Shown: one piece after another, positions 1 to 64,000 of the stretch
Position numbering within the stretch: the first letter of the stretch is position 1
How the letters are laid out: the number at the start of each line of letters is the position of its first letter
From: Promethearchaeota archaeon
Lineage (GTDB): Archaea; Asgardarchaeota; Heimdallarchaeia; Hodarchaeales; Hodarchaeaceae
DNA: 64,000 nucleotides
NCBI GenBank assembly: GCA_048938105.1
Contig: JBHLMN010000016.1
Span: 64,001 to 128,000, forward strand
Direction: 5' to 3'
Program-made: the position numbers and the translations under genes
The notes under the pieces: generated by a model
Told to the model about the DNA's origin: nothing
The model's database searches: none
What the model saw: only the letters and a program-made list of their open reading frames with translations

Positions 1-175
1 CTACTTTTTCGATAACAATTCCACGCGCTTGAGGAGCTCCTTCCAAAGGGTCGAATTTTTCCTTCAAACGGAGTACTTTTCTTTTATATATTGTACTCTT
101 CCAACGAAACCTCTTTCGTTTCCGTAATAACTTGTTTGCGGCAAATTCTCCTCGTGGTGACTTTAATCCTGTCAT
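1..175 (-). CDS. rps12: 30S ribosomal protein uS12, 5' part (runs off window start)
   Basis: Manual translation from ATG at 175: [25 protein letters not shown]...[18 protein letters not shown], typical archaeal S12 N-terminus; lies downstream of nusA as expected. Confidence 0.95.
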
Positions 176-316
176 ATTTCTTCGCCTAAATGAAATACTT
201 CCTTAAGTTGAATCATCAAACAGTTTAAACTGATCTCTGACATAATTAATGATCTCTGATTCTTGTTTCGATTTTATATAAGTAAAGTTTTGCATTGGAA
301 AACTGAATTTATTACA

Positions 317-757
317 CTAAGGAGAGCTTTGAATAATTACGTTATTGACTCCAAAGTGTCTTTTCATTAAAAGTCGTGATCTTTGGATATTTCTACCATT
401 TTTTCCTATTGCTTTACCCCTTTCTTTTGGAATGACTGTTACAACGACGGTTCTTTTTCCTGATTTTTCAATAATCTCTACATTCTTCGTTTTAGCAGGT
501 GCGAGTGTATTTGCAGCAAAAATCTCTAAATTTTCAGAATATTCGACAATATCAATTTGCTTATGGAAATGTTCACGAAGACGCCTAATGGTTGTACCTC
601 CACGACCTATTACTTTTCCTGTATCATTACGACGAACCACAAAAATCACTCTAGTTTCTGTTTTATCCCAAATACAATCAACAGCAAGCGCACCTGTAAG
701 ACCTTCAAGAATGGAAATAAAGCGAAGCTCCTCCTGAGACATGCGAATATTCGACAA
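317..757 (-). CDS. nusA: archaeal NusA (two KH domains)
   Basis: GKVIGRGG and GKAIGKNG KH GxxG motifs; position in the rpo1C-rpl30e-nusA-rps12 cluster. Confidence 0.95.
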   Translation of the reverse strand: MSNIRMSQEELRFISILEGLTGALAVDCIWDKTETRVIFVVRRNDTGKVIGRGGTTIRRLREHFHKQIDIVEYSENLEIFAANTLAPAKTKNVEIIEKSGKRTVVVTVIPKERGKAIGKNGRNIQRSRLLMKRHFGVNNVIIQSSP

Positions 758-771
758 TGAAAAACATCCTA

Positions 772-1071
772 TTAAAGATAGTCCAGTATTTTAGAATTTC
801 CTGGGTCTAAAATCGCTATTGTAGAAACCATGTGAGGACGTCCACATATAGCACCTAGGTCGAGACCTGTTTTCTCATATTTTATAATAGGTATCTGAGA
901 GAGTTCACAATTCCGTAATAAAATCTCTTTTGAATCTAATGGTAAGTTATTTGAAATAATTGTTGCTTTAACCTTACCGCTTAGAACACTTTTAATTGTG
1001 GCGTTATACCCTAATTTTACTTTTCCTGTACTTATAGCCATACTAATGGCTTTTTCCAACTCTTGTTTCAT
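772..1071 (-). CDS. rpl30e: 50S ribosomal protein eL30
   Basis: TGKVKLG...LGAICGRPH...ILDPGNSKIL signature; synteny. Confidence 0.96.
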   Translation of the reverse strand: MKQELEKAISMAISTGKVKLGYNATIKSVLSGKVKATIISNNLPLDSKEILLRNCELSQIPIIKYEKTGLDLGAICGRPHMVSTIAILDPGNSKILDYL

Positions 1072-1073
1072 GA

Positions 1074-3860
1074 TTATACATCTTTTATGCTTTTGTTATT
1101 ACGTTGATATCCAGACCACATGATGAGGTCAACCGTACCTGTCCCAAGGGGTATTATTTGGCCAATGATAACATTTTCAGTTATTCCACGAAGTTTATCT
1201 CGTTCACCTCGGGCAGCAGAATTCAATAAGTGTTTAACTGTTACCTCAAACGAGGCCCTTGCTAGGACACTTTCTTTCTCACCACTGATACCATGCCGTC
1301 CTATTTGACGTAAATTTCCATCTTGAGTCATAATATCCGCTACTAGCATTATATGGCGGATATCCACATCTAATCCTTGATCTTGTAACACTGCTGTAGC
1401 TTCATCGATTATAGCTTGTCTTGTAGCTTCAATTCCTAGGGTATCACGAATTTCCTGAATATGATTGGTTTTAATCCTTGTGGGATCCACACCAGGTATG
1501 CTTAAAACATCGGGAAGATTACTTCCCGCTGTAAAAAGAACCCACTCATCTAATTCCTGATCTTTTGATATGATGACTCGTGTAATCCCTTTCACCCCTT
1601 TTAATTTAAGATCCCTGATTTTTTCATTCAATTTATAGATGTCATCAATTGTTAGGTCTTTTGAGTCAATGATGATCTCATTATTCTTAATGTATACTTC
1701 CCCCTTTTTTAATCTTGATAGTTTTTCAACGATTAATTCAGCTGTCAAACCTTTATCTTTCATTAAAATGTCGTTTAATGTTACTTTTATTTGCATAAGT
1801 GCAAGATCTACTGTTATATCATCGCTTATTGATTCTATAGTAGATAATTCTATCCTTCGTTGAACTTCTTGAGCTTTTTCTTTTTCTTTTGAATAAGGTT
1901 CTTCAAGATAAACTGTCATAAAAGGAGAAGCAGGATTTTTTCGCGCGTCTAGAATCTCTATTAAGCGGGGTAAACCCAAGGTGACGTTTAATTCAGCAAC
2001 GCCTGCATAATGAAAGGTTTTCAAAGTATTGTGAGTAATTAATCCCTCAAATGTCATGAATGTCTCATATCCTTCTATAGTAAAATCATAAACAAATTCT
2101 GTTGGCGAAGATATTAATTCTAATTTTGTTATCTCGTCCCAGATGGTTCCACTATCATAAGCTTGGTGAAGAATTTGTAATTTCTCTTTCAACATTTCAT
2201 TTTCATCAGCAAACTTATAAAATTCTTCTAAGTATCTCCCAAGCGTTTGACGACCAATCAACTGATTTCTCGTATATTTTCTAATTGTTACACCCAAAGA
2301 AGATTTACTAGATATTCCTGACATCGATCTTAATTCTTTTAATAAATCTCCAAAACCTGGAATCATGTCTATTTTGTCATATGTGTGTTTTTCCATTTTC
2401 ATTTTTTCTTTTTCTTGGTCTACAAGATTGTTTAAGGATATAAGTTTGTGAGGAATGTCTGAACCAATAAATTTTTTAAAAATAGGCGAATATTTTCCAG
2501 GGATCCGAATAGAGAATAAACCTTTATTTGTCCTATGTTTAGATGCAAAAATCCCTAATCTAGATAATAACAGACACACACCATCTAATAATTCTTTAGA
2601 TTTAGAACTTACTCTGATTTGAGATTTCTCAACACTTATACTTCCATCACCATCAAAATAACCTCTTAATAGAGCGCCAATAAAGACTTTAGAAGTATTG
2701 ATACTCCAAAATGGGATATACTTATCTTTTGCTCCTTTTCCACACATCTTATCAAATAATCTACACAACAGAGTTGAATGTATATTTACACTTATACTAG
2801 GACCGTAATTTCCTTCCGATTCAACAGTTCGATAATTTATACCCAACTTATTTGCAAATAAAATAGCTTTCTCCCTGTAGTTTTCATCAACATTTGTTAT
2901 GGCTAAATAAGTTCCAGCATTGGTTCCTTCAGCTAGATAAGCTCCAATAAACCATCCAAAAAGGGGATCTAAAGGAAATTCTTCTGGGATCCTTGTGTGT
3001 CCACTATGTTGCATTTTAGGGTAAATAAAACCTGGTAGAAGTTTATCTCTTGCTCCTTTATCCAAAGCTTTTCGTAAAGCTTCACCTTTAACTGGCACTT
3101 TTGAAAAATCAATATGTTGTAACCAACTTCTACCCTTCAGATCACGCATTGTTGCGATTTGTGTAACTTCTGATCCATACCAAATTTCATTTTTTTCTAA
3201 ATACATATCTACTGGAAGACTTAGGATTGGATTAACTTCAGGTAAAGATTTGACAAGTGGAATACGATGACCAATACTCAGATATCTACCTGCTATTGGC
3301 ACAATTTCATTATCTCTACGAATTACAAATGAATGTGATAATGTTGCTGTTATTTCTCTCCCACTTCTGGTTGTTAGTTTTAGAAGTTGACCATTTGGTT
3401 TATGACGACTGACTTGTAACAATCTTTTCCAATGAATCTTTTCATCAAATCCAAGAGAAGGCACATATATGTTAGAACTTTCAGGGATATCACAGATAAT
3501 TGAGTTTTGATATTCATATGGTGATAATGTTGTAATCAACTCATCTACGAAATCACCTATCTCTATTATTCTTGAAATAGAATTTCTTTTCAAAATAACC
3601 TTTTCGTTCCCTGGGATACTCATTTGGGTTCCAGGTTCTCCTATTGATTGTGCTGCCACTGTTCCAATAGCTTCTCCTGGTTCGACAAGAGATCGTAAAT
3701 ATGCATCTTCAACAGAATCTAGAATTTTATTAACAGTTTGTTTACTTAAATTTGGTAGCTCTGATAGTTTACGAAAAATATCTTCTCGAATGCTTTTAGG
3801 GAAACTATCCTCTCTTTTATTGATTAGCTCAAAAAGCTTGTCATTTGACAGTTTTGGCAT
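1074..3860 (-). CDS. rpo1C: DNA-directed RNA polymerase subunit Rpo1C (A''), intein-containing precursor (928 aa; 397 aa after splicing)
   Basis: GTVAAQSIGEPGTQM / TLKTFHYAGV motif split by a 531-aa insert; C-terminal RASFE...GITENVIIGQ. Confidence 0.97.
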   Translation of the reverse strand: MPKLSNDKLFELINKREDSFPKSIREDIFRKLSELPNLSKQTVNKILDSVEDAYLRSLVEPGEAIGTVAAQSIGEPGTQMSIPGNEKVILKRNSISRIIEIGDFVDELITTLSPYEYQNSIICDIPESSNIYVPSLGFDEKIHWKRLLQVSRHKPNGQLLKLTTRSGREITATLSHSFVIRRDNEIVPIAGRYLSIGHRIPLVKSLPEVNPILSLPVDMYLEKNEIWYGSEVTQIATMRDLKGRSWLQHIDFSKVPVKGEALRKALDKGARDKLLPGFIYPKMQHSGHTRIPEEFPLDPLFGWFIGAYLAEGTNAGTYLAITNVDENYREKAILFANKLGINYRTVESEGNYGPSISVNIHSTLLCRLFDKMCGKGAKDKYIPFWSINTSKVFIGALLRGYFDGDGSISVEKSQIRVSSKSKELLDGVCLLLSRLGIFASKHRTNKGLFSIRIPGKYSPIFKKFIGSDIPHKLISLNNLVDQEKEKMKMEKHTYDKIDMIPGFGDLLKELRSMSGISSKSSLGVTIRKYTRNQLIGRQTLGRYLEEFYKFADENEMLKEKLQILHQAYDSGTIWDEITKLELISSPTEFVYDFTIEGYETFMTFEGLITHNTLKTFHYAGVAELNVTLGLPRLIEILDARKNPASPFMTVYLEEPYSKEKEKAQEVQRRIELSTIESISDDITVDLALMQIKVTLNDILMKDKGLTAELIVEKLSRLKKGEVYIKNNEIIIDSKDLTIDDIYKLNEKIRDLKLKGVKGITRVIISKDQELDEWVLFTAGSNLPDVLSIPGVDPTRIKTNHIQEIRDTLGIEATRQAIIDEATAVLQDQGLDVDIRHIMLVADIMTQDGNLRQIGRHGISGEKESVLARASFEVTVKHLLNSAARGERDKLRGITENVIIGQIIPLGTGTVDLIMWSGYQRNNKSIKDV
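2028..3620 (-). mobile_element. intein with LAGLIDADG homing endonuclease in rpo1C (aa 81-611)
   Basis: Starts SIPGNE (Ser1), block B ITATLSHSF (TxxH), two LAGLIDADG-like helices (FIGAYLAEG, LLRGYFDGDG), ends VYDFTIEGYETF...ITHN, followed by extein Thr+1. Confidence 0.95.
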
Positions 3861-3872
3861 ACTACAAAACCC

Positions 3873-6560
3873 TCAATCTTCTTCTGTTGAAAGAACTTCT
3901 TCTATAATGGCATCGATGTCAACTGGCCTACCATGGTACGATTTCATTGGATCCACTCCATCTTCTCCATATCGTAATTGAACTACATCTCCTTCCGTTG
4001 TTCGGACTATTATATCGTAATTGACATGGAGATCTTGTAAGGCATTCACCAATCGTCTTTGGAGATATCCACTGGTTGAGGTTCGAACTGCCGTATCTAC
4101 TAATCCCTCACGCCCTCCTTGAGCATGGAAGAAAAATTCAGTAGGAGAGAGCCCTGTTCTATAATTGGACCTTACAAAACCTCGTGCAACAGGTCCAATG
4201 TCATTCTTTCTGAAATGAGGTAAGGATCTTTTACGATAACCTCTCAATATCCTTTCTCCCCGAATTGATTGTTGCCCAACACATGCAGCCATTTGGGCAA
4301 TATTGAGTTGAGTTCCTTTAGCCCCAGTTGAAGCCATAACCACCGCAGAATTTGAAATTCCCATGTAATCGTTCGCTACGCTACCTGCACTATCCCTAGC
4401 TTTGGCCAGAACACTCATAATACGCATTTCTAGAGTTTCTTCTAGAGATTTACCTGGAAGTGGTTCCAGTTCTCCTCTTTGATAAGCCTTAATTATTTCG
4501 TTTGCTGCTTTTTCATTCTCCGTGATTAATGCATTTATCCTCTTCTTGCCTTCCTCTGGCATATTGACGTTAGAAAACCCTAAACTAAATCCTTCATGTG
4601 AAAGAAATTCTAAAAGCATTTGAGTCAGAGAATCCAAGAATTCCCTAGCCCTGTCACTTCCGTGGTCTTTAACAACAACATGTAAAACACTCTCAGACTC
4701 ATCTGCACCTATTGCTCTTCTATCAATGACTCCAGAAAGTAACTGACCTGATCTGATATAGATTGAGCTATCATATTCGCAGAGTTCTCCCTTACAAACA
4801 TCATGTTTTCGACAAGTTCGAGATTTTGCGGTAACATTGACATCTGAAGGTAATAATAAACTAAAAACTTGTTTTCCAGTCCATAATTCATTGGGGTACG
4901 CAATTGCGGGTAAAGGTAGTTCTCTTTCATATTTTCCTGCAAGTAAAAGCTGCCAAACATCTTCTTTTGAGATTAATGTTTTCTTTCGGGTGAGTAAAAA
5001 CGAAGCAGAAACATAATCATGAAGGGCTCCAATAATAGGGCCACCATATCTAGGAGAAAGAATCTGTTCTTGGACTCTCATTAAGACACGGGTTTCTGCA
5101 CGAGCCTCTTCACTTTGGGGTACATGAAGATTCATTTCATCTCCATCAAAATCAGCGTTATATGGTGTACACACACATAAATGTAATCTAAAGGTCTTGA
5201 AGGGCATGACTCTAACTTCATGAGCCATAATTGACATACGATGAAGAGATGGTTGTCTGTTAAAGAGAACCATATCACCATCACGTAAGTGACGTTCTAC
5301 AATGAAACCTTGATCAATCATCTCTGCGGTGTTATTTAGGTCTCCAACAAATCTTAAATCAATTCTTTTACCGTCTGGTCTGATTATATAATTAGATCCT
5401 GTTTTAGAAACTCCTGTTTTCTCATTTATTTCTGGATTAGGACCATTCATTACTAATTCTTTCATTTCCTCAATGTTCCATTCCGTTACTCTCTCGGGAA
5501 CAGTTAAAATTTTAGCTATTTGTTCAGGTACCCCTACTTCATTTATAGAAATGTTGGGATCAGGAGAAACTACTGTCCTTGCAGAGAAGTCTACTCTTTT
5601 TCCAGACAAATTTCCTCGAAAACGACCTTCTTTTCCTCTCAATCTTTGAGTGAGTGTTCTTAATGCACGACCTGATCTGTGTCTTGCTGGGGGAATTCCT
5701 GCGACTTCATTATCCATAAAAGTTGTGACATGATATTGTAAAAGCTCCCACAAATCTTCTACAATGAGCTGTGGAGCTCCGGCTTCAATATTTTCTCTTA
5801 ACCTTTGATTAATCCTGATTATATCTACTAGTTTGTGTGTTAGATCATCTTCACTTCGTACACCTGATTCTAATGTTATCGAAGCACGAACAGATACAGG
5901 AGGTACTGGTAACACAGATAATATCATCCATTCTGGACGAGAATGGTTTGCATCAATACCTAAGAGGTTTAAATCCTGTGTTTGAATTCCTTCAAATCGT
6001 TTTTGAATTTCTGAAGGTGTAATTCGGACGGATCCTTCAGGCGTTTCTTCATAAAAGCTGGTTGGTTTTTCATACTTTATTTTAAACTGAGATTGGCTGC
6101 AATGAGGGCATTCTGATTTTTTCCTGGCTTCTTTAACTACTTCCTTAATTATCTCAGAAGTGGTCTTAATATCTTCTTCTTGAGCTGCTTTCTCTATCAT
6201 TCGCTGGTATTTTTTTATAGTAAGTGAATCTAATAAAATTCGTGAACATGCTCTACATGATGACCGAAGTAGCTTGTAAATAATGGATTTGGCGTATCCA
6301 ACATGGATGACTGGTCTTGCTAGTTCTATCATGCCAAAGTGTCCTGGACAATCTCCAACTTGATTTCCACAGGTTTTACAACGCTGTCCAGGTTCAATTG
6401 TGCCAAGTCGACGATCTATCAATCCCCCCTCAATAGGTGTCCCATCTTCGTTATAAGTATCAGCAGTAATAATTTTAGTAACTGCGATTTTTCTAATTTC
6501 ATCTGGTGAAAGAATTCCAAATTGAATTTGGTTAATTTTTTTTAGCTCAGGCGTCCACAT
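3873..6560 (-). CDS. rpo1N: DNA-directed RNA polymerase subunit Rpo1N (A')
   Basis: Catalytic YNADFDGDEMN, zinc-binding CKTC...CPGHFG, GREGLVDTAVRT; ATG at 6560 preceded by GGGAG chosen over the TTG at 6578. Confidence 0.98.
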   Translation of the reverse strand: MWTPELKKINQIQFGILSPDEIRKIAVTKIITADTYNEDGTPIEGGLIDRRLGTIEPGQRCKTCGNQVGDCPGHFGMIELARPVIHVGYAKSIIYKLLRSSCRACSRILLDSLTIKKYQRMIEKAAQEEDIKTTSEIIKEVVKEARKKSECPHCSQSQFKIKYEKPTSFYEETPEGSVRITPSEIQKRFEGIQTQDLNLLGIDANHSRPEWMILSVLPVPPVSVRASITLESGVRSEDDLTHKLVDIIRINQRLRENIEAGAPQLIVEDLWELLQYHVTTFMDNEVAGIPPARHRSGRALRTLTQRLRGKEGRFRGNLSGKRVDFSARTVVSPDPNISINEVGVPEQIAKILTVPERVTEWNIEEMKELVMNGPNPEINEKTGVSKTGSNYIIRPDGKRIDLRFVGDLNNTAEMIDQGFIVERHLRDGDMVLFNRQPSLHRMSIMAHEVRVMPFKTFRLHLCVCTPYNADFDGDEMNLHVPQSEEARAETRVLMRVQEQILSPRYGGPIIGALHDYVSASFLLTRKKTLISKEDVWQLLLAGKYERELPLPAIAYPNELWTGKQVFSLLLPSDVNVTAKSRTCRKHDVCKGELCEYDSSIYIRSGQLLSGVIDRRAIGADESESVLHVVVKDHGSDRAREFLDSLTQMLLEFLSHEGFSLGFSNVNMPEEGKKRINALITENEKAANEIIKAYQRGELEPLPGKSLEETLEMRIMSVLAKARDSAGSVANDYMGISNSAVVMASTGAKGTQLNIAQMAACVGQQSIRGERILRGYRKRSLPHFRKNDIGPVARGFVRSNYRTGLSPTEFFFHAQGGREGLVDTAVRTSTSGYLQRRLVNALQDLHVNYDIIVRTTEGDVVQLRYGEDGVDPMKSYHGRPVDIDAIIEEVLSTEED

Positions 6561-7298
6561 CAGGTAGTCTCCCAGCAATATTCACAGCTAGAACATATTA
6601 CAGAATCTAGAGAAGATTAATGAGTTTTTCAGGAAAGGAATTGGCGAGGAATATGAGAATTGCTTAACTAAAGCGAATCACGAAAATGCTTATGTATTTT
6701 AACGCTAAAGGTTCCCGATTGAAATTGAGAGTTAGTGACTCAAAGGAAGGAAACAATGAGTTACTTATCTATCTTATGTCAACCATGTAACTTGATGAAA
6801 GCGTACTTAAAAGAAGAAGGCTGAATCAGATCTAAGATAAGCTGGTTAAACTTTTTAACCATGTTATAAATGTATTCGCTTTTAGGTGAGCTTTGTATTT
6901 GAATATTTTGGTTTAAAATTACCTGTAATCAATATAAATCCTTTTAATACGATATCAACAAATCTAATGGGTTCTATTCCTAAGATAAAAATTATAACTA
7001 ATCTCAAAATAATATTTTGAGATAAAATGGATGAGAATATTTTAGAAGAGACCATATAGAAACTAATTAGTTTTCTTTTTACAATTTTCTTCTCGTTCTA
7101 TCCCTCTCCAATTCTTTAGCTAGTCCAATTTTTCAATTATATCATTAGTATTTTCTCTCCCGACACTTTTAATGATATTGGGATTTTTTCTAGATTCTAA
7201 ATTAAATTAATATGGTATAATTACTGTCAAATAGATAATGTATTTATGTTCATATAAGATTATTTAGTTAAATATGACAGAATTAGGTGAAAGAATGA

Positions 7299-8315
7299 AT
7301 GCAGGTGATTCCGATTGCATCAGAATCTTTAGGAACTAGAGGACTTTCCTTATTTGTAATTTCTGAAGATCAAAGAATTTTAATTGACCCATCGGTTTCT
7401 CTTGCTCCCTTCCGAAATGGTTATCCCCCACACATTCAGGAGGTAGCAGCCTCTTATCTTTCTCGTCAATATATTATGAAATTTTGGGAACTTGCTACAA
7501 TTATTATTCAGACTCATTATCATGCGGATCACTATTCATTAGGCATGGATCGGCCATACGAGTTCACAAATCAAGTTATAGCTGACACATTGTATTCTCA
7601 TCCTAAAAAGAAGATATTAGCTAAAGATCCAGAAAGAAATATAAATTTTAATCAGAAAAAAAGGGCATTCTGGTTATGGAGACGTAATGGAGTACCTTTA
7701 TTTGTGGCAGACGGCAATACATTCATGTTTGGTCGAACTAAAATTGTTTTTTCAGAAGCTTTACCTCATGGAAAACTATATTCAAAACAAGGGTGGGTAG
7801 TTGCAGTTCATATTTCGGATTCCTATGATAGTGTCTTGATCAGTTCTGATGTTGTAGGTCCTGGTTCTGATTTAGCATTGAATTTTATCAATGAAAATCA
7901 AGCTGAGTTGATAATCATTGATGGGCCATCAACATATCATCCTAAACAAAGTACTGAAGATACGGTTCGAGCTTTTGAGCGATTGATGGCAGTAAATGAT
8001 ATAGATCACATGATCATTGATCATCATCTTTTACGAGATCCAGATTGGAAAACATTATTGAAAGATCATAGTTTTTCAAGAGAAATTACTCTCGCAAGTC
8101 TTTTAGATATACCACCGTTTTGTTTAGAAAATAAACGATCTCTACTATATAATCAAGCTCCCTTAGATTCTTCATTTCATTCTCGATTTCACTCACATGA
8201 TAAGGAAATTGTGATGAAGATTAGAAAGGTGGCAAAAACTCTTCCACATAAGCCTAAAATTGATAGTCTTTACAAAGAGGTTCTTGAAAGACGTAAAACT
8301 ATCAATTTCCAATAA
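7299..8315 (+). CDS. metallo-beta-lactamase-fold protein, UPF0282-like
   Basis: ASESLGTRG, LIDPSVSLAP, THYHADH, IIDGP and DHHLLRD motifs typical of archaeal UPF0282. Confidence 0.8.
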   Translation: MQVIPIASESLGTRGLSLFVISEDQRILIDPSVSLAPFRNGYPPHIQEVAASYLSRQYIMKFWELATIIIQTHYHADHYSLGMDRPYEFTNQVIADTLYSHPKKKILAKDPERNINFNQKKRAFWLWRRNGVPLFVADGNTFMFGRTKIVFSEALPHGKLYSKQGWVVAVHISDSYDSVLISSDVVGPGSDLALNFINENQAELIIIDGPSTYHPKQSTEDTVRAFERLMAVNDIDHMIIDHHLLRDPDWKTLLKDHSFSREITLASLLDIPPFCLENKRSLLYNQAPLDSSFHSRFHSHDKEIVMKIRKVAKTLPHKPKIDSLYKEVLERRKTINFQ

Positions 8316-8457
8316 TTTCAACTAAATAACTTAAATTAATTACCACCAACCGAGGGCTTCCTATGGATTTTTTAGATCCATAAGTGTTTTATAAACAGGA
8401 GAAAGAAAAAGAAATTTTGTTTCAGAAACGAGTGTGCTCTTAGATTACCAATAATTC

Positions 8458-9975
8458 CTAAATGACTAATTTAGTTAAAGCATTTTTAACAAAAATGTAG
8501 GTAACAAGAAATAAAACAAATTTTGATAATCTAAAGATTTCTTTCCAAGGGATTACACCAATTTTTTCAAATTTTTTATTATTAACTCTCTTAATTGGTA
8601 AAATACTAATTACAAGGGCCATAACAAAATAAATCAACTCATATACATAATTATTCATTACTATGGACGATTGAGTAAATGAATGGTTTAACATATTTGA
8701 AACAAGGAGAAAAAATGGACTAGCTCCTGCAATAAAAGCTAATGAAATTAATGCAAGCACTTGGACAATGTTACCATGTAATTTTGCTGCTTCGAGTCGG
8801 GAAATACCTTTATTCAACAAATCATTAGTCTTATTTAATTCTTCGGTAATTGTTAATAATTTCTTACCAGCAATGAGAGTATCAATCATGGAAAATTTTT
8901 TTATCAACAAGATAAGATGCAAGATTCTTTCAGGAAAAAATTCTGCTAAGAAAGTTGGATTTATATCATTTTCTTCTGATATTCCTAGCCTAAATTGAGC
9001 ATATTTTTCTAATTTCTTAGTGGAATAGTCTTGCTGTGAACGATTTAGAATAATATTTAAAGCATTATTTAAGCTTTTATCGAACGAATTTCCCCTTAAC
9101 AGGTTCTCTGAAAGAATGACCAAAAGCTCTAAGGATTTTTTGTCATGAGATAGAAAAATCTGATTATTTTGGGAAAATAGTGTAAGGTGTCTTTCTGGGT
9201 GGATGAAAAATGATCCAATCACTATACTGATGATGATTAAAAGTCCGAAAAAGACACTCATGTTCCCAGAGATCAATAAAAAACATAAAATAACTGGAGG
9301 GCTTAAAAATATGATTCCAGATGATAATGAGGCCCAAGAGTCAATTTTATCAGTTTCTTCTGTTATTTGTTCGGAAATTCTGCTAAGAATCCTGTTTTTT
9401 GAAAGAAGAGCAATATTTTTGCCATTTTCCCAAATATCCAAAATATAAAGAAAAAGCGTCTGTATGTTCCCATGGAGATATTTTTTCATTTGAGTTTTTA
9501 AGGAAAATTCAAGGGGATTTCCGAAATGTGTTAAAATCATAGCTTTTTCGAATATCTTTGAGAATACGGGATAATTACTCAAGATAATAAATTTTGTTGA
9601 TTCTTTTAGGGAAGAAGATGTATCTAATATTACTAATAGCTCATTGATAACAAAATATCCTATTGTTTCAATGGATGTACAATATTCTTTAAATTGAAGA
9701 AAAATTATGTAATTAAATAGCCTTAAAGATACAATAATTAATACGAGCTCGATTATAATAACTTCAAGGAAAATATTCTTCATTATAAATATTTGAAATC
9801 CTACGAAAAAAAGAGATAAAGTGAAAAACGCAAAGGTAATCCAGAAAATATCTTTTTTACTTATTATATACTTTGACTCAAAATAATCCCCGAAATTATA
9901 GTGATTGAAGAAATCAAAATTCCCAAATAGTATAGAATGGAAATATTTCAATGTAATACCAATTTTCCTTGGCAT
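8458..9975 (-). CDS. polytopic membrane protein, divergent TadB/TadC (T2SS-F)-like platform protein
   Basis: Two repeats of a cytoplasmic helical domain (GNPLEFSLK, GNSFDKSLN), each followed by TM helices; divergent from a secretion ATPase. Confidence 0.55.
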   Translation of the reverse strand: MPRKIGITLKYFHSILFGNFDFFNHYNFGDYFESKYIISKKDIFWITFAFFTLSLFFVGFQIFIMKNIFLEVIIIELVLIIVSLRLFNYIIFLQFKEYCTSIETIGYFVINELLVILDTSSSLKESTKFIILSNYPVFSKIFEKAMILTHFGNPLEFSLKTQMKKYLHGNIQTLFLYILDIWENGKNIALLSKNRILSRISEQITEETDKIDSWASLSSGIIFLSPPVILCFLLISGNMSVFFGLLIIISIVIGSFFIHPERHLTLFSQNNQIFLSHDKKSLELLVILSENLLRGNSFDKSLNNALNIILNRSQQDYSTKKLEKYAQFRLGISEENDINPTFLAEFFPERILHLILLIKKFSMIDTLIAGKKLLTITEELNKTNDLLNKGISRLEAAKLHGNIVQVLALISLAFIAGASPFFLLVSNMLNHSFTQSSIVMNNYVYELIYFVMALVISILPIKRVNNKKFEKIGVIPWKEIFRLSKFVLFLVTYIFVKNALTKLVI

Positions 9976-10266
9976 ACCTCTACACCAATATTTTAGGAGA
10001 TTCCTTAATTTTAAACGATGAAAATAATAAACACAATTGAATTTTCAAACATTAAATCATCATAATGATTCACCTTCCTTTATTTAAACCCGAGAATCCT
10101 AAAAGAAAAAATCCGATCTAATTTGGATTAAATCTTCACAGTCGTAACATACTTTACGTGCTAAAACAAAGTAGATCAATTCAATCTTTACTTCTCTGTA
10201 TTTATTTCAATTTAGTTTGACTTGTGATAAACTTGGGTTATTTTAATTTCATATACAAAATCAATT

Positions 10267-10590
10267 TTGGTAATAGAATTGACTGTCCTTCAAACACATA
10301 AAACTGTCATTGAAACTACCTGTCCGATTTGTGGAAAGAATGAATCAATACTAGTAACTGCATCTGAATTGAATATTGCAAGAGAACAACATTCTCTTAT
10401 CACTAAAGCATTGACTCACTTAAAAGAAGGCCATATTCTTACTCTTTATATTGACGGGCAAGGAATTGTCCGAAGAAAATATTGTTTTGATATTGCAGAA
10501 CATAAAGCTAATTCTTTTAAAGGATCTCTTCCTAAAAAATTGAATTTAATTTTTGATCAAATGATTCAGGAGTCGAAGAAACAAAAATAA
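10267..10590 (+). CDS. small putative zinc-binding protein
   Basis: CPIC motif plus H..GH.LTLYIDGQG.VR segment; upstream of and co-oriented with the ATPase. Confidence 0.6.
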   Translation: MVIELTVLQTHKTVIETTCPICGKNESILVTASELNIAREQHSLITKALTHLKEGHILTLYIDGQGIVRRKYCFDIAEHKANSFKGSLPKKLNLIFDQMIQESKKQK

Positions 10591-10622
10591 AACCAAATAT
10601 TTTCTTTTAATGGAGCGAAAAA

Positions 10623-12092
10623 ATGAATCAATCGTTAAATATAGACTTAAATCTAAATCAAAATGAAGAAATTATGATAGATTCCTATTCATTTCATTGT
10701 TATATAGCTTCGATAATTAAAATACCACACAAAGAAGAATACGTGTATCAGGTACGATATGATCCTTTAACTTATAATCACTTGAAGGATTTCAGTCATT
10801 ATGAAAAGGAGGTTCATTTCTTTCTTAAAGAATTTGTTTTGCACCAAAATGATTTCTGTACATTTGATCAGCTTTACACTTCCTTATCAAAAGCTACTTA
10901 TAAGGAATTACAAATCCCTAAACAATTTCTAATCCCCGTTATGTTCCGTAAGCTCAATCTTGAAAAAATTGGTCCATTATTAATTGAAGATCAGATTGAC
11001 GAAATATATTTAGATTCGAGTAAGAAGAATCTCTATATAGATCATTCCCGGCATGGGAGGTGTGCTACCTCAATACAGCTTTCGAAGGAAGAAATCGAAT
11101 CTTTTGTTCATCGAATTGCACTGGAAAACGATTTTTCTCTAAATCAAAACAATCCAACAATGAAAGCAGATTTTGTATCTAAATTGTTCCATTCCCGGAT
11201 CACAGTAGATATTCCTCCTCTTATTATCGATGATATTCACATTGATATCAGGAAATTTCATTCAAAGATATTGAGAATTTCAGATCTGATTAAGAATGGA
11301 AGTCTTACCCTAAGTCAAGCAATTTTCTTAGTATATTTAATTCAAAATCAGGTTTCGATTTCAATAATTGGGCCTCCAAATTCAGGGAAAACAACATTGC
11401 AAAATGCTTTGATTGAATATATTCCTCCTCATTTTCGACTTCTATCAGTGGAAGATGTTTTAGAAACCGCTGAAATAAGACGTGGAAACACTGTTAGATT
11501 CCGTTTAGGTTATGATCCGCATGAAAGCATGATTTTTTCAAAATCGCTTGAAGTCCAAAAAATACTACATAGAAGTCCAGATTTTATTAATTTAGGGGAG
11601 CTTTCCACAAAAAATCATTTTACTGCTTTTTTGAATGTTCTATCTGTTGGAATCCCATCAATTCAAACAATACATGGAAGAACTCCAGAATTTCTTTTCG
11701 TACGTTTGAGAGACATATATAACATTCCTCTAGAACTCTTAAAAGCTTCATTTCCTCATATTTTCATCGAGTTGAACGTTTCTTGGATCAAAAATAAGAA
11801 AAAACGTACAATTATGCGGATTGCAGAATTAACAAATGAAGGTGAAATTACTAATTTGTCTAACAAAGCAATCGAATCATTTGTCGCCTATCCTAATACT
11901 GAATCAGGAATTTTCACACTTGCTTATCTGATTAAGAACAATCAGACTAATCTCAATGATTTTATTGTTAATATCCAAAAAACAGCCTTATTATTGTCTG
12001 GAAACTCGTTTCATAAAGAAATTAAACAAGAAGCGGTTGATTTCAATCATCGGAATAAGAATGAAAATAAGATTGTAAAAAATAAAAACTAA
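10623..12092 (+). CDS. type II/IV secretion system ATPase (TadA/CpaF/VirB11 family)
   Basis: Walker A GPPNSGKT, Asp box SVEDVLE, Walker B-like SPDFINLGEL, His-box TIHG, upstream IDIRKF. Confidence 0.88.
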   Translation: MNQSLNIDLNLNQNEEIMIDSYSFHCYIASIIKIPHKEEYVYQVRYDPLTYNHLKDFSHYEKEVHFFLKEFVLHQNDFCTFDQLYTSLSKATYKELQIPKQFLIPVMFRKLNLEKIGPLLIEDQIDEIYLDSSKKNLYIDHSRHGRCATSIQLSKEEIESFVHRIALENDFSLNQNNPTMKADFVSKLFHSRITVDIPPLIIDDIHIDIRKFHSKILRISDLIKNGSLTLSQAIFLVYLIQNQVSISIIGPPNSGKTTLQNALIEYIPPHFRLLSVEDVLETAEIRRGNTVRFRLGYDPHESMIFSKSLEVQKILHRSPDFINLGELSTKNHFTAFLNVLSVGIPSIQTIHGRTPEFLFVRLRDIYNIPLELLKASFPHIFIELNVSWIKNKKKRTIMRIAELTNEGEITNLSNKAIESFVAYPNTESGIFTLAYLIKNNQTNLNDFIVNIQKTALLLSGNSFHKEIKQEAVDFNHRNKNENKIVKNKN

Positions 12093-12258
12093 GGATATTG
12101 GACTTGATCCAAAAAAAAAGAATTTTCCTTCAAAATATGGATATATTTCTTTAATTGAGAGGAGTAAGAAATCTGTATAATAAAAATTTCGGGACTTTAT
12201 ATGCCTTGGTTAATCTTTAGTGTTAGATCTTTTATTTTATTGAGAATTAGGGATAATC

Positions 12259-12457
12259 TTGATTCATTTCCATCAGGCTTTAATAATAGGTGAAAAGAAC
12301 GATTTATTCTCTCCAAACATTCTAGAATATCTACAGGAGCTTTCAAAGCAGCTGATTGAATCAATATCATTTCTATTCCCTACATTACTTAGCATTGCAA
12401 TTGTAACAGTAAATCTTTCTTTGATTTCAGGAACACTCGTTTACCTCTTAGATTATA
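12259..12457 (+). pseudogene. 5' half of a pilin-like small membrane protein gene interrupted by the IscB element
   Basis: Hydrophobic ORF ...LSLISGTLVYLLDY runs into GTCAATCACC at 12458; joins in frame to 19287. Confidence 0.75.
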
Positions 12458-12735
12458 GTCAATCACCCCGAGCTCAAACCTCAGGGCTTTTTCGGTGACG
12501 AGAAAGAGTAATTGGTTGATTAGCCACAGAAAAGTTGAAGGAATAGGTAATTATGAAATCAACAGTATCTAAGTTATCAGGAGAGTTCAGGAACGCACCA
12601 AAAGATGCTTCTCTAGTCTCTTGCTCTGCAAATGAGGGGTTAAACAGAGAGGAAACTCTCAGTGCTCCTCATACAGTACTGCCTGATAACCTTGGCGAAG
12701 AGAACCAACTCCGTAATACTACGGAGAGACAGAAC
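12458..12735 (+). ncRNA. IscB omega-RNA scaffold (HEARO-like); guide predicted from the upstream flank, approx. 12438-12457
   Basis: Begins GTCAATCACCCC, pairing with TGGTTGAT (12513-12520); contains blocks typical of iscB leaders (GATGCTTCTCTAGTC, TTAAACAG...CAGTG hairpin, AACCTTGGCGAAGAGA); lies directly upstream of iscB. Confidence 0.85.
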
Positions 12736-13962
12736 ATGAGTGTATCTGTCAATGTCTATGTACTGAGTATGAGAGGGTCACCTCTCATGCCAACCACACC
12801 TCGAAAAGCGCGTCTATTGTTGAAACAAGGAAAAGCATCTGTTGTTCAACGAACACCATTTACAATTCAACTCAAATATGCTACAGGTGAAACTACGCAG
12901 CCCATCACCTTGGGAATTGATGCGGGGTATTCTACCATTGGTTTTTCCGCAATTGCAGCAAAAAAAGAACTTATTGCAGGTGAAGTAGTATTAAGAACAG
13001 ATATCTCAAAAAGATTAGCCCAAAGACGCATGTATCGTAGAAACAGACGTAGTTATCTTTGGTATCGAAAGCCCCGTTTTCTTAACCGTACTCATGCCAA
13101 AAAAGAGGGATGGTTTGCTCCAAGTATTCAACACAAATTCGATTCTCATATTCGATTAGTGAAAAAAATTCAGAAGATTTTATCTATTACAAATATCATT
13201 GTTGAAGTGGCATCATTTGATACTCTAAAGATGCAGAATCCAGAGATAAACGGGATAGAATATCAACAAGGAGAATTACAAGGTTATGAAGTAAGGGAAT
13301 ATCTACTTGTAAAATATGGAAGAAAATGTGTCTATTGTGGAAAATCTGGCATTCCCTTAGAAGTAGAACATATAAAACCGAAATCGAGAGGAGGGTCAAA
13401 TCGTGTTTCAAACTTGGCAATTTCGTGCCAAAAATGCAACCAAAAAAAAGGTGATCAAACTGCTGCTGAATTTGGACATTCTAAAGTGCAAAAACAGGCC
13501 AAGCGACCCTTAAAAGCTCCCACATTCATGAATAATGTTCGTCAAAAAATCGTGGCTAAATTGAACAGTCAATATACTTATGGTTTCATCACAAAGTATA
13601 ATCGAATTAAACTCGGTTTAAACAAGTCTCATATTAATGATGCATATGTCATTGCTGGAGGGAAATTATGTCAACAACGAACTAAACCATTTTATGTTAA
13701 TCAAATCCGACGTAATAATCGTAGTCTACAATTAAATCGGAAAGGATTTAGAGTATCTATCCGAAAGTCTCACTATCCTTTTCAACCCAATGACCTCGTC
13801 AAAGTAAAAACAACCAATTCTCTATATCGAGTTAAAGGAACTCATTGCAAAGGGACACGGATTATGGTACAGTCACTCAATTTAGTTAAGAAAAAGATTA
13901 GTTTAAGTTTCAAGAATATTGAGTTGGTCACCTATGGTAAGGGATTGTCATTTAAATATTAA
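12736..13962 (+). CDS. iscB: RNA-guided endonuclease IscB (408 aa)
   Basis: N-terminal PLMP motif, RuvC-I GIDAG, Arg-rich bridge helix, RuvC-II IVEVASFD, HNH with CVYC/CQKC (EHIKPKSRGGSN...N), RuvC-III SHINDA. The ORF-track start at 12553 extends into the omega-RNA. Confidence 0.95.
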   Translation: MSVSVNVYVLSMRGSPLMPTTPRKARLLLKQGKASVVQRTPFTIQLKYATGETTQPITLGIDAGYSTIGFSAIAAKKELIAGEVVLRTDISKRLAQRRMYRRNRRSYLWYRKPRFLNRTHAKKEGWFAPSIQHKFDSHIRLVKKIQKILSITNIIVEVASFDTLKMQNPEINGIEYQQGELQGYEVREYLLVKYGRKCVYCGKSGIPLEVEHIKPKSRGGSNRVSNLAISCQKCNQKKGDQTAAEFGHSKVQKQAKRPLKAPTFMNNVRQKIVAKLNSQYTYGFITKYNRIKLGLNKSHINDAYVIAGGKLCQQRTKPFYVNQIRRNNRSLQLNRKGFRVSIRKSHYPFQPNDLVKVKTTNSLYRVKGTHCKGTRIMVQSLNLVKKKISLSFKNIELVTYGKGLSFKY

Positions 13963-14199
13963 TTGGTTAATTATGAGTTATACCACCTTTGGCTCTTATA
14001 GAGATCCCATTTCCATTAAGTAATGCCTCTTATTCTACCAATGTAGTCTTAACTTTTGCTTAAAAACCCGAGAAAAACTCCTGGAATGCCCTTTTTTATG
14101 CCCTTATTTTATAGATTTCCCCTCTAGGACTCTCACTGAATTTCCATACGAGAAAAAATGCCTGAACCTTGAATTTCTTATTTAGTGAAAAAGAGTTGC

Positions 14200-14238
14200 T
14201 TCATTGAGGTCGTCAAATTAGTCCATTGACGACATGAA
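14200..14238. repeat. inverted repeat / hairpin TTCAT-tgag-GTCGTCAA...TTGACGAC-ATGAA
   Basis: Perfect 8-bp stem (14209-14216 / 14226-14233) extended by TTCAT/ATGAA. Confidence 0.6.
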
Positions 14239-15085
14239 CACATTATAATTGCTTCCTCACTATTCTACTGTAGAAGAGATGTAATCAACCTTATTGGGCA
14301 TAAAAGTATCTCCCTCCTGAAATAATTGTCATTAAGGAGGAATAGTTAAATTCATTAAGGAAGAACCATCTAATACAATCAGGAAGACAAGTTTTTTCTT
14401 CACACAAAGGCTATTGAAAGAAGAAACTCGCCTCCAAGAATTAAGATAGTAGAGATTGACTCTTCCCAAAGAATTCAATCCTCTTTTATCTTTTTTCTCA
14501 GTTTGTGTAAGCTTCCTTAGATAAAATTAAAAAAGAATTCTTACCATTTTTCTTCTAATCTATGATATCTAGAATAGCCCAAACTCTCTTTCTAACATCT
14601 TTGAAATTTAAGAAAATCAAAATGGATAATGATTTCCGCTGTAAAATCATGAAATATATGGCAAGCTATTCTTTTTATCGATACGTTGAAAAAAGGTTTT
14701 ATAGAATAAATAATAACCCTTACATACTCTAAAATAATGAATAAGCATACCTCGCTAGTTTGAATAATTGTCAAAACGATTTAATTACTCTTAGTATCAC
14801 AAACAACGTTAAACAAGCTAGATTAAGTATCATCGCCTCTCTCGGTTGTGTAAAGAAATCAGAACGAGATGGAAGAATCACATTACATCTTATACTATAT
14901 AATATTTGCATAGCAGAAACAACAGGTAGAGAAACATTTTCAAAATAAGAAATCCCTAAGAATGAAATCGTACTAATACGATATGTCACATATTTAAAAA
15001 TTGATATAGTACTAAGCCCCACACAGTTCAGAATAATGAAAACAAACTAATCATATGATATGTAAAGGCATAGGAGGAGAAATAT

Positions 15086-15586
15086 ATGGTATTAACTTAC
15101 GAACCTGAACTATCCAAAATAAATGACCTCTTAAATTATGGAAGGTTGTATAATAACACGTTAATAGCTATTAATCGTATTATACATGGTCTTGAACTGA
15201 ATGAGAGGCATCAAGATTCTTTGAACTCCATGAAAAATCTTTTTGATGAAGTGATAAGAGGAGAAGGACAAAACATCGAAATTAAATTGAATAGAGCCCC
15301 AAATAATGTTTCCAGCCTCAATGCTTACAGAAGAATGACTTTGTTGAGCTTACGTGATATTCTAAGAGATGTTAAAGAAGAAAATGAAGTTAAAGAATAT
15401 CTCATGGGACTTAGAGATACATTAATCAGTTTTATAAGTAATACATTAGATTTAGAAACAGAAGAAAACATAAATTCGCTAATGAAATTTCTAGGAATTT
15501 CATCAGAAACCTGTCACAAGGAAATTGAGAGACTGAGGATCGAGGAGGTTGAATTGAAGCCTTGGGAGACGAGAGAAGAGATTTAG
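15086..15586 (+). CDS. hypothetical predicted all-helical protein, first gene of the cargo operon
   Basis: 166-aa ORF with strong AGGAGGA RBS; overlaps the next gene. Confidence 0.75.
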   Translation: MVLTYEPELSKINDLLNYGRLYNNTLIAINRIIHGLELNERHQDSLNSMKNLFDEVIRGEGQNIEIKLNRAPNNVSSLNAYRRMTLLSLRDILRDVKEENEVKEYLMGLRDTLISFISNTLDLETEENINSLMKFLGISSETCHKEIERLRIEEVELKPWETREEI

Positions 15587-17169
15587 CTACAATTGAATCT
15601 TGCATTCAACAAATAAATTTCTTTGTGGATGAAATCTATCTACTAGAAAAGGCCTCCTTAATTAATTATCAAAGATTCTATCAGCTTTTAAATAAAATAT
15701 GCAGAATTATCCTTAATCAACTAGAGGACTTGAAAACTGAAAGAGGTGATCTGGAAGAGTTAGAAGAAAATAATCATATTACGAAAGTAAAAAGAACCAT
15801 TATCATTCAAGCAAAAAACCTACTTGAAACTGTTTCACAACTTCAATGGTACCTTAAGCAGCTATCTTTAGGTACAGGGAGAGAAGAAAACATCCCCGTT
15901 GAATTTATTTTTCCTCTAGAGCCTATCATTGAACATTTTATTGAAGAAAATTTGATTTTTCTTATTGCATCCTGGGAACGTAATTATAAGATCGTAGATT
16001 TTTCTAATGTGTTGAGCCGCATTTTTAAGAATGATAAGGTGATTCTAGACGAGATTAATCACTTCAAAGATCATATCATAATTATCAATCTTCCATGTGC
16101 ATGGAAAGAAGCAGCTTTAATGCATCCATTACTTTTTCATGAGATCGGTCATTTATTGATTAATCTTAATCCTCAAGGGTATAAAGAAAATTTCATTATG
16201 TCAATCGATAATAAAAAGATTGAAAGGATTCTAAAAAGAATTCGATCTGATTTTTCCAATAAGAACTCTAAGGTACTGAAAGATCTTCAATATTTCATTA
16301 ATCAAAGTATTTTTCAGGTAGATATCGTAACAACATCATTGAATTGGTATAATGAGATTCTTTGTGATTTTTTTGGCTTTTCATTAATGAATCTTGGATT
16401 TATATTCGCTTTCACATCATTTTTTAGAACATCGGCCAGTTTAACATCGTGTGGACCGACTCATCCCCCAGGATTCTTAAGATTTGGATTACTTTACTAT
16501 AAGTTATCTAAAGATAAAAGGATTCTCGATTTTTTGAAAACTATATCACCTGATGTTTATAATCTTCTTAAAGATTCAGCTACAAGATGGGAATACTATA
16601 AATCAAAATTAACTTATCTTAATCAGGCTTGTGTCGAAGTTTTAGAGAATTATAAAGAACACCTTCTTGACTCAAACTTGCATGAAATGAGAGGTTTGAG
16701 TATTGAGGAATTTATATACAACCATGATAGGTTTATAAAGTATAAAGACAAATTGTTTGAACTTTTACTTAATTTTATACCAATTAACGAAATAATAATA
16801 AGTGAAACTGAATCCTACCAATGTAATCTAGCATTAATTATTAATGTTGGTTGGTTCTTTTATTATAATAAAGAATTTGACTTATTTAAAGAAAAAGCTC
16901 TAGAACATAAAGAAAAACCTGAATCACGTTACTCAGGGTCTTTAGGTCCAGGGATTAGTCAAATTCACAGAGATAAGGAAATTCCAAAGCTTCATGTGGC
17001 TTTTGATATTTCAAACAACGAAAAATTTGAAAATAACTTTTACAAGGAAAGGCCTAGTCCTTTCTCTTTTTTAAATTGCATTATAAACAAATCGATTCAG
17101 CTTTCTTTCATCCAGGAATATCTAAAAGATATTTGGGAGAGAAAACAAGATGTTTCTACCAAGAATTGA
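15562..17169 (+). CDS. HExxH zincin-like protein (putative metallopeptidase)
   Basis: LFHEIGHL, downstream NEILCD (third ligand-like) and THPP, an arrangement resembling gluzincin/M48 peptidases; GAGGAGG RBS. Confidence 0.65.
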   Translation: MGDERRDLATIESCIQQINFFVDEIYLLEKASLINYQRFYQLLNKICRIILNQLEDLKTERGDLEELEENNHITKVKRTIIIQAKNLLETVSQLQWYLKQLSLGTGREENIPVEFIFPLEPIIEHFIEENLIFLIASWERNYKIVDFSNVLSRIFKNDKVILDEINHFKDHIIIINLPCAWKEAALMHPLLFHEIGHLLINLNPQGYKENFIMSIDNKKIERILKRIRSDFSNKNSKVLKDLQYFINQSIFQVDIVTTSLNWYNEILCDFFGFSLMNLGFIFAFTSFFRTSASLTSCGPTHPPGFLRFGLLYYKLSKDKRILDFLKTISPDVYNLLKDSATRWEYYKSKLTYLNQACVEVLENYKEHLLDSNLHEMRGLSIEEFIYNHDRFIKYKDKLFELLLNFIPINEIIISETESYQCNLALIINVGWFFYYNKEFDLFKEKALEHKEKPESRYSGSLGPGISQIHRDKEIPKLHVAFDISNNEKFENNFYKERPSPFSFLNCIINKSIQLSFIQEYLKDIWERKQDVSTKN

Positions 17170-17668
17170 AATAATAAATCGTATTTTTAATGAACAAGAT
17201 TTTAATAAACGAATAATAGTAACACCCTTTTTTGACCCTGATGAGCAAATTGGTGATGGTACTCTTGATCTGAGGTTAGGTTTTTCATTTTTGAAAATGT
17301 CTCGTGAATATATTCCTTATGTTAATGTTTTGGATGAGGATGTATACACTAAAATTGATTCTTCTCATAAAAAGATTCTTTATTATCCTCGTTGGACCAC
17401 AAAAGAAATAACTCTTCATCCTGGTGACTTTTTATTAGGTGCTACTCTTGAATACGTTAAACTTCCAGATGATTTAATGGCACTCATTTCAGGACGTTCC
17501 TCGTGGGCTCGATTAGGAATCGTTATTCAGGCAACTGGAGGTGTTATTCATCCCAATTTTAACGGTACTATAACTTTTGAATTAGCTAATGTTAGTTCCA
17601 TGCCTGTTAACCTCTACCCTGGGATGAGAATTGCACAATTAGTATTTTCAAGTTGTTCCAATGATTAA
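17150..17668 (+). CDS. dcd: dCTP deaminase, trimeric dUTPase fold, with short C-terminus
   Basis: LDLRLG, LGATLEYVKLP, GRSSWARLG, GTITFELAN, LYPGMRIAQLVF. Confidence 0.88.
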   Translation: MFLPRIEIINRIFNEQDFNKRIIVTPFFDPDEQIGDGTLDLRLGFSFLKMSREYIPYVNVLDEDVYTKIDSSHKKILYYPRWTTKEITLHPGDFLLGATLEYVKLPDDLMALISGRSSWARLGIVIQATGGVIHPNFNGTITFELANVSSMPVNLYPGMRIAQLVFSSCSND

Positions 17669-17901
17669 TATGGATTATAATGATATAGACAATCTTTATT
17701 CTTGTGGTATGGATGGTTGAAACTCATTTAATAAAAATAAGTATTAATATCGAATAAATCGATTTTGTCATTTTTTTCTGATAAATATTATCTATTTATT
17801 GTGTAGCTAATACTACATAAAATTGCTAATATTGTAAATAACTTTACAAATAACTATATACCCACGATTTGGAAGGGTGAGGCAAATGTGTTTAAAACTA
17901 A

Positions 17902-19242
17902 ATGATAAAGGATGAAACTGTAAATGGATGCAGGAAAGTGAAGAGAAAATTTCTACTTATTTTCCCAGAATGGCCGCCTGCCATTGGAGGGATGCAAACT
18001 CATGCTATTTGTTTATCTAATTATCTTTTTTCTAATGGTCATAAAATACTTGTTGTTACATACAAACCAAATCATGCACAATATTCAAAACAAGAATATT
18101 TACAATCTGATAAACTCTTTAACTTCCCTGTTATAAGAATTTTATCAAGAATCACTTATTATCAAAACCTGAGAATAATTCAAAAGATTTCAAGAAAATT
18201 CAAACCAGATCTGATTTATTCAAGTAATATTTTTTATGGAATTCTTAAAGATTGGACTGGTAAACCCACAGTATGTCGATCAGTCGGAAATGATATCTTA
18301 AGGCCTTGGATTCCTTATCCTTTTAATTTTGGATCAAGATTATTGTACAACAAGGCCATAGAGGAAATTTTAGTAAAAATCTTTTTTAAATATTTAAGAG
18401 AGTTAGACATATTCCCTTTTTTAAGCTCTATTTTTCGTAAAAGACGATTAAATATTACTATACAATCTGCAAGATCAGCAGATACAATTTTACCTAATAG
18501 TCACTTTACAACGAGAATTCTTGTTGGATTTGGTGTGAATTCAGCAATTATAAAACCTATAATTGGGGGGGTTGATGTTAATTTCTTTAGAAGAGAAAAA
18601 TCAATTGATAAAAGGCCATTACGAAAAAAATTAAATTTACCAGAAGATAAAATTTTATTGTTAACTGTTTGTAGATTAGTCCAAAAGAAGCGAGTAGATC
18701 TTTTGATTAGAACTATTAAAACCGCTATCTCTAAAGATAAAAATTGGCATTTAGTAATTATTGGAAATGGTAAACGACGTAAGAAATTAATAAAATTAAC
18801 CCATGACCTTGAATTAACGGAATTTATAACTTTTATAGGCTCAATACCATATTATTCAATACCACAATATTATTGGACTGCAGATTTGTTTATTCTTGCT
18901 AGTAAAATCTTCTATCAATCTAAGACAAAAACTTATGATGTCGAAACGATGGGTAGGGTATTATGTGAAGCCAATGCAGCAGGAGTTCCAGTACTCGCCT
19001 CAAAAAGTGGTGGTATTCCCTCTATTATAACTAATAAGAAAAATGGTTTGCTTTTTAACACAGATGATCAGACTGTTCTTTGTGAGAAAATTACTTACAT
19101 GCTTAACAATAAAAAAATGCTTGAGGATTTTAGTCGAAATGGATTGTATTATGCTGAAGAGAAATTTGATTGGTCTATAGTGTTTCAAAAACATGAAGAA
19201 ATATTTGAAAATCTGTTAAATGGGAAAAGAACTGGTACCTAA
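17902..19242 (+). CDS. glycosyltransferase family 4 (GT-B)
   Basis: PPAIGGMQT N-terminal loop, VCRLVQKKRVD, ETMGRVLCEANAAGVPV (E-x7-E), SGGIPSII. Confidence 0.92.
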   Translation: MIKDETVNGCRKVKRKFLLIFPEWPPAIGGMQTHAICLSNYLFSNGHKILVVTYKPNHAQYSKQEYLQSDKLFNFPVIRILSRITYYQNLRIIQKISRKFKPDLIYSSNIFYGILKDWTGKPTVCRSVGNDILRPWIPYPFNFGSRLLYNKAIEEILVKIFFKYLRELDIFPFLSSIFRKRRLNITIQSARSADTILPNSHFTTRILVGFGVNSAIIKPIIGGVDVNFFRREKSIDKRPLRKKLNLPEDKILLLTVCRLVQKKRVDLLIRTIKTAISKDKNWHLVIIGNGKRRKKLIKLTHDLELTEFITFIGSIPYYSIPQYYWTADLFILASKIFYQSKTKTYDVETMGRVLCEANAAGVPVLASKSGGIPSIITNKKNGLLFNTDDQTVLCEKITYMLNNKKMLEDFSRNGLYYAEEKFDWSIVFQKHEEIFENLLNGKRTGT

Positions 19243-19286
19243 TGATTATTCAACATATTACTTTCTTTCGGTGAATAAAGATTAGA

Positions 19287-19612
19287 ATGAGGAAAATGGA
19301 AAAATGATGATTCTTAGATCATTTATAATTCTAATACTCTTAATCTCTATTTTTAATCTAAAATTTCCTAGGTCAACGGTGGTTATGGAACCATTTGAGG
19401 GTTTTTTTCCTTTAACTTCATTTATCACATCATATTTATTGTTTATTTTTGCAGTATTATCTCTTATAGTCTTCATTGGAAATTTAGGCCTTTATCTCCT
19501 TACCTCAGATTCAGAACGGATCAAGAACTTGAAAAAAAGCACATTCTGCCTTTTCTGTATTATTTTACCATTAGGTTTTCAATTTCCACATATGCCGATA
19601 TGGAAAATGTGA
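19287..19612 (+). pseudogene. 3' half of the interrupted pilin-like membrane gene (may be expressed from ATG 19304)
   Basis: In-frame (N)EENGKMMILRSFIILILL... continues the 12259 frame; preceded by an in-frame TAG that lies within the insert. Confidence 0.7.
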
Positions 19613-19616
19613 TTTT

Positions 19617-19805
19617 ATGCCGAATGAGATTCTAGTAATTATAATATCAGCTTGTTTGGATATATTTTCATCGGAACAATTTAGGGCATTTTTAATAGCT
19701 CTTGGGTCTATAATCTATGCTCCCACTGGCAGTCGAATTGGAAAATATTGTCTATTGTTTGGTCTTTTCATTTTTACACTCAATAATCTAATAATAGGCA
19801 TTTGA
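19617..19805 (+). CDS. small two-TM pilin-like membrane protein
   Basis: FLIALGSIIY-APTGSRIGK-YCLLFGLFIF hairpin pattern; 4 nt after the previous stop. Confidence 0.5.
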   Translation: MPNEILVIIISACLDIFSSEQFRAFLIALGSIIYAPTGSRIGKYCLLFGLFIFTLNNLIIGI

Positions 19806-19932
19806 AGAAGTAAATCAGTAGTTCTCAATTTAACAGATATTACAGTTTATATGACATTTTTTTTACATCAATATTCTTGGGAGTTTTTTAAGATCCTCTT
19901 AATTTGATAGTGGAGCGAAGAAACAATTTTGA

Positions 19933-22900
19933 ATGAGGAATGATATGAAGATGTGGAAGATTCCTAAGGCAGAATTGTTTCAAAAATTAAAAATGTTTAT
20001 GATTATCTTTCTATTTCTCATTTCATTTGTACTGAACACTCTCAATGCTAGTGCCCCCCTATTCTCTAATTGTATGTCCTCCTTAAATCGAAGTATGCCT
20101 TTAGAAAAGGAGATTGATTCTCAAGAAATTCAGAAAAATCCATCTAATTTAGAAATTAACAATTTAATGGTTAATGAAGAACAAATACAATATTATGTAG
20201 AGCAGAGTACTCAGTTCAATATAAAAAATCATCAAATGAAAGAAATGGCCTCAAATTCGTACACTAATGTTTCTATTAAGTCAAAAGTGATAAATTCATC
20301 ATTTCGGATTTTTTCGAATGGTAATAATGGCAGCAATAGATGGCAAAATGATATTGAACCTGATTATGGGGATGTTAACGCATCTACAATTTTTTCGGAG
20401 AATATCAACTTCTTTCGCTTAAATTTTTCTGAAAATGTTGAGACCCCTGCTTCAGGAATAACTAATACAGATTTTCTTGTTTCATCAAATCCAGACATTT
20501 TTAGTTATCCAACAATTATTTCCTTCGATTTCAGAATCCCATTTTTAACGTCAACTATCATAAATTCATCTCATACTTTGGGTTTAGAATTTAGGTTCAA
20601 CAATGGTTCAATAACCTTCATTTTATCAGATTTTGGGGGGAACCTTGGAGATATTCTTGAAGAAAATGTTACACGACCAAACGGGTCTGATTATCTCTAT
20701 ATCCTATGCAATGAAACACCACCCTTCAGTTGGAGACACATTTCACACAATATTACAAGATTAGTTAGTACCTACTTTACTCCAGAGGAGTACTACAAGT
20801 TTTCCTCTCTTGAAACTCTCTTCTGTTATATGATAACTTTCACCCCAGGTTACAAATTGACTCTAGACATAAACAACTTAGATTATTTTACCTTATTATC
20901 TCCCTGTCCTCCAATTAATTACACAATTGGAGAAACGATGATTTTTACTAGTAATGGTTCATTATCTTATAATTCAATGTTGGGAAACTTCACTTTTATT
21001 GCATATGAGGATTCTTCTTGGATTAATAATACATTAACATATTTAAAGGTAAATATTACACGAATAAAGAGCTTTAAAAGTTTTTCTTTTGCTAAAGATT
21101 GGAATGAAACCAAAGTTCGAATAAATTTGTACGTTGACATCCCTGATATCATTGAAGCTGTAACTTCTAGTTTTATTAACATTATTCTTCCCTCAGATTG
21201 GATTAATATCAATATTATTAATCAAAATATCAACTTTGAATTTACAAATCAAACTAGAATTCTGAATGAATACCTATTCGGAAACTTTTATCGTGCAGAC
21301 GTCTATGGAATACATTGGGGTATTATTGAAGCATGGTCACCAAATTATCTCACTAATATTGTAGTTCCCACTGATGTTAGCAGAAATGATGTTATCAAGG
21401 TTAGAGGTGATTTACATTATCCCTTATTAGGAAATATAAACTTGTATTATTTTAGTGAATCTTTCTTTTTTCACAAAAGTACACTTCCTATGATTAATTC
21501 TACATTTATCTTTCCTGAAATAACAATAACTGATGAATTTCCAACTGGGATCTTACAATTTACTCTCAATTGGTCAAACTCATGGGAGTATGGTATTTAT
21601 GAAAAACTCGTTTATGTTCATGAGGAAGTGAGTTCTTACTCAAACATTCTATTTAAAACATCTCAGAATGTTAATATTTATCGATTCGAACCATTATTAG
21701 TAAATTTAAGTCTAACGAAAAATGGAAACAAATATTTTTCTAATTCAACATTCGTTTTCTTAATCAAAGGAAAAGAATGTCTTTCTTTTTCCCCAACATC
21801 ACACAATGATTTCATTCTCAATGTTTCTCATATTATTTGGGATCCTGGAGACTATACTTTAAGTGTCATTGCATCTGATGGCGATCTATTCTTTGCAAAG
21901 GATGTGATGAATTTGACAGTTAAACCAGCTTCAATTTTTTGGAGTTTTGAAAACTTACAAACAACTTTGTTAAAAAATGAGAGTATTTGTTTTCGACTCT
22001 ATTCTTATATCCATCCTCAAGGAGAAGAATACTTCCAAACCTTATCTGGCCTCAAGATTAGGATTTGGATCAATGATACAGTAATTTCTAATTACGAAAC
22101 AAATTCAAAAGGATTTTCTGATATTGACTTCGATTTTAAATACTCGTCTTCTATGGAATTCCTTCAAGTCGCAGTAGAGGGAATGGTAGAGGGAGAAGTG
22201 TTTAAAATGCAAACACTACTATATTATATCTCAAATGAGACAACCGTAGATGGTGGAGACAGAGCTTATATGCATGAAATAATGAGATCACCTATTAAGG
22301 CAAATGAAACCTTTTTTATTTATTATAACATTGAATACTCAAACAATAATTCTAATTGGTTTGTTCCTATCGAATCATATACTGATTTAGTATTAGCCGC
22401 GTATATTTTACGAGATAATTATGTTATTGGCACCAGTATTGAAAATCACATGTTAATCTGGACACTAGAAGCGAATCAATCTATAAATGATATATTGGTA
22501 ATTGAATTACCAAGCCCATCTGTATTAGTCATAAAGGAAGTGTTATCGAAAAAATTCAGAATTAAATTGGAAGCTTATTCCGAAATAACAGTTAATAATT
22601 ATTCAATTGAAATTGATCTTAAATTCTTAGGATTTCCCTTTACCAATATTTCTCTCTTAGATTCATTGAATCGCGATATAACTCATCTGTTTAAAATAAC
22701 CAGTTCAAGCTCAATTGTTTCGATATATCAACTTAATATAATAAGCGAGCTCAAAATGTCTTATTTTTTGAGAGGAGATCTTCAGGAAATTGAAATTAAA
22801 ATTAGAAACCCTTTTCAGTCATCATATGCTTATAATGAAAGCATTCGGGGTAGTTGGGAAATCAAAACACCAATCAACTATTCTTATGTAGTTTTGTACA

Positions 22901-23490
22901 CAATATGGGATTTAGGATCTTGGGAATGTTATAATACTTCTCTTGAAACCTTTTCAAATGCATCAAGTGTTATTACGGCTTTCCTGCCTCTCCAAAGATG
23001 GAACACTTCAATATCTATTCAATTAAGAATGAAATACTTCAATGATCTAATAATAGCTAGTCCGTTGCAAAATTTCACAATCAGTGACGATTTTGCACCA
23101 GTATTAGATTATTCTATTGAGGCAAAGATTGATGTTATTCGAATACATGCCTTTGTTTACGAACCCGAAAGGGCTTCAGGTATCAAGAATGTCTCTTTAA
23201 CATTGAAAGATCAGAGTAACACTGCTAATTCCATTTCCGTAAATCATTATGTTTTTGACATCCCATTTAAAACTATTAATTCCTATTTTATTATGATAAT
23301 TGTGTTTGATTGGGCTGGAAATGAGAGATCATCTGAATTTATAGATATTAAAGAAATGATTCCAGGTTCTTCTTCTCTATCAAGCTTGATTATGTCTCAA
23401 TTTTTCTTTCCAACACTTTTTTCTATTGGAATAATGGGCGGTATTTTTATTGCTCGAATAATTAGGAAGAGGCGAACTTCAATTCTTTGA
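19933..23490 (+). CDS. large exported, C-terminally membrane-anchored protein (probable glycoprotein)
   Basis: N-terminal signal-like hydrophobic segment, beta-rich body with many N-x-S/T sequons, C-terminal TM helix plus RKRR. Confidence 0.75.
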   Translation: MRNDMKMWKIPKAELFQKLKMFMIIFLFLISFVLNTLNASAPLFSNCMSSLNRSMPLEKEIDSQEIQKNPSNLEINNLMVNEEQIQYYVEQSTQFNIKNHQMKEMASNSYTNVSIKSKVINSSFRIFSNGNNGSNRWQNDIEPDYGDVNASTIFSENINFFRLNFSENVETPASGITNTDFLVSSNPDIFSYPTIISFDFRIPFLTSTIINSSHTLGLEFRFNNGSITFILSDFGGNLGDILEENVTRPNGSDYLYILCNETPPFSWRHISHNITRLVSTYFTPEEYYKFSSLETLFCYMITFTPGYKLTLDINNLDYFTLLSPCPPINYTIGETMIFTSNGSLSYNSMLGNFTFIAYEDSSWINNTLTYLKVNITRIKSFKSFSFAKDWNETKVRINLYVDIPDIIEAVTSSFINIILPSDWININIINQNINFEFTNQTRILNEYLFGNFYRADVYGIHWGIIEAWSPNYLTNIVVPTDVSRNDVIKVRGDLHYPLLGNINLYYFSESFFFHKSTLPMINSTFIFPEITITDEFPTGILQFTLNWSNSWEYGIYEKLVYVHEEVSSYSNILFKTSQNVNIYRFEPLLVNLSLTKNGNKYFSNSTFVFLIKGKECLSFSPTSHNDFILNVSHIIWDPGDYTLSVIASDGDLFFAKDVMNLTVKPASIFWSFENLQTTLLKNESICFRLYSYIHPQGEEYFQTLSGLKIRIWINDTVISNYETNSKGFSDIDFDFKYSSSMEFLQVAVEGMVEGEVFKMQTLLYYISNETTVDGGDRAYMHEIMRSPIKANETFFIYYNIEYSNNNSNWFVPIESYTDLVLAAYILRDNYVIGTSIENHMLIWTLEANQSINDILVIELPSPSVLVIKEVLSKKFRIKLEAYSEITVNNYSIEIDLKFLGFPFTNISLLDSLNRDITHLFKITSSSSIVSIYQLNIISELKMSYFLRGDLQEIEIKIRNPFQSSYAYNESIRGSWEIKTPINYSYVVLYTIWDLGSWECYNTSLETFSNASSVITAFLPLQRWNTSISIQLRMKYFNDLIIASPLQNFTISDDFAPVLDYSIEAKIDVIRIHAFVYEPERASGIKNVSLTLKDQSNTANSISVNHYVFDIPFKTINSYFIMIIVFDWAGNERSSEFIDIKEMIPGSSSLSSLIMSQFFFPTLFSIGIMGGIFIARIIRKRRTSIL

Positions 23491-23500
23491 GCTGAAAACC

Positions 23501-24955
23501 GTGAATCATGATATCTTGATAGAAAAATTAAAGATTTTTATGATAGTCTTAATTTCACTTGTCATACTAATCATTATTGAAAGATTACTTATTTCAAACG
23601 ATTATACAAGTATCCTTCAAAACATTGCACAATCACCTTCTAATATGGCACGATATTTTCCAATTACTATTCTGTTGTACCTTTTAACAAAAGAAATAAT
23701 TTTCTCCTCCAAGCAAAATGATCCTCTGCTGAAGTTTTCAGTGATACAAAAAGGATTAGTTTTTATTCAAAATTTTAACATGTATCTTGCTTTATTCGAA
23801 ACTTTTTCTGTTGGAAAAATTCAGACAAGTGAATTAAAACAATTGAAGCATCTAAAGGCATTCTCATTAGAATTAGATACAAGTAAAGCATGTGCTAGAG
23901 TTTTTCTTTATTCAAAATCTTATAAAGAGTTAAAAAAACGAATTAAGAAATCAATGCCAATTCTAGAGGTTGTCTTACCTGATATAAAATTCATATCCAA
24001 GGATAATATTACTAGATTCTTGGGTGAAAACAAATTGTTAAAGGTTAGAAAAAAATTTCTTTTAGAAGAAAATTCAGAGTTAATTTTACCTAAATCTCTA
24101 AATCTTGATACCAAACTTTCTCCCACCGTTTCTAGAATGATTCTAGCTTGCATTTTTCCAGAAGAAATGAGTATTGAAGAAAGCACTGATGAAAAGAAAA
24201 TGGTACAATGTTACTTATTTCATTCTTACAGCACAAATTCCTTCTTTAAATATATGAATAATATGCTCTTCAATACTCCGAAAAAAAAAGGGGATTATTT
24301 TTGGGATATTCGTGAACTACAGAGAATGAGATTAAAATATCAGACAGAAGAAATATCAAAGATTAATCTTCAAAAAGGGCTCCATCATTTTAAAGAAGGT
24401 TTATCTATGGTCTTATCAGAACTAAAACAAGTAATTATACAAGAACAGCAAATTAATTACTCCCCTATTAAATTATCAAGTGAATTAAAATCAAAAAATC
24501 TTTTGAGTTCAGGAAAAACTATTAAATCCCTTGAAATGAATCAGATCTGTTCTGAATTATGTAACATTCCAGGAAATATTAGCTTTTTACAAGAAGAAAA
24601 GGAAAGGAAATGTCAACAAAGAGTAAGTTTTTGTCGAAAACTATTGACAAATGACAATTTCTCTTCGATATTAGAGATCATTTTAGATCAGAAGTATGAA
24701 AAAGATCAAATTCGTCTTTTTACAGAATTAAAAAGTCATTTTTCTCATCAACAACTTATTTGTGTTTTAGCTCATCTATCTCAATCAAATTCCTTAGAAA
24801 TTCCTTATCATAAGATCATCAATATGATCTATATCCTTTTGAAATTAAATTACAAGGCACAAGGAAGTCTTAATGCAAACAAAAGACATCAATCTTCAAA
24901 TTTTTTTAAGGATGAAAAATTCAAACAGATTTCTTTATCTTTGGCAAAAAAATAA
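23501..24955 (+). CDS. hypothetical membrane-anchored protein
   Basis: 484-aa ORF with two N-terminal hydrophobic segments, 10 nt after the previous gene. Confidence 0.65.
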   Translation: MNHDILIEKLKIFMIVLISLVILIIIERLLISNDYTSILQNIAQSPSNMARYFPITILLYLLTKEIIFSSKQNDPLLKFSVIQKGLVFIQNFNMYLALFETFSVGKIQTSELKQLKHLKAFSLELDTSKACARVFLYSKSYKELKKRIKKSMPILEVVLPDIKFISKDNITRFLGENKLLKVRKKFLLEENSELILPKSLNLDTKLSPTVSRMILACIFPEEMSIEESTDEKKMVQCYLFHSYSTNSFFKYMNNMLFNTPKKKGDYFWDIRELQRMRLKYQTEEISKINLQKGLHHFKEGLSMVLSELKQVIIQEQQINYSPIKLSSELKSKNLLSSGKTIKSLEMNQICSELCNIPGNISFLQEEKERKCQQRVSFCRKLLTNDNFSSILEIILDQKYEKDQIRLFTELKSHFSHQQLICVLAHLSQSNSLEIPYHKIINMIYILLKLNYKAQGSLNANKRHQSSNFFKDEKFKQISLSLAKK

Positions 24956-25013
24956 AGATGAGCTTACTTGAATTTGATCCTGTTATTAATTTCTCAATAA
25001 AAAACTATGGTAG

Positions 25014-25121
25014 TGGGCCCACCCGGATTTGAACCGGGGATCTCTCGGTTATCAGCATCGCCCGCTCTGATGAATACCCTTCAGAACGCCGAGCGCTTTA
25101 ACCAGGCTAAGCCATGGGCCC
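25014..25121 (-). tRNA. tRNA-Ile(GAT) with 33-nt intron at 30/31 (25057-25089)
   Basis: GGGCCCA/TGGGCCC acceptor, CTCGG-CTGATAA-CCGAG after splicing, TTCAAAT T-loop; strict BHB (CGCU/GGCG helix, CG|G and AU|G bulges). Confidence 0.92.
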
Positions 25122-25181
25122 TTTTTTAAGAGGAAAAAAGGTAAGAATATCACTCGGTCTACCTTAAATAAATCTTATGGA

Positions 25182-25583
25182 TTATCTATAGCTTTTAGTA
25201 TATTTTGCTCGTGCTCCTGGTCCACCAAAATGTTTAGGCTCACGTCGTCGGGGGTCGCCTACTATCATGTGACGGTCATATTCGATGAATTTAACTCGCA
25301 ATTCTTCAGAATCAATCCAAGCTAAAAGAGCTCGCGCAATTGCAGTTCTTGCTGCATCAGCCTGTCCCATGTACCCTCCACCCTTGACTTTAACCTTGAT
25401 ATCTACACCTTGTTTTGTCTTTTCATCGATAAAATAGAATGGTTCCATTAACTTCATCCGTACAATTTCTGGCTCAATGATCTCTATTGGTTTTCCATTT
25501 ATTAGTATTCTACCTGTTCCTTCTTTAATTATGGCACGTGCGATAGCGGTACGTCGTTTTCCACTTCGTAATAGACTTTTCAT
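25182..25583 (-). CDS. rps9: 30S ribosomal protein uS9
   Basis: SGKRRTAIARA, GGGYMGQADA, GPGARAKYTKSYR. Confidence 0.97.
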   Translation of the reverse strand: MKSLLRSGKRRTAIARAIIKEGTGRILINGKPIEIIEPEIVRMKLMEPFYFIDEKTKQGVDIKVKVKGGGYMGQADAARTAIARALLAWIDSEELRVKFIEYDRHMIVGDPRRREPKHFGGPGARAKYTKSYR

Positions 25584-25594
25584 TATTTGTACCT

Positions 25595-26029
25595 TCAGAT
25601 TTTTGATTTTAATTCATCAAGTGAGAGATAAGCCGCTTTTGGATTAATTCCTTGTGTTTCTGGAATGACTTCGATATCTTTTTCTTTTAATTGCTCAGGA
25701 AAGTTTTTATATACAATCAGACGATGATAGGCCTCTTTTCCTGTGCTTTTATGATATGGAAGCATGCCACGGATCGTTCGTTTTAAAATCTGGTCAGTTT
25801 CTCTAGGGTAAAAAGGACCTTTTAAAGGATTTGACTTTGTTTTGAGTTGCCTTCTTTGTAAATATTTTGCAGCAATAAAATCTTTTTTACCTGAAATCAA
25901 CCCCTTGTCTGCATTAACGACAATGATTTTTTCGCCATTTAGTAATCGTTTTGCGATAATACTAGCTAATCGACCAAGAATTGAATTCTCTGCATTTATA
26001 ATTTTGGTCTCATCTGAGGTTTCTAGCAT
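25595..26029 (-). CDS. rpl13: 50S ribosomal protein uL13
   Basis: ILGRLAS, KGPFYPR, IRGMLP. Confidence 0.97.
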   Translation of the reverse strand: MLETSDETKIINAENSILGRLASIIAKRLLNGEKIIVVNADKGLISGKKDFIAAKYLQRRQLKTKSNPLKGPFYPRETDQILKRTIRGMLPYHKSTGKEAYHRLIVYKNFPEQLKEKDIEVIPETQGINPKAAYLSLDELKSKI

Positions 26030-26051
26030 TGTTATTTTCCTCTCATCTCCA

Positions 26052-26414
26052 TTATTTGATTAATCGAACTTGGGATCCTTTAGGATTCTTTTCCACTAGT
26101 TCTTCAATAGTTAAACATTGACCTCCAGCATTCTTAATTTTCATTTGAGCTAATTTTGAAAATGATTCTGCAGCGACATTAAGTCGATGATTTAACGATC
26201 CAGTACCGAGGACCTTCCCTGGGATCAACAATGTGTCTCCTGGAGAAGAAACTCGATTTATCCGGGATATATTAACTGCAACACGCATTCTATTCGGTTT
26301 AGACATTTCAGATGCTAACAATGCCCAGATTTTTGTTTTGTTTTTATTGGCAGCTCCCATTAAAATTCTGATCAAAGCAATCTTATTAGGATCTGTTCTT
26401 CCTTTAGTTTTCAA
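26052..26414 (-). CDS. rpl18e: 50S ribosomal protein eL18
   Basis: VNISRINR, PGKVLGTG, NPKGS; TTG start at 26414 after GAGG preferred. Confidence 0.95.
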   Translation of the reverse strand: MKTKGRTDPNKIALIRILMGAANKNKTKIWALLASEMSKPNRMRVAVNISRINRVSSPGDTLLIPGKVLGTGSLNHRLNVAAESFSKLAQMKIKNAGGQCLTIEELVEKNPKGSQVRLIK

Positions 26415-26427
26415 TTGAGTTCCTCTT

Positions 26428-27228
26428 TTAAAATTCTTCAACAAGAATGTTAAATTCTTTTGCTTTTTCTTTCAAGAGTTTTAGAGCTTCTATCAAAATA
26501 TTTTTGATTGTAAGTGCCCCAGTACTTTCTATGATAAAAACAAAATCTCTACCAGTTGTGGATACAGTAACAGCATCAAGTTCACAAACTTCAACACATT
26601 GATTGCATAAACTACAATTTATCACATTAACAGCTATTATTTCGTCATTTTCGATTTTGATGATATCTCGGGGGCAAACCCCAACGCAGTCTCCACAAAA
26701 AGTACAGTTATCTAAATTGAATTCAACACATGGATAGTATTTATAAGAAACTGATGAAATTGGTTGCCATTTTGCATGATCCAGACCTCTTCCAAGTCTA
26801 GCTATAGCTTCAAGAAATATTTTTTGATCTTTAGCCATTTTAAGAATTGGAATATTAGGGTGGACTGGAACTATTTTAGAATCTTGAGATAGTAGATCAT
26901 TTGAAAACACTACTTCTATGTCTTTTTCGCCATTTTTTTCTAATGTTAAAGATACCTCGCAGGAGGTACAACCTTGTCCTCCACAGGAACATAATTCTGG
27001 CCTAACATAGTTTTCTAGATCAGTTTTCAGAGGAATTAATCCTAAACGGTGGGCTACTATTTCATCATAAAGAGGTGTAGTGTTTTCTATAATGATTACT
27101 TCATCAATAGCCATTGTGGGAACTTCACTTAGGATCATTCTTCGAATAGTATTAGCGAATGTTGGGGTTACATCAGAGAGGATAAACTTAACATAATTTT
27201 CTTGTCGTTCGACAATCTCCAGTTCCAA
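26428..27228 (-). CDS. rpo3: RNA polymerase subunit Rpo3 (D) with ferredoxin-like Fe-S domain
   Basis: FANTIRR, AHRLGLIPL, HAKWQP; CTFCGDCVGVCP and CSLCNQCVEVC. Confidence 0.96.
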   Translation of the reverse strand: MELEIVERQENYVKFILSDVTPTFANTIRRMILSEVPTMAIDEVIIIENTTPLYDEIVAHRLGLIPLKTDLENYVRPELCSCGGQGCTSCEVSLTLEKNGEKDIEVVFSNDLLSQDSKIVPVHPNIPILKMAKDQKIFLEAIARLGRGLDHAKWQPISSVSYKYYPCVEFNLDNCTFCGDCVGVCPRDIIKIENDEIIAVNVINCSLCNQCVEVCELDAVTVSTTGRDFVFIIESTGALTIKNILIEALKLLKEKAKEFNILVEEF

Positions 27229-27707
27229 ATATATACTACCGCCTTTTATTGGATCATTGTATTTTAGAACCTAACACGAGAACCAATGAAAAAAAAAGGA
27301 ATTTCATCTTCTTCTCTCTATTGGCTACTCGTAGTGATGTATTTTGTTTGTTATGGCCACAATTGAGTTGGCTTTAAATTTTTTTTCTAAATCTGGTTTC
27401 TTTTCAGAAGAAATATTGAATAAAACCTTTCAAGAAGATTGATAATCCATTTAGTGACAATTATGGCTACAGGATAAAAAAATAGGGTGATAAATTAAAT
27501 ATTTTTATTTGATTTTATCATATTTTTGGAAGATTTCAATAAAAAAAACCAAAATCGTACATATTTGATTTATAACTCAATCCAAAATTCGTACAATAAA
27601 CTTCAAGCTCCATTCTTATGAGCGTATTAAAACTCTAAATCAGAGAAATTGGGAGATTAAAAAAGACTAGAGGATTCATTTAATGGATTCAAATTTGGTG
27701 TTTTCTT

Positions 27708-27986
27708 TTGGAAATAATAATCCTTAGCCAATGGAATGAATATATTCGTGGATGGCAACTTTTAATCGAATCTGGAGATCAGATTTTTTGGACAATCCTA
27801 ATTTTTGTCGCTTGGGTAGTTCGAGCAATTTCTTTAACAATGATCCTCATACAACTTGGAGATCGATTAATCCGTAAGCCAAAAAATTTTGAGTTTAATC
27901 TTTTAGTTACGGGTATTGTATTCATTTTAGTAACAGTTCCTTTTTTTCTGGCAGGTTTACCTTTAATTTATCCTTTTATTCCATAA
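27708..27986 (+). CDS. small membrane protein
   Basis: 92 aa with two hydrophobic segments; GGTG upstream. Confidence 0.5.
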   Translation: MEIIILSQWNEYIRGWQLLIESGDQIFWTILIFVAWVVRAISLTMILIQLGDRLIRKPKNFEFNLLVTGIVFILVTVPFFLAGLPLIYPFIP

Positions 27987-28878
27987 AATTGAGAGGATTT
28001 TTATTCAAAGGTGAAAAATTAACCAATATCTCATTAAATTGTTCAAAAAGGTCTAGAATTTCATTTGGTGAAAGGCTAGCAGGATGGTTGCTTCGATATT
28101 CAAGCTTGTCAAGTTCACGTTTAAAAAACCTTCTAAGCTCCTTTGGGTAATGTTTCGCATAAATCTGTAGGTTATTTCTAACTTTTTTATGCTTTCGACA
28201 GAATAAATTTGTTAGAAAAATGAAAAAGTCTTTATTCCTTATAATTTCTGGAGGTTCCAATTTGGTTCCATGAACAAGACTTGAATGAACGTGAGGCCGA
28301 GGAGTAAAGAAGTGAGGTGGAAAAGTTTGTAATATCTCAAATTTATAGAAAAATGAAGAATAAACAGAGATTCGACTATAATCAGGATCTCCTGGTTTTG
28401 CACATAGATGATTTGCGAATTCACTTTGTAAAGTAACAGCGATTAAATCTGGCCGATTTTTGCTTTGGGTGATTTTTTTGATAAAAGGTGATGAAATACC
28501 ATAAGGAAGATTTGAAATTAGTTTTTGATGATAAGGAAGTTCTAATTTGAGGAAATCCCCTGATATAACTTCTAATTTTTCATTATAATCAATAAATTCT
28601 TTTTTAATAATGGTAGAGAGAATAGGATCTAACTCATATGAAAAAACTTTCTGACAACTTTGAAGAAGGAAATAAGTCAAGGTTCCAATTCCACTACCAA
28701 CTTCAACAATTATATCTTTCTGATTCAAAGCTATCTCTGAAAGGAGGGCATCAATAACCGATTTTTCAATAACGAAATTTTGACCCCAAGATTTTTTAGG
28801 AGAAATAGCATAATTCTGAATTAGAGATTTTGTATACTTTTTCAGATTCCCTTTTTCAAGAAGGTGGAAGAAGCTCAA
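27976..28878 (-). CDS. rsmA: 16S rRNA adenine dimethyltransferase KsgA/Dim1
   Basis: GQNFV, EVGSGIGTLT, ISNLPYGISS; follows DUF655. Confidence 0.93.
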   Translation of the reverse strand: MSFFHLLEKGNLKKYTKSLIQNYAISPKKSWGQNFVIEKSVIDALLSEIALNQKDIIVEVGSGIGTLTYFLLQSCQKVFSYELDPILSTIIKKEFIDYNEKLEVISGDFLKLELPYHQKLISNLPYGISSPFIKKITQSKNRPDLIAVTLQSEFANHLCAKPGDPDYSRISVYSSFFYKFEILQTFPPHFFTPRPHVHSSLVHGTKLEPPEIIRNKDFFIFLTNLFCRKHKKVRNNLQIYAKHYPKELRRFFKRELDKLEYRSNHPASLSPNEILDLFEQFNEILVNFSPLNKNPLNFME

Positions 28879-28889
28879 TCTTAATCATG

Positions 28890-29492
28890 TTAAATCGGTT
28901 TTTTGGTAAATAAATAATATTTTGGTTCCCCTTCAAGCTCTAATAAAATTCGGTTTGTAAAAATTAACGCTGGATCTGAAATACCAGTCCTTTTAGTGAA
29001 ATCACTAAAAGACGAGAATAAATTGTGTTTTCTGGCCTCTAGAATTGACCACAACCTTTTCTGGCCTATACCTGGTAATAGCTGGATTTGATGCATTTGG
29101 GTAGTTAATGGCTGTGCTTGATTGAAGAAAGCTACAAAACGAGATTCGAAACTAGCTACAATATCTTTTATTACAACTGGTAGAATTTCCAGAGCAGAAC
29201 TAGAAAGTTGATTATAACTTAGTTTGTTTAACCTTAGAATTTTCTTGTTAGTAGACGATAACAATAATCTATCGCCTACAGAAATTTCTGATCTGCTAGT
29301 TAAAATAACATCAAAAAATTGGAACCCTTCAACTGTGACGACAACTGCTAGTGGATTATAATCTTCAGAACGCCTGTGACTTAATGATTTTCCCTGTGGA
29401 TAAAAATCTAATACAACACTCTCTCCTCTGTAAACAAATTGTGGTTTTAATTTCTTTTTTTCTCGTTTTCGCTGTTGATCTCTTCTTTTCAT
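28890..29492 (-). CDS. DUF655 putative RNA-binding protein
   Basis: VLDFYPQG, FFNQAQPLTTQMHQIQLLPGIG (HhH), KYYLFT; conserved neighbour of ksgA. Confidence 0.88.
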   Translation of the reverse strand: MKRRDQQRKREKKKLKPQFVYRGESVVLDFYPQGKSLSHRRSEDYNPLAVVVTVEGFQFFDVILTSRSEISVGDRLLLSSTNKKILRLNKLSYNQLSSSALEILPVVIKDIVASFESRFVAFFNQAQPLTTQMHQIQLLPGIGQKRLWSILEARKHNLFSSFSDFTKRTGISDPALIFTNRILLELEGEPKYYLFTKKPI

Positions 29493-30346
29493 TAATTAGA
29501 TTCCTCAGATAAACAAGCAGGAAATTAATTTCCTCTTACTCTAATACTTTTAAAGAATTGTTGTATATATAATTATCAAAAATCTTCTTCAAGCAAGTTT
29601 GTAATCAATTATCTTCAATTAACATTGCTGGCTTAAACTTATAAAACACAAGTTAACCTCTCACGTTACATTAGGTCGATTGATGGACATTCAAAGCAAG
29701 AAAAACATTTTTACAGGTGATAATTCTCCTTTAGGCTTTGTTTTATGTATATCTTAAACTGTCTTTTTCTTCAGGATTTGAAGGGTAATTTCCCTTGAAA
29801 CTTCTTCCAAGGGGGATACGAGGAAAAGATTTGGAGTTTTGTAATAAAATCCTTAAAAGAGGTCTTGAGAGATCCAAATTTTATAGTAATTAAGTTTAAA
29901 ATCCTTGGTACTTTGCTTTTATACTTTATTTTTAATATTCCTATAGTGACTGAAATCAATGACTTCTTTGCGGATTCTTTTATGTATGGTGATAAATCAG
30001 TCAAGTTTGAACGATATAGGAAAATAATAATAGACAAAAAAAGGCTGATTAAGGTAAATATCATATCTTCATTCTACTGTTATACCTCTAAAGGCTTTTC
30101 TATTCTAATCAAGCTTTTAATAAACTAAAATTATATTCTCTCTTTGGTGAGGTTGAGCTAGTTTAGAATTCTCTTCGTTTTTCGCTTAAAACAACTTCTC
30201 ACACCTTTAATGTAATGAAACCTGAATTTAATTGTTTCAAAAAAAACGGTTTTTAATTCTCTTTTCTTATTGACTTAATACTCATTTTTATCCAAGTCTC
30301 TCTTTCTGTCTTTTACTTAGATATAAGATTAATATCTAATTTTTCG

Positions 30347-31381
30347 GTGGACTTGTTGAAATATGGATGCTTAGAATGTGGTGGAAATCTTATTCAAACC
30401 GAATCTGATATCGTTTGTGTGAATTGTGGATTAGTTGCAAATAAAATTTATGAAAAACCAAATATCCAACTAATAAAAGCTGAAAATAGTTTTGGAAGCC
30501 AATATGCTTCAATAAGCGAAAGACCTAGTGCAATGAAATCATTAGGAACATACATTGGTTCTTATGGAAAAAAATTTTTAGCAGATGCAAAAGGATCTCA
30601 ATTAAAAATACCATCTAAACAGCAATTTATGCGATTAAAATCCCTTAATGACATATATCTTCATTTTAATGGCCGTCAGCGGGAGTATCGTGGATTTCAT
30701 TTTCTTACAACGATATGTAGCACTTTACAAATCACAGATGCAGCAAAAGCAGACGCTCTTTTCTTATTTCGAAGTGTTCAATCTCATTTACATGGAAAAA
30801 TGAAACTTTCTAGTTTGATTATGGGTTCTCTTTACTTATCGATACGATCTAGAAGAGAAAATATAGAGCTAGCTCGATTAGTTGCAGCTGCTCAAAATCG
30901 TGGATATTTAATCCTCGGTAAAGATATAATAAAAGCTGCCTCATTAATTAGACAGCATGCTAGAATTCGAGTAAGTCACGTTAAATCAGAGGAGTATTTG
31001 GATAATATTATTAGTCGTCTCCAAAGAGATAATGATATTATAAAACAATTCAAGAAAAAAATCATTATCAATAAGAATGAATATTTTCACTATTTGAAGC
31101 TTGGATCAAAAAGATTACTCATCAATTTTCCTCAATCTGATCGTGGGGGACGTAATCCATTCATTCTTGCAGCAGCAATTATTATTGCTTCAGATATATT
31201 GTTAGCACGACAAATTTTTTTTCCACACTGTTATAAACGTAAATCTAGACGAGGAATTTTAACACAAAAGCACATTGCTAGAATCTTAAGTATCGCTGAA
31301 TTCACATTACGTGAACACTTTTTATTATTAGCAAAACCTCTGATGGAATTGGAAATTCGTAATAACCAATTACCGGTGTGA
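30347..31381 (+). CDS. TFIIB/TFB-like protein (Zn ribbon plus cyclin folds), divergent paralogue
   Basis: CLECGG...VCVNCGLV ribbon, GRNP.ILAAAII, LTQKHIARILSIAEFTLRE HTH-like end. Confidence 0.8.
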   Translation: MDLLKYGCLECGGNLIQTESDIVCVNCGLVANKIYEKPNIQLIKAENSFGSQYASISERPSAMKSLGTYIGSYGKKFLADAKGSQLKIPSKQQFMRLKSLNDIYLHFNGRQREYRGFHFLTTICSTLQITDAAKADALFLFRSVQSHLHGKMKLSSLIMGSLYLSIRSRRENIELARLVAAAQNRGYLILGKDIIKAASLIRQHARIRVSHVKSEEYLDNIISRLQRDNDIIKQFKKKIIINKNEYFHYLKLGSKRLLINFPQSDRGGRNPFILAAAIIIASDILLARQIFFPHCYKRKSRRGILTQKHIARILSIAEFTLREHFLLLAKPLMELEIRNNQLPV

Positions 31382-31632
31382 CTAATATAAAGAAAATTAC
31401 ATTAAGCTTAAACCAAAACGTTTGAAACCAGAACTAAGTCTATGTTAACCATTGATCTACATACAAGAATTAGATAGTACCTTTAAAGCGATACCAAATC
31501 AAAAAAATACCTCGAAAACATGATAAACTGTAGTCCATGTCGCTGACTCTTGGGATTAAATAAAAAAATTGGATTTTTATTCCAACATTTAATCCTAAAT
31601 TAACAAATCGAGTAATTTTCTGGTGAATAATT

Positions 31633-33159
31633 ATGGCAGATCTCGAAAGAATGAATTTAGTGGTCACAGGACATGTCGATCATGGAAAATCGACTGGTTT
31701 AGGCCACATGTTATTCCTACTCGGTCAGATTCACGATCCTAAAAAGAAACGACAACCATGGCGTATTGCTGAGAGATACTTTAAAGATAGTAAAGCTCAA
31801 GGTATGGGAAGTTGGTCGTATGCCTGGATTTTAGATCCTCTAATGGATGAAAGAGAACGGGGACTTACAATAAACGTATCTTTCATGGAATTTAAAACCA
31901 AGAATTTTATTTTCAACCTTATTGATGCCCCTGGGCATAGTGATTTTATTAAGAACATGATAACAGGAGCCTCACAAGCAGATGCTGCAATCTTAGTAGT
32001 TTCTGCAAGGAAAGGGGAATTTGAAGATGGAACTAAAGTAGCAGGAACAGCCTCGGGAAAATATGCAAATGTTATTGGAATGACAACTGAACATATGCTT
32101 CTTCTCACCTCATTGGGTGTTACAAATATTGTAGTTGCAATCAATAAAATGGATGTTGTCGATTATGATCAAAAGCGGTATGAACAGATCAAAGATTCGA
32201 TTCATAAAATCTTTACTCAGCTTATGACCGCCCTACAAATAGAAAACAAAGAAAAATATCTAGAAGCAATTAAATATGTCCCAACAAGTGGTTTAGTTGG
32301 AGTGAATGTTCTTTCAAAAGATGTAACGATTAAAAATCTTGAAGGGCATATATCTGCAGCAAAAGCCGGGGGTGGTGATCCTGAATTTATTGGATCATTA
32401 GAAAAGGAAATAGAAGATATTAAAGCTGGATTTGAATCTTTGTCTTGGTATGATGGACCTTCCTTGCTTGATGCTTTGGATTTACTGGAATCACCTGCAG
32501 TTCGTAAAGAGAAGTTTGCACAGCAGTCAATAAGAATTCCGATTCAACAAACTCTTAATATAGGTGGTGTGGGCACCGTTCTTACAGGCCGAGTTTCTAG
32601 TGGTATTTTAAAACCAAATTCGGAAGTAGTTATTTCTCCTACAAAACAAAGTATTGAGCCTACTCCAATCTCTGTAAAAACCATCCAAGAATTCCATAAA
32701 GACATTCCACAAGCCCTTCCAGGTGATAACATCGGATTTAACATTAAAACCAAAAATATTGGTGCACGAGATATTATTCGAGGTGCAGTGGTTAGCGATC
32801 CCAAAGATCCTGCAAAAGCTTTAAGACCAAATATCGATGGATTTTTGTCATTCGTTCTTGTAGTGCGTGGATTAGGTAAAAAAGCCAAGAAAAAAGGCGA
32901 AACTTGGGGAATCCATGAGAACTATTCTCCTGTTGTTCACTGTGGTACAGCTCAGGTCGCATGTCGGGTAACACAAGTTCAGGAAAAAGATCAGCTTAAC
33001 CAAGGTGAGAGGGGAATGATTTGGATGACCCCCCTGAATCCCCTAGTAGTTGAACCCTTATCTAAATCCCCTTCACTTGGACGTTTCGCATTACGTGATT
33101 CTGGAAAAACAGTAGCTGTGGGAGTGGTTCAAAAAATAGAGTTAGGCAAATATGGCTAA
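31633..33159 (+). CDS. tuf: EF-1alpha family translational GTPase, paralogue 1 (with insertions)
   Basis: GHVDHGKST, ERERGLTI, DAPGH, NKMD, GDNIGFN, LGRFALRDSGKTVAVG. Confidence 0.85.
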   Translation: MADLERMNLVVTGHVDHGKSTGLGHMLFLLGQIHDPKKKRQPWRIAERYFKDSKAQGMGSWSYAWILDPLMDERERGLTINVSFMEFKTKNFIFNLIDAPGHSDFIKNMITGASQADAAILVVSARKGEFEDGTKVAGTASGKYANVIGMTTEHMLLLTSLGVTNIVVAINKMDVVDYDQKRYEQIKDSIHKIFTQLMTALQIENKEKYLEAIKYVPTSGLVGVNVLSKDVTIKNLEGHISAAKAGGGDPEFIGSLEKEIEDIKAGFESLSWYDGPSLLDALDLLESPAVRKEKFAQQSIRIPIQQTLNIGGVGTVLTGRVSSGILKPNSEVVISPTKQSIEPTPISVKTIQEFHKDIPQALPGDNIGFNIKTKNIGARDIIRGAVVSDPKDPAKALRPNIDGFLSFVLVVRGLGKKAKKKGETWGIHENYSPVVHCGTAQVACRVTQVQEKDQLNQGERGMIWMTPLNPLVVEPLSKSPSLGRFALRDSGKTVAVGVVQKIELGKYG

Positions 33160-33222
33160 CTACCTTTTTTTCTTTTTATATCTATATACTCTTCTTTTTT
33201 TCGCAAAAAAAAAAGCCTAGAA

Positions 33223-34566
33223 TTGGCGGGTCACATGACAGAGGCTAAACCAACTATTTCTCTTGTGTGGATTGGACATGTAGACCATGGAAAATCAACA
33301 ACATTAGGGCATTTATTATCCCAAATAGGGGCTATTGATAATCGAATAATGGAGAAATTGAAAGAAGAGGCCATGCAATATCAAATGGAATCGTGGCAAT
33401 GGGCTTATGTTCTCGATTCATTACCAGAAGAAAAAGAACGAGGGATTACTGCAGATGTTGCTTTCTATCCATTTGAGACAAAGAAGAGAAAATTCATGCT
33501 TATTGATGCCCCCGGGCATCGTGATTTTGTGAAAAATATGATTCGTGGTGCAGCACTAGCTGATGCATGCATTCTAGTTGTTAGTGCGGTTCCAAATGAC
33601 CTTAAATCCGGATTGAAAAGTGGTGATTATCAAAATCCAGGGGGACAAACTAGGGAACATGCAGTTTTAGCATCAGTTTTAGGAATTGAACAGATTATTG
33701 TAGCAATTAACAAAATGGATCTAGTAGATTTTCGAGAGGATCGTTTTCAGCAAGCTACTGACCGAATAAAAGCTTTATTCCAAGAAATTCAATCACCTTG
33801 GAATAAAAAACTGGATGAGATCCCATTCATCCCCATTAGTGGATTCTTTGGGGACAATTTAGTTCAACCTTCTAAAAATTTGAAATGGCACACTGGTCCC
33901 ACTTTAATTGAAGCTTTGGATGCATTCGAAGGCTCAGTGTCCAAAGAGAAGTTGGCAATGAGATTTGTAACCTATGATTTGGATGAACGTCATGGTTTTG
34001 GAACCTTTTTATTAGGGAAAGTCTTAGGCTCCTCATTGAGGACGGGGGACTCAGTGAAGGTTTTACCTTTGGGAAATGAATCTGAGGTTAAGGAAACTTG
34101 GATACAAGATGTTAAATCAACATCCATTGACCCTGGTAATCATGGTTCAGTTCTTTTGAGAAATTTGGATAAAAATACATTAGAGGAAGGGATTGTTTTA
34201 GCCCCTAAAGAATTGGATTATCGTTTTGCCTCTCTTGTACACGCAAGATTATTAATTCTTGAGGGATCTTTTGTTCCAGGTTCTTCTTTGATTTTTCATT
34301 GTGGTACTTCTTATACAACTACCCAAGTTTTAAGAATAACAAGAATTTTGAAGATGAGTCCAAGATTTAAAAAATTATCTCGAAACTTCGAAGGAAATAT
34401 TACTATAGCTTTTAAAGGTGAATTGATCGAAGTAGAATTGACCCTAGATTCCTCAACAGTCGTTGAAAAATTCTCTGATTTTCCTGAACTGGGTAGGATA
34501 ATACTACGACATTCTGGACAAACTATTGCTGTTGGTATTGTCAATGATATAATAAGAGAGGATTAG
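33223..34566 (+). CDS. EF-1alpha-like translational GTPase, paralogue 2 (divergent domains II/III)
   Basis: GHVDHGKST, EKERGIT, DAPGHRDFVKNM, NKMD, PISG..GDNL, LGRIILRHSGQTIAVG. Confidence 0.85.
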   Translation: MAGHMTEAKPTISLVWIGHVDHGKSTTLGHLLSQIGAIDNRIMEKLKEEAMQYQMESWQWAYVLDSLPEEKERGITADVAFYPFETKKRKFMLIDAPGHRDFVKNMIRGAALADACILVVSAVPNDLKSGLKSGDYQNPGGQTREHAVLASVLGIEQIIVAINKMDLVDFREDRFQQATDRIKALFQEIQSPWNKKLDEIPFIPISGFFGDNLVQPSKNLKWHTGPTLIEALDAFEGSVSKEKLAMRFVTYDLDERHGFGTFLLGKVLGSSLRTGDSVKVLPLGNESEVKETWIQDVKSTSIDPGNHGSVLLRNLDKNTLEEGIVLAPKELDYRFASLVHARLLILEGSFVPGSSLIFHCGTSYTTTQVLRITRILKMSPRFKKLSRNFEGNITIAFKGELIEVELTLDSSTVVEKFSDFPELGRIILRHSGQTIAVGIVNDIIRED

Positions 34567-34711
34567 AATTTCTCTGATAATTTAATTTACCAGTGGTTGA
34601 AAAAAACAATAATATAACAATAATTTTAACTTTCTTGAATTTTTAAGTGGTAGAAGTTATGAAATGAGTGAAAAGTCTCCTATTAGTAGTTAGTAGTAAT
34701 TACACAAAGTT

Positions 34712-35293
34712 CTAACGAGCACTTAAAGCAACTCGCTCAATGTCCTGCTTTTTTTTAATTGCATTAGAATTTGGATTATTAGTAGAAGCTAAAATTAGTT
34801 GCTCTGCAAGGATTTCGTCAAATGTTCGAATACTATTGAAAGATGCCTTTCTTACTGATTGAGCTAATAAGCGTAAAGCTACATCAACCCTACGTTGAGG
34901 AGCGCTATCGACAGCTGTATGATAAACAATTCCACCATATGAGATACGAGTAGTTTCTTCCCTTGGTGCACAGTTCACAATAGCATCAACCAGAACTTGA
35001 ATAGGGTTACTCCCAGTTTTCAACTCAATTATTTGAAGGGCAGATTTCACCACATTAAGAGCCAAGATTTTTTTTCCAGTATTCTTCCCAGGACTCATTA
35101 ACTTATTTGCTAAGCGCTCAATAATGTGAACATGTGATTTGTGGAATCGTTTATGTTCATGACGTCCTGCGCTATGTGGAACTAGTCTTTCAGTTAAATT
35201 AATATAACGAATAAGACTGATATCTTTGACTTCTATCTCTTTACAATCCCAAAGACCAAATATCTTCATTTCTACAGAAGCTACCATTTTCAT
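34712..35293 (-). CDS. rps7: 30S ribosomal protein uS7
   Basis: PHSAGRH, NCAPREETTRI, APQRRVD, ERVALSAR. Confidence 0.97.
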   Translation of the reverse strand: MKMVASVEMKIFGLWDCKEIEVKDISLIRYINLTERLVPHSAGRHEHKRFHKSHVHIIERLANKLMSPGKNTGKKILALNVVKSALQIIELKTGSNPIQVLVDAIVNCAPREETTRISYGGIVYHTAVDSAPQRRVDVALRLLAQSVRKASFNSIRTFDEILAEQLILASTNNPNSNAIKKKQDIERVALSAR

Positions 35294-35304
35294 CTTCCAT
35301 GCAC

Positions 35305-35628
35305 TTATGTTCTTAACTCGATTTCAACAAAAATCGAACGAGATACATTCAGTCTAATTATTTGACGCATTGTTCTATCATCTGCATCAATGTCTATTAA
35401 ACGTTTATGGATTCTTAATTCGTAATCTTCCCAAGTTGCAGTACCTTGTCCACTTGGTGATTTTCTTACTGGTAGTTTTAGCTTTTTTGTTGGTAAAGGA
35501 ATGGGGCCTCGCATTTTTACCCCAGATTTTTCCGCAATTCTCTTCATTTCATTACAAATTCCGTCAAGCTGTTCCACATCGGTACTCATTAACCGAATTC
35601 GTGCCACTGACACCAAGATTAGCTTCAC
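35305..35628 (-). CDS. rps10: 30S ribosomal protein uS10
   Basis: GPIPLPTK, RKSPSGQGTATW, RIHKRLIDI. Confidence 0.97.
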   Translation of the reverse strand: MKLILVSVARIRLMSTDVEQLDGICNEMKRIAEKSGVKMRGPIPLPTKKLKLPVRKSPSGQGTATWEDYELRIHKRLIDIDADDRTMRQIIRLNVSRSIFVEIELRT

Positions 35629-35844
35629 CTATTCGCATATACAATTCTTTCTGCTAGAGTGCTTAACTAGGGAGAATAGTAAGGGGTTATAAGGATTGTT
35701 GGTTTTTATTATAGACCATCCTTTTTTAGATTTTAATTACGAATTATCTTGAAGAATCCAACGATGGATTTAACTGAAACATCATCAAGCAAAACAAATC
35801 GGCTTTTAAATGATAAGGAATCTTCTAAATTAGTAGGAAAAGAA

Positions 35845-36036
35845 CGCCAGGGGAGGGATTCGAACCCTCGCGTACAAAAAGTACACTGGCTTTCTGGCGC
35901 AGCAATTCATTGCTCTTATGACTCAAGGCCAGCGCCGTATTACAGGGAAATGGATAACCATTAACCCGTCCACTTGGCTTTCGAATTGTAATACCTTTGT
36001 AGATTATAAAGCCGAAAGTATTTACAAAACCCCGGC
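35845..36036 (-). tRNA. tRNA-Ser(TGA) with three introns: 8/9 (35980-36028), D-loop (approx. 35940-35968), 37/38 (35892-35921)
   Basis: Splicing yields an 84-nt tRNA: GCCGGGG/CCCTGGC acceptor, G73, CTGGC-CTTGAGA-GCCAG, long variable arm, GAGGG-TTCGAAT-CCCTC. Confidence 0.85.
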
Positions 36037-36058
36037 AAAATGGTTAGTTAATGATTAA

Positions 36059-36511
36059 TTAGGAGGTCTTATAGTCGTACATTACCACAGTTCCGACTGC
36101 TGCGACGAGAGTAAGTATAATCCCCAAGATTAATAATGTAATGGAAGTCCTGATGTCATAAGCAAAACGGGTTGAATGACGAATTAAAAAAAGGCCTCCT
36201 GATCCTATCCCAAAAAATAGTCCAGCTATCAGAGATTCGACCAGAAATTGCTCGCTTGAGGATCTGAAAACAGGTACAAGTTGAGTTGCAGTTTGTCCCA
36301 TTGGAAGTGGTTGTTCAGTAAGATTGTAAAGTCCACCAGCTAAAATAAATAGAGTTGCAATGATTATTAAAGCTAAAACATACTTATGAGGCGCTTCATA
36401 GGGGAGTTCGATATCTGGAACCCTAAAATCGATTGATGGCTTTTTAAGGCCAGGAATCCAAGGAAGCCGGGATAGATATCCCTTTGTTCTTTCAGGTTGT
36501 TTTTTTGGCAT
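36059..36511 (-). CDS. OSTC/DC2-like (OST3/OST6 family) oligosaccharyltransferase accessory subunit
   Basis: 150 aa, three TM helices; LKKP, FILAGGLYN...PLPMG and QFLVESLIAGLFFGIG match the eukaryotic DC2 pattern as recalled. Confidence 0.75.
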   Translation of the reverse strand: MPKKQPERTKGYLSRLPWIPGLKKPSIDFRVPDIELPYEAPHKYVLALIIIATLFILAGGLYNLTEQPLPMGQTATQLVPVFRSSSEQFLVESLIAGLFFGIGSGGLFLIRHSTRFAYDIRTSITLLILGIILTLVAAVGTVVMYDYKTS

Positions 36512-36749
36512 ATCTATAACCTTTAAGATGAGTTAAACATTGAGATCTCTGACTAATGAACCATTTCTAGGCCAAGATTTCTCAGTATTAGATTTAAACA
36601 CCATTTTTTACTGTGTTAATTGGAATGCAACTGTAGGGGGTTACACTATAGATAAATTTACGTGATGGGGGGCAATGAGTCCAGCTTAATTTCCTTTCGA
36701 AATTCGATGATTATAAGATTAATAGTCCTTTTTATTACCTCTTCTGAAT

Positions 36750-37823
36750 CTAAACACTTTTTTCATTTAGAATTTTTTTAAAATCAATGAGAGCCATTCC
36801 TTCTAAATCTGATATTTTAATCAAAGTCAGAAGCGAAGATTCTTTAGAAACTTCAAGATTCCCAATGTTATCATCATCGTCCATAAACCAGATCGCTTTC
36901 TTTTGTAGAAATTTTGAAAGACTGTTGATTAAAAAAATTCTTTCTGAATCACTTCTTTCATTTAATGATGTTACACCAGTAATCATTGGATATTGAGTAT
37001 TTACTTGATTACTTTTAGGAGATTGATCTATATTTGGTTCAGAAAGGCCATCAAAGGGTTCAGATTTAAACCAAAGGACACTAAATTCTTTATCTGCTAA
37101 ATAACTTGCAACTTCCTTTTGTAATTGGGATCTGGGCTTTTTATAACCTTTTAGTGTGTGTTGACCAATGTCCTCGAATTGATTCTCTAAAATATCTAAG
37201 GGAATATCCAAATTGTCTCCAAGGATTTTACTTAAATTTCTAAAATATCTAATCTTAGGAAATCTCTCCCCTTTTTCATATTTGTACAGAGATTGTCGTG
37301 AGATTCCCACCTTCTTGGCAAGAACGGTCATATCAAGCTCTAATCGTTTTCTCCGCGCTTTAAATTTTTCTTTTGACAAATTAACAAAAACTCCACCACG
37401 ATGAGCAAACTTGGAAATTTTAGCTGAATCTAACCCTTTATCGTACTGAAGAAACAATTGCAATGTTTTTATTGAGATTGCAGAAACATTATGTCTACGA
37501 TATAAGGTCGCTGTCTCAATGTCTTTTCCTGCAGCAGAATGAGCCACTAACAAAGGGAATCCAGAAATTAATTTTGAAATTAGTTGCAATTCAATGGAGG
37601 TTTGTTTTTTAAATAAGTCTAAATCTACTAATACTTTTGCTACAATTTTTTGCTGATTTGATCTTAAATCTGTTAAATCATTCTTTTTAGCAATGAAATC
37701 AAAAGCATTTGATTTAATATTCTCGTTCCAAAGAGAATAGCCTGCATTGATAAATTCTTTCTTTGATTGACCAATTATGTTTTTTTTCGTGACAGTCTCC
37801 TGAATTGACATTAATGATTCCAA
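36750..37823 (-). CDS. archaeal Cro/C1-type HTH transcriptional regulator (MJ1164-like)
   Basis: FDFIAKK, LYRRHNVSAI, RGGVFVNL, LAKKVGISRQSLYKYEKG HTH. Confidence 0.8.
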   Translation of the reverse strand: MESLMSIQETVTKKNIIGQSKKEFINAGYSLWNENIKSNAFDFIAKKNDLTDLRSNQQKIVAKVLVDLDLFKKQTSIELQLISKLISGFPLLVAHSAAGKDIETATLYRRHNVSAISIKTLQLFLQYDKGLDSAKISKFAHRGGVFVNLSKEKFKARRKRLELDMTVLAKKVGISRQSLYKYEKGERFPKIRYFRNLSKILGDNLDIPLDILENQFEDIGQHTLKGYKKPRSQLQKEVASYLADKEFSVLWFKSEPFDGLSEPNIDQSPKSNQVNTQYPMITGVTSLNERSDSERIFLINSLSKFLQKKAIWFMDDDDNIGNLEVSKESSLLTLIKISDLEGMALIDFKKILNEKSV

Positions 37824-37843
37824 ACACTAATTGATATTGAAAA

Positions 37844-37951
37844 TGGTGGACCAGCCGAGACTCGAACTCGGGGGTTGCGGTCATCCAAGGGTGAACCCTA
37901 TGGACACTCCGCCTTGCGAAGGCGGCGTGATACCAACTTCACCACTGGCCC
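37844..37951 (-). tRNA. tRNA-Ala(CGC) with 32-nt intron at 45/46 (37875-37906), CCA encoded
   Basis: G3:U70 acceptor, CCGCC-TTCGCAA-GGCGG, GCGG/CCGC central helix with AG|U and AA|C bulges; 76 nt after splicing. Confidence 0.92.
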
Positions 37952-38251
37952 AATTTTTAAAACATTAAAAGTTTTTTTTGGAGGAAAGAATACATCATAA
38001 TATCTTTTAACTTTGACTTGCTTATGTTTGACAGTCTTTTAAAAGAGTCTAAAAGGTTGTCTCAAAGCTTTGTCTATCATAAAGTTACTCTTATGGACTA
38101 TTAAAGATAGCTATGCGAAAAATGATCCTTGAAAACAACAGATCCTTTTATTTGAAAGAAGAAAGAGTAATGGAAATTTGATTGTCAATCCATCAAAACA
38201 ATCAATTTATTCAGACTAGATCTATAAAAAAGGAAAAAAAGAAGAAAAGTT

Positions 38252-38560
38252 TTAACCAAACAAAGAGGATAAACCGAGATCGTCACCCTCTTCCTCCTCT
38301 TTTTCTTCTTTTGCTTCTTCAGCCTTTGCTATATCTTTCGCATCTTTGACAGACTCTGATGTTCCTGGAACTGCAGCTGTCATCAAAGAGGCCCCTTTAA
38401 TAGCTTCGTCAATATCTATGGATGTTAGCGACGCAACAAGGGTTTTTATTTTTGATTCATCTGGTTTTTCTCCAGCAGCTTTTATTATGGCTTCAATTCC
38501 TTTTTCTGAGATTTTCTTACCTGCTGAGTGTAAAACCAAGGCAGCATGTAAATATTGCAA
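38252..38560 (-). CDS. rpl12: ribosomal stalk protein P1 (L12p)
   Basis: YLHAALVLHSAGK, acidic hinge, C-terminal GLSSLFG. Confidence 0.95.
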   Translation of the reverse strand: MQYLHAALVLHSAGKKISEKGIEAIIKAAGEKPDESKIKTLVASLTSIDIDEAIKGASLMTAAVPGTSESVKDAKDIAKAEEAKEEKEEEEGDDLGLSSLFG

Positions 38561-39101
38561 TTATAGTCACTTCCTCATGATAATGATAAATTATTCTGTT
38601 TTCGAGATTCTTGATAAATCCTAACAGTTTTGCATGCTTTTTTAATTTATTTGCGCATCGCAATGTTAATTAGAACTATCTTACTTCTATTTTTCGTATT
38701 TTTCGATGTAAGTTTATCTGTGTAATGGAATGGATTCTAGGTGTCTTGCATAGAAATCCAACTTACCTACTATTTGTTGAGCTTTCTGAACTGGAAGTTG
38801 CTGATAATTATTAGAGACATGAAGGAAATAGACCTGGTAACGATAACGAATCCAATTACCAATATTGGATATTATTTAACAAATTTGGTAAATTCCTTTA
38901 TTATTGAGGTTCTTTGATATATGATAGAGCCAAGAGATGATTTTGTTCGATTTAATCTAAGACTGTACAAGTAACCAATATTGGTTTATTATCATTTTAT
39001 GTAATCTTTAGAGGATCTAAGTAAAAATAAATTTTGAACTATAAGTTATTTACATTTAAATAACTAAGGATTAATTCTATTCCCCTTTAATATCAATTAG
39101 T

Positions 39102-39300
39102 TGGGGACGGCCGGATTTGAACCGGCGATTTTCGGACACCCTGCTGCAAGCAGTGGTGACACCGAGTTTCCTCATTTTTCCAGAACTTCATCATGAGTTT
39201 CAGTTAACCCAGTGGAGTTCACAGGGGGTTCTGGAGCCCGGCGCGATACTTTTCCGGTCTTACTGGTTCTCAGTAGGACCACTAGCTTCGCTACGTCCCC
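39102..39300 (-). tRNA. tRNA-Trp(CCA) with three introns: 18/19 (39250-39281), 37/38 (39168-39230), 45/46 (39130-39159)
   Basis: Splicing yields a 74-nt cloverleaf: GGGGACG/CGTCCCC, CCGGG-CTCCAGA-CTCGG, GCCGG-TTCAAAT-CCGGC. Confidence 0.9.
39168..39230 (-). ncRNA. box C/D guide RNA inside the tRNA-Trp 37/38 intron
   Basis: ACUGGGUU-AA-CUGA pairs with exon 2 (N+5 rule gives C39); AUGAUGA C-type box; UUCUGGA-AAA-AUGA pairs with the anticodon loop (N+5 gives C34). Confidence 0.8.
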
Positions 39301-39377
39301 AATAAATGGTGTTCTATTGTTTAATCACTAGGGTAAGTTAGAAGATGTTTCTTTTTAATAATTTTCGGACATTCTTG

Positions 39378-40091
39378 CTAAAAGCAGGTAATATTCAGAA
39401 AATCAATGGAGAGCCGTTGGGATAGCTTATGAGGGAAATTCAGGCTAAAAAACCATGATAAAAAATCAAAACAATGAGGAGTTACTGTTAAAATTGCAGT
39501 ATCATGAGAAAAAACTACTTCCCTTGTTTGATTTTTTAGACTCCAATCGACTAATTTACAGATCTCACATGATCCAGTTATATCAAACTCTTGCATTAAG
39601 GTTGAAAACAATCTAGCATGATTTTTACTGAAGCTTATTTGTTTATCAAAGTAAAAATAAATATTCTTTGGTTCTAGTTTTAATAATGCCCGAAAGTACG
39701 AGAATAAAAGCTCACGATCAATACGTAAATCTTTTTTAGAATGTAATGACGAAAATATATCTCTTAACACTCCGTCACGACAAATTATAACAGGATCGTG
39801 GTTTATAATGGAAAAAAACGTTATAATCTGGTTGTAGGCATCTATATGAAAGTTTCTGTTTTTTAATGAATCAGAATCCCCTATAAGATTGTTTTGAATT
39901 AATTTAACTATGGTTAATGGTAGAGCTGCACGATTCAAGATGTTTCTTAATCTGTTATCTAAGGTATAATGATTTGATACGAAGGTAAGAGCACTTTTTT
40001 TAGGGTAATTACGATCTAATAAATAAATTAAATCACAATATGCTTGATTTATCATTTTATTATTCTTTATGGGAAGGTGAAAAGTGCACAT
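39378..40091 (-). CDS. DUF434 domain protein
   Basis: DLIYLLDRNYPKKSALTFVSNHYTL, IDAYNQIIT, DGVLRD. Confidence 0.8.
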   Translation of the reverse strand: MCTFHLPIKNNKMINQAYCDLIYLLDRNYPKKSALTFVSNHYTLDNRLRNILNRAALPLTIVKLIQNNLIGDSDSLKNRNFHIDAYNQIITFFSIINHDPVIICRDGVLRDIFSSLHSKKDLRIDRELLFSYFRALLKLEPKNIYFYFDKQISFSKNHARLFSTLMQEFDITGSCEICKLVDWSLKNQTREVVFSHDTAILTVTPHCFDFLSWFFSLNFPHKLSQRLSIDFLNITCF

Positions 40092-40685
40092 TTATTCCAC
40101 CAGAATAAAATGATTATTGAGAAACCTGATCATTTTAAGAGTAGCAAGAAAACGATGTGAAATCACATTTTTCTTAAGACCTAAGTCACCAAAAGTAAGA
40201 ATTCCATTACTTTCAGGGATAAAAATTGGGTCATAACCCCATCCTGTATCAGATCTGACATCCTCTAATATCTTACCTTTCACTCGTTCTGTGAAAATTT
40301 TGATTTCATCTTCAATTTTCAAGGCAATAGTTGATTGAAAATAGGCTTCACGATCTTTAATTTCTCTCATAAGGCCTAGGATCCCGTATAAACCAATTGT
40401 TTTGAAAATATAGGCTGAATAGGGGCCTGGAAAGCCGTTTAATTTTTTTATAAAGAGACCAGAGTCTTCTACAAATATAGGATTGTTTTTTAATCTTTTT
40501 GAACAGTTTTTTAGTGAAAAGATAGCTATTTCTTCTAAATTTGATGATTGAATTTCTAGTAAGGATGTTTGCAAAAATTTTAGTTGAATTGATGTATGTT
40601 GTTTAAATATAGCATTAATTTCATTATATTTATGTATATTGCTTGTAGCAAAGAATACTCTTAATATTCTAGGTGAATCAAACAT
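40092..40685 (-). CDS. rdgB: non-canonical purine NTP pyrophosphatase (RdgB/HAM1)
   Basis: FATSNIHK, VEDSGLFI..LNGFPGPYS, GWGYDPIF, KNVISHR. Confidence 0.93.
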   Translation of the reverse strand: MFDSPRILRVFFATSNIHKYNEINAIFKQHTSIQLKFLQTSLLEIQSSNLEEIAIFSLKNCSKRLKNNPIFVEDSGLFIKKLNGFPGPYSAYIFKTIGLYGILGLMREIKDREAYFQSTIALKIEDEIKIFTERVKGKILEDVRSDTGWGYDPIFIPESNGILTFGDLGLKKNVISHRFLATLKMIRFLNNHFILVE

Positions 40686-40823
40686 GAATGAATCTTATTG
40701 TATTGGATGAAATAAGATTTATGTATCATTCAAATTCTCCAGTAAATGGTTATTAGTGGTAGTTAAATCATATCAAACTTAACAAAATGAGATTTTAAGA
40801 TTTATTTCCCGGTGAAATAGTAA

Positions 40824-41282
40824 ATGGCGAGAATGCACGCAAGACGAAAAGGGAAAAGTGGATCTACTCGACCTATATGGAGGAAGACACCAGAGTGGGT
40901 TCCTTATTCTTCAGATGAAATTGAAAACCTAGTTGTTGAAAAAGCTAAAGAGGGCATTGGATCCGCTCAGATAGGATTGATTCTTCGAGATGCATATGCA
41001 ATCCCAAGTGTTAAGAAGATCACTGGGAAATCAATTACAAGTATCATGAATGAGAATGATTTAGGGTCAAAAATGCCCGAAGATTTCCTGAATCTTGTTC
41101 GTCGAGCGTCAAATCTGCGCAAACATCTCGATAGCGGCAATAAAAAGGATAAACACTCAAGACGTGGACTTCAACTTATTGAATCGAAGATCAGACGTCT
41201 AGTAAAATATTATCGAAAAAAAGGTATTTTTGAACCAGACTTTAAGTATGAGCCATCTAAGGCTACACTTTATTTAAGATAG
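40824..41282 (+). CDS. rps15: 30S ribosomal protein uS15
   Basis: [30 protein letters not shown]. Confidence 0.97.
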
Positions 41283-41376
41283 GTTGATTTCTATCTTTTG
41301 TAGTAAAGGTTTACACCTTTAACATATTGATCACATTCAAAAGTCGGAATAAAAAAGGATTTACGAAGGTTCTCCC

Positions 41377-42282
41377 TTGTCAGAACAAGACATTGAGTCA
41401 TTTCTTCTAAAGATCTCTAATATGGAAGCATTAGCTCGAGATATCAAACAACAACGGGAAGAATTTAATCGAAAAGTTACTTCAATAGCCAATAAGCGGA
41501 ATCTGTTGAATGAACAGGTTAAAGAGCTAATTAAAACCGCAAAAGAAGAACGAGAAAAGCGTGATAAATGTAATGAAGCAATTTCAAAGATCAAAGAAAA
41601 AAAATTGCTTTTACTGAAAGAAGTTGAAGGATTTGAGGAACAAGCTCGGAGGTTAGACCAGCAATTAAATGGAGCTCAGGAGAAAAAAGATCAACCCAAG
41701 CGCCGATCGGAACTTTCTGCGAAAAAAATACGACATAACATTCAAGAGTTAGAATGGAAGATCCAAACAACCTCTAATTTATCAATTACAGAGGAGAGAG
41801 AAATTGTTGAAAAAATTACTCGGCTCGAGCAAAAATTTCGTGAGGTTCGTGAAACAGATGTTGTTGCTCGAGATCTTAGAACCATAACAAGTCGAATTAA
41901 TGTGTTAAAAGCCAGGTTCAGGGGTTTTGAAAATGAACTTCGATCTCAAGCTCGTGAAAGCAGGTTTCACCATAAAACAATGATCCAGGCATTTAAGAAC
42001 GCTGATATTTTACGAAAACAAGCTGATGAGCTACATGCGCAATTTTTAGAAACAAAAGAACAAGCAAATTCAATTCATAATGAATATCTTAGCTATATTC
42101 GCGAAATAAGCCGAATTCGTCAAGACATTAATAAGAATAAACAAAAATATCGTGCTCAACAAGATGCTCAACGTCGTGAGAAGATTGAAGAAAAAACAGA
42201 GGATGCCAAGAAAAAATTTGAGGAAGGTCGAAAGCTATCGTTTGAAGAGTTTCGTACATTAATTGATAAAGGTTTAATCTAA
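41377..42282 (+). CDS. archaeal coiled-coil protein (COG1340-like)
   Basis: Continuous heptad-rich sequence, LEWKIQT..L...EEREIV, C-terminal GRKLSFEE. Confidence 0.75.
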   Translation: MSEQDIESFLLKISNMEALARDIKQQREEFNRKVTSIANKRNLLNEQVKELIKTAKEEREKRDKCNEAISKIKEKKLLLLKEVEGFEEQARRLDQQLNGAQEKKDQPKRRSELSAKKIRHNIQELEWKIQTTSNLSITEEREIVEKITRLEQKFREVRETDVVARDLRTITSRINVLKARFRGFENELRSQARESRFHHKTMIQAFKNADILRKQADELHAQFLETKEQANSIHNEYLSYIREISRIRQDINKNKQKYRAQQDAQRREKIEEKTEDAKKKFEEGRKLSFEEFRTLIDKGLI

Positions 42283-42389
42283 TATTCTTATAATTAAATC
42301 AACTAAAATCTAATCAAAATCAAGATTAATAATTAACTAATATATTTAGAGTCTTCAAGAGATTTACCAATACTACGGAGAAAGTTAAC

Positions 42390-43778
42390 TTGACAAATAA
42401 GACCTCATTTTTCGAGGCATGTCAATTAGTCGCTGAAGATATACAAAAAACTAAAAGTAATTATCCTATCCATATTTTTTCACATTTTGACGCAGATGGG
42501 TTGGCTGCAGCTTCGATACTTACTGCAACTCTCTCAAGAGAGGATATTAACTTCCAAATTCGCATTCTTGAGCGTTTGGAATATGATACATTGAATAATC
42601 TCAAGGATACATTACCTCATGAAAGTACTGTCATTTTTTCAGATATAGGGACGGGTGTTATTGAAGCATTTTCACAGTGGACACAATCTCATGATATTTT
42701 CATCTTGGATCATCATTTCCCCACTTCAAAGGTTGAATTAAGTAAAAACATTAGACATCTCAATCCTCATTACTATTCTATTAACGGAACTACTGAATTG
42801 AGCGGTGCAGGTGTAGCTTACTTTGTTTCTATTCATATAAATCCTCATAATAAGTATCTATCACCATTAGCTCTTATTGGAGCTCTAGGGGATCGTCAAG
42901 ATCAGGGAGAACATTCATCTGTAGTGGGACTCAATGAACTCATTGTCAAAGACGCAAAAAAGCTAGAAACACTGTCGGATGATGTTTCTGTATGGTTTTT
43001 TGACCGAACTCGTCCCATTATCTCAGTTTTAAGACGTGCTGAATTTCTAGGTTTTGAGAATGAAATAGAAATCAGAGCTTTTCTGGAAAAGCTAAATATT
43101 CCCTTTAGAAAAGGGGAATATGAAAGGCCTTTTTATGATTTAAATGAAGATGAATGTCGGCGTTTAGCATCTGAATTAATTGTACAATATAATGTAGATC
43201 CTGATGAAATTTATAAAAGGGATTATCAGTTGAATCAAGAAAAAATAGACTTTTTAAGAGATGCTCGTGTTTTTGCATCAAAATTAAATGCTTGTGGAAA
43301 GTTACTCCGTCAAGACATTGGAATATCATTGTGTCTTGGTGACCGTCAGACAACTTTACGTGATCTCAAATTAGTAGAGAATGAATATTCTAGGATTATA
43401 GCACAGAATTTGAACTGGGCATTATCTGAAGATCATTTACAGGAATTACCAGCCATTTATTTATTAGATGGACGAAAATCAATTAATGAGAGAATGATAG
43501 GGACAGTAATTTCAATTCTCAGTTCTAGGAGAGAATTAAAACCAAAACCATTTTTAGGATGTGCGCTTACAGCAGCAGGAAAAGTCAAGATAAGTATGAG
43601 ATTATCTCATTTTCAAAATCAACGGATGGATCTTGGTTCGATATTAAGTCAAATTATTCGAGATATCGCACCAGAATCAGAAGTCGGAGGACATGCTGCT
43701 GCTGCGGGAGCTATAATTTCTGAGAGTTATCTGAGTGATTTTATAGCTCAAGTTAACCAGTTTATTCTAGAAGGGTGA
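42390..43778 (+). CDS. RecJ/Cdc45-like DHH phosphoesterase
   Basis: SHFDADG, FSDIG, ILDHH, GALGDRQD, GGHAAAAGA; rps15-DHH-pcc1 synteny. Confidence 0.9.
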   Translation: MTNKTSFFEACQLVAEDIQKTKSNYPIHIFSHFDADGLAAASILTATLSREDINFQIRILERLEYDTLNNLKDTLPHESTVIFSDIGTGVIEAFSQWTQSHDIFILDHHFPTSKVELSKNIRHLNPHYYSINGTTELSGAGVAYFVSIHINPHNKYLSPLALIGALGDRQDQGEHSSVVGLNELIVKDAKKLETLSDDVSVWFFDRTRPIISVLRRAEFLGFENEIEIRAFLEKLNIPFRKGEYERPFYDLNEDECRRLASELIVQYNVDPDEIYKRDYQLNQEKIDFLRDARVFASKLNACGKLLRQDIGISLCLGDRQTTLRDLKLVENEYSRIIAQNLNWALSEDHLQELPAIYLLDGRKSINERMIGTVISILSSRRELKPKPFLGCALTAAGKVKISMRLSHFQNQRMDLGSILSQIIRDIAPESEVGGHAAAAGAIISESYLSDFIAQVNQFILEG

Positions 43779-43787
43779 TTATAGTGG

Positions 43788-44042
43788 ATGTCTATCATAA
43801 ATATAAACGTAATAATTAAGATAAGTGGATCTAAAGAGAGGGTCGAGATTATTCAAGCAGCTCTTGACCCAGATAATCTTACAGCACCACCTATGGTATT
43901 TCATTCTGTTTGTGTTGCTGAAAGTCTGATCTATACAATAAAAAATGTAAAAAATATTGAAACAATGTTAGCTACCTTGATGGATTTATTATCTGCATTA
44001 CAAGCAACAGAGGGCGTCTTAAGATTACAAAGTAACCTTTAA
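43788..44042 (+). CDS. pcc1: KEOPS complex subunit Pcc1
   Basis: ALDPDN motif, ...TMLATLMDLLSAL helix; size and synteny. Confidence 0.75.
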   Translation: MSIININVIIKISGSKERVEIIQAALDPDNLTAPPMVFHSVCVAESLIYTIKNVKNIETMLATLMDLLSALQATEGVLRLQSNL

Positions 44043-44644
44043 TCCAAGATACCTTTCAAAATTCGCGTTTTTTGGACTTCTACTCCTTTCAATGGATAAA
44101 TTGGTTTACACTGAAAATAGACAAGTGAAGATAACTTACCTCCAGTTGCTTCTCGAATAAAATCTTCACTACTGAGTTCTCCCGCGCGGTTTGCGATAAC
44201 ATCTAACATTCTACGTCTAATTGCATCCTTTTTACTTGTTTTTGAACGATGAGCTGTGAAACCTGTAACCGTAACTCTAAAAGGAACACCATCTTTAGTT
44301 TTCACTGTACTGATACTGTCTATACGTGTTCGTCGTCGTCTAACAAGAAATCTTAGGTAATCTCTCGCAAAAGAATGGCCTTTAAATCTAGTTCGTGCTT
44401 TATTGCCAACAACTTCAACAATCTGAAACTCTAACTTCACATGCATCTTTGAATAATCATTATTTATGTCTGCAAGTGAAACTTCAATGACACGGCCTAT
44501 CAGTTTATCAGGATCATCAGCTATAGTTTCCCCTATAATCTTTTCCTCACCCTCTAAAAAACCGGATGGGGTGTAAATTTGATATAACTGCTTAGTAGAC
44601 CACTTATCTACCATTCTACGAGATGATCGTGACCGATGACTCAA
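44039..44644 (-). CDS. rps3ae: 30S ribosomal protein eS1 (S3Ae)
   Basis: DKWSTKQ.Y, GRVIEVSLAD, RDYLRFLVRRR, IYPLKGVEV.K. Confidence 0.95.
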   Translation of the reverse strand: MSHRSRSSRRMVDKWSTKQLYQIYTPSGFLEGEEKIIGETIADDPDKLIGRVIEVSLADINNDYSKMHVKLEFQIVEVVGNKARTRFKGHSFARDYLRFLVRRRRTRIDSISTVKTKDGVPFRVTVTGFTAHRSKTSKKDAIRRRMLDVIANRAGELSSEDFIREATGGKLSSLVYFQCKPIYPLKGVEVQKTRILKGILD

Positions 44645-45224
44645 TAACTATTAGCTCCTTATTTTTTACCGTCAAAAACATACAATAAGCCGAGATTTAG
44701 AGTGGTCTTTAAGAGTTCTGTTGTGTTAACTTCTCTGAAAATCCCAAATGTTTTCTTAATTAAACCAATCTAAGATAGACAGAATTCTTTATGCTATGAC
44801 AAAGATTTCCAAAGAAAGCACGGATAAGTTTTACTAATAATTCAAGTCAGTTAATTTGAAAACCTTTTCCTTTAAATGTGGGATGAATGACAAGAAAGGA
44901 TGTTTTTAAGGACATTAAAGACAAATTGATTCTAGAAAACTCACATTAAGGGAGTAAGGGAATAAAGATTTATTTTCAAACACTAAAAAAGATTTTTCAT
45001 CTCATTCTGAGAGATCGTACAGACTTCTCAACTCTAGGAGGCTGTTGTTCACAAATGGAAGTCCTGGTGAAAATTGGATATATTAATATTATTTTTAACT
45101 TTCAAAAACTGGATGAAAATCCAAGAGGAAGTACTCTTCAAAGTTATATATTGAGCTCTCAAAGAGATATTTTCCAACACATTTCTTTTTTTTGATTTAA
45201 TTTTTGATAAAAAAAGAGTTAGAA

Positions 45225-45359
45225 TTATATTTCCATTTCCTCTTCCAGATCTACTTCTTCTTCATTGTAGAATAATAGATAAGCCAATATTAAGAGAAGA
45301 GCAATAATAACCAAAGCACTAGCAATGAATCTCGCATAATACCAATTGATAAGCGCCAA
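45225..45359 (-). CDS. 44-aa single-TM microprotein with acidic tail (not in ORF track)
   Basis: MALINWYYARFIASALVIIALLLILAYLLFYNEEEVDLEEEMEI; TTG start with GGAG upstream and a T-tract downstream. Confidence 0.55.
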   Translation of the reverse strand: MALINWYYARFIASALVIIALLLILAYLLFYNEEEVDLEEEMEI

Positions 45360-45585
45360 AAATTAATATCTCCGTTGTTTTTTTAGCAAAATATTACTGA
45401 ATAATGCTTCTTTCTTAATAAATTTAAATATTATATTCGAGAGTTTCTTAACTCTCCTCAAGCTTCAAATCTTTTTTTTAGTTATCTTCTGGATTTTTTC
45501 GAAATATGATCATTCTTGAGGTTCTAGAATCATTTCCTTTCGTTTAATCAGTTAGAACACAGTCGGGGACTAATGTCAATGAATT

Positions 45586-47070
45586 CTAAGAATTATTGTG
45601 ATCGGCTCTCCACGCTTCTTTGTACTTTTCTGCCATTGTTTCTAAGTCTAGTGTTATATTTTCCCTACAAAAGGTTCTTGATCTAATTCGAAAGAATGTT
45701 GGGTAATTGATACATTCTCCAACCAACAAAGCCTCCCCAATTTCTAAATCAGGAATCATTTTAAGTGTAGAACGATCAATACCTTCAGAAGTTCTTCCAA
45801 TAAAATCCTGGTCATAGGGGTTTCTTATACGAAGAATTAAATTGGTATTACATTGAGAAAGAGCTGTTACAGATAGATTTACAGGACGTTGTGATATTAA
45901 ACATAATGAAGCATAAAATTTCCTTCCTTCACGCGCAATTGTTTCTATAATCCGTTTTGAAATAGAGCGAGAGCCTTCTGGGCAGAATTGATGAGCTTCT
46001 TCAACCACAAACAAAGATGGGGGAATTTTACCTATTCTACGTTGATAATAAAAGTATTTCAGAAAATGTAATACAATAATGCTTCGACTTCGTTGATTAT
46101 GAATCTCTGATAAGTCCAAAATAATTATCTTACCAGGTTGAAAAAGGTCTGCAAGATTAGGACTAGTTTCTGTAGAAAACAGATATGTGCGTTGTAAAGA
46201 GTATAACCAGCCAATTAGTGCTTCTTTTGTGCGAACATTGATTTTCTCTGAAGTTTCAATTTTTTGAATGATATCCTGTAAACCATAAAGATTTCTATTC
46301 TTTTGTCGAATATTAGAAATGATATTATCTAAAACTCTCGTTTGGACTACTGAAATTTCTGGAATGAACTCCGAAATTTCCCACGCTGATAATTCTGGGA
46401 CTCCAATTGATATGAAAGAACCATTAATGACTTCAATCTTTGTATCTTCTGCCTTGGTTGGTAAGATGTTGGAATATTCCCCATGAGGATCTATGACAAG
46501 AACACTCATTTTTCCAGTTTTGTATAACTCTTCCAATAGAATAGATATAGCATATGATTTTCCTGCACCAGATATTGCTAATATTGCAATATGTTTCCGT
46601 AATAATCTGGAAAGATTTATCTTTATTTTGACATTATTTGAAGGAAGATCTCCCCAATATATCCCATTCTCATCAAGACCTAAAAACTTCGATATAACTG
46701 ATGCTGAAGCAACATATACCTTTGACCCAGGAGAGACAGGAAACTTCAATCGGGTTATTCTGCTGTTTTCGAAATTTATTTCTCCAAGCGGTTTTACATT
46801 TACCAAAGTGCTTTCCCATTCTTTGATAGGAAAAATGGCTTCATAATCTCGTGATGCAATCTCATGAATGCTTGAGTCTAAAGTTTCATAATAAGCGTTA
46901 CATTTCTTTATTCCCGTAATAATACCTAAAACTGTTTGATTTTTATTCTTCGGAATGGTCACAAATAGTCCTCTCTCAATCTGAGGATGATCATTCTTAT
47001 CGAGGATTAATTCTATATTCTCTAGACTTGGTGAGTCTGATGTAGTAACTACTGTTCCAATTGTAGTCAT
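45586..47070 (-). CDS. herA: HerA DNA double-strand break repair helicase
   Basis: HAS-barrel-like N-terminus, HIAILAISGAGKS, IDPHGEY, VEEAHQFCP, IAREGRKF, SQRP. Confidence 0.92.
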   Translation of the reverse strand: MTTIGTVVTTSDSPSLENIELILDKNDHPQIERGLFVTIPKNKNQTVLGIITGIKKCNAYYETLDSSIHEIASRDYEAIFPIKEWESTLVNVKPLGEINFENSRITRLKFPVSPGSKVYVASASVISKFLGLDENGIYWGDLPSNNVKIKINLSRLLRKHIAILAISGAGKSYAISILLEELYKTGKMSVLVIDPHGEYSNILPTKAEDTKIEVINGSFISIGVPELSAWEISEFIPEISVVQTRVLDNIISNIRQKNRNLYGLQDIIQKIETSEKINVRTKEALIGWLYSLQRTYLFSTETSPNLADLFQPGKIIILDLSEIHNQRSRSIIVLHFLKYFYYQRRIGKIPPSLFVVEEAHQFCPEGSRSISKRIIETIAREGRKFYASLCLISQRPVNLSVTALSQCNTNLILRIRNPYDQDFIGRTSEGIDRSTLKMIPDLEIGEALLVGECINYPTFFRIRSRTFCRENITLDLETMAEKYKEAWRADHNNS

Positions 47071-47091
47071 GGTAATCTCACTTATTGTAAT

Positions 47092-48183
47092 TCAAAATTT
47101 CCAGGGGGCCCTTTTTCTACGGTAAAACCAAAAATCTGGAGTTGGATGTCGAATACGTATAAGTTGGAAAAGCGCATCTATTTCAGTTTCCTTTATTTTC
47201 GCTCGTGCATCTGCTTCGACGATAGGTGCAGGAATTCCATAATTCTTGTTATATTGAGAGACAGGTAAAATTGCCTCTGAGATGAAATTAATCTCCTTTA
47301 TAAGATCAGGTTGATCTCTATTAATCGATTGGAATAATTCTATACGAAGAGGGATGTCAAAGGGTGCAGTCTTAAGATAATATGCATAAAGCGCAAATTC
47401 CTGACTAAATTTCTTTGATATGTTAAACTGACGGTAATAAGCCATAGATCGAACGTTGGGTTCTAAAAGGTAGTAAAACAGATCCATGTCACGACTTCTA
47501 TTAATTATTCTACGGTAATCTAAAGAAAGAATATCAGCCAATTCTTCAGCAACGAAGGGAATAACTTGACCAAGGAATTTTGTGAACAAATTTAATCTAC
47601 TATCTTTAACAATCCAAGCCATTTTAATTCCCTGTTTTCTTGCAAGTAAGACTAATCTTGAAAGAATAGATAAATAACTCTGGTAATAATTCAGAATTTT
47701 TTGGTTCTTTGTAAGAGGTTTTCTTATAACAGGACTTCCATCTAAAAGAAGGATATCTAATTTTTTGGTACTCTGCTCAAGGACTTGAGATGCTATTTGC
47801 AATTCAGTAATCGCTCGGCGAATCGCTCCCATATTCTCGAAATCTATTGAAGATAAACCTACATCAGATACAGTGATCTCTAAGGGAGGGGTTCTAGCAG
47901 GATAATAGGTAGTTTTTTGAATTCCTTCTGCCGTGTAAGTCGAAAATACAGCGATGGCACGAAAAGCAAAGATATCAAAGCCAATAAACAAACGTGAAGC
48001 ATATCCCCCATCAATGCCTCCCATTGTTAATCCCGAAATGTCTTGAGGGAATAGTTGAGTAAACATTCGGTTATCATAAATCAAATTATGTAGATGTGGA
48101 GGTAGATCTGAGAGATCAGGGTTTAAAGAACGCAAAATTTTACAAAATTCAATTTTTTGCGAATTTATTCTTGTTATATCCAT
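47092..48183 (-). CDS. nurA: NurA nuclease
   Basis: GIDGG, LLDGS, IVKDS, YGIPAPIVEADARAKI; directly upstream of herA. Confidence 0.9.
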   Translation of the reverse strand: MDITRINSQKIEFCKILRSLNPDLSDLPPHLHNLIYDNRMFTQLFPQDISGLTMGGIDGGYASRLFIGFDIFAFRAIAVFSTYTAEGIQKTTYYPARTPPLEITVSDVGLSSIDFENMGAIRRAITELQIASQVLEQSTKKLDILLLDGSPVIRKPLTKNQKILNYYQSYLSILSRLVLLARKQGIKMAWIVKDSRLNLFTKFLGQVIPFVAEELADILSLDYRRIINRSRDMDLFYYLLEPNVRSMAYYRQFNISKKFSQEFALYAYYLKTAPFDIPLRIELFQSINRDQPDLIKEINFISEAILPVSQYNKNYGIPAPIVEADARAKIKETEIDALFQLIRIRHPTPDFWFYRRKRAPWKF

Positions 48184-48861
48184 TAAATAATCGTTTATTT
48201 CATTAAAAGCATTTTCAATAATAGTATGAATGAATAATACTCTCCTAGATTACTATTACAAGCCATTTAAATACTTTGGAACATTTTTAATAATAGAACA
48301 AGTTTCATTAAACTTGTATTCTTTGTTTATTTAACGAGTTCGAAGACTCTGTTATGCAATCTAGTTCCACTAAATAAGGTACCAATTTTTAGGTTAGTAT
48401 GAAGCGATTTTTGTAATGATTTTCATTTAATCCTGAAAGACTTTCTAAGACTGAAACCATTTTTTTTAGAATATTAAGTTAAATTTTCAGAATCTAGATC
48501 GTCAAGAAGCCCCTGAATCCATTTATGAGTTATAAGCTAGAATTACCAAGGTTTGAACTACTTGTTTTTCTTACGAAAGATTACTAGGATTCTATAGCGA
48601 AAGTACCTTATTCACAAGTTGATTTTATTCTTAATTGGCTCTACAATAACTTTAGCAATCTCTTAAATATTCCTCCTGTATCATTTAAATAGAGCAGCAA
48701 CAGCCGCTTCTTCTGGGTTCTTGCTGATCTTTATCAACAGATCCTGAGTCAAATGATTATAATAGGATGTAAAAATTACTAAGATCATTGGAACCCTCTT
48801 AAAATCGTTTTACTAAGGTTAAAATAATACATCCCACGTTTAAAGAAAGGACGGAAAATAA

Positions 48862-49386
48862 ATGGCTGACATTCCGGGTGATAAAGCTCAATCCGAAATT
48901 ATACGTCTGAGAAAAATCCGTGAAAATTTAAAACATAAACGGCCTTCTTTTCGGCGGATTGAATCTTGGCGTTATAAGCGAGTAAAAGAAAGATGGCGAA
49001 AAGCACGTGGGATTGATTCTAAAACCCGCAAAAAGAAAAGTGGGTGGCCAATTTCTCCAATGATTGGTTTTCGAAGTCCTAAAAAAGTTCGTTACCAGTC
49101 ATCTTCAGGAAAAGAAGAAATTTTAGTATTTTCAACCGTAGATCTATCATTAATTGATGCAAATCGCCAAGTTGGTCGCATTGCAGCGAATATAGGAAGG
49201 AAAAAGAAAGAACAAATCATTATGGAAGCTGAATTACTCAATATTCATATTTTAAATCCTATTTCAGCAAAAATAGATTTAGGCGATCTTGAAGAAGAGT
49301 TAGAGCTTGATGATGAGCTCTTAGAAGAGATAGACATTGAAGATCTAGAATTATCAGAGGACGAAGAACTTGGTGAAGAAGAATGA
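48862..49386 (+). CDS. rpl32e: 50S ribosomal protein eL32 with acidic C-terminal extension
   Basis: FRRIESWRYKR...WRKARGIDSK, GFRSPK. Confidence 0.95.
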   Translation: MADIPGDKAQSEIIRLRKIRENLKHKRPSFRRIESWRYKRVKERWRKARGIDSKTRKKKSGWPISPMIGFRSPKKVRYQSSSGKEEILVFSTVDLSLIDANRQVGRIAANIGRKKKEQIIMEAELLNIHILNPISAKIDLGDLEEELELDDELLEEIDIEDLELSEDEELGEEE

Positions 49387-49850
49387 ACTTGACTCCCCAG
49401 AAGAAAATTGCGGCAAAAATATTAGGTGTTGGCGTCAGACGTGTTTGGATCGATCCAGATATAGAAGAGGATCTGTCATTGGCGTTGACTCGAGACGATG
49501 TTCGAAAATTAATATCAGATAGAGTTATTCGAAAGAAGAGCATTAAGGGGGTTTCAAAGGGACGTACACGTTTAACACAAATTCAAAAACGACGAGGGCA
49601 ACGAAGGGGTCATGGGAAACGTAAAGGACGTGCTGGAGCTCGACAACCTAGTAAAATGGGTTGGATCAACAAAGTACGGAGTCAACGGAGATATCTTCGT
49701 GGTTTACGTGATAACAAGCTTATCAGTCCAGCACAATACAGAAAACTCTATTTTAAAGTGAAAGGAAATTCCTATCGGAGTGTTACTCATCTTCGAAACT
49801 CAATTGAAGATATGGGTATTATTAAAAAGCCCAAGAAGAAGAGGCGGTAG
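49383..49850 (+). CDS. rpl19e: 50S ribosomal protein eL19
   Basis: GVRRVWIDP, GHGKRKG, YRKLYFKVKGN. Confidence 0.97.
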   Translation: MNLTPQKKIAAKILGVGVRRVWIDPDIEEDLSLALTRDDVRKLISDRVIRKKSIKGVSKGRTRLTQIQKRRGQRRGHGKRKGRAGARQPSKMGWINKVRSQRRYLRGLRDNKLISPAQYRKLYFKVKGNSYRSVTHLRNSIEDMGIIKKPKKKRR

Positions 49851-49855
49851 TTCTA

Positions 49856-50446
49856 ATGGCTAGAAATGCAAGATATCGTATTCCTTTCAGACGTCGTCGT
49901 GAAGGGAAGACAAATTATCATTTGAGGAGAAGACTTGTTAGAAGTAACAGAATAAGAGCTGTTGTGCGTGTAACAAACAGTCATTGTTTAGTACAATTTG
50001 TAAAAGCCCGCATTGCTGGAGATGTTACTCTTTCTGCTTCACATTCTCGTGAATTGAAGAATTATAACTGGAATACTGCTACTTCAAATCTTCCTAGCGC
50101 ATATCTAGTTGGATTATTAGCAGGATTAAAAGCAAAAGATGCAGGAATATCCAATGCTATTCTTGATATTGGGCTTAATCCTCCGGTATATGGCTCTCGT
50201 ATTTTTGCAGCCCTAAAAGGAATTGTCGATGCAGGAATAGAGGTTCCTCACTCAGACAAGATTTTTCCTACTAATACTCGGTTAAATGGAACTCACATTG
50301 CAGATTTTGCTAAAAGCCTTAAGGAAAATGATGAAGCGACATTCTACAAACAGTTCTCAAACTACACCAAACAAAAAATCGATCCAGTAAAAATACCTCA
50401 CTTTTTTGATAAAACTAAGAAGGAAATTCAAGCAAAATATCATTAA
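49856..50446 (+). CDS. rpl18: 50S ribosomal protein uL18
   Basis: RRRREGKTNY, NLPSAYLVG, GSRIFAALKG. Confidence 0.97.
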   Translation: MARNARYRIPFRRRREGKTNYHLRRRLVRSNRIRAVVRVTNSHCLVQFVKARIAGDVTLSASHSRELKNYNWNTATSNLPSAYLVGLLAGLKAKDAGISNAILDIGLNPPVYGSRIFAALKGIVDAGIEVPHSDKIFPTNTRLNGTHIADFAKSLKENDEATFYKQFSNYTKQKIDPVKIPHFFDKTKKEIQAKYH

Positions 50447-50477
50447 AACTGAAAAATTAATCTGGATGTTAATTGTA

Positions 50478-51134
50478 ATGAGCAGGACTAGAGAAATGGA
50501 AAGAAAACCCCTAGCAGTAGATTTAGAATCTTGGGTTCCACGTACCGCTGTTGGACAGATGGTGAAGGATGGAACAATTGCATCAATCTACGATATTTTT
50601 AGGGATTCCCTCAGAATGGATGATGTTCGCATTGTAGACTTCTTAGTGCCAAATTTAACCGAAACAGTGCTTGATGTTGGTCGTGTTCAGCGTCAAACTG
50701 ATGCAGGAAGAAAAACTTTATTTGTAGCTACTGCTGGTGTAGGTAACAAAAATGGAATTGTAGGTGTTTCTCAAGCTAAAGCTGCAGGAGTTGGTACAGC
50801 AATTAGAAATGCTATTGTCTTGGCCAAATTAAATATTGTACCCGTTAAAAGAGGATGTGGGAGTTGGGAATGTACCTGTAGCAATCCTCATTCTATTCCA
50901 TATCAAGTGGAGGGTAAAATTGGTAGTGTACGTGTGATACTTAAGCCTGCTCCTAAAGGATTGGGATTAGTTATTGGAGATGTGGCAAAAAGTGTACTAG
51001 AATTAGCTGGTATCTCTGATATTTGGAGTAAAACTTTTGGTGATACACGAACGACTCAAAACTTCTGTAAAGCTACATTTGAAGCACTTCGAGCAACATA
51101 TCATATTTCTCATATTAGAGAATGGGGTGATTAG
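50478..51134 (+). CDS. rps5: 30S ribosomal protein uS5
   Basis: WVPRT..G, QRQTDAG, RGCGSWEC, PAPKGLGL; ATG at 50478 avoids overlap with rpl18. Confidence 0.96.
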   Translation: MSRTREMERKPLAVDLESWVPRTAVGQMVKDGTIASIYDIFRDSLRMDDVRIVDFLVPNLTETVLDVGRVQRQTDAGRKTLFVATAGVGNKNGIVGVSQAKAAGVGTAIRNAIVLAKLNIVPVKRGCGSWECTCSNPHSIPYQVEGKIGSVRVILKPAPKGLGLVIGDVAKSVLELAGISDIWSKTFGDTRTTQNFCKATFEALRATYHISHIREWGD

Positions 51135-51135
51135 A

Positions 51136-51633
51136 ATGCCAAAGAATATTAGAGAAAATTCTAAAAGGCTTGCTGTAATAAGAATTCGGGGCAGAGTCGA
51201 TCGAAGTTTATCTATTAAGAAAACATTAGAACTGTTACGATTAAATCGTACAAATCACTGTGTTATTATCGATGATCGTGAAACCTATAAAGGAATGTTA
51301 CAGAAGGCTAAAGATCTTATAGCTTGGGGTGAACTGGACTCAACAACAATGAAGGAATTACTTCTAAAAAGAGGTCGTTTAGAAGGTGGGAAGCGAATTA
51401 CAGAAGACTATATACAAAGTTTTACTAATTTCTCAAATATAGATGAGTTTGTAGACAAATTTATTAAGTTTGAAGCTAATCTTACAGATATTAAAGGACT
51501 TAAACCCGTTTTTCGACTCCATCCTCCACGAAAAGGTCATGAACGTCATGGTGTGAAGCAACCTTTCAGCCTTGGAGGAGCTCTTGGTTATCGTGGTAAT
51601 GAAATAAACGATCTTATATTAAAAATGGCTTAG
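51136..51633 (+). CDS. rpl30: 50S ribosomal protein uL30
   Basis: AVIRIRG, GMLQKAKD..AWGE, FRLHPPRKG; ATG at 51136 after GGGGTGA. Confidence 0.96.
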   Translation: MPKNIRENSKRLAVIRIRGRVDRSLSIKKTLELLRLNRTNHCVIIDDRETYKGMLQKAKDLIAWGELDSTTMKELLLKRGRLEGGKRITEDYIQSFTNFSNIDEFVDKFIKFEANLTDIKGLKPVFRLHPPRKGHERHGVKQPFSLGGALGYRGNEINDLILKMA

Positions 51634-51644
51634 AGTGAGATTTA

Positions 51645-52079
51645 ATGGCTATTAGAAAGAAAAAGAAGGTTCGTAAACAACGAGGAAGCCGAACTTATGG
51701 CTATGGTCGGATTTCTGGGGGTCACCGTAAAAGTGGTTCTCGTGGGGGAAAAGGAAATGCTGGAATAAAGGATCATCATCGAATTGGTCGGATCTCTGAA
51801 TTAATTCGTAATAAAAAAGGGTTTAATACTCCCAATATTCCATCATCTTATTTATCAATTAATGTAGGCGATATTGATGAACAACTCGACCTATTATTAA
51901 CCAAGAACATTGCTATAAAAGAAGGATCCATTATCAAAATTGATATTACTAAATTGGGTTACTCTAAAGTCATAGGAAAAGGATCAGTAAAACATCCTTT
52001 TCATTTATATGCAAAGAAAATTACAACGAAAGCTCAAGAAAAAATTGAGGCTGCTGGAGGTAAAGCTTTTACAAGCTAA
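51645..52079 (+). CDS. rpl15: 50S ribosomal protein uL15
   Basis: RGSRTYGYG, GSRGGKGNAG, KVIGKG, KIEAAGG. Confidence 0.96.
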   Translation: MAIRKKKKVRKQRGSRTYGYGRISGGHRKSGSRGGKGNAGIKDHHRIGRISELIRNKKGFNTPNIPSSYLSINVGDIDEQLDLLLTKNIAIKEGSIIKIDITKLGYSKVIGKGSVKHPFHLYAKKITTKAQEKIEAAGGKAFTS

Positions 52080-52160
52080 TTATAAGAGTAAGATTTTTAA
52101 TTATAAGTCATCTTACCATATTTACACAAGTTTATTCAAATGAATGGTTTAGAAAGAAAT

Positions 52161-52238
52161 GGGCCGGTGGTCTAGCCCGGTTATGACGTCTCCCTGACAC
52201 GGAGAAGGTCCCCAGTTCGAATCTGGGTCGGCCCACCA
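52161..52238 (+). tRNA. tRNA-Val(GAC), intronless, CCA encoded
   Basis: GGGCCGG acceptor, TCTCC-CTGACAC-GGAGA, TTCGAAT T-loop. Confidence 0.96.
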
Positions 52239-52516
52239 TTTCCTATTCATTCCCCTGTGAGAAATGTGTAAAAATATCTATTTTTCTTCTTTCTCATAAA
52301 GAAGTTAACCTTTTTGTGATTACAGTTGAAAATGATGTGTTCTTTTAAAATATGAATGTATAGGTTCTGAAATTAAGAATAAGTTATTTTACTTGAACCT
52401 CTTTAAGCTAGGAAGACAACTAGATGCATATCAATGGTTTAATAAATGATGATTGAAACAATGCAGTCTCTCCCATATGAGGGAGCTTAAAATATTAATC
52501 TAGCTTTCTATAAAAG

Positions 52517-52599
52517 CGTCGGGAGGGGGATTTGAACCCCCGAGCTCATAGAGCACTGGATTAGCAGTCCAGCTCCATACCAGGCTTGGATATCCCGAC
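52517..52599 (-). tRNA. tRNA-Ser(GCT), intronless
   Basis: GTCGGGA/TCCCGAC, CTGGA-CTGCTAA-TCCAG, long variable arm, G73. Confidence 0.95.
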
Positions 52600-52793
52600 T
52601 CACTCTATATCCATTTTGTATTATTATATCTAATTAAGTTTCTGCTACTATGGCGTTAAAATAACGTCTAAAAGTTATTGTTCTTAATTATTCATTGTAA
52701 AATTATTTTTCAATAAGTAACTTACTTGGGTTTATATGAATATTAGTCAAAAATAGTCGGAAATATTGTCTGTACTAACAAATTGTTATTTAT

Positions 52794-53282
52794 TTGGAGA
52801 TAAGAATGATATCTAAAAATTTATTGATGGCATTTCATAATTCACATAGTCGTAAAGCTGTAAAATTCTTTGCTGACACTTGTGTCGGCTTATCGTGTCA
52901 GAATGTCATCTTTAGTAAGATCACAGCCTCTGCAGCCTCCATAGGAATTCCAGATGCACAAAAATCTGTTCTTAACGCAGGAGGGAATTTACTCTTTTTT
53001 TCTGATGTAGAAGATATCTTGGAGACTTTAAATCCATCTAAAATATACCTACTTGTTTCTCGGAAGTATGGTGAGAAACCTATTCCATTTAATGAAATAG
53101 TAACTGATTTAAAGGTTGGAAAAGTATTAGTTGTAGTTGGAGGAACATCTCCTGGACTCACAAGGAAGGAATTAGACTTGGGGCAATGTATCTTCTCTGA
53201 TGAAGTCATCTTAGATATTAATCCGATTGCTTTAACAGCTTTATTTCTATATGGCCTATCTAAAGTTGTAAAAGATAGTTGA
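52794..53282 (+). CDS. SPOUT-like protein (COG4080-type)
   Basis: FHNSHS, SAASIGIPDAQK, VVVGGTSPGLTRKELDLG. Confidence 0.65.
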   Translation: MEIRMISKNLLMAFHNSHSRKAVKFFADTCVGLSCQNVIFSKITASAASIGIPDAQKSVLNAGGNLLFFSDVEDILETLNPSKIYLLVSRKYGEKPIPFNEIVTDLKVGKVLVVVGGTSPGLTRKELDLGQCIFSDEVILDINPIALTALFLYGLSKVVKDS

Positions 53283-54247
53283 AAATTGGAATGAGAATAC
53301 TAGATTTATTTTGTGGTGCTGGGGGTTTTGCGTGTGGATTTCTTCAAGCAAATCCTAGAAATAAAGTTGTCTTAGGTATCGATAATGATTCCCAAGTGTT
53401 ACATACTTATTGTGCAAACATAACACCTCAAGTATATAACAAGAATATTCAAGAAATCCACTCGTGCGAAATTCTTAACCTTCTAGATGACCAACCCCCT
53501 GATATACTTATTTCTAGTCCTCCCTGTGAATCATTTTCAGTAGCAAATCCTAATCGAGAGAGATCAGCTTATAATCAGCTTTATGCAGATGAAGTAGGGC
53601 GTCTAGTTCTAGACACAATACGTATTATTATCGATTTAGAGCCAAAACTATTCTTAATAGAAAATGTCCCTCAATTGGCTTCAACTGAAATGAAACGATT
53701 AATTTTACATGAATTCTCTCGCTCAAAATATAGATCAGTTTATTTCAACATTTTAAATGCAGAAGATTTTGGGGTACCAAGTCAAAGGAAAAGAGTTTTC
53801 ATTTCTAATATTGAATTGAAATCAACAAACACAACCTCATTCATTTCAGTGAAAAATGCATTTCAATCTTTACCTAAACCAAGTATAGAAATGAAAAATC
53901 ACCACTTAATCCCTCTTTCCAATAGAATTGTCAAGAAAATATCTAAAACACCTCCAGGAGGAGCTATTGTTTATTTTAAGGGAAGTCACAGAGGACTTTT
54001 TCGTAATTATATTCGTTTACAAGTAGATCAACTTAGTCCCACTGTAATGGGGAAAAGTCGATTTATTCACCCCTATGATACTCGCCTTTGTACAGTACGG
54101 GAACATGCTCGTTTAATGAGTTATTCTGATGATTTTCAATTCTATGGTTCTATAGTTTCACAATATAATCAAGTTGGAGAAAGTGTACCTCCATTAATGG
54201 CCAAAGCAGTGGCAAAACATGTCCTGAAGGATTTTCGCAAAAATTAA
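53279..54247 (+). CDS. cytosine-C5 methyltransferase (Dcm-like), orphan
   Basis: DLFCGAGG, SPPCESFS, IENV, QRKRVF, TVREHARL, QVGESVPP. Confidence 0.9.
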   Translation: MKIGMRILDLFCGAGGFACGFLQANPRNKVVLGIDNDSQVLHTYCANITPQVYNKNIQEIHSCEILNLLDDQPPDILISSPPCESFSVANPNRERSAYNQLYADEVGRLVLDTIRIIIDLEPKLFLIENVPQLASTEMKRLILHEFSRSKYRSVYFNILNAEDFGVPSQRKRVFISNIELKSTNTTSFISVKNAFQSLPKPSIEMKNHHLIPLSNRIVKKISKTPPGGAIVYFKGSHRGLFRNYIRLQVDQLSPTVMGKSRFIHPYDTRLCTVREHARLMSYSDDFQFYGSIVSQYNQVGESVPPLMAKAVAKHVLKDFRKN

Positions 54248-54275
54248 AAGAAAGTTTTTTGAACTAATTATTAAA

Positions 54276-54602
54276 ATGGACAAATATAAGAAAAAATGGT
54301 CTGTAGGGGTGTTCTTAACGCAGGTAAAGATTATTCGAAAAGAAGAATCTCTTTTAGAATTTGAAGTAATAGGTGAGGATCATACGTTTTTGAGTATGCT
54401 CCGTGAGACGTTAAAAGATCAACCTGGGGTTTTATTTGCAGCTTACAGGTTTCCTCATCCTCTTCTTGAAAATCCTATTTTTTATTTACAAACATCTTCG
54501 ATTGATCCAGTTAAAGCTCTTCAGCAAGCCGCTGATACTATCGTCCATAAATGTGATGATTTGACAGATATCTTTAAAGAAAAACTTTCTAACTCCGTTT
54601 AA
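54276..54602 (+). CDS. rpo11: RNA polymerase subunit Rpo11 (L)
   Basis: GEDHTF, AAYRFPHPL; true start may lie slightly downstream. Confidence 0.93.
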   Translation: MDKYKKKWSVGVFLTQVKIIRKEESLLEFEVIGEDHTFLSMLRETLKDQPGVLFAAYRFPHPLLENPIFYLQTSSIDPVKALQQAADTIVHKCDDLTDIFKEKLSNSV

Positions 54603-54622
54603 TCATTGTTCTGGGGTGTAAA

Positions 54623-55078
54623 TTGCAGAAATTAAAGAATTCACTTCGCAATTTTAGTAAAAAAAGCGGAAAAGAGGAAAATTTAGAAACATATATTTAT
54701 AAGAAAAGTAATGCAAAGCTAGGAGACTCTCTGGTCAATTTCATTTATTCAATAGCGAAAAGTATTGTTTCTGAAACAACAACAGGTACAAAAGTTTCAG
54801 ATTCAATTCTTTCGGAGGCTTATCGAAGATCTTTATGGTATTCCACAAATACTTTGAGATTAAAAGGAAAAAAAGACCGAATTGCTGATATTATCGAGGC
54901 ACTTATTCTCTATTTCTGGGTACACAAAGAATTAAGTCTTGAAAAGCTTATTAATCCCCTTATAGCCCAACTCGAACCAGACCGTCTTCATCATCCTAAA
55001 GAAGAGTATCTTTCTGCAATCATGTCATTTCAAAGACTTCTAGATATGCTATACAACCACTATATAGAGGAAGTATAA
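54623..55078 (+). CDS. archaeal ribonuclease III-family protein
   Basis: AKLGDSLVNFIYS, KVSDSILSEA, ADIIEALI. Confidence 0.78.
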   Translation: MQKLKNSLRNFSKKSGKEENLETYIYKKSNAKLGDSLVNFIYSIAKSIVSETTTGTKVSDSILSEAYRRSLWYSTNTLRLKGKKDRIADIIEALILYFWVHKELSLEKLINPLIAQLEPDRLHHPKEEYLSAIMSFQRLLDMLYNHYIEEV

Positions 55079-55177
55079 AAAGAATCTCACACAAAACATT
55101 AGATAAATAGTTAGTTAAGCCCTTCCGCCTGATACGAAGATCTACTCCGCTTTTCTAATTCACTTTAATAAGAATCA

Positions 55178-56371
55178 TCATAAATACTCATTTCGACCTG
55201 AAAATATGTCCCCACGAATAGTTAAAACCTTTCTAACAGCCAATTTAAAATCATCAAAAGTAACTATTGTTCGTCTTTCACGAATGGCAAACATACCAGC
55301 CTCTTGTGTTATAGCACGAATATCTGCACCCGAGGCATGTCTGGTTTCGTTAGCAAAATATGAATAATCAACTTTTGGATCAATATTCATCATACGAGCA
55401 TGGATTTTAAAGATTTCTAACCTTTCTTCTTGGTTTGGTAGAGGAACCTCAATATGTCGATCAAAACGGCCAGGCCGTAAAAGGGCAGGATCTAAAATAT
55501 CAACACGATTAGTTGCGCCAATAATTTTAACATCTCCACGCGGAGAAAAACCATCCAATTCGCTAAGTAACTGCATTAAAGTCCTTTGGACTTCACGATC
55601 TCCACTAGTAGCTATATCTAACCTTTTACTGCCGATTGCATCAAGTTCGTCAATAAATAGAATACTTGGCGAGTTTTCTCTAGCAAATGAAAAGACTTCA
55701 CGAACAAGTCTTGCTCCTTCTCCAATGTATTTTTGAACCAGTTCTGAACCAATTACTCGGATAAAAGTAGCTTTGGTCTCATGAGCAACAGCTTTTACCA
55801 TAAGTGTTTTCCCCGAACCAGGGGGACCATGAAGTAATACTCCTTTAGGTGGTTCTATACCAACTTTTTCAAATAATTCGGGTTGTAATAGAGGTAATTC
55901 AACTGTTTCACGTAGTTCCTGAAGTTGCTCTTTTAATCCGCCAATATCGGCATAGGTTTCAGAAGGTTTTGTTTCGATCTCCATAGAGCGGACACTAGGA
56001 TCTAATGACTGTGGTAGAACCTCAAGAACAGCAAAATTTCTTTGATGTAAAGCAACACGAGTACTCGGAGATAGTAACTCTTTAGGTATTGATGAATCAA
56101 CAACAACCACAAATGATGGCCCTGTTGAGCTTTTAACAATAGCCTTACCGTTTTCCAAGATTTCTTGTAATGTTCCAGTAAACAAAGGTGGTTGGCGAAG
56201 TTTTTGGAGTTCAAGCTTGAGATTATCTCTTTCTTCTTCTAATTTGTTTCGTTGGACTTCAAGCAATTGTCTTTCAGTTTCTAACGCACGAATTCGACGT
56301 TCCATGCTTCGAGTGTATGAATCAGCGAAATCATCAAAAGAAGCTTTCTTATCATCCACAGTGTCTGGCAT
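55178..56371 (-). CDS. pan: proteasome-activating nucleotidase PAN
   Basis: Coiled coil plus OB domain, GPPGSGKT, FIDELDAIG, DPALLRPGRFDR, C-terminal EYL. Confidence 0.96.
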   Translation of the reverse strand: MPDTVDDKKASFDDFADSYTRSMERRIRALETERQLLEVQRNKLEEERDNLKLELQKLRQPPLFTGTLQEILENGKAIVKSSTGPSFVVVVDSSIPKELLSPSTRVALHQRNFAVLEVLPQSLDPSVRSMEIETKPSETYADIGGLKEQLQELRETVELPLLQPELFEKVGIEPPKGVLLHGPPGSGKTLMVKAVAHETKATFIRVIGSELVQKYIGEGARLVREVFSFARENSPSILFIDELDAIGSKRLDIATSGDREVQRTLMQLLSELDGFSPRGDVKIIGATNRVDILDPALLRPGRFDRHIEVPLPNQEERLEIFKIHARMMNIDPKVDYSYFANETRHASGADIRAITQEAGMFAIRERRTIVTFDDFKLAVRKVLTIRGDIFSGRNEYL

Positions 56372-56779
56372 TCTATTACCTACTTATTATTCGATTTGTT
56401 TTAAATATAACAGATTTATCAAAGATTGATATGTTGAATAAAATTGGAGATTTGACTATTGGGTCGGAGATTGTAATAGCTGGCACGATTATGCACGATT
56501 CTGTCGAGGTCTCTCAACAAATCATCCCTTATTTTTCTTTTCTTTTCTTTTTTCATAATAAACAATGATGAAGTTTGATTTATAATTAGCGTTTATAGCA
56601 ACAAAAATGTATTTATTACTGAAATCAAATGCTAAATTTTTGAATGAATGGAGAAATCACCTCAATCGGTTAGATAAGGAATAGAGGATAGATTATAGAT
56701 AATCTACATAAGAAATCAACCAAAAATAGGCTTTAAAATTAAATAAAATAACTTCCAATCTTAAGAGGAAGTATTCAAA

Positions 56780-57301
56780 TTGAGTAGGATACAAACATGT
56801 GAGATGTGTGGGGTTGAAGCACCAGTCACCTTAATTGAAATTGATCATGTAGAGTTGCATGCATGTCCTAAATGTGCGAGATTTGGAAAACCCGTCATTC
56901 GTCGGCCAAAAAAGAAGATTATGGATCCTAAACCTCGTTATCAACCTCAAAAGAAATCTCAACCACGACACATAAAGCCGCCCAAGAAAGACTTTCTCCA
57001 TGATAAGATTCTAGTAGATGGATATGGTCAGTTAATACAAGAAACTAGGCGCAATCATGGGTTGGGACGGGCCGAATTTGCTCAAATGATAAAAGAAAAG
57101 GAAACCTTACTTGCTAGAATTGAAGCTGAGAAAGTATTGCCTACTGATCGTGTTGTAGCAAAAATTGAACGTGAACTAGACATTGAACTAAAAACAGAGG
57201 TTGCAGAGGAGGGTTCTATCATAGAGGATTTTATACCTAAGTCAACAACAATTGGTTCAATAGCTAAAATTAAAAGAAAAAAGAATAATAAATCATCTTA
57301 A
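56780..57301 (+). CDS. archaeal multiprotein bridging factor aMBF1
   Basis: CEMCG...CPKCARFG Zn ribbon, HTH, TTIGSIA. Confidence 0.9.
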   Translation: MSRIQTCEMCGVEAPVTLIEIDHVELHACPKCARFGKPVIRRPKKKIMDPKPRYQPQKKSQPRHIKPPKKDFLHDKILVDGYGQLIQETRRNHGLGRAEFAQMIKEKETLLARIEAEKVLPTDRVVAKIERELDIELKTEVAEEGSIIEDFIPKSTTIGSIAKIKRKKNNKSS

Positions 57302-57482
57302 CTGAAATTATATCTTTTTAGATCAGAAATTTTATTTCAAAACTCCACGATAAACTTTAACAACTTGGTATAAGGACGAAGTAGATAGATATATAGAGGC
57401 TTTAGGCCCCTCTTATAAGATAGATAGGTTGAAAATAGTTTCTTCACGAGCAATCCCTTTTAAAGAGAAGATAAACTTGGTT

Positions 57483-57863
57483 ATGCTTGATCCTCTAGCT
57501 AATGCGATGTCAACTATAGCAAATGCCGAAATTCTTGGTCGAAAAGAAGTAACCATTAGGCCTGCAAGCCGGATCATTGCGAATGTCCTTCGAGTAATAC
57601 AAAAGTATGGCACTATTGGTGAATTTGAAGTAATGGAAGACCTGTGGATTATTTCAGTTCAATTATTAGGTAGAATTTCTAAAATTGGAGTTATTAAACC
57701 CCGCTATCCTGTTAAAGTCAGAGATTATGTTGAATGGGAAAAACGTTTTCTTCCTGCTCGTGATATGGGGATCCTGGTAGTTTCAACTTCCGAAGGGGTA
57801 ATGTCTCACCATGAAGCTAAAGAAAAAAACCTTGGTGGACGATTACTAGCTTATGTTTATTAG
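57483..57863 (+). CDS. rps8: 30S ribosomal protein uS8
   Basis: [30 protein letters not shown]. Confidence 0.96.
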
Positions 57864-57888
57864 TAATGAAATTTAGGAAGGTACTATT

Positions 57889-58440
57889 ATGAAGCATTAC
57901 GAGATGGAAAGGATCATTAAGGTGCCTGAAAATGTCACCGCCACTCTAACTCCAGTCCGTGGAGGAAAAACTGTCCAGATTAAAGGGCCTAAGGGAGAAC
58001 TTCTTCGAACATTTGAACGCTTAACAGTTCTCATTTCTCTTAGCGACAAGAAATTCACAGTTCAAAGCTTTTTTGGAAACAAGGCTGAAGCCTCTATGGT
58101 TGGTACCATCGCGGGACATATCTCTAATATGATAAAAGGAGTTACAGAAGGGTATACATATAAAGTTCGTGTGATTACATCACATTTTCCTGCTACTGTT
58201 GAAGTTCTAGAGAATACTATCTCGGTGAAAAACCTTTATGGAAGACGAGACCCAATAAGAATACCTTATGACAAGGCAGTTTCCGTTACTGTAAAGGGAG
58301 ATATGGTGACAATGACTGGAATAGACATTGAAAAAGTCTCGCAAACAGCAGCACGGTTGGCAGAAGCAACTCGCTTGCGAGGAAGACAAAGTAAAGATCC
58401 AACCGTCTTCCAAGATGGACTGTATGTAGTACCCTCCTAG
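57889..58440 (+). CDS. rpl6: 50S ribosomal protein uL6
   Basis: KGPKGEL, NMIKGVTEG, SHFP, FQDGLYV. Confidence 0.96.
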   Translation: MKHYEMERIIKVPENVTATLTPVRGGKTVQIKGPKGELLRTFERLTVLISLSDKKFTVQSFFGNKAEASMVGTIAGHISNMIKGVTEGYTYKVRVITSHFPATVEVLENTISVKNLYGRRDPIRIPYDKAVSVTVKGDMVTMTGIDIEKVSQTAARLAEATRLRGRQSKDPTVFQDGLYVVPS

Positions 58441-58663
58441 ACATCTACCAAAAAAGGTTCTTGAGTCTTGTTAATAGCTTTAGTATTAAGGCATAAAAGT
58501 ATTTGATTCATCTTTAAGAATCAAGTAGAAATCTTACGGGGTTGTATCTAGTATCGCTATTGGCAAAAAGGTTAAAAAAAAGAGCTAGTAAAACTTATTA
58601 CAACCTTAAACAGAAAATGAATTCCAATATCTACTGAAATGCTTACAGTAACAGATATGTGAA

Positions 58664-58789
58664 GGGCCTGTAGCTCAGTTTAGGGTGTTCAACATTCACA
58701 CTCTCTGAAATGGTTAGAGCGTCCGGCTCATAGAGCTCAAATGAGCTTGAGAAACCGGATGGTCGTGGGTTCAAATCCCCCCAGGCCCA
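58664..58789 (+). tRNA. tRNA with CAT anticodon (probably Ile2, possibly elongator Met); introns at 17/17a (58681-58710) and 37/38 (58733-58753)
   Basis: GGGCCTG/CAGGCCC acceptor resembles tRNA-Ile; both introns form strict BHB motifs (UCAG/CUGA; CUCA/UGAG). Confidence 0.88.
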
Positions 58790-58806
58790 ACTCCCTTTCA
58801 AAAAAA

Positions 58807-58942
58807 GGCATCATAGCTCAGTTTAGGAAAGAGTATTCCGTCTTTCTTCTGAATAGGTAGAGCGTCCGGCTGTTAAAAGGTTACAATGAGAAAAATCCTA
58901 GCAGATACCGGGTGGTCGCAGGTTCAAGTCCTGCTGGTGCCG
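58807..58942 (+). tRNA. tRNA-Asn(GTT); introns at 17/17a (58824-58854) and 37/38 (58876-58906)
   Basis: GGCATCA/TGGTGCC, TCCGG-CTGTTAA-CCGGG, G73; BHB helices UCAG/CUGA and CUGU/GCAG. Confidence 0.92.
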
Positions 58943-59008
58943 TTTTTTTTTTCAAAAATCACACCTGTAACATAAGTGGTTGATTTAATTACAAGAATGA
59001 TTTTGGGT

Positions 59009-60889
59009 TTATTCATCATTTTCTTCTAGAAGTGGACGGCTGGTAGTAACAAATTGTTCTAGAACTGGCTGAATCATAGTAAAGGGGACTCCTGTGGTTG
59101 CAATAAGACTACTAACCAAGATCATATTTAGATGATCCATTTCTTCAATAGTAAGGTCTTTATCTGAGAGGAGAATATTGATAAATTGTGAAACCAAGAG
59201 AGGAAATTCCGGGTCACTAATCGGTATTTTCTTTAAGACAGCCTTGATGTTATTAATAAAAGAGATTCCTATTTCAATAAATGTATTGTTTAAAGGGATT
59301 TCAAAGAAATCAAAATTGTATAGGAGTTCATCGACCTCAGCTGAAGAGGCATCAAATTCAGAAACGAAAATTGCTTCCTTCGTAATAAATTCCAAATGAA
59401 GGACCAATTGTTTCTGTTTAAAAACATTATCACTTCTAAGTAATCGTTTAACAGTTAATCTAACGGAATGATAATATTCCTCATCACAATGATCACCTAG
59501 GTAATTGATAGCCTGAAGAAGAGTTAGAATAGCACGACCAAAATCCTTTATAGGTGTTTGATGGCCATGGAGAACATCTTGTCTGAAATCTCGTGCTATA
59601 ATCATAATGGATAATTGAAGTAGATTTTCGAAGAAATGTTCGAAATTTTTGTCCTCTGTTTGAATTAATTCGTCAAGAGTTTCTTCTAGCTCTGAGATTT
59701 CCTCTTGATCAATGGTATAGCGCTTCATTACTACATCCAGATCTTCAACATTCTTCTGTTGAATTCCAGCTGGATATTCTCTCTTATGAATGTACACTGC
59801 TTTCAAAATCGGAACTATTGCAAGATTTTGCCTTTCAGGGTCATTTTGTTTTTCATAAATAGCTTCAACTAATTCAATAGCCTTTGATAGGTGATAGAAA
59901 ACAAAATCTTCGCCAAGAAGATACTCTAATGCCAAATTAAAGATTGCTCCGAACCATTTCACATGAAAATTTTTTGAAAATGAAAAGCTTGTCAAGAATA
60001 TATTCTCTATGTGCCACATTTCACGAGTAATTAGAGACGGATTAATGTAATACTTTTGGAAAATGTAATGTTTAAGTTTTCGGGAGGGTCTATAGTCTAT
60101 AGAATCTTCCTGTAAGACCATAGTGGGTAACCATACTGGAACGAGTGAAATTGTATAGTTGAACGCTTTAGCAAACTCACTAAGATCTTTGATCTTTATT
60201 TCACCTTTTTGGAAAGGAATATCAAGAATGGGGGGAGCAATATGATCAGATTCTTCGAAATGAAGTTCAATATTGTAGAAATCTACCAATGGATTACATA
60301 ACCCTCTTTTCATCATCTCAACGTTGACAAAAATGTCTTTGAGTGATAAAAGGGCGACTTGTGAAATTTTTTTAAGAAATGTAACTAGCTCTTCCTGTTT
60401 AAAACTTTCAGGAGGGACAATAGAAGCTAATTGGGTGAAAAAATCCAGACTAAAAACTAAAGAATTACGTAATTGAACCTCAAGACCACGCTGCCGTTGA
60501 ACAGAGTGTAAAATTTCGTGAAAAATCAATCCAGTGAGCCCATTTCGATGAACAGGTTTAAGTAAGGGAGAGTTTTTTTCTAATTGAATGAAAACGAATT
60601 CCTTATCCTTGTAACCATAAGAAAAAGATGTTTGAAAGTGATCGTCGAAGATACGTTGAAGATCATCAACCTCTTTTTGCGATAAGCCTGAATTTAAGAT
60701 AAATGAATTTACTTCATTAGAATTGTCAATGTCCGAAAAAATCAATGTCAAGTCTATGATTGGCTCGCAGAGAGTTCTTAACATTGGAGAGTGTAAGATT
60801 TCTCTTAAATCATGTTCTATTCCCTTGAAAAAGTCTAGAAGGACAATTTTAAGGGAATCATTCAATTTTTCCATTAGGACTGCTTCCAT
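59009..60889 (-). CDS. hypothetical acidic helical protein with HExxH motif
   Basis: 626-aa ORF; GLIFHEILHS followed by KDIFVN. Confidence 0.65.
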   Translation of the reverse strand: MEAVLMEKLNDSLKIVLLDFFKGIEHDLREILHSPMLRTLCEPIIDLTLIFSDIDNSNEVNSFILNSGLSQKEVDDLQRIFDDHFQTSFSYGYKDKEFVFIQLEKNSPLLKPVHRNGLTGLIFHEILHSVQRQRGLEVQLRNSLVFSLDFFTQLASIVPPESFKQEELVTFLKKISQVALLSLKDIFVNVEMMKRGLCNPLVDFYNIELHFEESDHIAPPILDIPFQKGEIKIKDLSEFAKAFNYTISLVPVWLPTMVLQEDSIDYRPSRKLKHYIFQKYYINPSLITREMWHIENIFLTSFSFSKNFHVKWFGAIFNLALEYLLGEDFVFYHLSKAIELVEAIYEKQNDPERQNLAIVPILKAVYIHKREYPAGIQQKNVEDLDVVMKRYTIDQEEISELEETLDELIQTEDKNFEHFFENLLQLSIMIIARDFRQDVLHGHQTPIKDFGRAILTLLQAINYLGDHCDEEYYHSVRLTVKRLLRSDNVFKQKQLVLHLEFITKEAIFVSEFDASSAEVDELLYNFDFFEIPLNNTFIEIGISFINNIKAVLKKIPISDPEFPLLVSQFINILLSDKDLTIEEMDHLNMILVSSLIATTGVPFTMIQPVLEQFVTTSRPLLEENDE

Positions 60890-61075
60890 GAAAAACAGAT
60901 TTCGATCTAGAATACCCTTTATTGTAACATTAAAAACAAATTCCCATCCAAGATTATTATCTGAAATTGAAGTAGCAAATATTTATAAAGAGTTTATAAA
61001 GAATTGATGATAAATAGTTGAAATTCAGCAATTCTATAAAATTAAGCGTTTTCAGAATTGTATTCTTCATAAAAG

Positions 61076-62632
61076 GTGAGTAGTGAGATGGCCCACCAGC
61101 GAAAGACGTGGAAACGGTTTTTAAACATTATTCTATCTCGACTTCCTTCCTGCATCGAAAAATATTCACCTAAAGACCAAGTCCTTCTGATTGATTTTTT
61201 GGAGATCCTTCAACACTATGAAGAAGCTGACTTTAATAGAAATAAACTCTTTAATAGGATTAATAAATTCAATCAGAAATATTTTGGGTCTGATCAATAT
61301 GAAAAAACTCCTTTTTTGTGGTTTGCTTACTCATATTATTCAAATGCAAACTTAATACTTAGTGTTGCAAGGTTCCATGCTGATGATTTTTATGAATTTT
61401 TGGTAAAACTCCTTCGTGATCACAATGAGATAAAAGGATGCTTCAAACTCATATGTGAAAATACTCCATTACTAGATCTCGCCTGGGAACAATTGCAATA
61501 TTTAAGTGCAAAACTAGTTCCCTTAACTTCTGATCATTTACACTGCCTTGAAACTATATATTCATATGTTACAGAGGCAGGGATTAACTCTCTTAATCAG
61601 AATCGATTGAAAGATGCAATTTCAAGTCGAACCAGAAGTATCAAAATTATTCAAGATTTTCCAGATCTTTTGACTCTTTTAGAAGCCCGCTGGAGATTAT
61701 TATTTTATCCTCCTGCATTTGAAATAGAAACACTTTACTTTCAGTTTCAAATTAATGAATCAATACCTTTTTTAGAGATTATTGATATTAAAAATGCGAA
61801 GAACACTACATTTTGCAGTAGTACAATTTTTAATGTAAGAGGACTTAAGAACACATACATAGGATTAATTGCAATTCCCTCCCAATTAATAGAAAGACTG
61901 AAATCTTATCTTAAAATCTGTGAGCAAAAAGGAAAATTGATTCTAAAGGACATGTCTCAGATCATCAATATCCAGATGAGTTATTCATTATCCAATTATA
62001 AAACTGATAAAGGATGGCATAACCTTACAGAGACGGAATGGAAACGGCTCTCTCGCCCAGTTAAAACTTCTCGCCCTCGAAAAAGACGAATAAAACCTTC
62101 ATCTTTCTTTCTAACTTCTCCTTTTAATAATGATTTTAATTATCAACAACATCCTAAGGCTGATGAACTTCTCAGAATATATTGTAAATCTCAACGAACT
62201 TTTACATACGGTGAGCTGCCTTTTGGTAATACAGGAAATCAATCCACATTGAGTTTCTCCAAGAAAGAGATAGGAGTTTTGAGAGATTTATTTGAGTCTA
62301 AAGTGCTTCAAGTGGATTTAGTTTTAAATAAACTAAATCAGGAGTTTTCATGGGATCTTTTTTGGATAAGAATTCCAAAATTAATACCTTTAGAACAGCT
62401 TTCTCGCATATTGGAGCTTCTACCTTGGACCAGAATATATTATACGAGGTCAGATATTCATTTATTGACCTTTCTGACATCGAAACTAGCCCAATGGATG
62501 AGTAGTGATTTAGAATGGATAGTTATCCCAGTAATAAGTCTACATTATCCAATTACTCCTTCTTTAGACTGGTATGACCTTGAAACCAATCAATGGATTA
62601 CCCCTTATATGTTAAAATCACCATTGTATTAA
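61076..62632 (+). CDS. hypothetical protein
   Basis: 518-aa ORF with no recognisable catalytic motif. Confidence 0.65.
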   Translation: MSSEMAHQRKTWKRFLNIILSRLPSCIEKYSPKDQVLLIDFLEILQHYEEADFNRNKLFNRINKFNQKYFGSDQYEKTPFLWFAYSYYSNANLILSVARFHADDFYEFLVKLLRDHNEIKGCFKLICENTPLLDLAWEQLQYLSAKLVPLTSDHLHCLETIYSYVTEAGINSLNQNRLKDAISSRTRSIKIIQDFPDLLTLLEARWRLLFYPPAFEIETLYFQFQINESIPFLEIIDIKNAKNTTFCSSTIFNVRGLKNTYIGLIAIPSQLIERLKSYLKICEQKGKLILKDMSQIINIQMSYSLSNYKTDKGWHNLTETEWKRLSRPVKTSRPRKRRIKPSSFFLTSPFNNDFNYQQHPKADELLRIYCKSQRTFTYGELPFGNTGNQSTLSFSKKEIGVLRDLFESKVLQVDLVLNKLNQEFSWDLFWIRIPKLIPLEQLSRILELLPWTRIYYTRSDIHLLTFLTSKLAQWMSSDLEWIVIPVISLHYPITPSLDWYDLETNQWITPYMLKSPLY

Positions 62633-63219
62633 GTAAATAGAAGCTGAAGCTCAACATAAGCAAGAAAAGAAAAAAGAGGATGAGGGGAAATGGATAGCAT
62701 CTCCCCGATTTGGTTGAAATAGAATGTTTAAACAATTATGGAAAAGGAGGAGTCGTACCTGGGGGCATCATTTAGACCTCATCCCTCCACTCCAATAGTT
62801 CAATATAACATCCTAACTATTCTCTAGATAAAATCTCCGTGATAGATACTACGATCGTTCTTTTAATAACACCTAAGAATTTTAAAAAAGATATTTAGAA
62901 AAGCAGTCTTGATTTACCACGAATTAATATATCTTATTTCTATTATAATCTCCTGACTTCTAATAAATTTATAGAAGCCTCTTAATAATAAAAACAATCT
63001 AAAATTCATGATTGAAAGCAAAAATATTGAAAAAACTCCTTTAAAGGTCAGAAAGAGCTAGTGAACTATAACAGATGAAGTGGGTGATTTTCTACAAATT
63101 CTCGGGATCTAGAAATACTCCAATAATGGAAAAAGGGGTTTTTTCCCATTTATTCCACACCTGAGGAAATAGGGTTTCCAACTAACTTAGTTAACCCCAT
63201 ATAACGCATCCAAGAGAAT

Positions 63220-64000
63220 CTATTTGATTGGATCAAAAACTAAATTCTGATAGGAATCGTGTAATCTTTTTTGTAAAGGAAGATTCTGGAGTTTATCTTG
63301 GTTCATAAGGGATTGCAATTCGACTGAAAAATTATTTGTCTTTAGGAGAGAAATTTGACCATTAATCGAAATGATACAACGTCGTTCATCAGGTTTTGCT
63401 TTTAAAAGGTTGCGAAATTGTTCATACTCATTCTTGGTTAAGCCAAGTAAGTTGGATATGACATAAGGATCAAATTTTGTAAAGAAAACAGTCACAACTC
63501 CTGCGTTAGTTAGTATAGGCTGTTTAACTATCGGATCAGTGCCAATAAAAATCATGGATATATCGTAAGCTCTTAAAGTCCAAGGGCCTTTAGCGATCAT
63601 CGTCTCTGAAGTCCTAGCTCTGGGACTCTTAGCTGGAATGAGTTTTTGAATCTCATCTAGGATGAAAATATTCTTAGGAAGAGTTTCTTCCTTGAAAGGT
63701 GATCGAAAGCTTCTAACGAAATAGTAAATATATTGCAGCACTACATTTAAGAAAATTTGCCTTCCACTTTGATCTTCCATGGATTCAAAGGCAGAAAGGT
63801 CAATAATAGCGTTATGTTCTAATAAATCAGATATTTCATAAGTTGTTTTGTGAACGGTGAAACATCTGCCCGTATTGCCAAATAAAAGCTTTTCAATGCA
63901 ATTCATGATACCAGCAGTTGTATTTTCTAGATAGGCACCTTTCATTCCTAATTTATCAGGTATTTTAAGCCACTTGAGCAATGTTTGAAAATCACCTTGA
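63220..64000 (-). CDS. HerA/VirB4/FtsK-like P-loop ATPase, C-terminal part (runs off window end)
   Basis: AIIDLS, Walker B-like FILDEIQK, LRAYDISMIF; frame is open to the window edge. Confidence 0.65.
   Translation of the reverse strand, partial: QGDFQTLLKWLKIPDKLGMKGAYLENTTAGIMNCIEKLLFGNTGRCFTVHKTTYEISDLLEHNAIIDLSAFESMEDQSGRQIFLNVVLQYIYYFVRSFRSPFKEETLPKNIFILDEIQKLIPAKSPRARTSETMIAKGPWTLRAYDISMIFIGTDPIVKQPILTNAGVVTVFFTKFDPYVISNLLGLTKNEYEQFRNLLKAKPDERRCIISINGQISLLKTNNFSVELQSLMNQDKLQNLPLQKRLHDSYQNLVFDPIK

Follow-up and report, generated by a model that had tools for sequence, protein, structure and literature searches.

How does a compact IscB element come to share one insertion with about 5 kb of unrelated genes, and could its nuclease still act on the site that it occupies? 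IscB is a small RNA-guided DNA cutter, an ancestor of Cas9, and to our knowledge IscB and TnpB protect or spread solely their own compact elements. The question is raised by a split gene in a 64,000-nt stretch of DNA from an Asgard archaeon (hereafter the window, meaning the whole stretch that was analysed). The gene lies in two halves:

12259..12457, + strand: 5' half of a 174-aa membrane gene conserved in the genus, from orthologues
19287..19612, + strand: 3' half of the same host gene, from orthologues

The insert between them occupies 12458-19286 (6829 bp), and joining 12457^19287 gives a 174-aa open frame, as the preliminary description of the locus had stated. The proof of the split gene is that orthologues read straight through this join, which is thereby confirmed to the base. 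The 3' half was matched in 18 out of 20 genomes of the same genus, probably Hodarchaeales, and in all 18 genomes with the orthologue tblastn gave a single match across 12457^19287, so that the halves form one gene rather than two naturally separate ones. The nearest orthologues (79% and 74% identity) are gapless across the join, and YLLDYNEENGK is present there in several orthologues. The DNA at the empty site reads ...TTAGACTATA^ATGAGGAAAATG in G008 and ...TTAGATTATA^ATGAAG in G003; locus synteny is kept in G003 and G011, both free of cargo. Because many neighbouring joins are also open, the open frame alone is little proof, and we dropped it as evidence for the join. The internal repeat between the two halves of the protein, which had been offered as independent support, is real but weak, its score being reached by 1.6% of shuffles.

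Contigs from run X1 (a possible source), X2 and X4 (a different study) cross the right junction. The left junction is spanned by none of the contigs listed; it is placed by the assembly and by orthologue alignments that end exactly at 12457. The empty allele that had been predicted is thus seen in the relatives' orthologues, but the contigs of four runs, which drop rare variants, list no empty-allele joint; among run contigs we likewise found no intermediate within the species, neither a plain ISC allele nor an iscB-free island. The split gene adjoins a secretion ATPase gene (T2SSE ATPase) and has a TrbC/VirB2 match in Atlas (0.87), by which a pilin-like identity is a lead only. Its relative evolutionary rate shows no clear acceleration, and the X4 strain carries an 18-nt deletion in the 3' half.

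At the left junction the insert begins with an IscB unit that resembles known transposons:

12458..12709, + strand: omega RNA scaffold (HEARO, RF02033), the transposon right end, beginning GTCA
12442..12457, + strand: predicted 16-nt guide TACCTCTTAGATTATA from the host flank, abutting the HEARO start
12736..13962, + strand: iscB, 408 aa (NF040563, Pfam RRXRR and HNH, motifs)

The HEARO match covers the full Rfam model at 115.7 bits and starts at 12458, the very base predicted for the omega RNA. It lies directly 5' of iscB and takes its guide from the outside flank, which is host DNA; published IscB guides measure 16-17 nt (PMC9640706). IscB scores 391 bits against NF040563 (cut-off 175), with PLMP, the split RuvC (D62/E157/H299/D302), HNH H212 and the TAM-side His370 all kept and just four substitutions over 85 conserved columns. 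Its closest relative, at locus L139, is 72% identical. The insertion lies at N/ATGA with no target duplication and starts 5'-GTCA, as described for ISC2 non-autonomous transposons (Kapitonov et al. 2016, PMC4810608), with which it also shares an iscB with HNH and the lack of a transposase. The ISC families of K. racemifer in that study are 1.3-1.7 kb long, with IscB as the sole product and subterminal hairpins; here, unlike in ISC2, the 3' hairpin has been lost, and iscB is separated from the host target by 5.3 kb.

The guide/TAM geometry that had been proposed for the empty site is borne out by orthologue DNA and the HEARO start. Histidine occupies position 370 in 10 out of 11 relatives with ATGA targets versus one out of 22 with ATAA targets (Fisher p 1e-6, to be read with the caveats that related sequences do not count as independent and that some of the targets were assigned manually). 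From this covariation we infer an ATGA-type TAM, as had been proposed; the rule that His at 370 goes with ATGA and Phe with ATAA is open to test. Judged by their sequences, nuclease and guide are still matched to the empty allele, and the logic of that allele as target is already published (Meers 2023; Mears 2025). No other site in the genome matches the guide with up to two mismatches before ATG[AG].

The other end of the IscB unit is less well preserved:

13963..13977, + strand: probable collapsed left end AATT (13969-13972), then target ATGAG (13973-13977), inferred

The end motif of 28 relatives, [AG]ATTC[AC]TC, starts between -11 and +37 nt from the iscB end; here AATT stands at +9 with no hairpin. 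The chance that an ATGAG falls within 30 nt of a stop is 4%. The IscB unit probably ends at 13972, ahead of the second ATGAG. Left-end decay is common among relatives without cargo. At the omega-RNA end the hairpin folds, yet the TnpA guide is CTTT versus CTTG or CATG in 34 relatives. A Y1 TnpA (PF01797), which the preliminary description had suggested might act in trans, is not found in the genome (G000, 99% complete), and two out of 20 relatives carry one. Nor did our searches find a second copy of the 6.8-kb unit or its ends at other loci, which had also been proposed as a check; six genomes contain the right-end 19-mer exactly, with no likeness beyond the pattern and at chance level, and these matches were rejected. 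By sequence, the features recognized by TnpA appear damaged at both ends while nuclease and RNA are intact, and the element seems to have lost the ability to jump. The second ATGAG at 13973 and the want of a transposon end at 19286 had both been overlooked in the preliminary description.

Beyond the second ATGAG lies DNA of a different kind:

13978..19278, no strand: foreign segment of 5.3 kb, next to the IscB unit on its TAM side, missing at the locus in relatives
14001..17818, no strand: 3818-bp inner layer, missing in the X4 strain, with ATA microhomology at both ends
14054-14175, no strand: Zn-finger-like ORF piece, in a mosaic of host-lineage fragments (14054..14765)
14168-14218, no strand: 51 nt identical to contig C38, same mosaic
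about 14270-14480, no strand: ATPase-like pseudogene piece, same mosaic
14689-14765, no strand: piece common to G002, same mosaic
19279..19291, + strand: AGATTAGA plus ATGAG, a 12/13 match to the empty site, made of the TAM-proximal 8 protospacer nt and the TAM

The cargo is layered: in run X4, which also links iscB to the glycosyltransferase gene described below, one contig (depth 2.7) joins 14000 to 17819. It is flanked by near-identical 13-bp motifs matching the empty site. Blast against G003 gave an 8-nt overlap at the right junction, and a 7/8 protospacer match accompanies 0.24% of the ATGAG sites in the genome, before allowing for post-hoc choice. The segment holds no integrase or transposase gene, its left end was absent from viral contigs, and GC content does not mark the cargo. 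A hairpin at 14209-14234 was considered and rejected as the original element end: no guide or linker precedes ATGA, its 5' arm lies inside the 51 nt shared with C38, and it is preceded by host-like DNA and missing in X4.

The segment encodes a conserved trio and one further gene:

15086..15586, + strand: small protein, 166 aa, no Pfam family, first of the trio
15562..17169, + strand: HExxH zincin-like protein, 535 aa, unnamed family
17150..17668, + strand: dCTP deaminase of Dcd fold (PF22769; TIGR02274 above cut-off)
17902..19242, + strand: GT4 glycosyltransferase, outer cargo layer

The small protein has a homologue in L132, and genes of equal size occupy the same position in L137 and L138. 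The HExxH protein has 176 relatives, with H193, E194, H197 and E265 invariant in 40 homologues; its model (pLDDT 85) has no fold match in the PDB, and a search of the genome contig collection for it returned none. The deaminase shares its fold and a score above the TIGR02274 cut-off with housekeeping Dcd but, unlike both Dcd and the defensive dCTP deaminases of PADLOC, is coupled to the HExxH and small proteins; the trio matches no anti-phage profile in PADLOC 2.0. The trio is a candidate defence module. The nearest relatives of the GT4 are 47% identical or less, the named ones mostly bacterial, and no close copy (E 1e-60) was found in 81 genomes of the class.

Our best reading, to which we give about an even chance of being right, is a homing nuclease that became stranded, with foreign DNA collecting at its own cut site in the course of repair. 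A non-autonomous ISC of about 1.5 kb (omega RNA and iscB) would first have inserted at N/ATGA in the host gene; the site is observed, and the enzyme was presumably a Y1 TnpA acting in trans. IscB would then have cut empty copies of its own site, and the element would have been copied from the guide side only, up to the left-end hairpin, which was lost. Foreign DNA would have been joined in, and its join to the right-hand broken end would have kept the TAM-proximal 8 protospacer nt, so that the cargo came to lie precisely at the cut site with an ATGAG on either side. The cut of the non-target strand would lie at 8 or 12 nt. The 8-nt remnant fits the positions in PMC13180657, where the target strand is cut at 3/4 and indels were scored around -9. 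The 3818-bp layer, a difference that is observed, would have been gained here or lost in the sister strain. The unit would no longer be movable by TnpA and would behave as a homing endonuclease locked to its site, the cargo hitch-hiking along. Since the homology arms lie outside the unit, repair from the occupied chromosome would copy all 6.8 kb, and the whole, cargo included, may be copied by homing into empty, unsplit alleles. We favor this reading because omega RNA start, empty site and TAM coincide exactly; because AATT plus ATGAG sits where the left end of relatives begins; because TnpA-recognition features appear damaged while nuclease and RNA are intact; because the cargo is layered and in part a mosaic of short host-lineage pieces; and because the closest IscB, at L139, is similar in having an unclean left end and a rearranged right flank. 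Against it weigh that no intermediate turned up among the run contigs, that the 19286 end has a weak left-end score and a 7/8 match to AGATTATA occurs at some real ends, that left ends decay in cargo-free relatives too, and that a single contig of low depth carries the X4 joint.

An unlikely alternative is that two independent insertions took place. The 5.3-kb island would have come first, with a 13-bp duplication (AGATTATAATGAG / AGATTAGAATGAG), and an ISC would have entered the ATGA of the left copy later, by transposition or one-sided homing, and lost its hairpin afterwards; whole-block homing would still be possible as a by-product. With 12458-13972 taken out, the segment is flanked by a 12/13 direct repeat, and the three-gene module occurs at other loci without iscB. 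However, the segment has no recombinase gene and no terminal inverted repeats (its inverted ends are at chance level, 22%), the iscB-free island was not found, and a random ISC jump into that ATGA, among dozens in an already neutral region, is improbable.

Less probable again is the view closest to the preliminary description, in which 12458-19286 is a cargo-carrying ISC transposon moved as one unit by TnpA, with an atypical or since-decayed left end consisting of a TTTC guide and a 17-nt linker before ATGA. TTTC at 19266-19269 does follow the guide rule of relatives (TNTC with ATGA, TNTT with ATAA), and the 19286 end scores weakly as a left-end remnant, in the top 4.8% of ATGA sites; a 7/8 match to AGATTATA is seen at two out of 21 real ends as well. 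Flexible boundary choice was shown by Meers et al., and rare cargo is reported for the IS200/IS605 family, in serine-recombinase TnpB branches (PMC10691335). Against this, only TTTC and the linker stand at 19286, with no subterminal GC hairpin with a 4-nt guide such as closes related IscB elements, and an end profile built from 35 related ends finds nothing over the insert (best E 0.91). Among 87 related iscB loci, many of them short, none has the trio and one has a distant glycosyltransferase only. This view also leaves the ATGAG at 13973 to chance. With no end found, the right-end guide mutated, no Y1 TnpA in the genome, a single copy, a layered cargo and a trio that occurs without iscB, the claim that the cargo moved along inside the transposon ends is not supported, and the cargo-carrying transposon as a whole finds support in part.

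Very doubtful is a cointegrate, in which the chromosomal copy recombined with a circle that had a second ISC copy at AGATTAGA/ATGAG, and the second copy was precisely excised by TnpA to give ISC-ATGAG-cargo-ATGAG: known reactions would explain both ATGAG motifs and the exact boundary, but several steps plus later hairpin loss are required, the 7/8 match (0.24%, as qualified above) is left to chance, and no such circle was found. An assembly chimera, suggested by a MAG contamination of 7% and the unspanned left junction, is wildly improbable given that orthologues and ISC biology predict both junctions to the very base, and that the right junction and the iscB-to-GT link recur in a run from another study.

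Homing and drive by IscB and TnpB are already published. There, as at our locus, the guide comes from the flank and the TAM from the target, so that cutting of the empty joint leads to the element being copied back; that work concerns compact elements in bacteria, whereas this unit is archaeal, seemingly cut off from TnpA, and would have 5.3 kb of unrelated genes copied with it. A review (PMC13565253) treats OMEGA as a homing endonuclease. The stranded nuclease that we favor resembles homing endonuclease genes with co-conversion in that it is locked to one site and its cut would let linked DNA spread through repair, but it is RNA-guided, does not lie in an intron or intein and, not being spliced out, destroys the host gene. 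Extra genes associated with an OMEGA element recall the cargo-bearing IS200/IS605-family TnpB branches (Altae-Tran et al. 2023, PMC10691335); those recur and carry a transposase, while here one IscB lineage has a layered cargo probably outside the ends. We did not find cargo at an IscB cut site described in the literature.

In summary, the locus is base-resolved against 18 empty orthologues, with guide and predicted TAM pointing at the empty allele across 5.3 kb of unrelated genes. It would be a tentative step further, and on balance an improbable one, to hold that IscB elements which lose their transposase ends become fixed homing nucleases, that their own cut sites capture foreign DNA, and that the captured block, here the trio and GT, is copied into empty alleles, an RNA-guided natural drive carrying 5 kb of cargo in this Asgard archaeon. 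At this locus one can test directly whether homing, with no transposase involved, is enough for OMEGA nucleases to keep or spread cargo, and whether foreign DNA gathers at their cut sites. It also supplies an Asgard lineage in which a gene conserved across the genus, possibly pilin-like, has been knocked out naturally.

When position 12457 of the window is joined to 19287, 6829 bp drop out and a 174-aa frame results; this alone is weak proof because many nearby joins are also open. The unsplit gene is present in 18 of 20 same-genus genomes, the closest orthologues align across the join without gaps, and their DNA at the site reads ...TATA^ATGAGG or ...TATA^ATGAAG. These intact orthologues, the synteny without the insert in two relatives (G003 and G011), and right-junction contigs from three sequencing runs, one of a different study, bear out the split gene and exact junctions of the preliminary description. 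The window belongs to contig C18 of a MAG that measures 5.85 Mb, with 99% completeness and 7% contamination. Its source is probably a Hodarchaeales Asgard archaeon, since such an archaeon is the origin of the nearest IscB and of a syntenic contig. Insertion at N|ATGA is the pattern known from ISC (non-autonomous IscB) elements (PMC4810608). The split gene lies within a genus-conserved cluster (7299-19805) with a type II/IV secretion ATPase and a large membrane protein; this may be a pilus-like system, its subunit disrupted by the insertion. Three features of the locus are:

12458-12709, omega RNA, a full-length HEARO (Rfam match)
12736-13962, iscB (NF040563, 391 bits)
19617-19805, small hydrophobic ORF, a member of the split gene's genus-conserved cluster

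The PLMP, RuvC and HNH motifs are all intact, with just four substitutions across 85 conserved columns, and the nuclease module is, judged by sequence, a plain OMEGA-IscB. Its predicted guide lies in the host flank, at 12442-12457. Since OgeuIscB requires ~14 TAM-proximal matches (PMC9640706), the occupied allele offers no target at either junction, and a genome-wide search found no further site matching the guide within two mismatches. Among elements with readable ends, His370 occurs in 10 of 11 relatives with ATGA targets and other residues in 21 of 22 with ATAA targets, a comparison that includes non-independent kin and some manually called targets. The window IscB carries His at position 370; this covariation suggests the ATGA-type TAM proposed earlier, and the empty allele is, on this basis, a likely substrate. 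Across loci L023-L109, KGxH accompanies ATGA targets and KGxF accompanies ATAA targets, and the DNA end guide changes in step (TNTC versus TNTT).

In relatives the element ends shortly 3' of iscB with AATTC(A/C)TC, a GC hairpin, a 4-nt guide and a ~9-21-nt linker before the target. A profile built from 35 such ends found nothing in the insert (best E 0.91), whereas hairpins elsewhere in the genome do match. The only end-like sequence at 19286 is TTTC followed by 17 nt, and 4.8% of ATGA sites score at least as well. The omega-end guide is CTTT, whereas CTTG or CATG stands there in 34 relatives. The genome has 23 TnpB-domain matches, but a search of it for Y1 TnpA gave none. Nine bases past the last iscB codon, where the relatives' end motif starts, AATT is followed directly by ATGAG (13973-13977); we read this as a putative collapsed element end plus the original target, that is, a 1515-bp ISC. 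Taking it out leaves the junctions AGATTATA-ATGAG (left) and AGATTAGA-ATGAG (right), so that the empty site is repeated, with 12/13 matches, on the two sides of 5.3 kb of cargo. A 7/8 protospacer match precedes 0.24% of genomic ATGAG sites, and ATGAG lies <=30 nt beyond the stop in 4% of ORFs, both figures having been picked after looking; two real element ends likewise match at 7/8.

Several other elements and RNAs were observed. The left-end hairpin is deleted or decayed in other same-genus iscB copies (L142 4150-4180, L143 4700-4760, L146 9980-10030); in L144 the end is intact and precedes ATGAAG. The same genome holds a second, distant iscB with a HEARO RNA (L002 1048-1730, contig C9), split by a frameshift into two ORFs. 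In a same-class genome (L148, after 1700), the ORF directly 3' of iscB resembles a Y1 transposase (HIHIL motif), possibly marking an autonomous ISC element. The IS200/IS605 end-hairpin profile also matches weakly at C18:108858-108892 (window ~44860-44890, minus strand), possibly another element end. Long tRNA matches of 105-126 nt (25014-25121, 37847-37951, 58664-58789) are probably intron-containing archaeal tRNAs.

The cargo is layered. One contig of run X4, from another study, runs from 14000 straight into 17819, which places the glycosyltransferase directly after iscB in that strain; the iscB and glycosyltransferase pieces there are ~2-3% divergent from the window. The inner layer (3818 bp) begins as a patchwork of short pieces:

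piece 1, Zn-finger-like ORF fragment, 78% to a relative
piece 2, 51 nt, identical to contig C38 of this genome (C38:10987-11037)
piece 3, ATPase-like pseudogene piece
piece 4, common to the relative G002

At 14209-14234 lies a perfect 8-bp hairpin, GTCGTCAA...TTGACGAC, whose 5' arm is the end of the 51-nt piece and which may be a fold-back repair scar. A coupled trio follows: a small protein, a HExxH zincin-like protein (metal ligands invariant in 40 homologues) and a dCTP deaminase. It matched neither PADLOC systems nor solved folds, so "defence operon" remains a guess. For the cargo GT4, a search of 81 genomes of the class gave no close relative, and even the best matches reach <=47% identity; the nearest homologue (L135 1105-8379) adjoins a radical-SAM gene and a Cas12a-Cas4-Cas1-Cas2 locus.

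Because the boundary of the foreign DNA is exactly the IscB site, we argue for a causal link, and infer that the simplest is the IscB nuclease itself. Target-strand cleavage by IscB falls between positions 3 and 4, with indels scored around -9 (PMC13180657), so the TAM-side end can retain ~8 nt of protospacer. We speculate that repair of a cut empty site would copy the element in from the guide side, that copying would stall at its end hairpin, and that other DNA would be taken up before the ends were rejoined. One-sided copying, stalling and uptake would thus leave a lost hairpin, a second ATGAG and an 8-nt remnant. We give such a repair-capture origin an even chance. The closest IscB (72%, L139) likewise has a degenerate end, and its right flank is rearranged. 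It is inserted (7650-9400) in the same syntenic region but ~8 kb farther on, past an RNA polymerase subunit gene, with ~25 bp of guide flank tandemly duplicated, a degenerate left end and the right flank lost.

That the island inserted first and the ISC later is unlikely, although the trio's gene order does occur in unrelated contigs without iscB. A true cargo-carrying transposon with an odd end, as which the 6.8-kb unit (12458-19286) was originally described, is rather improbable, searches having found no end hairpin, no Y1 transposase and no second copy of the unit. It is quite doubtful that the locus reflects a cointegrate whose second ISC copy was then precisely lost, and an assembly chimera is scarcely credible beside right-junction contigs from separate runs.

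IS200/IS605 elements are known to have their empty joint cut and the element restored (10.1101/2023.03.14.532601), drive by TnpB has been shown in plasmids (PMC11870625), and OMEGA systems have already been cast as homing endonucleases (PMC13565253). For the IS200/IS605 family, rare cargo has been reported in TnpB branches (PMC10691335), and our literature search found no paper describing an IscB cut site with kilobases of cargo. The locus, a single lineage, is well resolved, and the mechanism offered for it is a proposal. No empty allele was seen within the species in the run contigs, hence there is no evidence that copying into empty alleles is ongoing. If IscB is active, empty alleles would be cut and then repaired from an occupied copy, which would carry over all 6.8 kb; this predicted present-day consequence is identical under the repair, island-first, cargo-transposon and cointegrate readings.

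Follow-up and report, generated by a model that had tools for sequence, protein, structure and literature searches.

A three-gene module that pairs a zinc-protease-like protein with a Dcd-fold dCTP deaminase was identified on a mobile insertion in a 64,000-nt stretch of DNA (the window) from a Promethearchaeota archaeon (genome G000), and the same module was found in other archaea and on bacterial plasmids. Whether this module acts against viruses is untested. In this lineage only, the deaminase (gene C) has lost the C-terminal arm that serves as its active-site lid, while an arm-like segment is present in a disordered loop of the protease-like partner (gene B), so the enzyme probably works only as a complex. 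The features of the locus, in window coordinates, are as follows.

12458-19286 (no strand assigned): 6,829-bp insertion carrying the module, an IscB element plus cargo, which splits a small host gene (halves at 12259-12457 and 19287-19612)
12458-12709 (+): HEARO RNA (IscB omega-RNA), starting exactly at the left edge of the insertion
12553-13962 (+): IscB-type gene (RRXRR + HNH), single copy in the genome
15086-15586 (+): gene A, 166-aa protein with no family match
15562-17169 (+): gene B, 535-aa gluzincin-like protein with an N-terminal three-helix bundle (residues 1-104), a zincin-like core and a helical C-terminal part
16138-16152 (+): HEIGH motif of B (H193, E194, H197)
16354-16368 (+): E265 and D269 of B, on the long helix after the HExxH helix, with E265 as the putative third metal ligand
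16459-16470 (+): THPP motif of B (H301, P302), followed by R307
16906-17055 (+): insert in B (residues about 449-498) resembling the C-terminal lid arm of Dcd enzymes (SRYSGSLGPGISQIHRDKEIPKL)
17150-17668 (+): gene C, 172-aa Dcd-fold dCTP deaminase core without a C-terminal arm
17902-19242 (+): GT4 glycosyltransferase, co-cargo of the insert and not part of the conserved module

The first-pass annotation had described three overlapping, co-oriented genes with purine-rich ribosome-binding sites inside a mobile insert, and this observation was confirmed. The A/B overlap is 25 nt (15562-15586) and the B/C overlap is 20 nt (17150-17169). Purine-rich boxes precede each start, with AGGAGGAG before ATG 15086, GAGGAGGT about 12 nt before TTG 15562 and GGGAGAG 8 nt before ATG 17150. 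The long TTG start of B is supported because the first 21 residues are conserved in P0005, a homologue with 50 % identity to B (B and C of this window are P0002 and P0003). None of the listed sequencing runs holding the stretch is on record as RNA, and expression was therefore not assessed. In five same-genus loci, four of them from different genomes checked base to base (L060, L061, L063 and L065), the sequences flanking 12457 and 19287 are directly adjacent, and B is absent from 20 same-genus genomes. The HEARO RNA matched Rfam RF02033 over the full model length (115.7 bits, gathering 83, E 4e-24), and the adjacent gene matched PF14239 (4.8e-64) and HNH (PF01844, 2e-13). This indicates that the module lies in a discrete IscB/OMEGA insertion with empty sites in related genomes.

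Gene C matched dCTP deaminase above the curated cut-offs (TIGR02274, 132.6 bits, cut-off 92.8; PF22769, 4e-34, 118.3 bits, cut-off 27), and phmmer matches to housekeeping Dcd and bifunctional Dcd-dUTPase structures ranged from E 3e-23 to 1e-17 (PDB 4xjc, B. halodurans; 2qlp/2qxx, M. tuberculosis; 1xs1, E. coli; 1ogh, M. jannaschii). The catalytic residues of these enzymes (S111, R115 and E138 in E. coli) are retained as S117/S118, R121 and E144, which are invariant in a 41-sequence alignment, with the Glu present in 102 of 102 sequences; conversion of dCTP to dUTP was not assayed. C also has an invariant Trp in GRSSW(A/G)R and, in contrast to these enzymes, is always paired or fused with a zincin-like protein and is mobile. 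The motif-III Asp, the base for dUTP hydrolysis in bifunctional Dcd-dUTPases, is replaced by His in C and is G, H, N, S or Q in all 17 module rows (16 distinct sequences, as P0100 is the gene of genome G085 again), against Asp in 44 of 85 other Dcds. C is a second copy beside the genome's own dcd, and it groups with module deaminases and not with that gene.

Gene B belongs to an unnamed family of 176 representative clusters. The family was seen only by an exhaustive search of representatives, as a homologue search with B or with alignment A3 returned only B itself and P0005, and a search for related loci with B in genome contigs found nothing. B carries HEIGH (193-197), NEILCD (E265, D269) and THPP (300-303), at positions that are invariant or nearly so across 40-53 family members. 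In alignments A3 and A4 the HEIGH ligands and E265/D269 are invariant, P302 and R307 are also invariant in the family and H301 is nearly so, and 124 of 126 full-length representatives keep HExxH and E...D. The HExxH and the downstream Glu lie on helices 185-202 and 248-276, as in M48-like gluzincins. AF2 models had a pLDDT of 84.6 for the whole protein and 89.6 for the core. The best structural matches of the core by VIA-align were ZMPSTE24 (Z 7.2, 169 residues, rmsd 8.3), Ste24 (7.0), neprilysin (5.5) and BepA (5.3), with M13 and M48 members at 5.0-5.5 filling nine of the top 15 rows. However, this similarity is modest, Foldseek gave no PDB hit at E≤0.001 for the whole model or the core, and the VIA search with the whole model was swamped by the N-terminal helical bundle, so that a zincin fold is neither established nor excluded by these comparisons. 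Profile evidence was similarly divided, with no Pfam hit of B to Peptidase_M48 but weak hits (E≥0.025) for 6 of 53 relatives, which does not settle membership; peptide-bond hydrolysis was not measured and the substrate is unknown. The Lit peptidase (PF10463, U49), a precedent for a peptidase in defence, was not matched at E≤1, and the only link was that the nearest named Atlas clusters carry M48/U49 (language-model score 0.78, below the trust level and a lead only). In contrast to the M48 family members Ste24/ZMPSTE24, HtpX and BepA, and to Lit, B is soluble with an extra three-helix bundle and a helical C-terminal domain, and its HPPxxxR motif and partnership with Dcd are not features of those families.

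The most unusual feature, missed in the first-pass annotation, is the relocation of the lid arm. C ends six residues after the core and P0006, the deaminase assigned as partner of P0005, ends 11 residues after it, while all other aligned Dcds have 35-58 more residues. No arm remnant lies downstream of C in any frame. A profile built from 100 Dcd arms hit residues 451-478 of B at E 1.1e-8, the only such hit in the six-frame translation of the window. The arm-like insert is shared by B, P0005 and P0104 but is lacking in arm-bearing partners and is absent from P0101, the G085 homologue of B. Co-location of P0005 and P0006 on one Logan contig is inferred only from an identical longest-contig value (5540). 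AF2 modelled residues 456-495 of B with pLDDT below 50, consistent with a flexible loop. Prediction of a complex between three copies of C and B residues 445-500 scored 0.01 against a mark of 0.32, without a verdict, and counts neither for nor against binding. In trimeric dUTPases a swapped arm from a neighbouring subunit likewise completes the active site, and its removal lowers kcat about 720-fold in human dUTPase (PMC4827122). Here the arm would come from a different protein and not from a sister subunit, for which no described precedent in this superfamily is known to us.

Absence of co-occurrence elsewhere, and C being the only and vertically inherited dcd of the genome, had been named at the outset as results that would overturn the proposed module, and neither was found. 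A DCD gene lies directly downstream of a B-family gene in 14 archaeal loci from several families, often with a 4-nt overlap. Natural B-DCD fusions exist (P0118 and P0156), as do A-B fusions of 601-605 aa in one genus (g28), whose N-terminal part matches a free A at E 0.001. Gene A has no Pfam, NCBIfam or PHROG match, but genes of similar size sit upstream of B in genomes G085, G133, G148 and G177. A tblastn search with B found no match in the plasmid and phage collections. Through the deaminase, however, the same trio was reached on a Bradyrhizobium conjugative plasmid (B profile E 2e-45) and on E. coli P1-like plasmids (E 1e-14). The recurrence of the trio, with its natural A-B and B-C fusions, argues for a physical complex.

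The genomic context of the module is mixed. It is mobile or defence-adjacent in the window and on plasmids, a type I R-M system lies beside the G085 copy, a DNA methylase lies beside the G133 copy, and distant A-like and B-like pairs lie inside pAgo-II/Cas4-like (Argonaute) operons in genomes G227 and G107. In family f20 only 4 of 135 genomes have any dcd, and three of those are module copies. However, in families f13 and f14 the pair is fixed (5/5 and 5/6 genomes) between housekeeping genes such as ribosomal protein L10e, a DRG GTPase and PEP synthase, and the G177 copy also lies among housekeeping genes. A PADLOC comparison, proposed beforehand as a check, gave no match of A, B or C to a defence model; none of 5027 models matched C at E≤1, and no family matched P0100 or P0118. 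Weak hits of A to CARF3 and CasR (about 15 bits, E 0.002-0.004) were rejected as chance matches of a short sequence. The module is therefore undescribed in PADLOC 2.0, Pfam and NCBIfam, and papers searched on dCTP deaminase with defence, Asgard, zincin or metalloprotease described no such system. Defence-island and mobile-element enrichment of B-family genes across all genomes holding one, a phylogeny of B against C to test co-evolution, and a model of a 3:3 B:C complex were not computed, and the contigs holding P0005/P0006 and P0104 were not inspected. The proposed chemistry and logic, removal of deoxycytidine nucleotides to starve a replicating virus, are shared with the defensive dCTP deaminase of Tal et al. 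(bioRxiv 10.1101/2021.04.26.441389) and AvcD of AvcID (PMC10511110). Those enzymes use the zinc-dependent cytidine-deaminase fold, with a kinase-like domain or an RNA antitoxin, while the fold here is trimeric dUTPase-like and the partners are A and B.

The earlier interpretation, a sensor- or peptidase-controlled antiviral system that depletes dCTP or generates dUTP, was supported only in part. Recurrence, the zincin-like character of B, the acquired nature of C and the lack of a known defence model all held, but there is no evidence for protease gating or for any antiviral role, and neither protection against infection nor dNTP pools were measured. The explanation favoured here, held with no more than even confidence, is that A, B and C are subunits of one mobile, cross-domain module in which C works in a physical complex with a gluzincin-type zinc hydrolase (B) and a small partner protein (A). 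In this view, the arm that normally closes the deaminase active site has moved from C into a flexible loop of B, and C should therefore be weakly active or inactive alone and convert dCTP to dUTP only when B docks and lends the arm. As every module deaminase has lost the motif-III Asp, the product is probably dUTP rather than dUMP. The most likely role would be a conditional attack on the nucleotide pool in genetic conflict, either antiviral or abortive-infection defence or addiction of the carrier element, with A and the peptidase activity of B setting the on/off state. The anatomy of the module, its recurrence, fusions and mobility, and the arm relocation were demonstrated by the analysis, while complex formation, arm complementation in trans, the product, the gating and the conflict role are inferences. 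Defence is plausible but unproven, there are no functional data of any kind, and the degenerate HEIGR motif of the fusion P0118 indicates that catalysis by B is not always needed.

A more far-reaching reading, rather unlikely on present evidence but not excluded, is that the trio is a new cross-domain immune or abortive-infection system, in which a zinc peptidase module (A+B), also used in a distant form by Argonaute operons, senses infection and switches on a deaminase that floods the cell with dUTP and removes dCTP. The switch would be physically visible in this lineage, with the catalytic lid held on the peptidase and lent in trans, a split-enzyme control mechanism not described in the dUTPase superfamily. 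If defensive, the module would add a second, unrelated enzyme fold to nucleotide-depletion immunity and would show the same system at work in Asgard-type archaea and in bacterial plasmids. Whatever the biological role, the relocated lid gives a simple and falsifiable prediction, that C is inactive alone and active with B in dependence on residues 449-498. This would be a natural case of an active-site element moved onto a partner protein and offers a direct handle on how B controls C in the whole family, and the E. coli phage-plasmid homologues make the family testable in a standard laboratory host.

Of the alternatives, the best-surviving, though unlikely, is a regulated housekeeping enzyme, in which B, with A, is a chaperone, assembly factor or allosteric regulator of a dCTP deaminase used for dUMP/dTTP synthesis, and the copy in the window is a metabolic gene set that hitch-hiked on an IscB element. 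The module deaminase is the only TIGR02274-type gene in G085, G110-G115, G117, G118, G120, G133, G148, G158 and G177. In the five module genomes checked closely it is the only dCTP deaminase, the other dUTPase-fold gene being a dUTPase, which fits a metabolic role, and synteny beside rpl10e and other core genes is conserved in f13 and f14. However, G000 already has its own dcd, as do 12 of 20 genus members, and gained the module by insertion; 287 of 399 genomes in the phylum have no dcd at all, so the enzyme is dispensable; and the trio is carried by plasmids and phage-plasmids in bacteria that have a chromosomal dcd. A strongly conserved peptidase active site is also not expected in a mere chaperone.

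A somewhat less likely alternative is that the trio is a tool of the mobile element, shifting the host pool from dCTP towards dUTP/dTTP to favour replication of an AT-rich element or to counter a host defence, as virus-encoded Dcd genes are usually read. Viruses commonly carry Dcd (phrog_1663, E 1.6e-34 to C), the carriers are an IscB element, conjugative plasmids and P1-like phage-plasmids, and the window is AT-rich (about 30 % GC). However, no relative was found in the viral contig collection (searched with alignment A1) or the phage collection with B as query, and this reading does not explain the conserved peptidase and A partners or the copies fixed in chromosomes. A toxin-antitoxin-like addiction cassette is about equally doubtful. 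C would be the toxin, acting by dCTP depletion and uracil loading, and A and/or B would neutralise it, with B degrading A or being held by it. The operon is compact and translationally coupled on mobile elements, it lies beside a HigA/RelE pair on the E. coli plasmid, and AvcID sets a precedent for a deaminase toxin (PMC10511110). However, the B-C and A-B fusions and the donation of the lid by B point to B activating C rather than neutralising it, and fixation in core regions of two archaeal families is atypical for addiction modules. Decaying cargo, with the truncated C as an inactive remnant and the insert in B as a functionless scar of recombination, is very unlikely, because although C lacks an element present in the other Dcds examined, the same arrangement is kept in three sequences of 50-77 % identity (P0002/P0003, P0005/P0006 and P0104) with open frames, intact catalytic residues and an arm segment at least as conserved as the rest of B.

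The insertion also shows an IscB (OMEGA) element carrying several kilobases of cargo. No transposase gene was seen within the insert, no convincing gene was found in 13963-15085, and no second copy of the IscB gene is present in G000. The cargo of about 5.3 kb comprises A, B, C and the glycosyltransferase (PF00534, 3.2e-38), and no such glycosyltransferase gene sits beside the module in the other loci, which separates it from the conserved trio.

Three + strand ORFs were recovered at the locus, and the observation made in the first-pass annotation, of three overlapping co-oriented genes each preceded by a purine-rich ribosome-binding site, held exactly as described.
15086-15586, + strand: gene A, 166 aa
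15562-17169, + strand: gene B, 535 aa, TTG start
17150-17668, + strand: gene C, 172 aa
Genes A and B overlap by 25 nt and genes B and C by 20 nt, and a purine-rich box precedes each start. The long start of B is real, because its first 21 residues are conserved in the 50%-identical homologue P0005. B contains the HEIGH, NEILCD and THPP motifs.

The window encodes a split RNA polymerase A' subunit, so the host is an archaeon, with a genome of 5.85 Mb and about 32% GC. A weak profilin-like hit, absent from all 14 control genomes, fits an Asgard archaeon but does not prove it. To examine whether the genes lie within a mobile insert, the flanks were compared with the corresponding loci of same-genus genomes, in which the sequences left of 12457 and right of 19287 are directly adjacent (3300/3301 in locus L060, 879/878 in L061, 1026/1025 in L065 and 1115/1114 in L063). 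This defines an insertion with base precision.
12259-12457 and 19287-19612: halves of the small host gene split by the insertion
12458-19286: insertion of 6,829 bp
12458-12709: full-length HEARO RNA (115.7 bits) at the start of the insertion, along with an RRXRR+HNH IscB gene
13963-15085: about 1.1 kb between the IscB gene and gene A, without convincing genes
10623-12092 and 19933-24955: locus to which the interrupted gene belongs, with a T2SSE/VirB11-type secretion ATPase and large unannotated proteins of 1185 and 484 aa
The IscB/HEARO element is single copy in the genome and carries about 5.3 kb of cargo, consisting of the 1.1-kb region, A-B-C and then a GT4 glycosyltransferase; no transposase gene was seen in the insert. 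The 1.1-kb region holds only short overlapping ORFs on both strands and no Rfam match, and may be a regulatory region or a decayed remnant. The locus containing the interrupted gene is conserved in 18 of 20 same-genus genomes. Contigs from two studies, one of sediment and one of mangrove, hold identical pieces of the module. In addition, one contig of a related strain in sequencing run X2 (17 differences over 760 nt) matches the right flank from 19287 on but continues leftwards into sequence unlike the insert, which is consistent with an empty site in the same sediment community.

Gene C encodes a Dcd-fold dCTP deaminase, matching PF22769 at 4e-34 and TIGR02274 at 132.6 bits against a cut-off of 92.8. 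The closest solved relatives are the B. halodurans and M. tuberculosis enzymes, and the catalytic Ser, Arg and Glu are present. It had been proposed beforehand that the module would be discounted if C were the only, vertically inherited dcd of the genome. However, C is not the housekeeping gene, as the genome also has a 191-aa dcd on contig 6 and a dUTPase, and 12 of 20 sister genomes have only that dcd. In a maximum-likelihood tree, obtained by a quick search with SH-aLRT support only, C groups with other module deaminases while the housekeeping copy falls inside a strongly supported clade of ordinary Dcds. All module deaminases share a Trp in GRSSW(A/G)R. The motif-III Asp is lacking in 17 of 17 module rows (16 distinct sequences), where it is G, H, N, S or Q, against Asp in 44 of 85 others. 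This Asp is the base for dUTP hydrolysis, and it is inferred that the product is probably dUTP rather than dUMP.

No Pfam, NCBIfam, PADLOC or PHROG model matches gene B. An exhaustive profile-free search found 176 representative clusters, mostly of 450-500 aa and 20-28% identical, and none of the ten clusters that were looked up carried a name. H193, E194, H197, E265, D269, P302, R307 and N428 are invariant across 40-53 members, and 124 of 126 full-length representatives keep HExxH and E...D. AlphaFold models are confident, with pLDDT 84.6 for the whole protein and 89.6 for residues 105-450, and show an N-terminal three-helix bundle and a small beta-sheet followed by the HExxH helix and a long helix carrying E265, which is the gluzincin layout. 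Foldseek searches with the models returned no match, whereas an exhaustive structural alignment of the core put ZMPSTE24 (Z 7.2), Ste24 (7.0), neprilysin, PepO, BepA, Zmp1 and other zinc peptidases at the top. Six of 53 relatives give weak Pfam M48 hits. B is read as a gluzincin-type zinc hydrolase closest to M48, although it cannot be filed as a member of that family.

Failure of the genes to co-occur elsewhere had also been named in advance as grounds for rejecting the module. B is absent from 20 same-genus genomes, but a profile search found the family in 26 of 399 genomes of the phylum. In 14 fetched loci a DCD gene lies immediately downstream of B, often overlapping by 4 nt. Small A-sized genes precede B in four genomes (G085, G133, G148 and G177), while in genus g28 B is 601-605 aa and its extra N-terminal 160 residues match a free A at E 0.001. 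Two metagenomic proteins, P0118 and P0156, are B-DCD fusions. In P0118 the zincin motif reads HEIGR and the HPP motif is lost, while the fused deaminase keeps its motif-III Asp; in this fused form B may be catalytically dead and act only as a scaffold. The trio was also confirmed in bacteria. A Bradyrhizobium conjugative plasmid has genes of 145, 462 and 237 aa, with a B profile match of E 2e-45, and E. coli and Salmonella P1-like plasmids have genes of 101, 357 and 205 aa, with E 1e-14. Fusions on both sides together with tight coupling are good evidence that A, B and C act together, most simply as a complex.

C and its 77%-identical relative P0006 stop right after the core, whereas every other Dcd aligned has a further 35-58 residues containing a KY...GP..S+...D motif. 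B, its relative P0005 and the fragment P0104 carry an insert of about 50 residues that is absent from P0101, the B homologue of G085. This insert reads SRYSGSLGPGISQIHRDKEIPKL, against SKYYGELGPGYSKIFEDPEIIKL in the arm of the G085 deaminase. A profile built from 100 Dcd arms, excluding this lineage, hits B at residues 451-478 with E 1.1e-8. Among about 180 B-family proteins it otherwise hits only the true C-termini of the fusion proteins and a truncated B/DCD remnant ORF in genome G160 (locus L045). It is the only such hit in the six-frame translation of the whole window, and no remnant lies downstream of C. The insert lies just before the last helix of B and is modelled as disordered, with pLDDT below 50 for residues 456-495. 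The arm has therefore moved from C to B. In trimeric dUTPases the equivalent arm is lent between subunits, and its removal lowers kcat about 720-fold (PMC4827122). In Dcd the arm folds over the nucleotide, as in the E. coli and M. jannaschii structures. While the recurrence, the fusions, the mobile carriage and the relocation of the arm are shown, it is inferred that B completes the active site of C in trans.

The proposal in the first-pass annotation of a peptidase-controlled, antiviral nucleotide-depletion system is supported only in part. In favour of a role in genetic conflict, the module is carried by an IscB element, conjugative plasmids and phage-plasmids, and its distribution is patchy and spans both domains. 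Directly beside the G085 trio (locus L008, contig C63, 543-7684) lie type I restriction hsdS and hsdR genes, a YgjP-like metallopeptidase and a Cdc6/Orc-like ATPase, and a DNA methylase lies beside the G133 copy. In family f20 only 4 of 135 genomes have any dcd, and three of those are module copies. Distant B-like zincins preceded by small A-sized genes also lie inside two divergent operons of class II Argonaute plus a Cas4-like nuclease. Against such a role, the comparison with PADLOC, which had been suggested at the outset, gave no matching model. In families f13 and f14 the B-DCD pair is fixed in conserved synteny, convergent with the ribosomal protein L10e gene and among housekeeping genes (L039-L043 in genomes G115 and G117-G120; L046, L047 and L049-L051 in G110-G114). 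The f13 version of B is short (372-381 aa) and has no A gene. The module copy is the only dCTP deaminase in the five module genomes checked closely, which include G115 and G113, the two of these f13 and f14 genomes examined in this way. The G177 copy is also among housekeeping genes. A conditional conflict module that attacks the nucleotide pool is therefore considered about as likely as not. A regulated housekeeping enzyme, a pool-remodelling tool of the mobile element and an addiction cassette are each given less weight, as is decay. No description of the trio was found in the databases or papers searched. The strategy, dCTP deamination as an attack on replication, is known, whereas the fold, the partners and above all the relocated lid are not.

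In the phylum-wide search, dCTP deaminase was patchy, being present in 112 of 399 genomes and in only 4 of 135 in the largest family, so most members must make dUMP by another route. The two Argonaute operons (locus L053, G227:C3, 3906-12141; locus L054, G107:C78, 4136-12359) share one order: a Cas4-like nuclease, a class II prokaryotic Argonaute (PADLOC E 5e-229 in G227), a 135-141-aa protein, a 382-383-aa HExGH protein distantly related to B (profile E 8e-17 and 2e-13) and an unannotated protein of about 1000 aa. A zincin of this family may be an undescribed Argonaute accessory.
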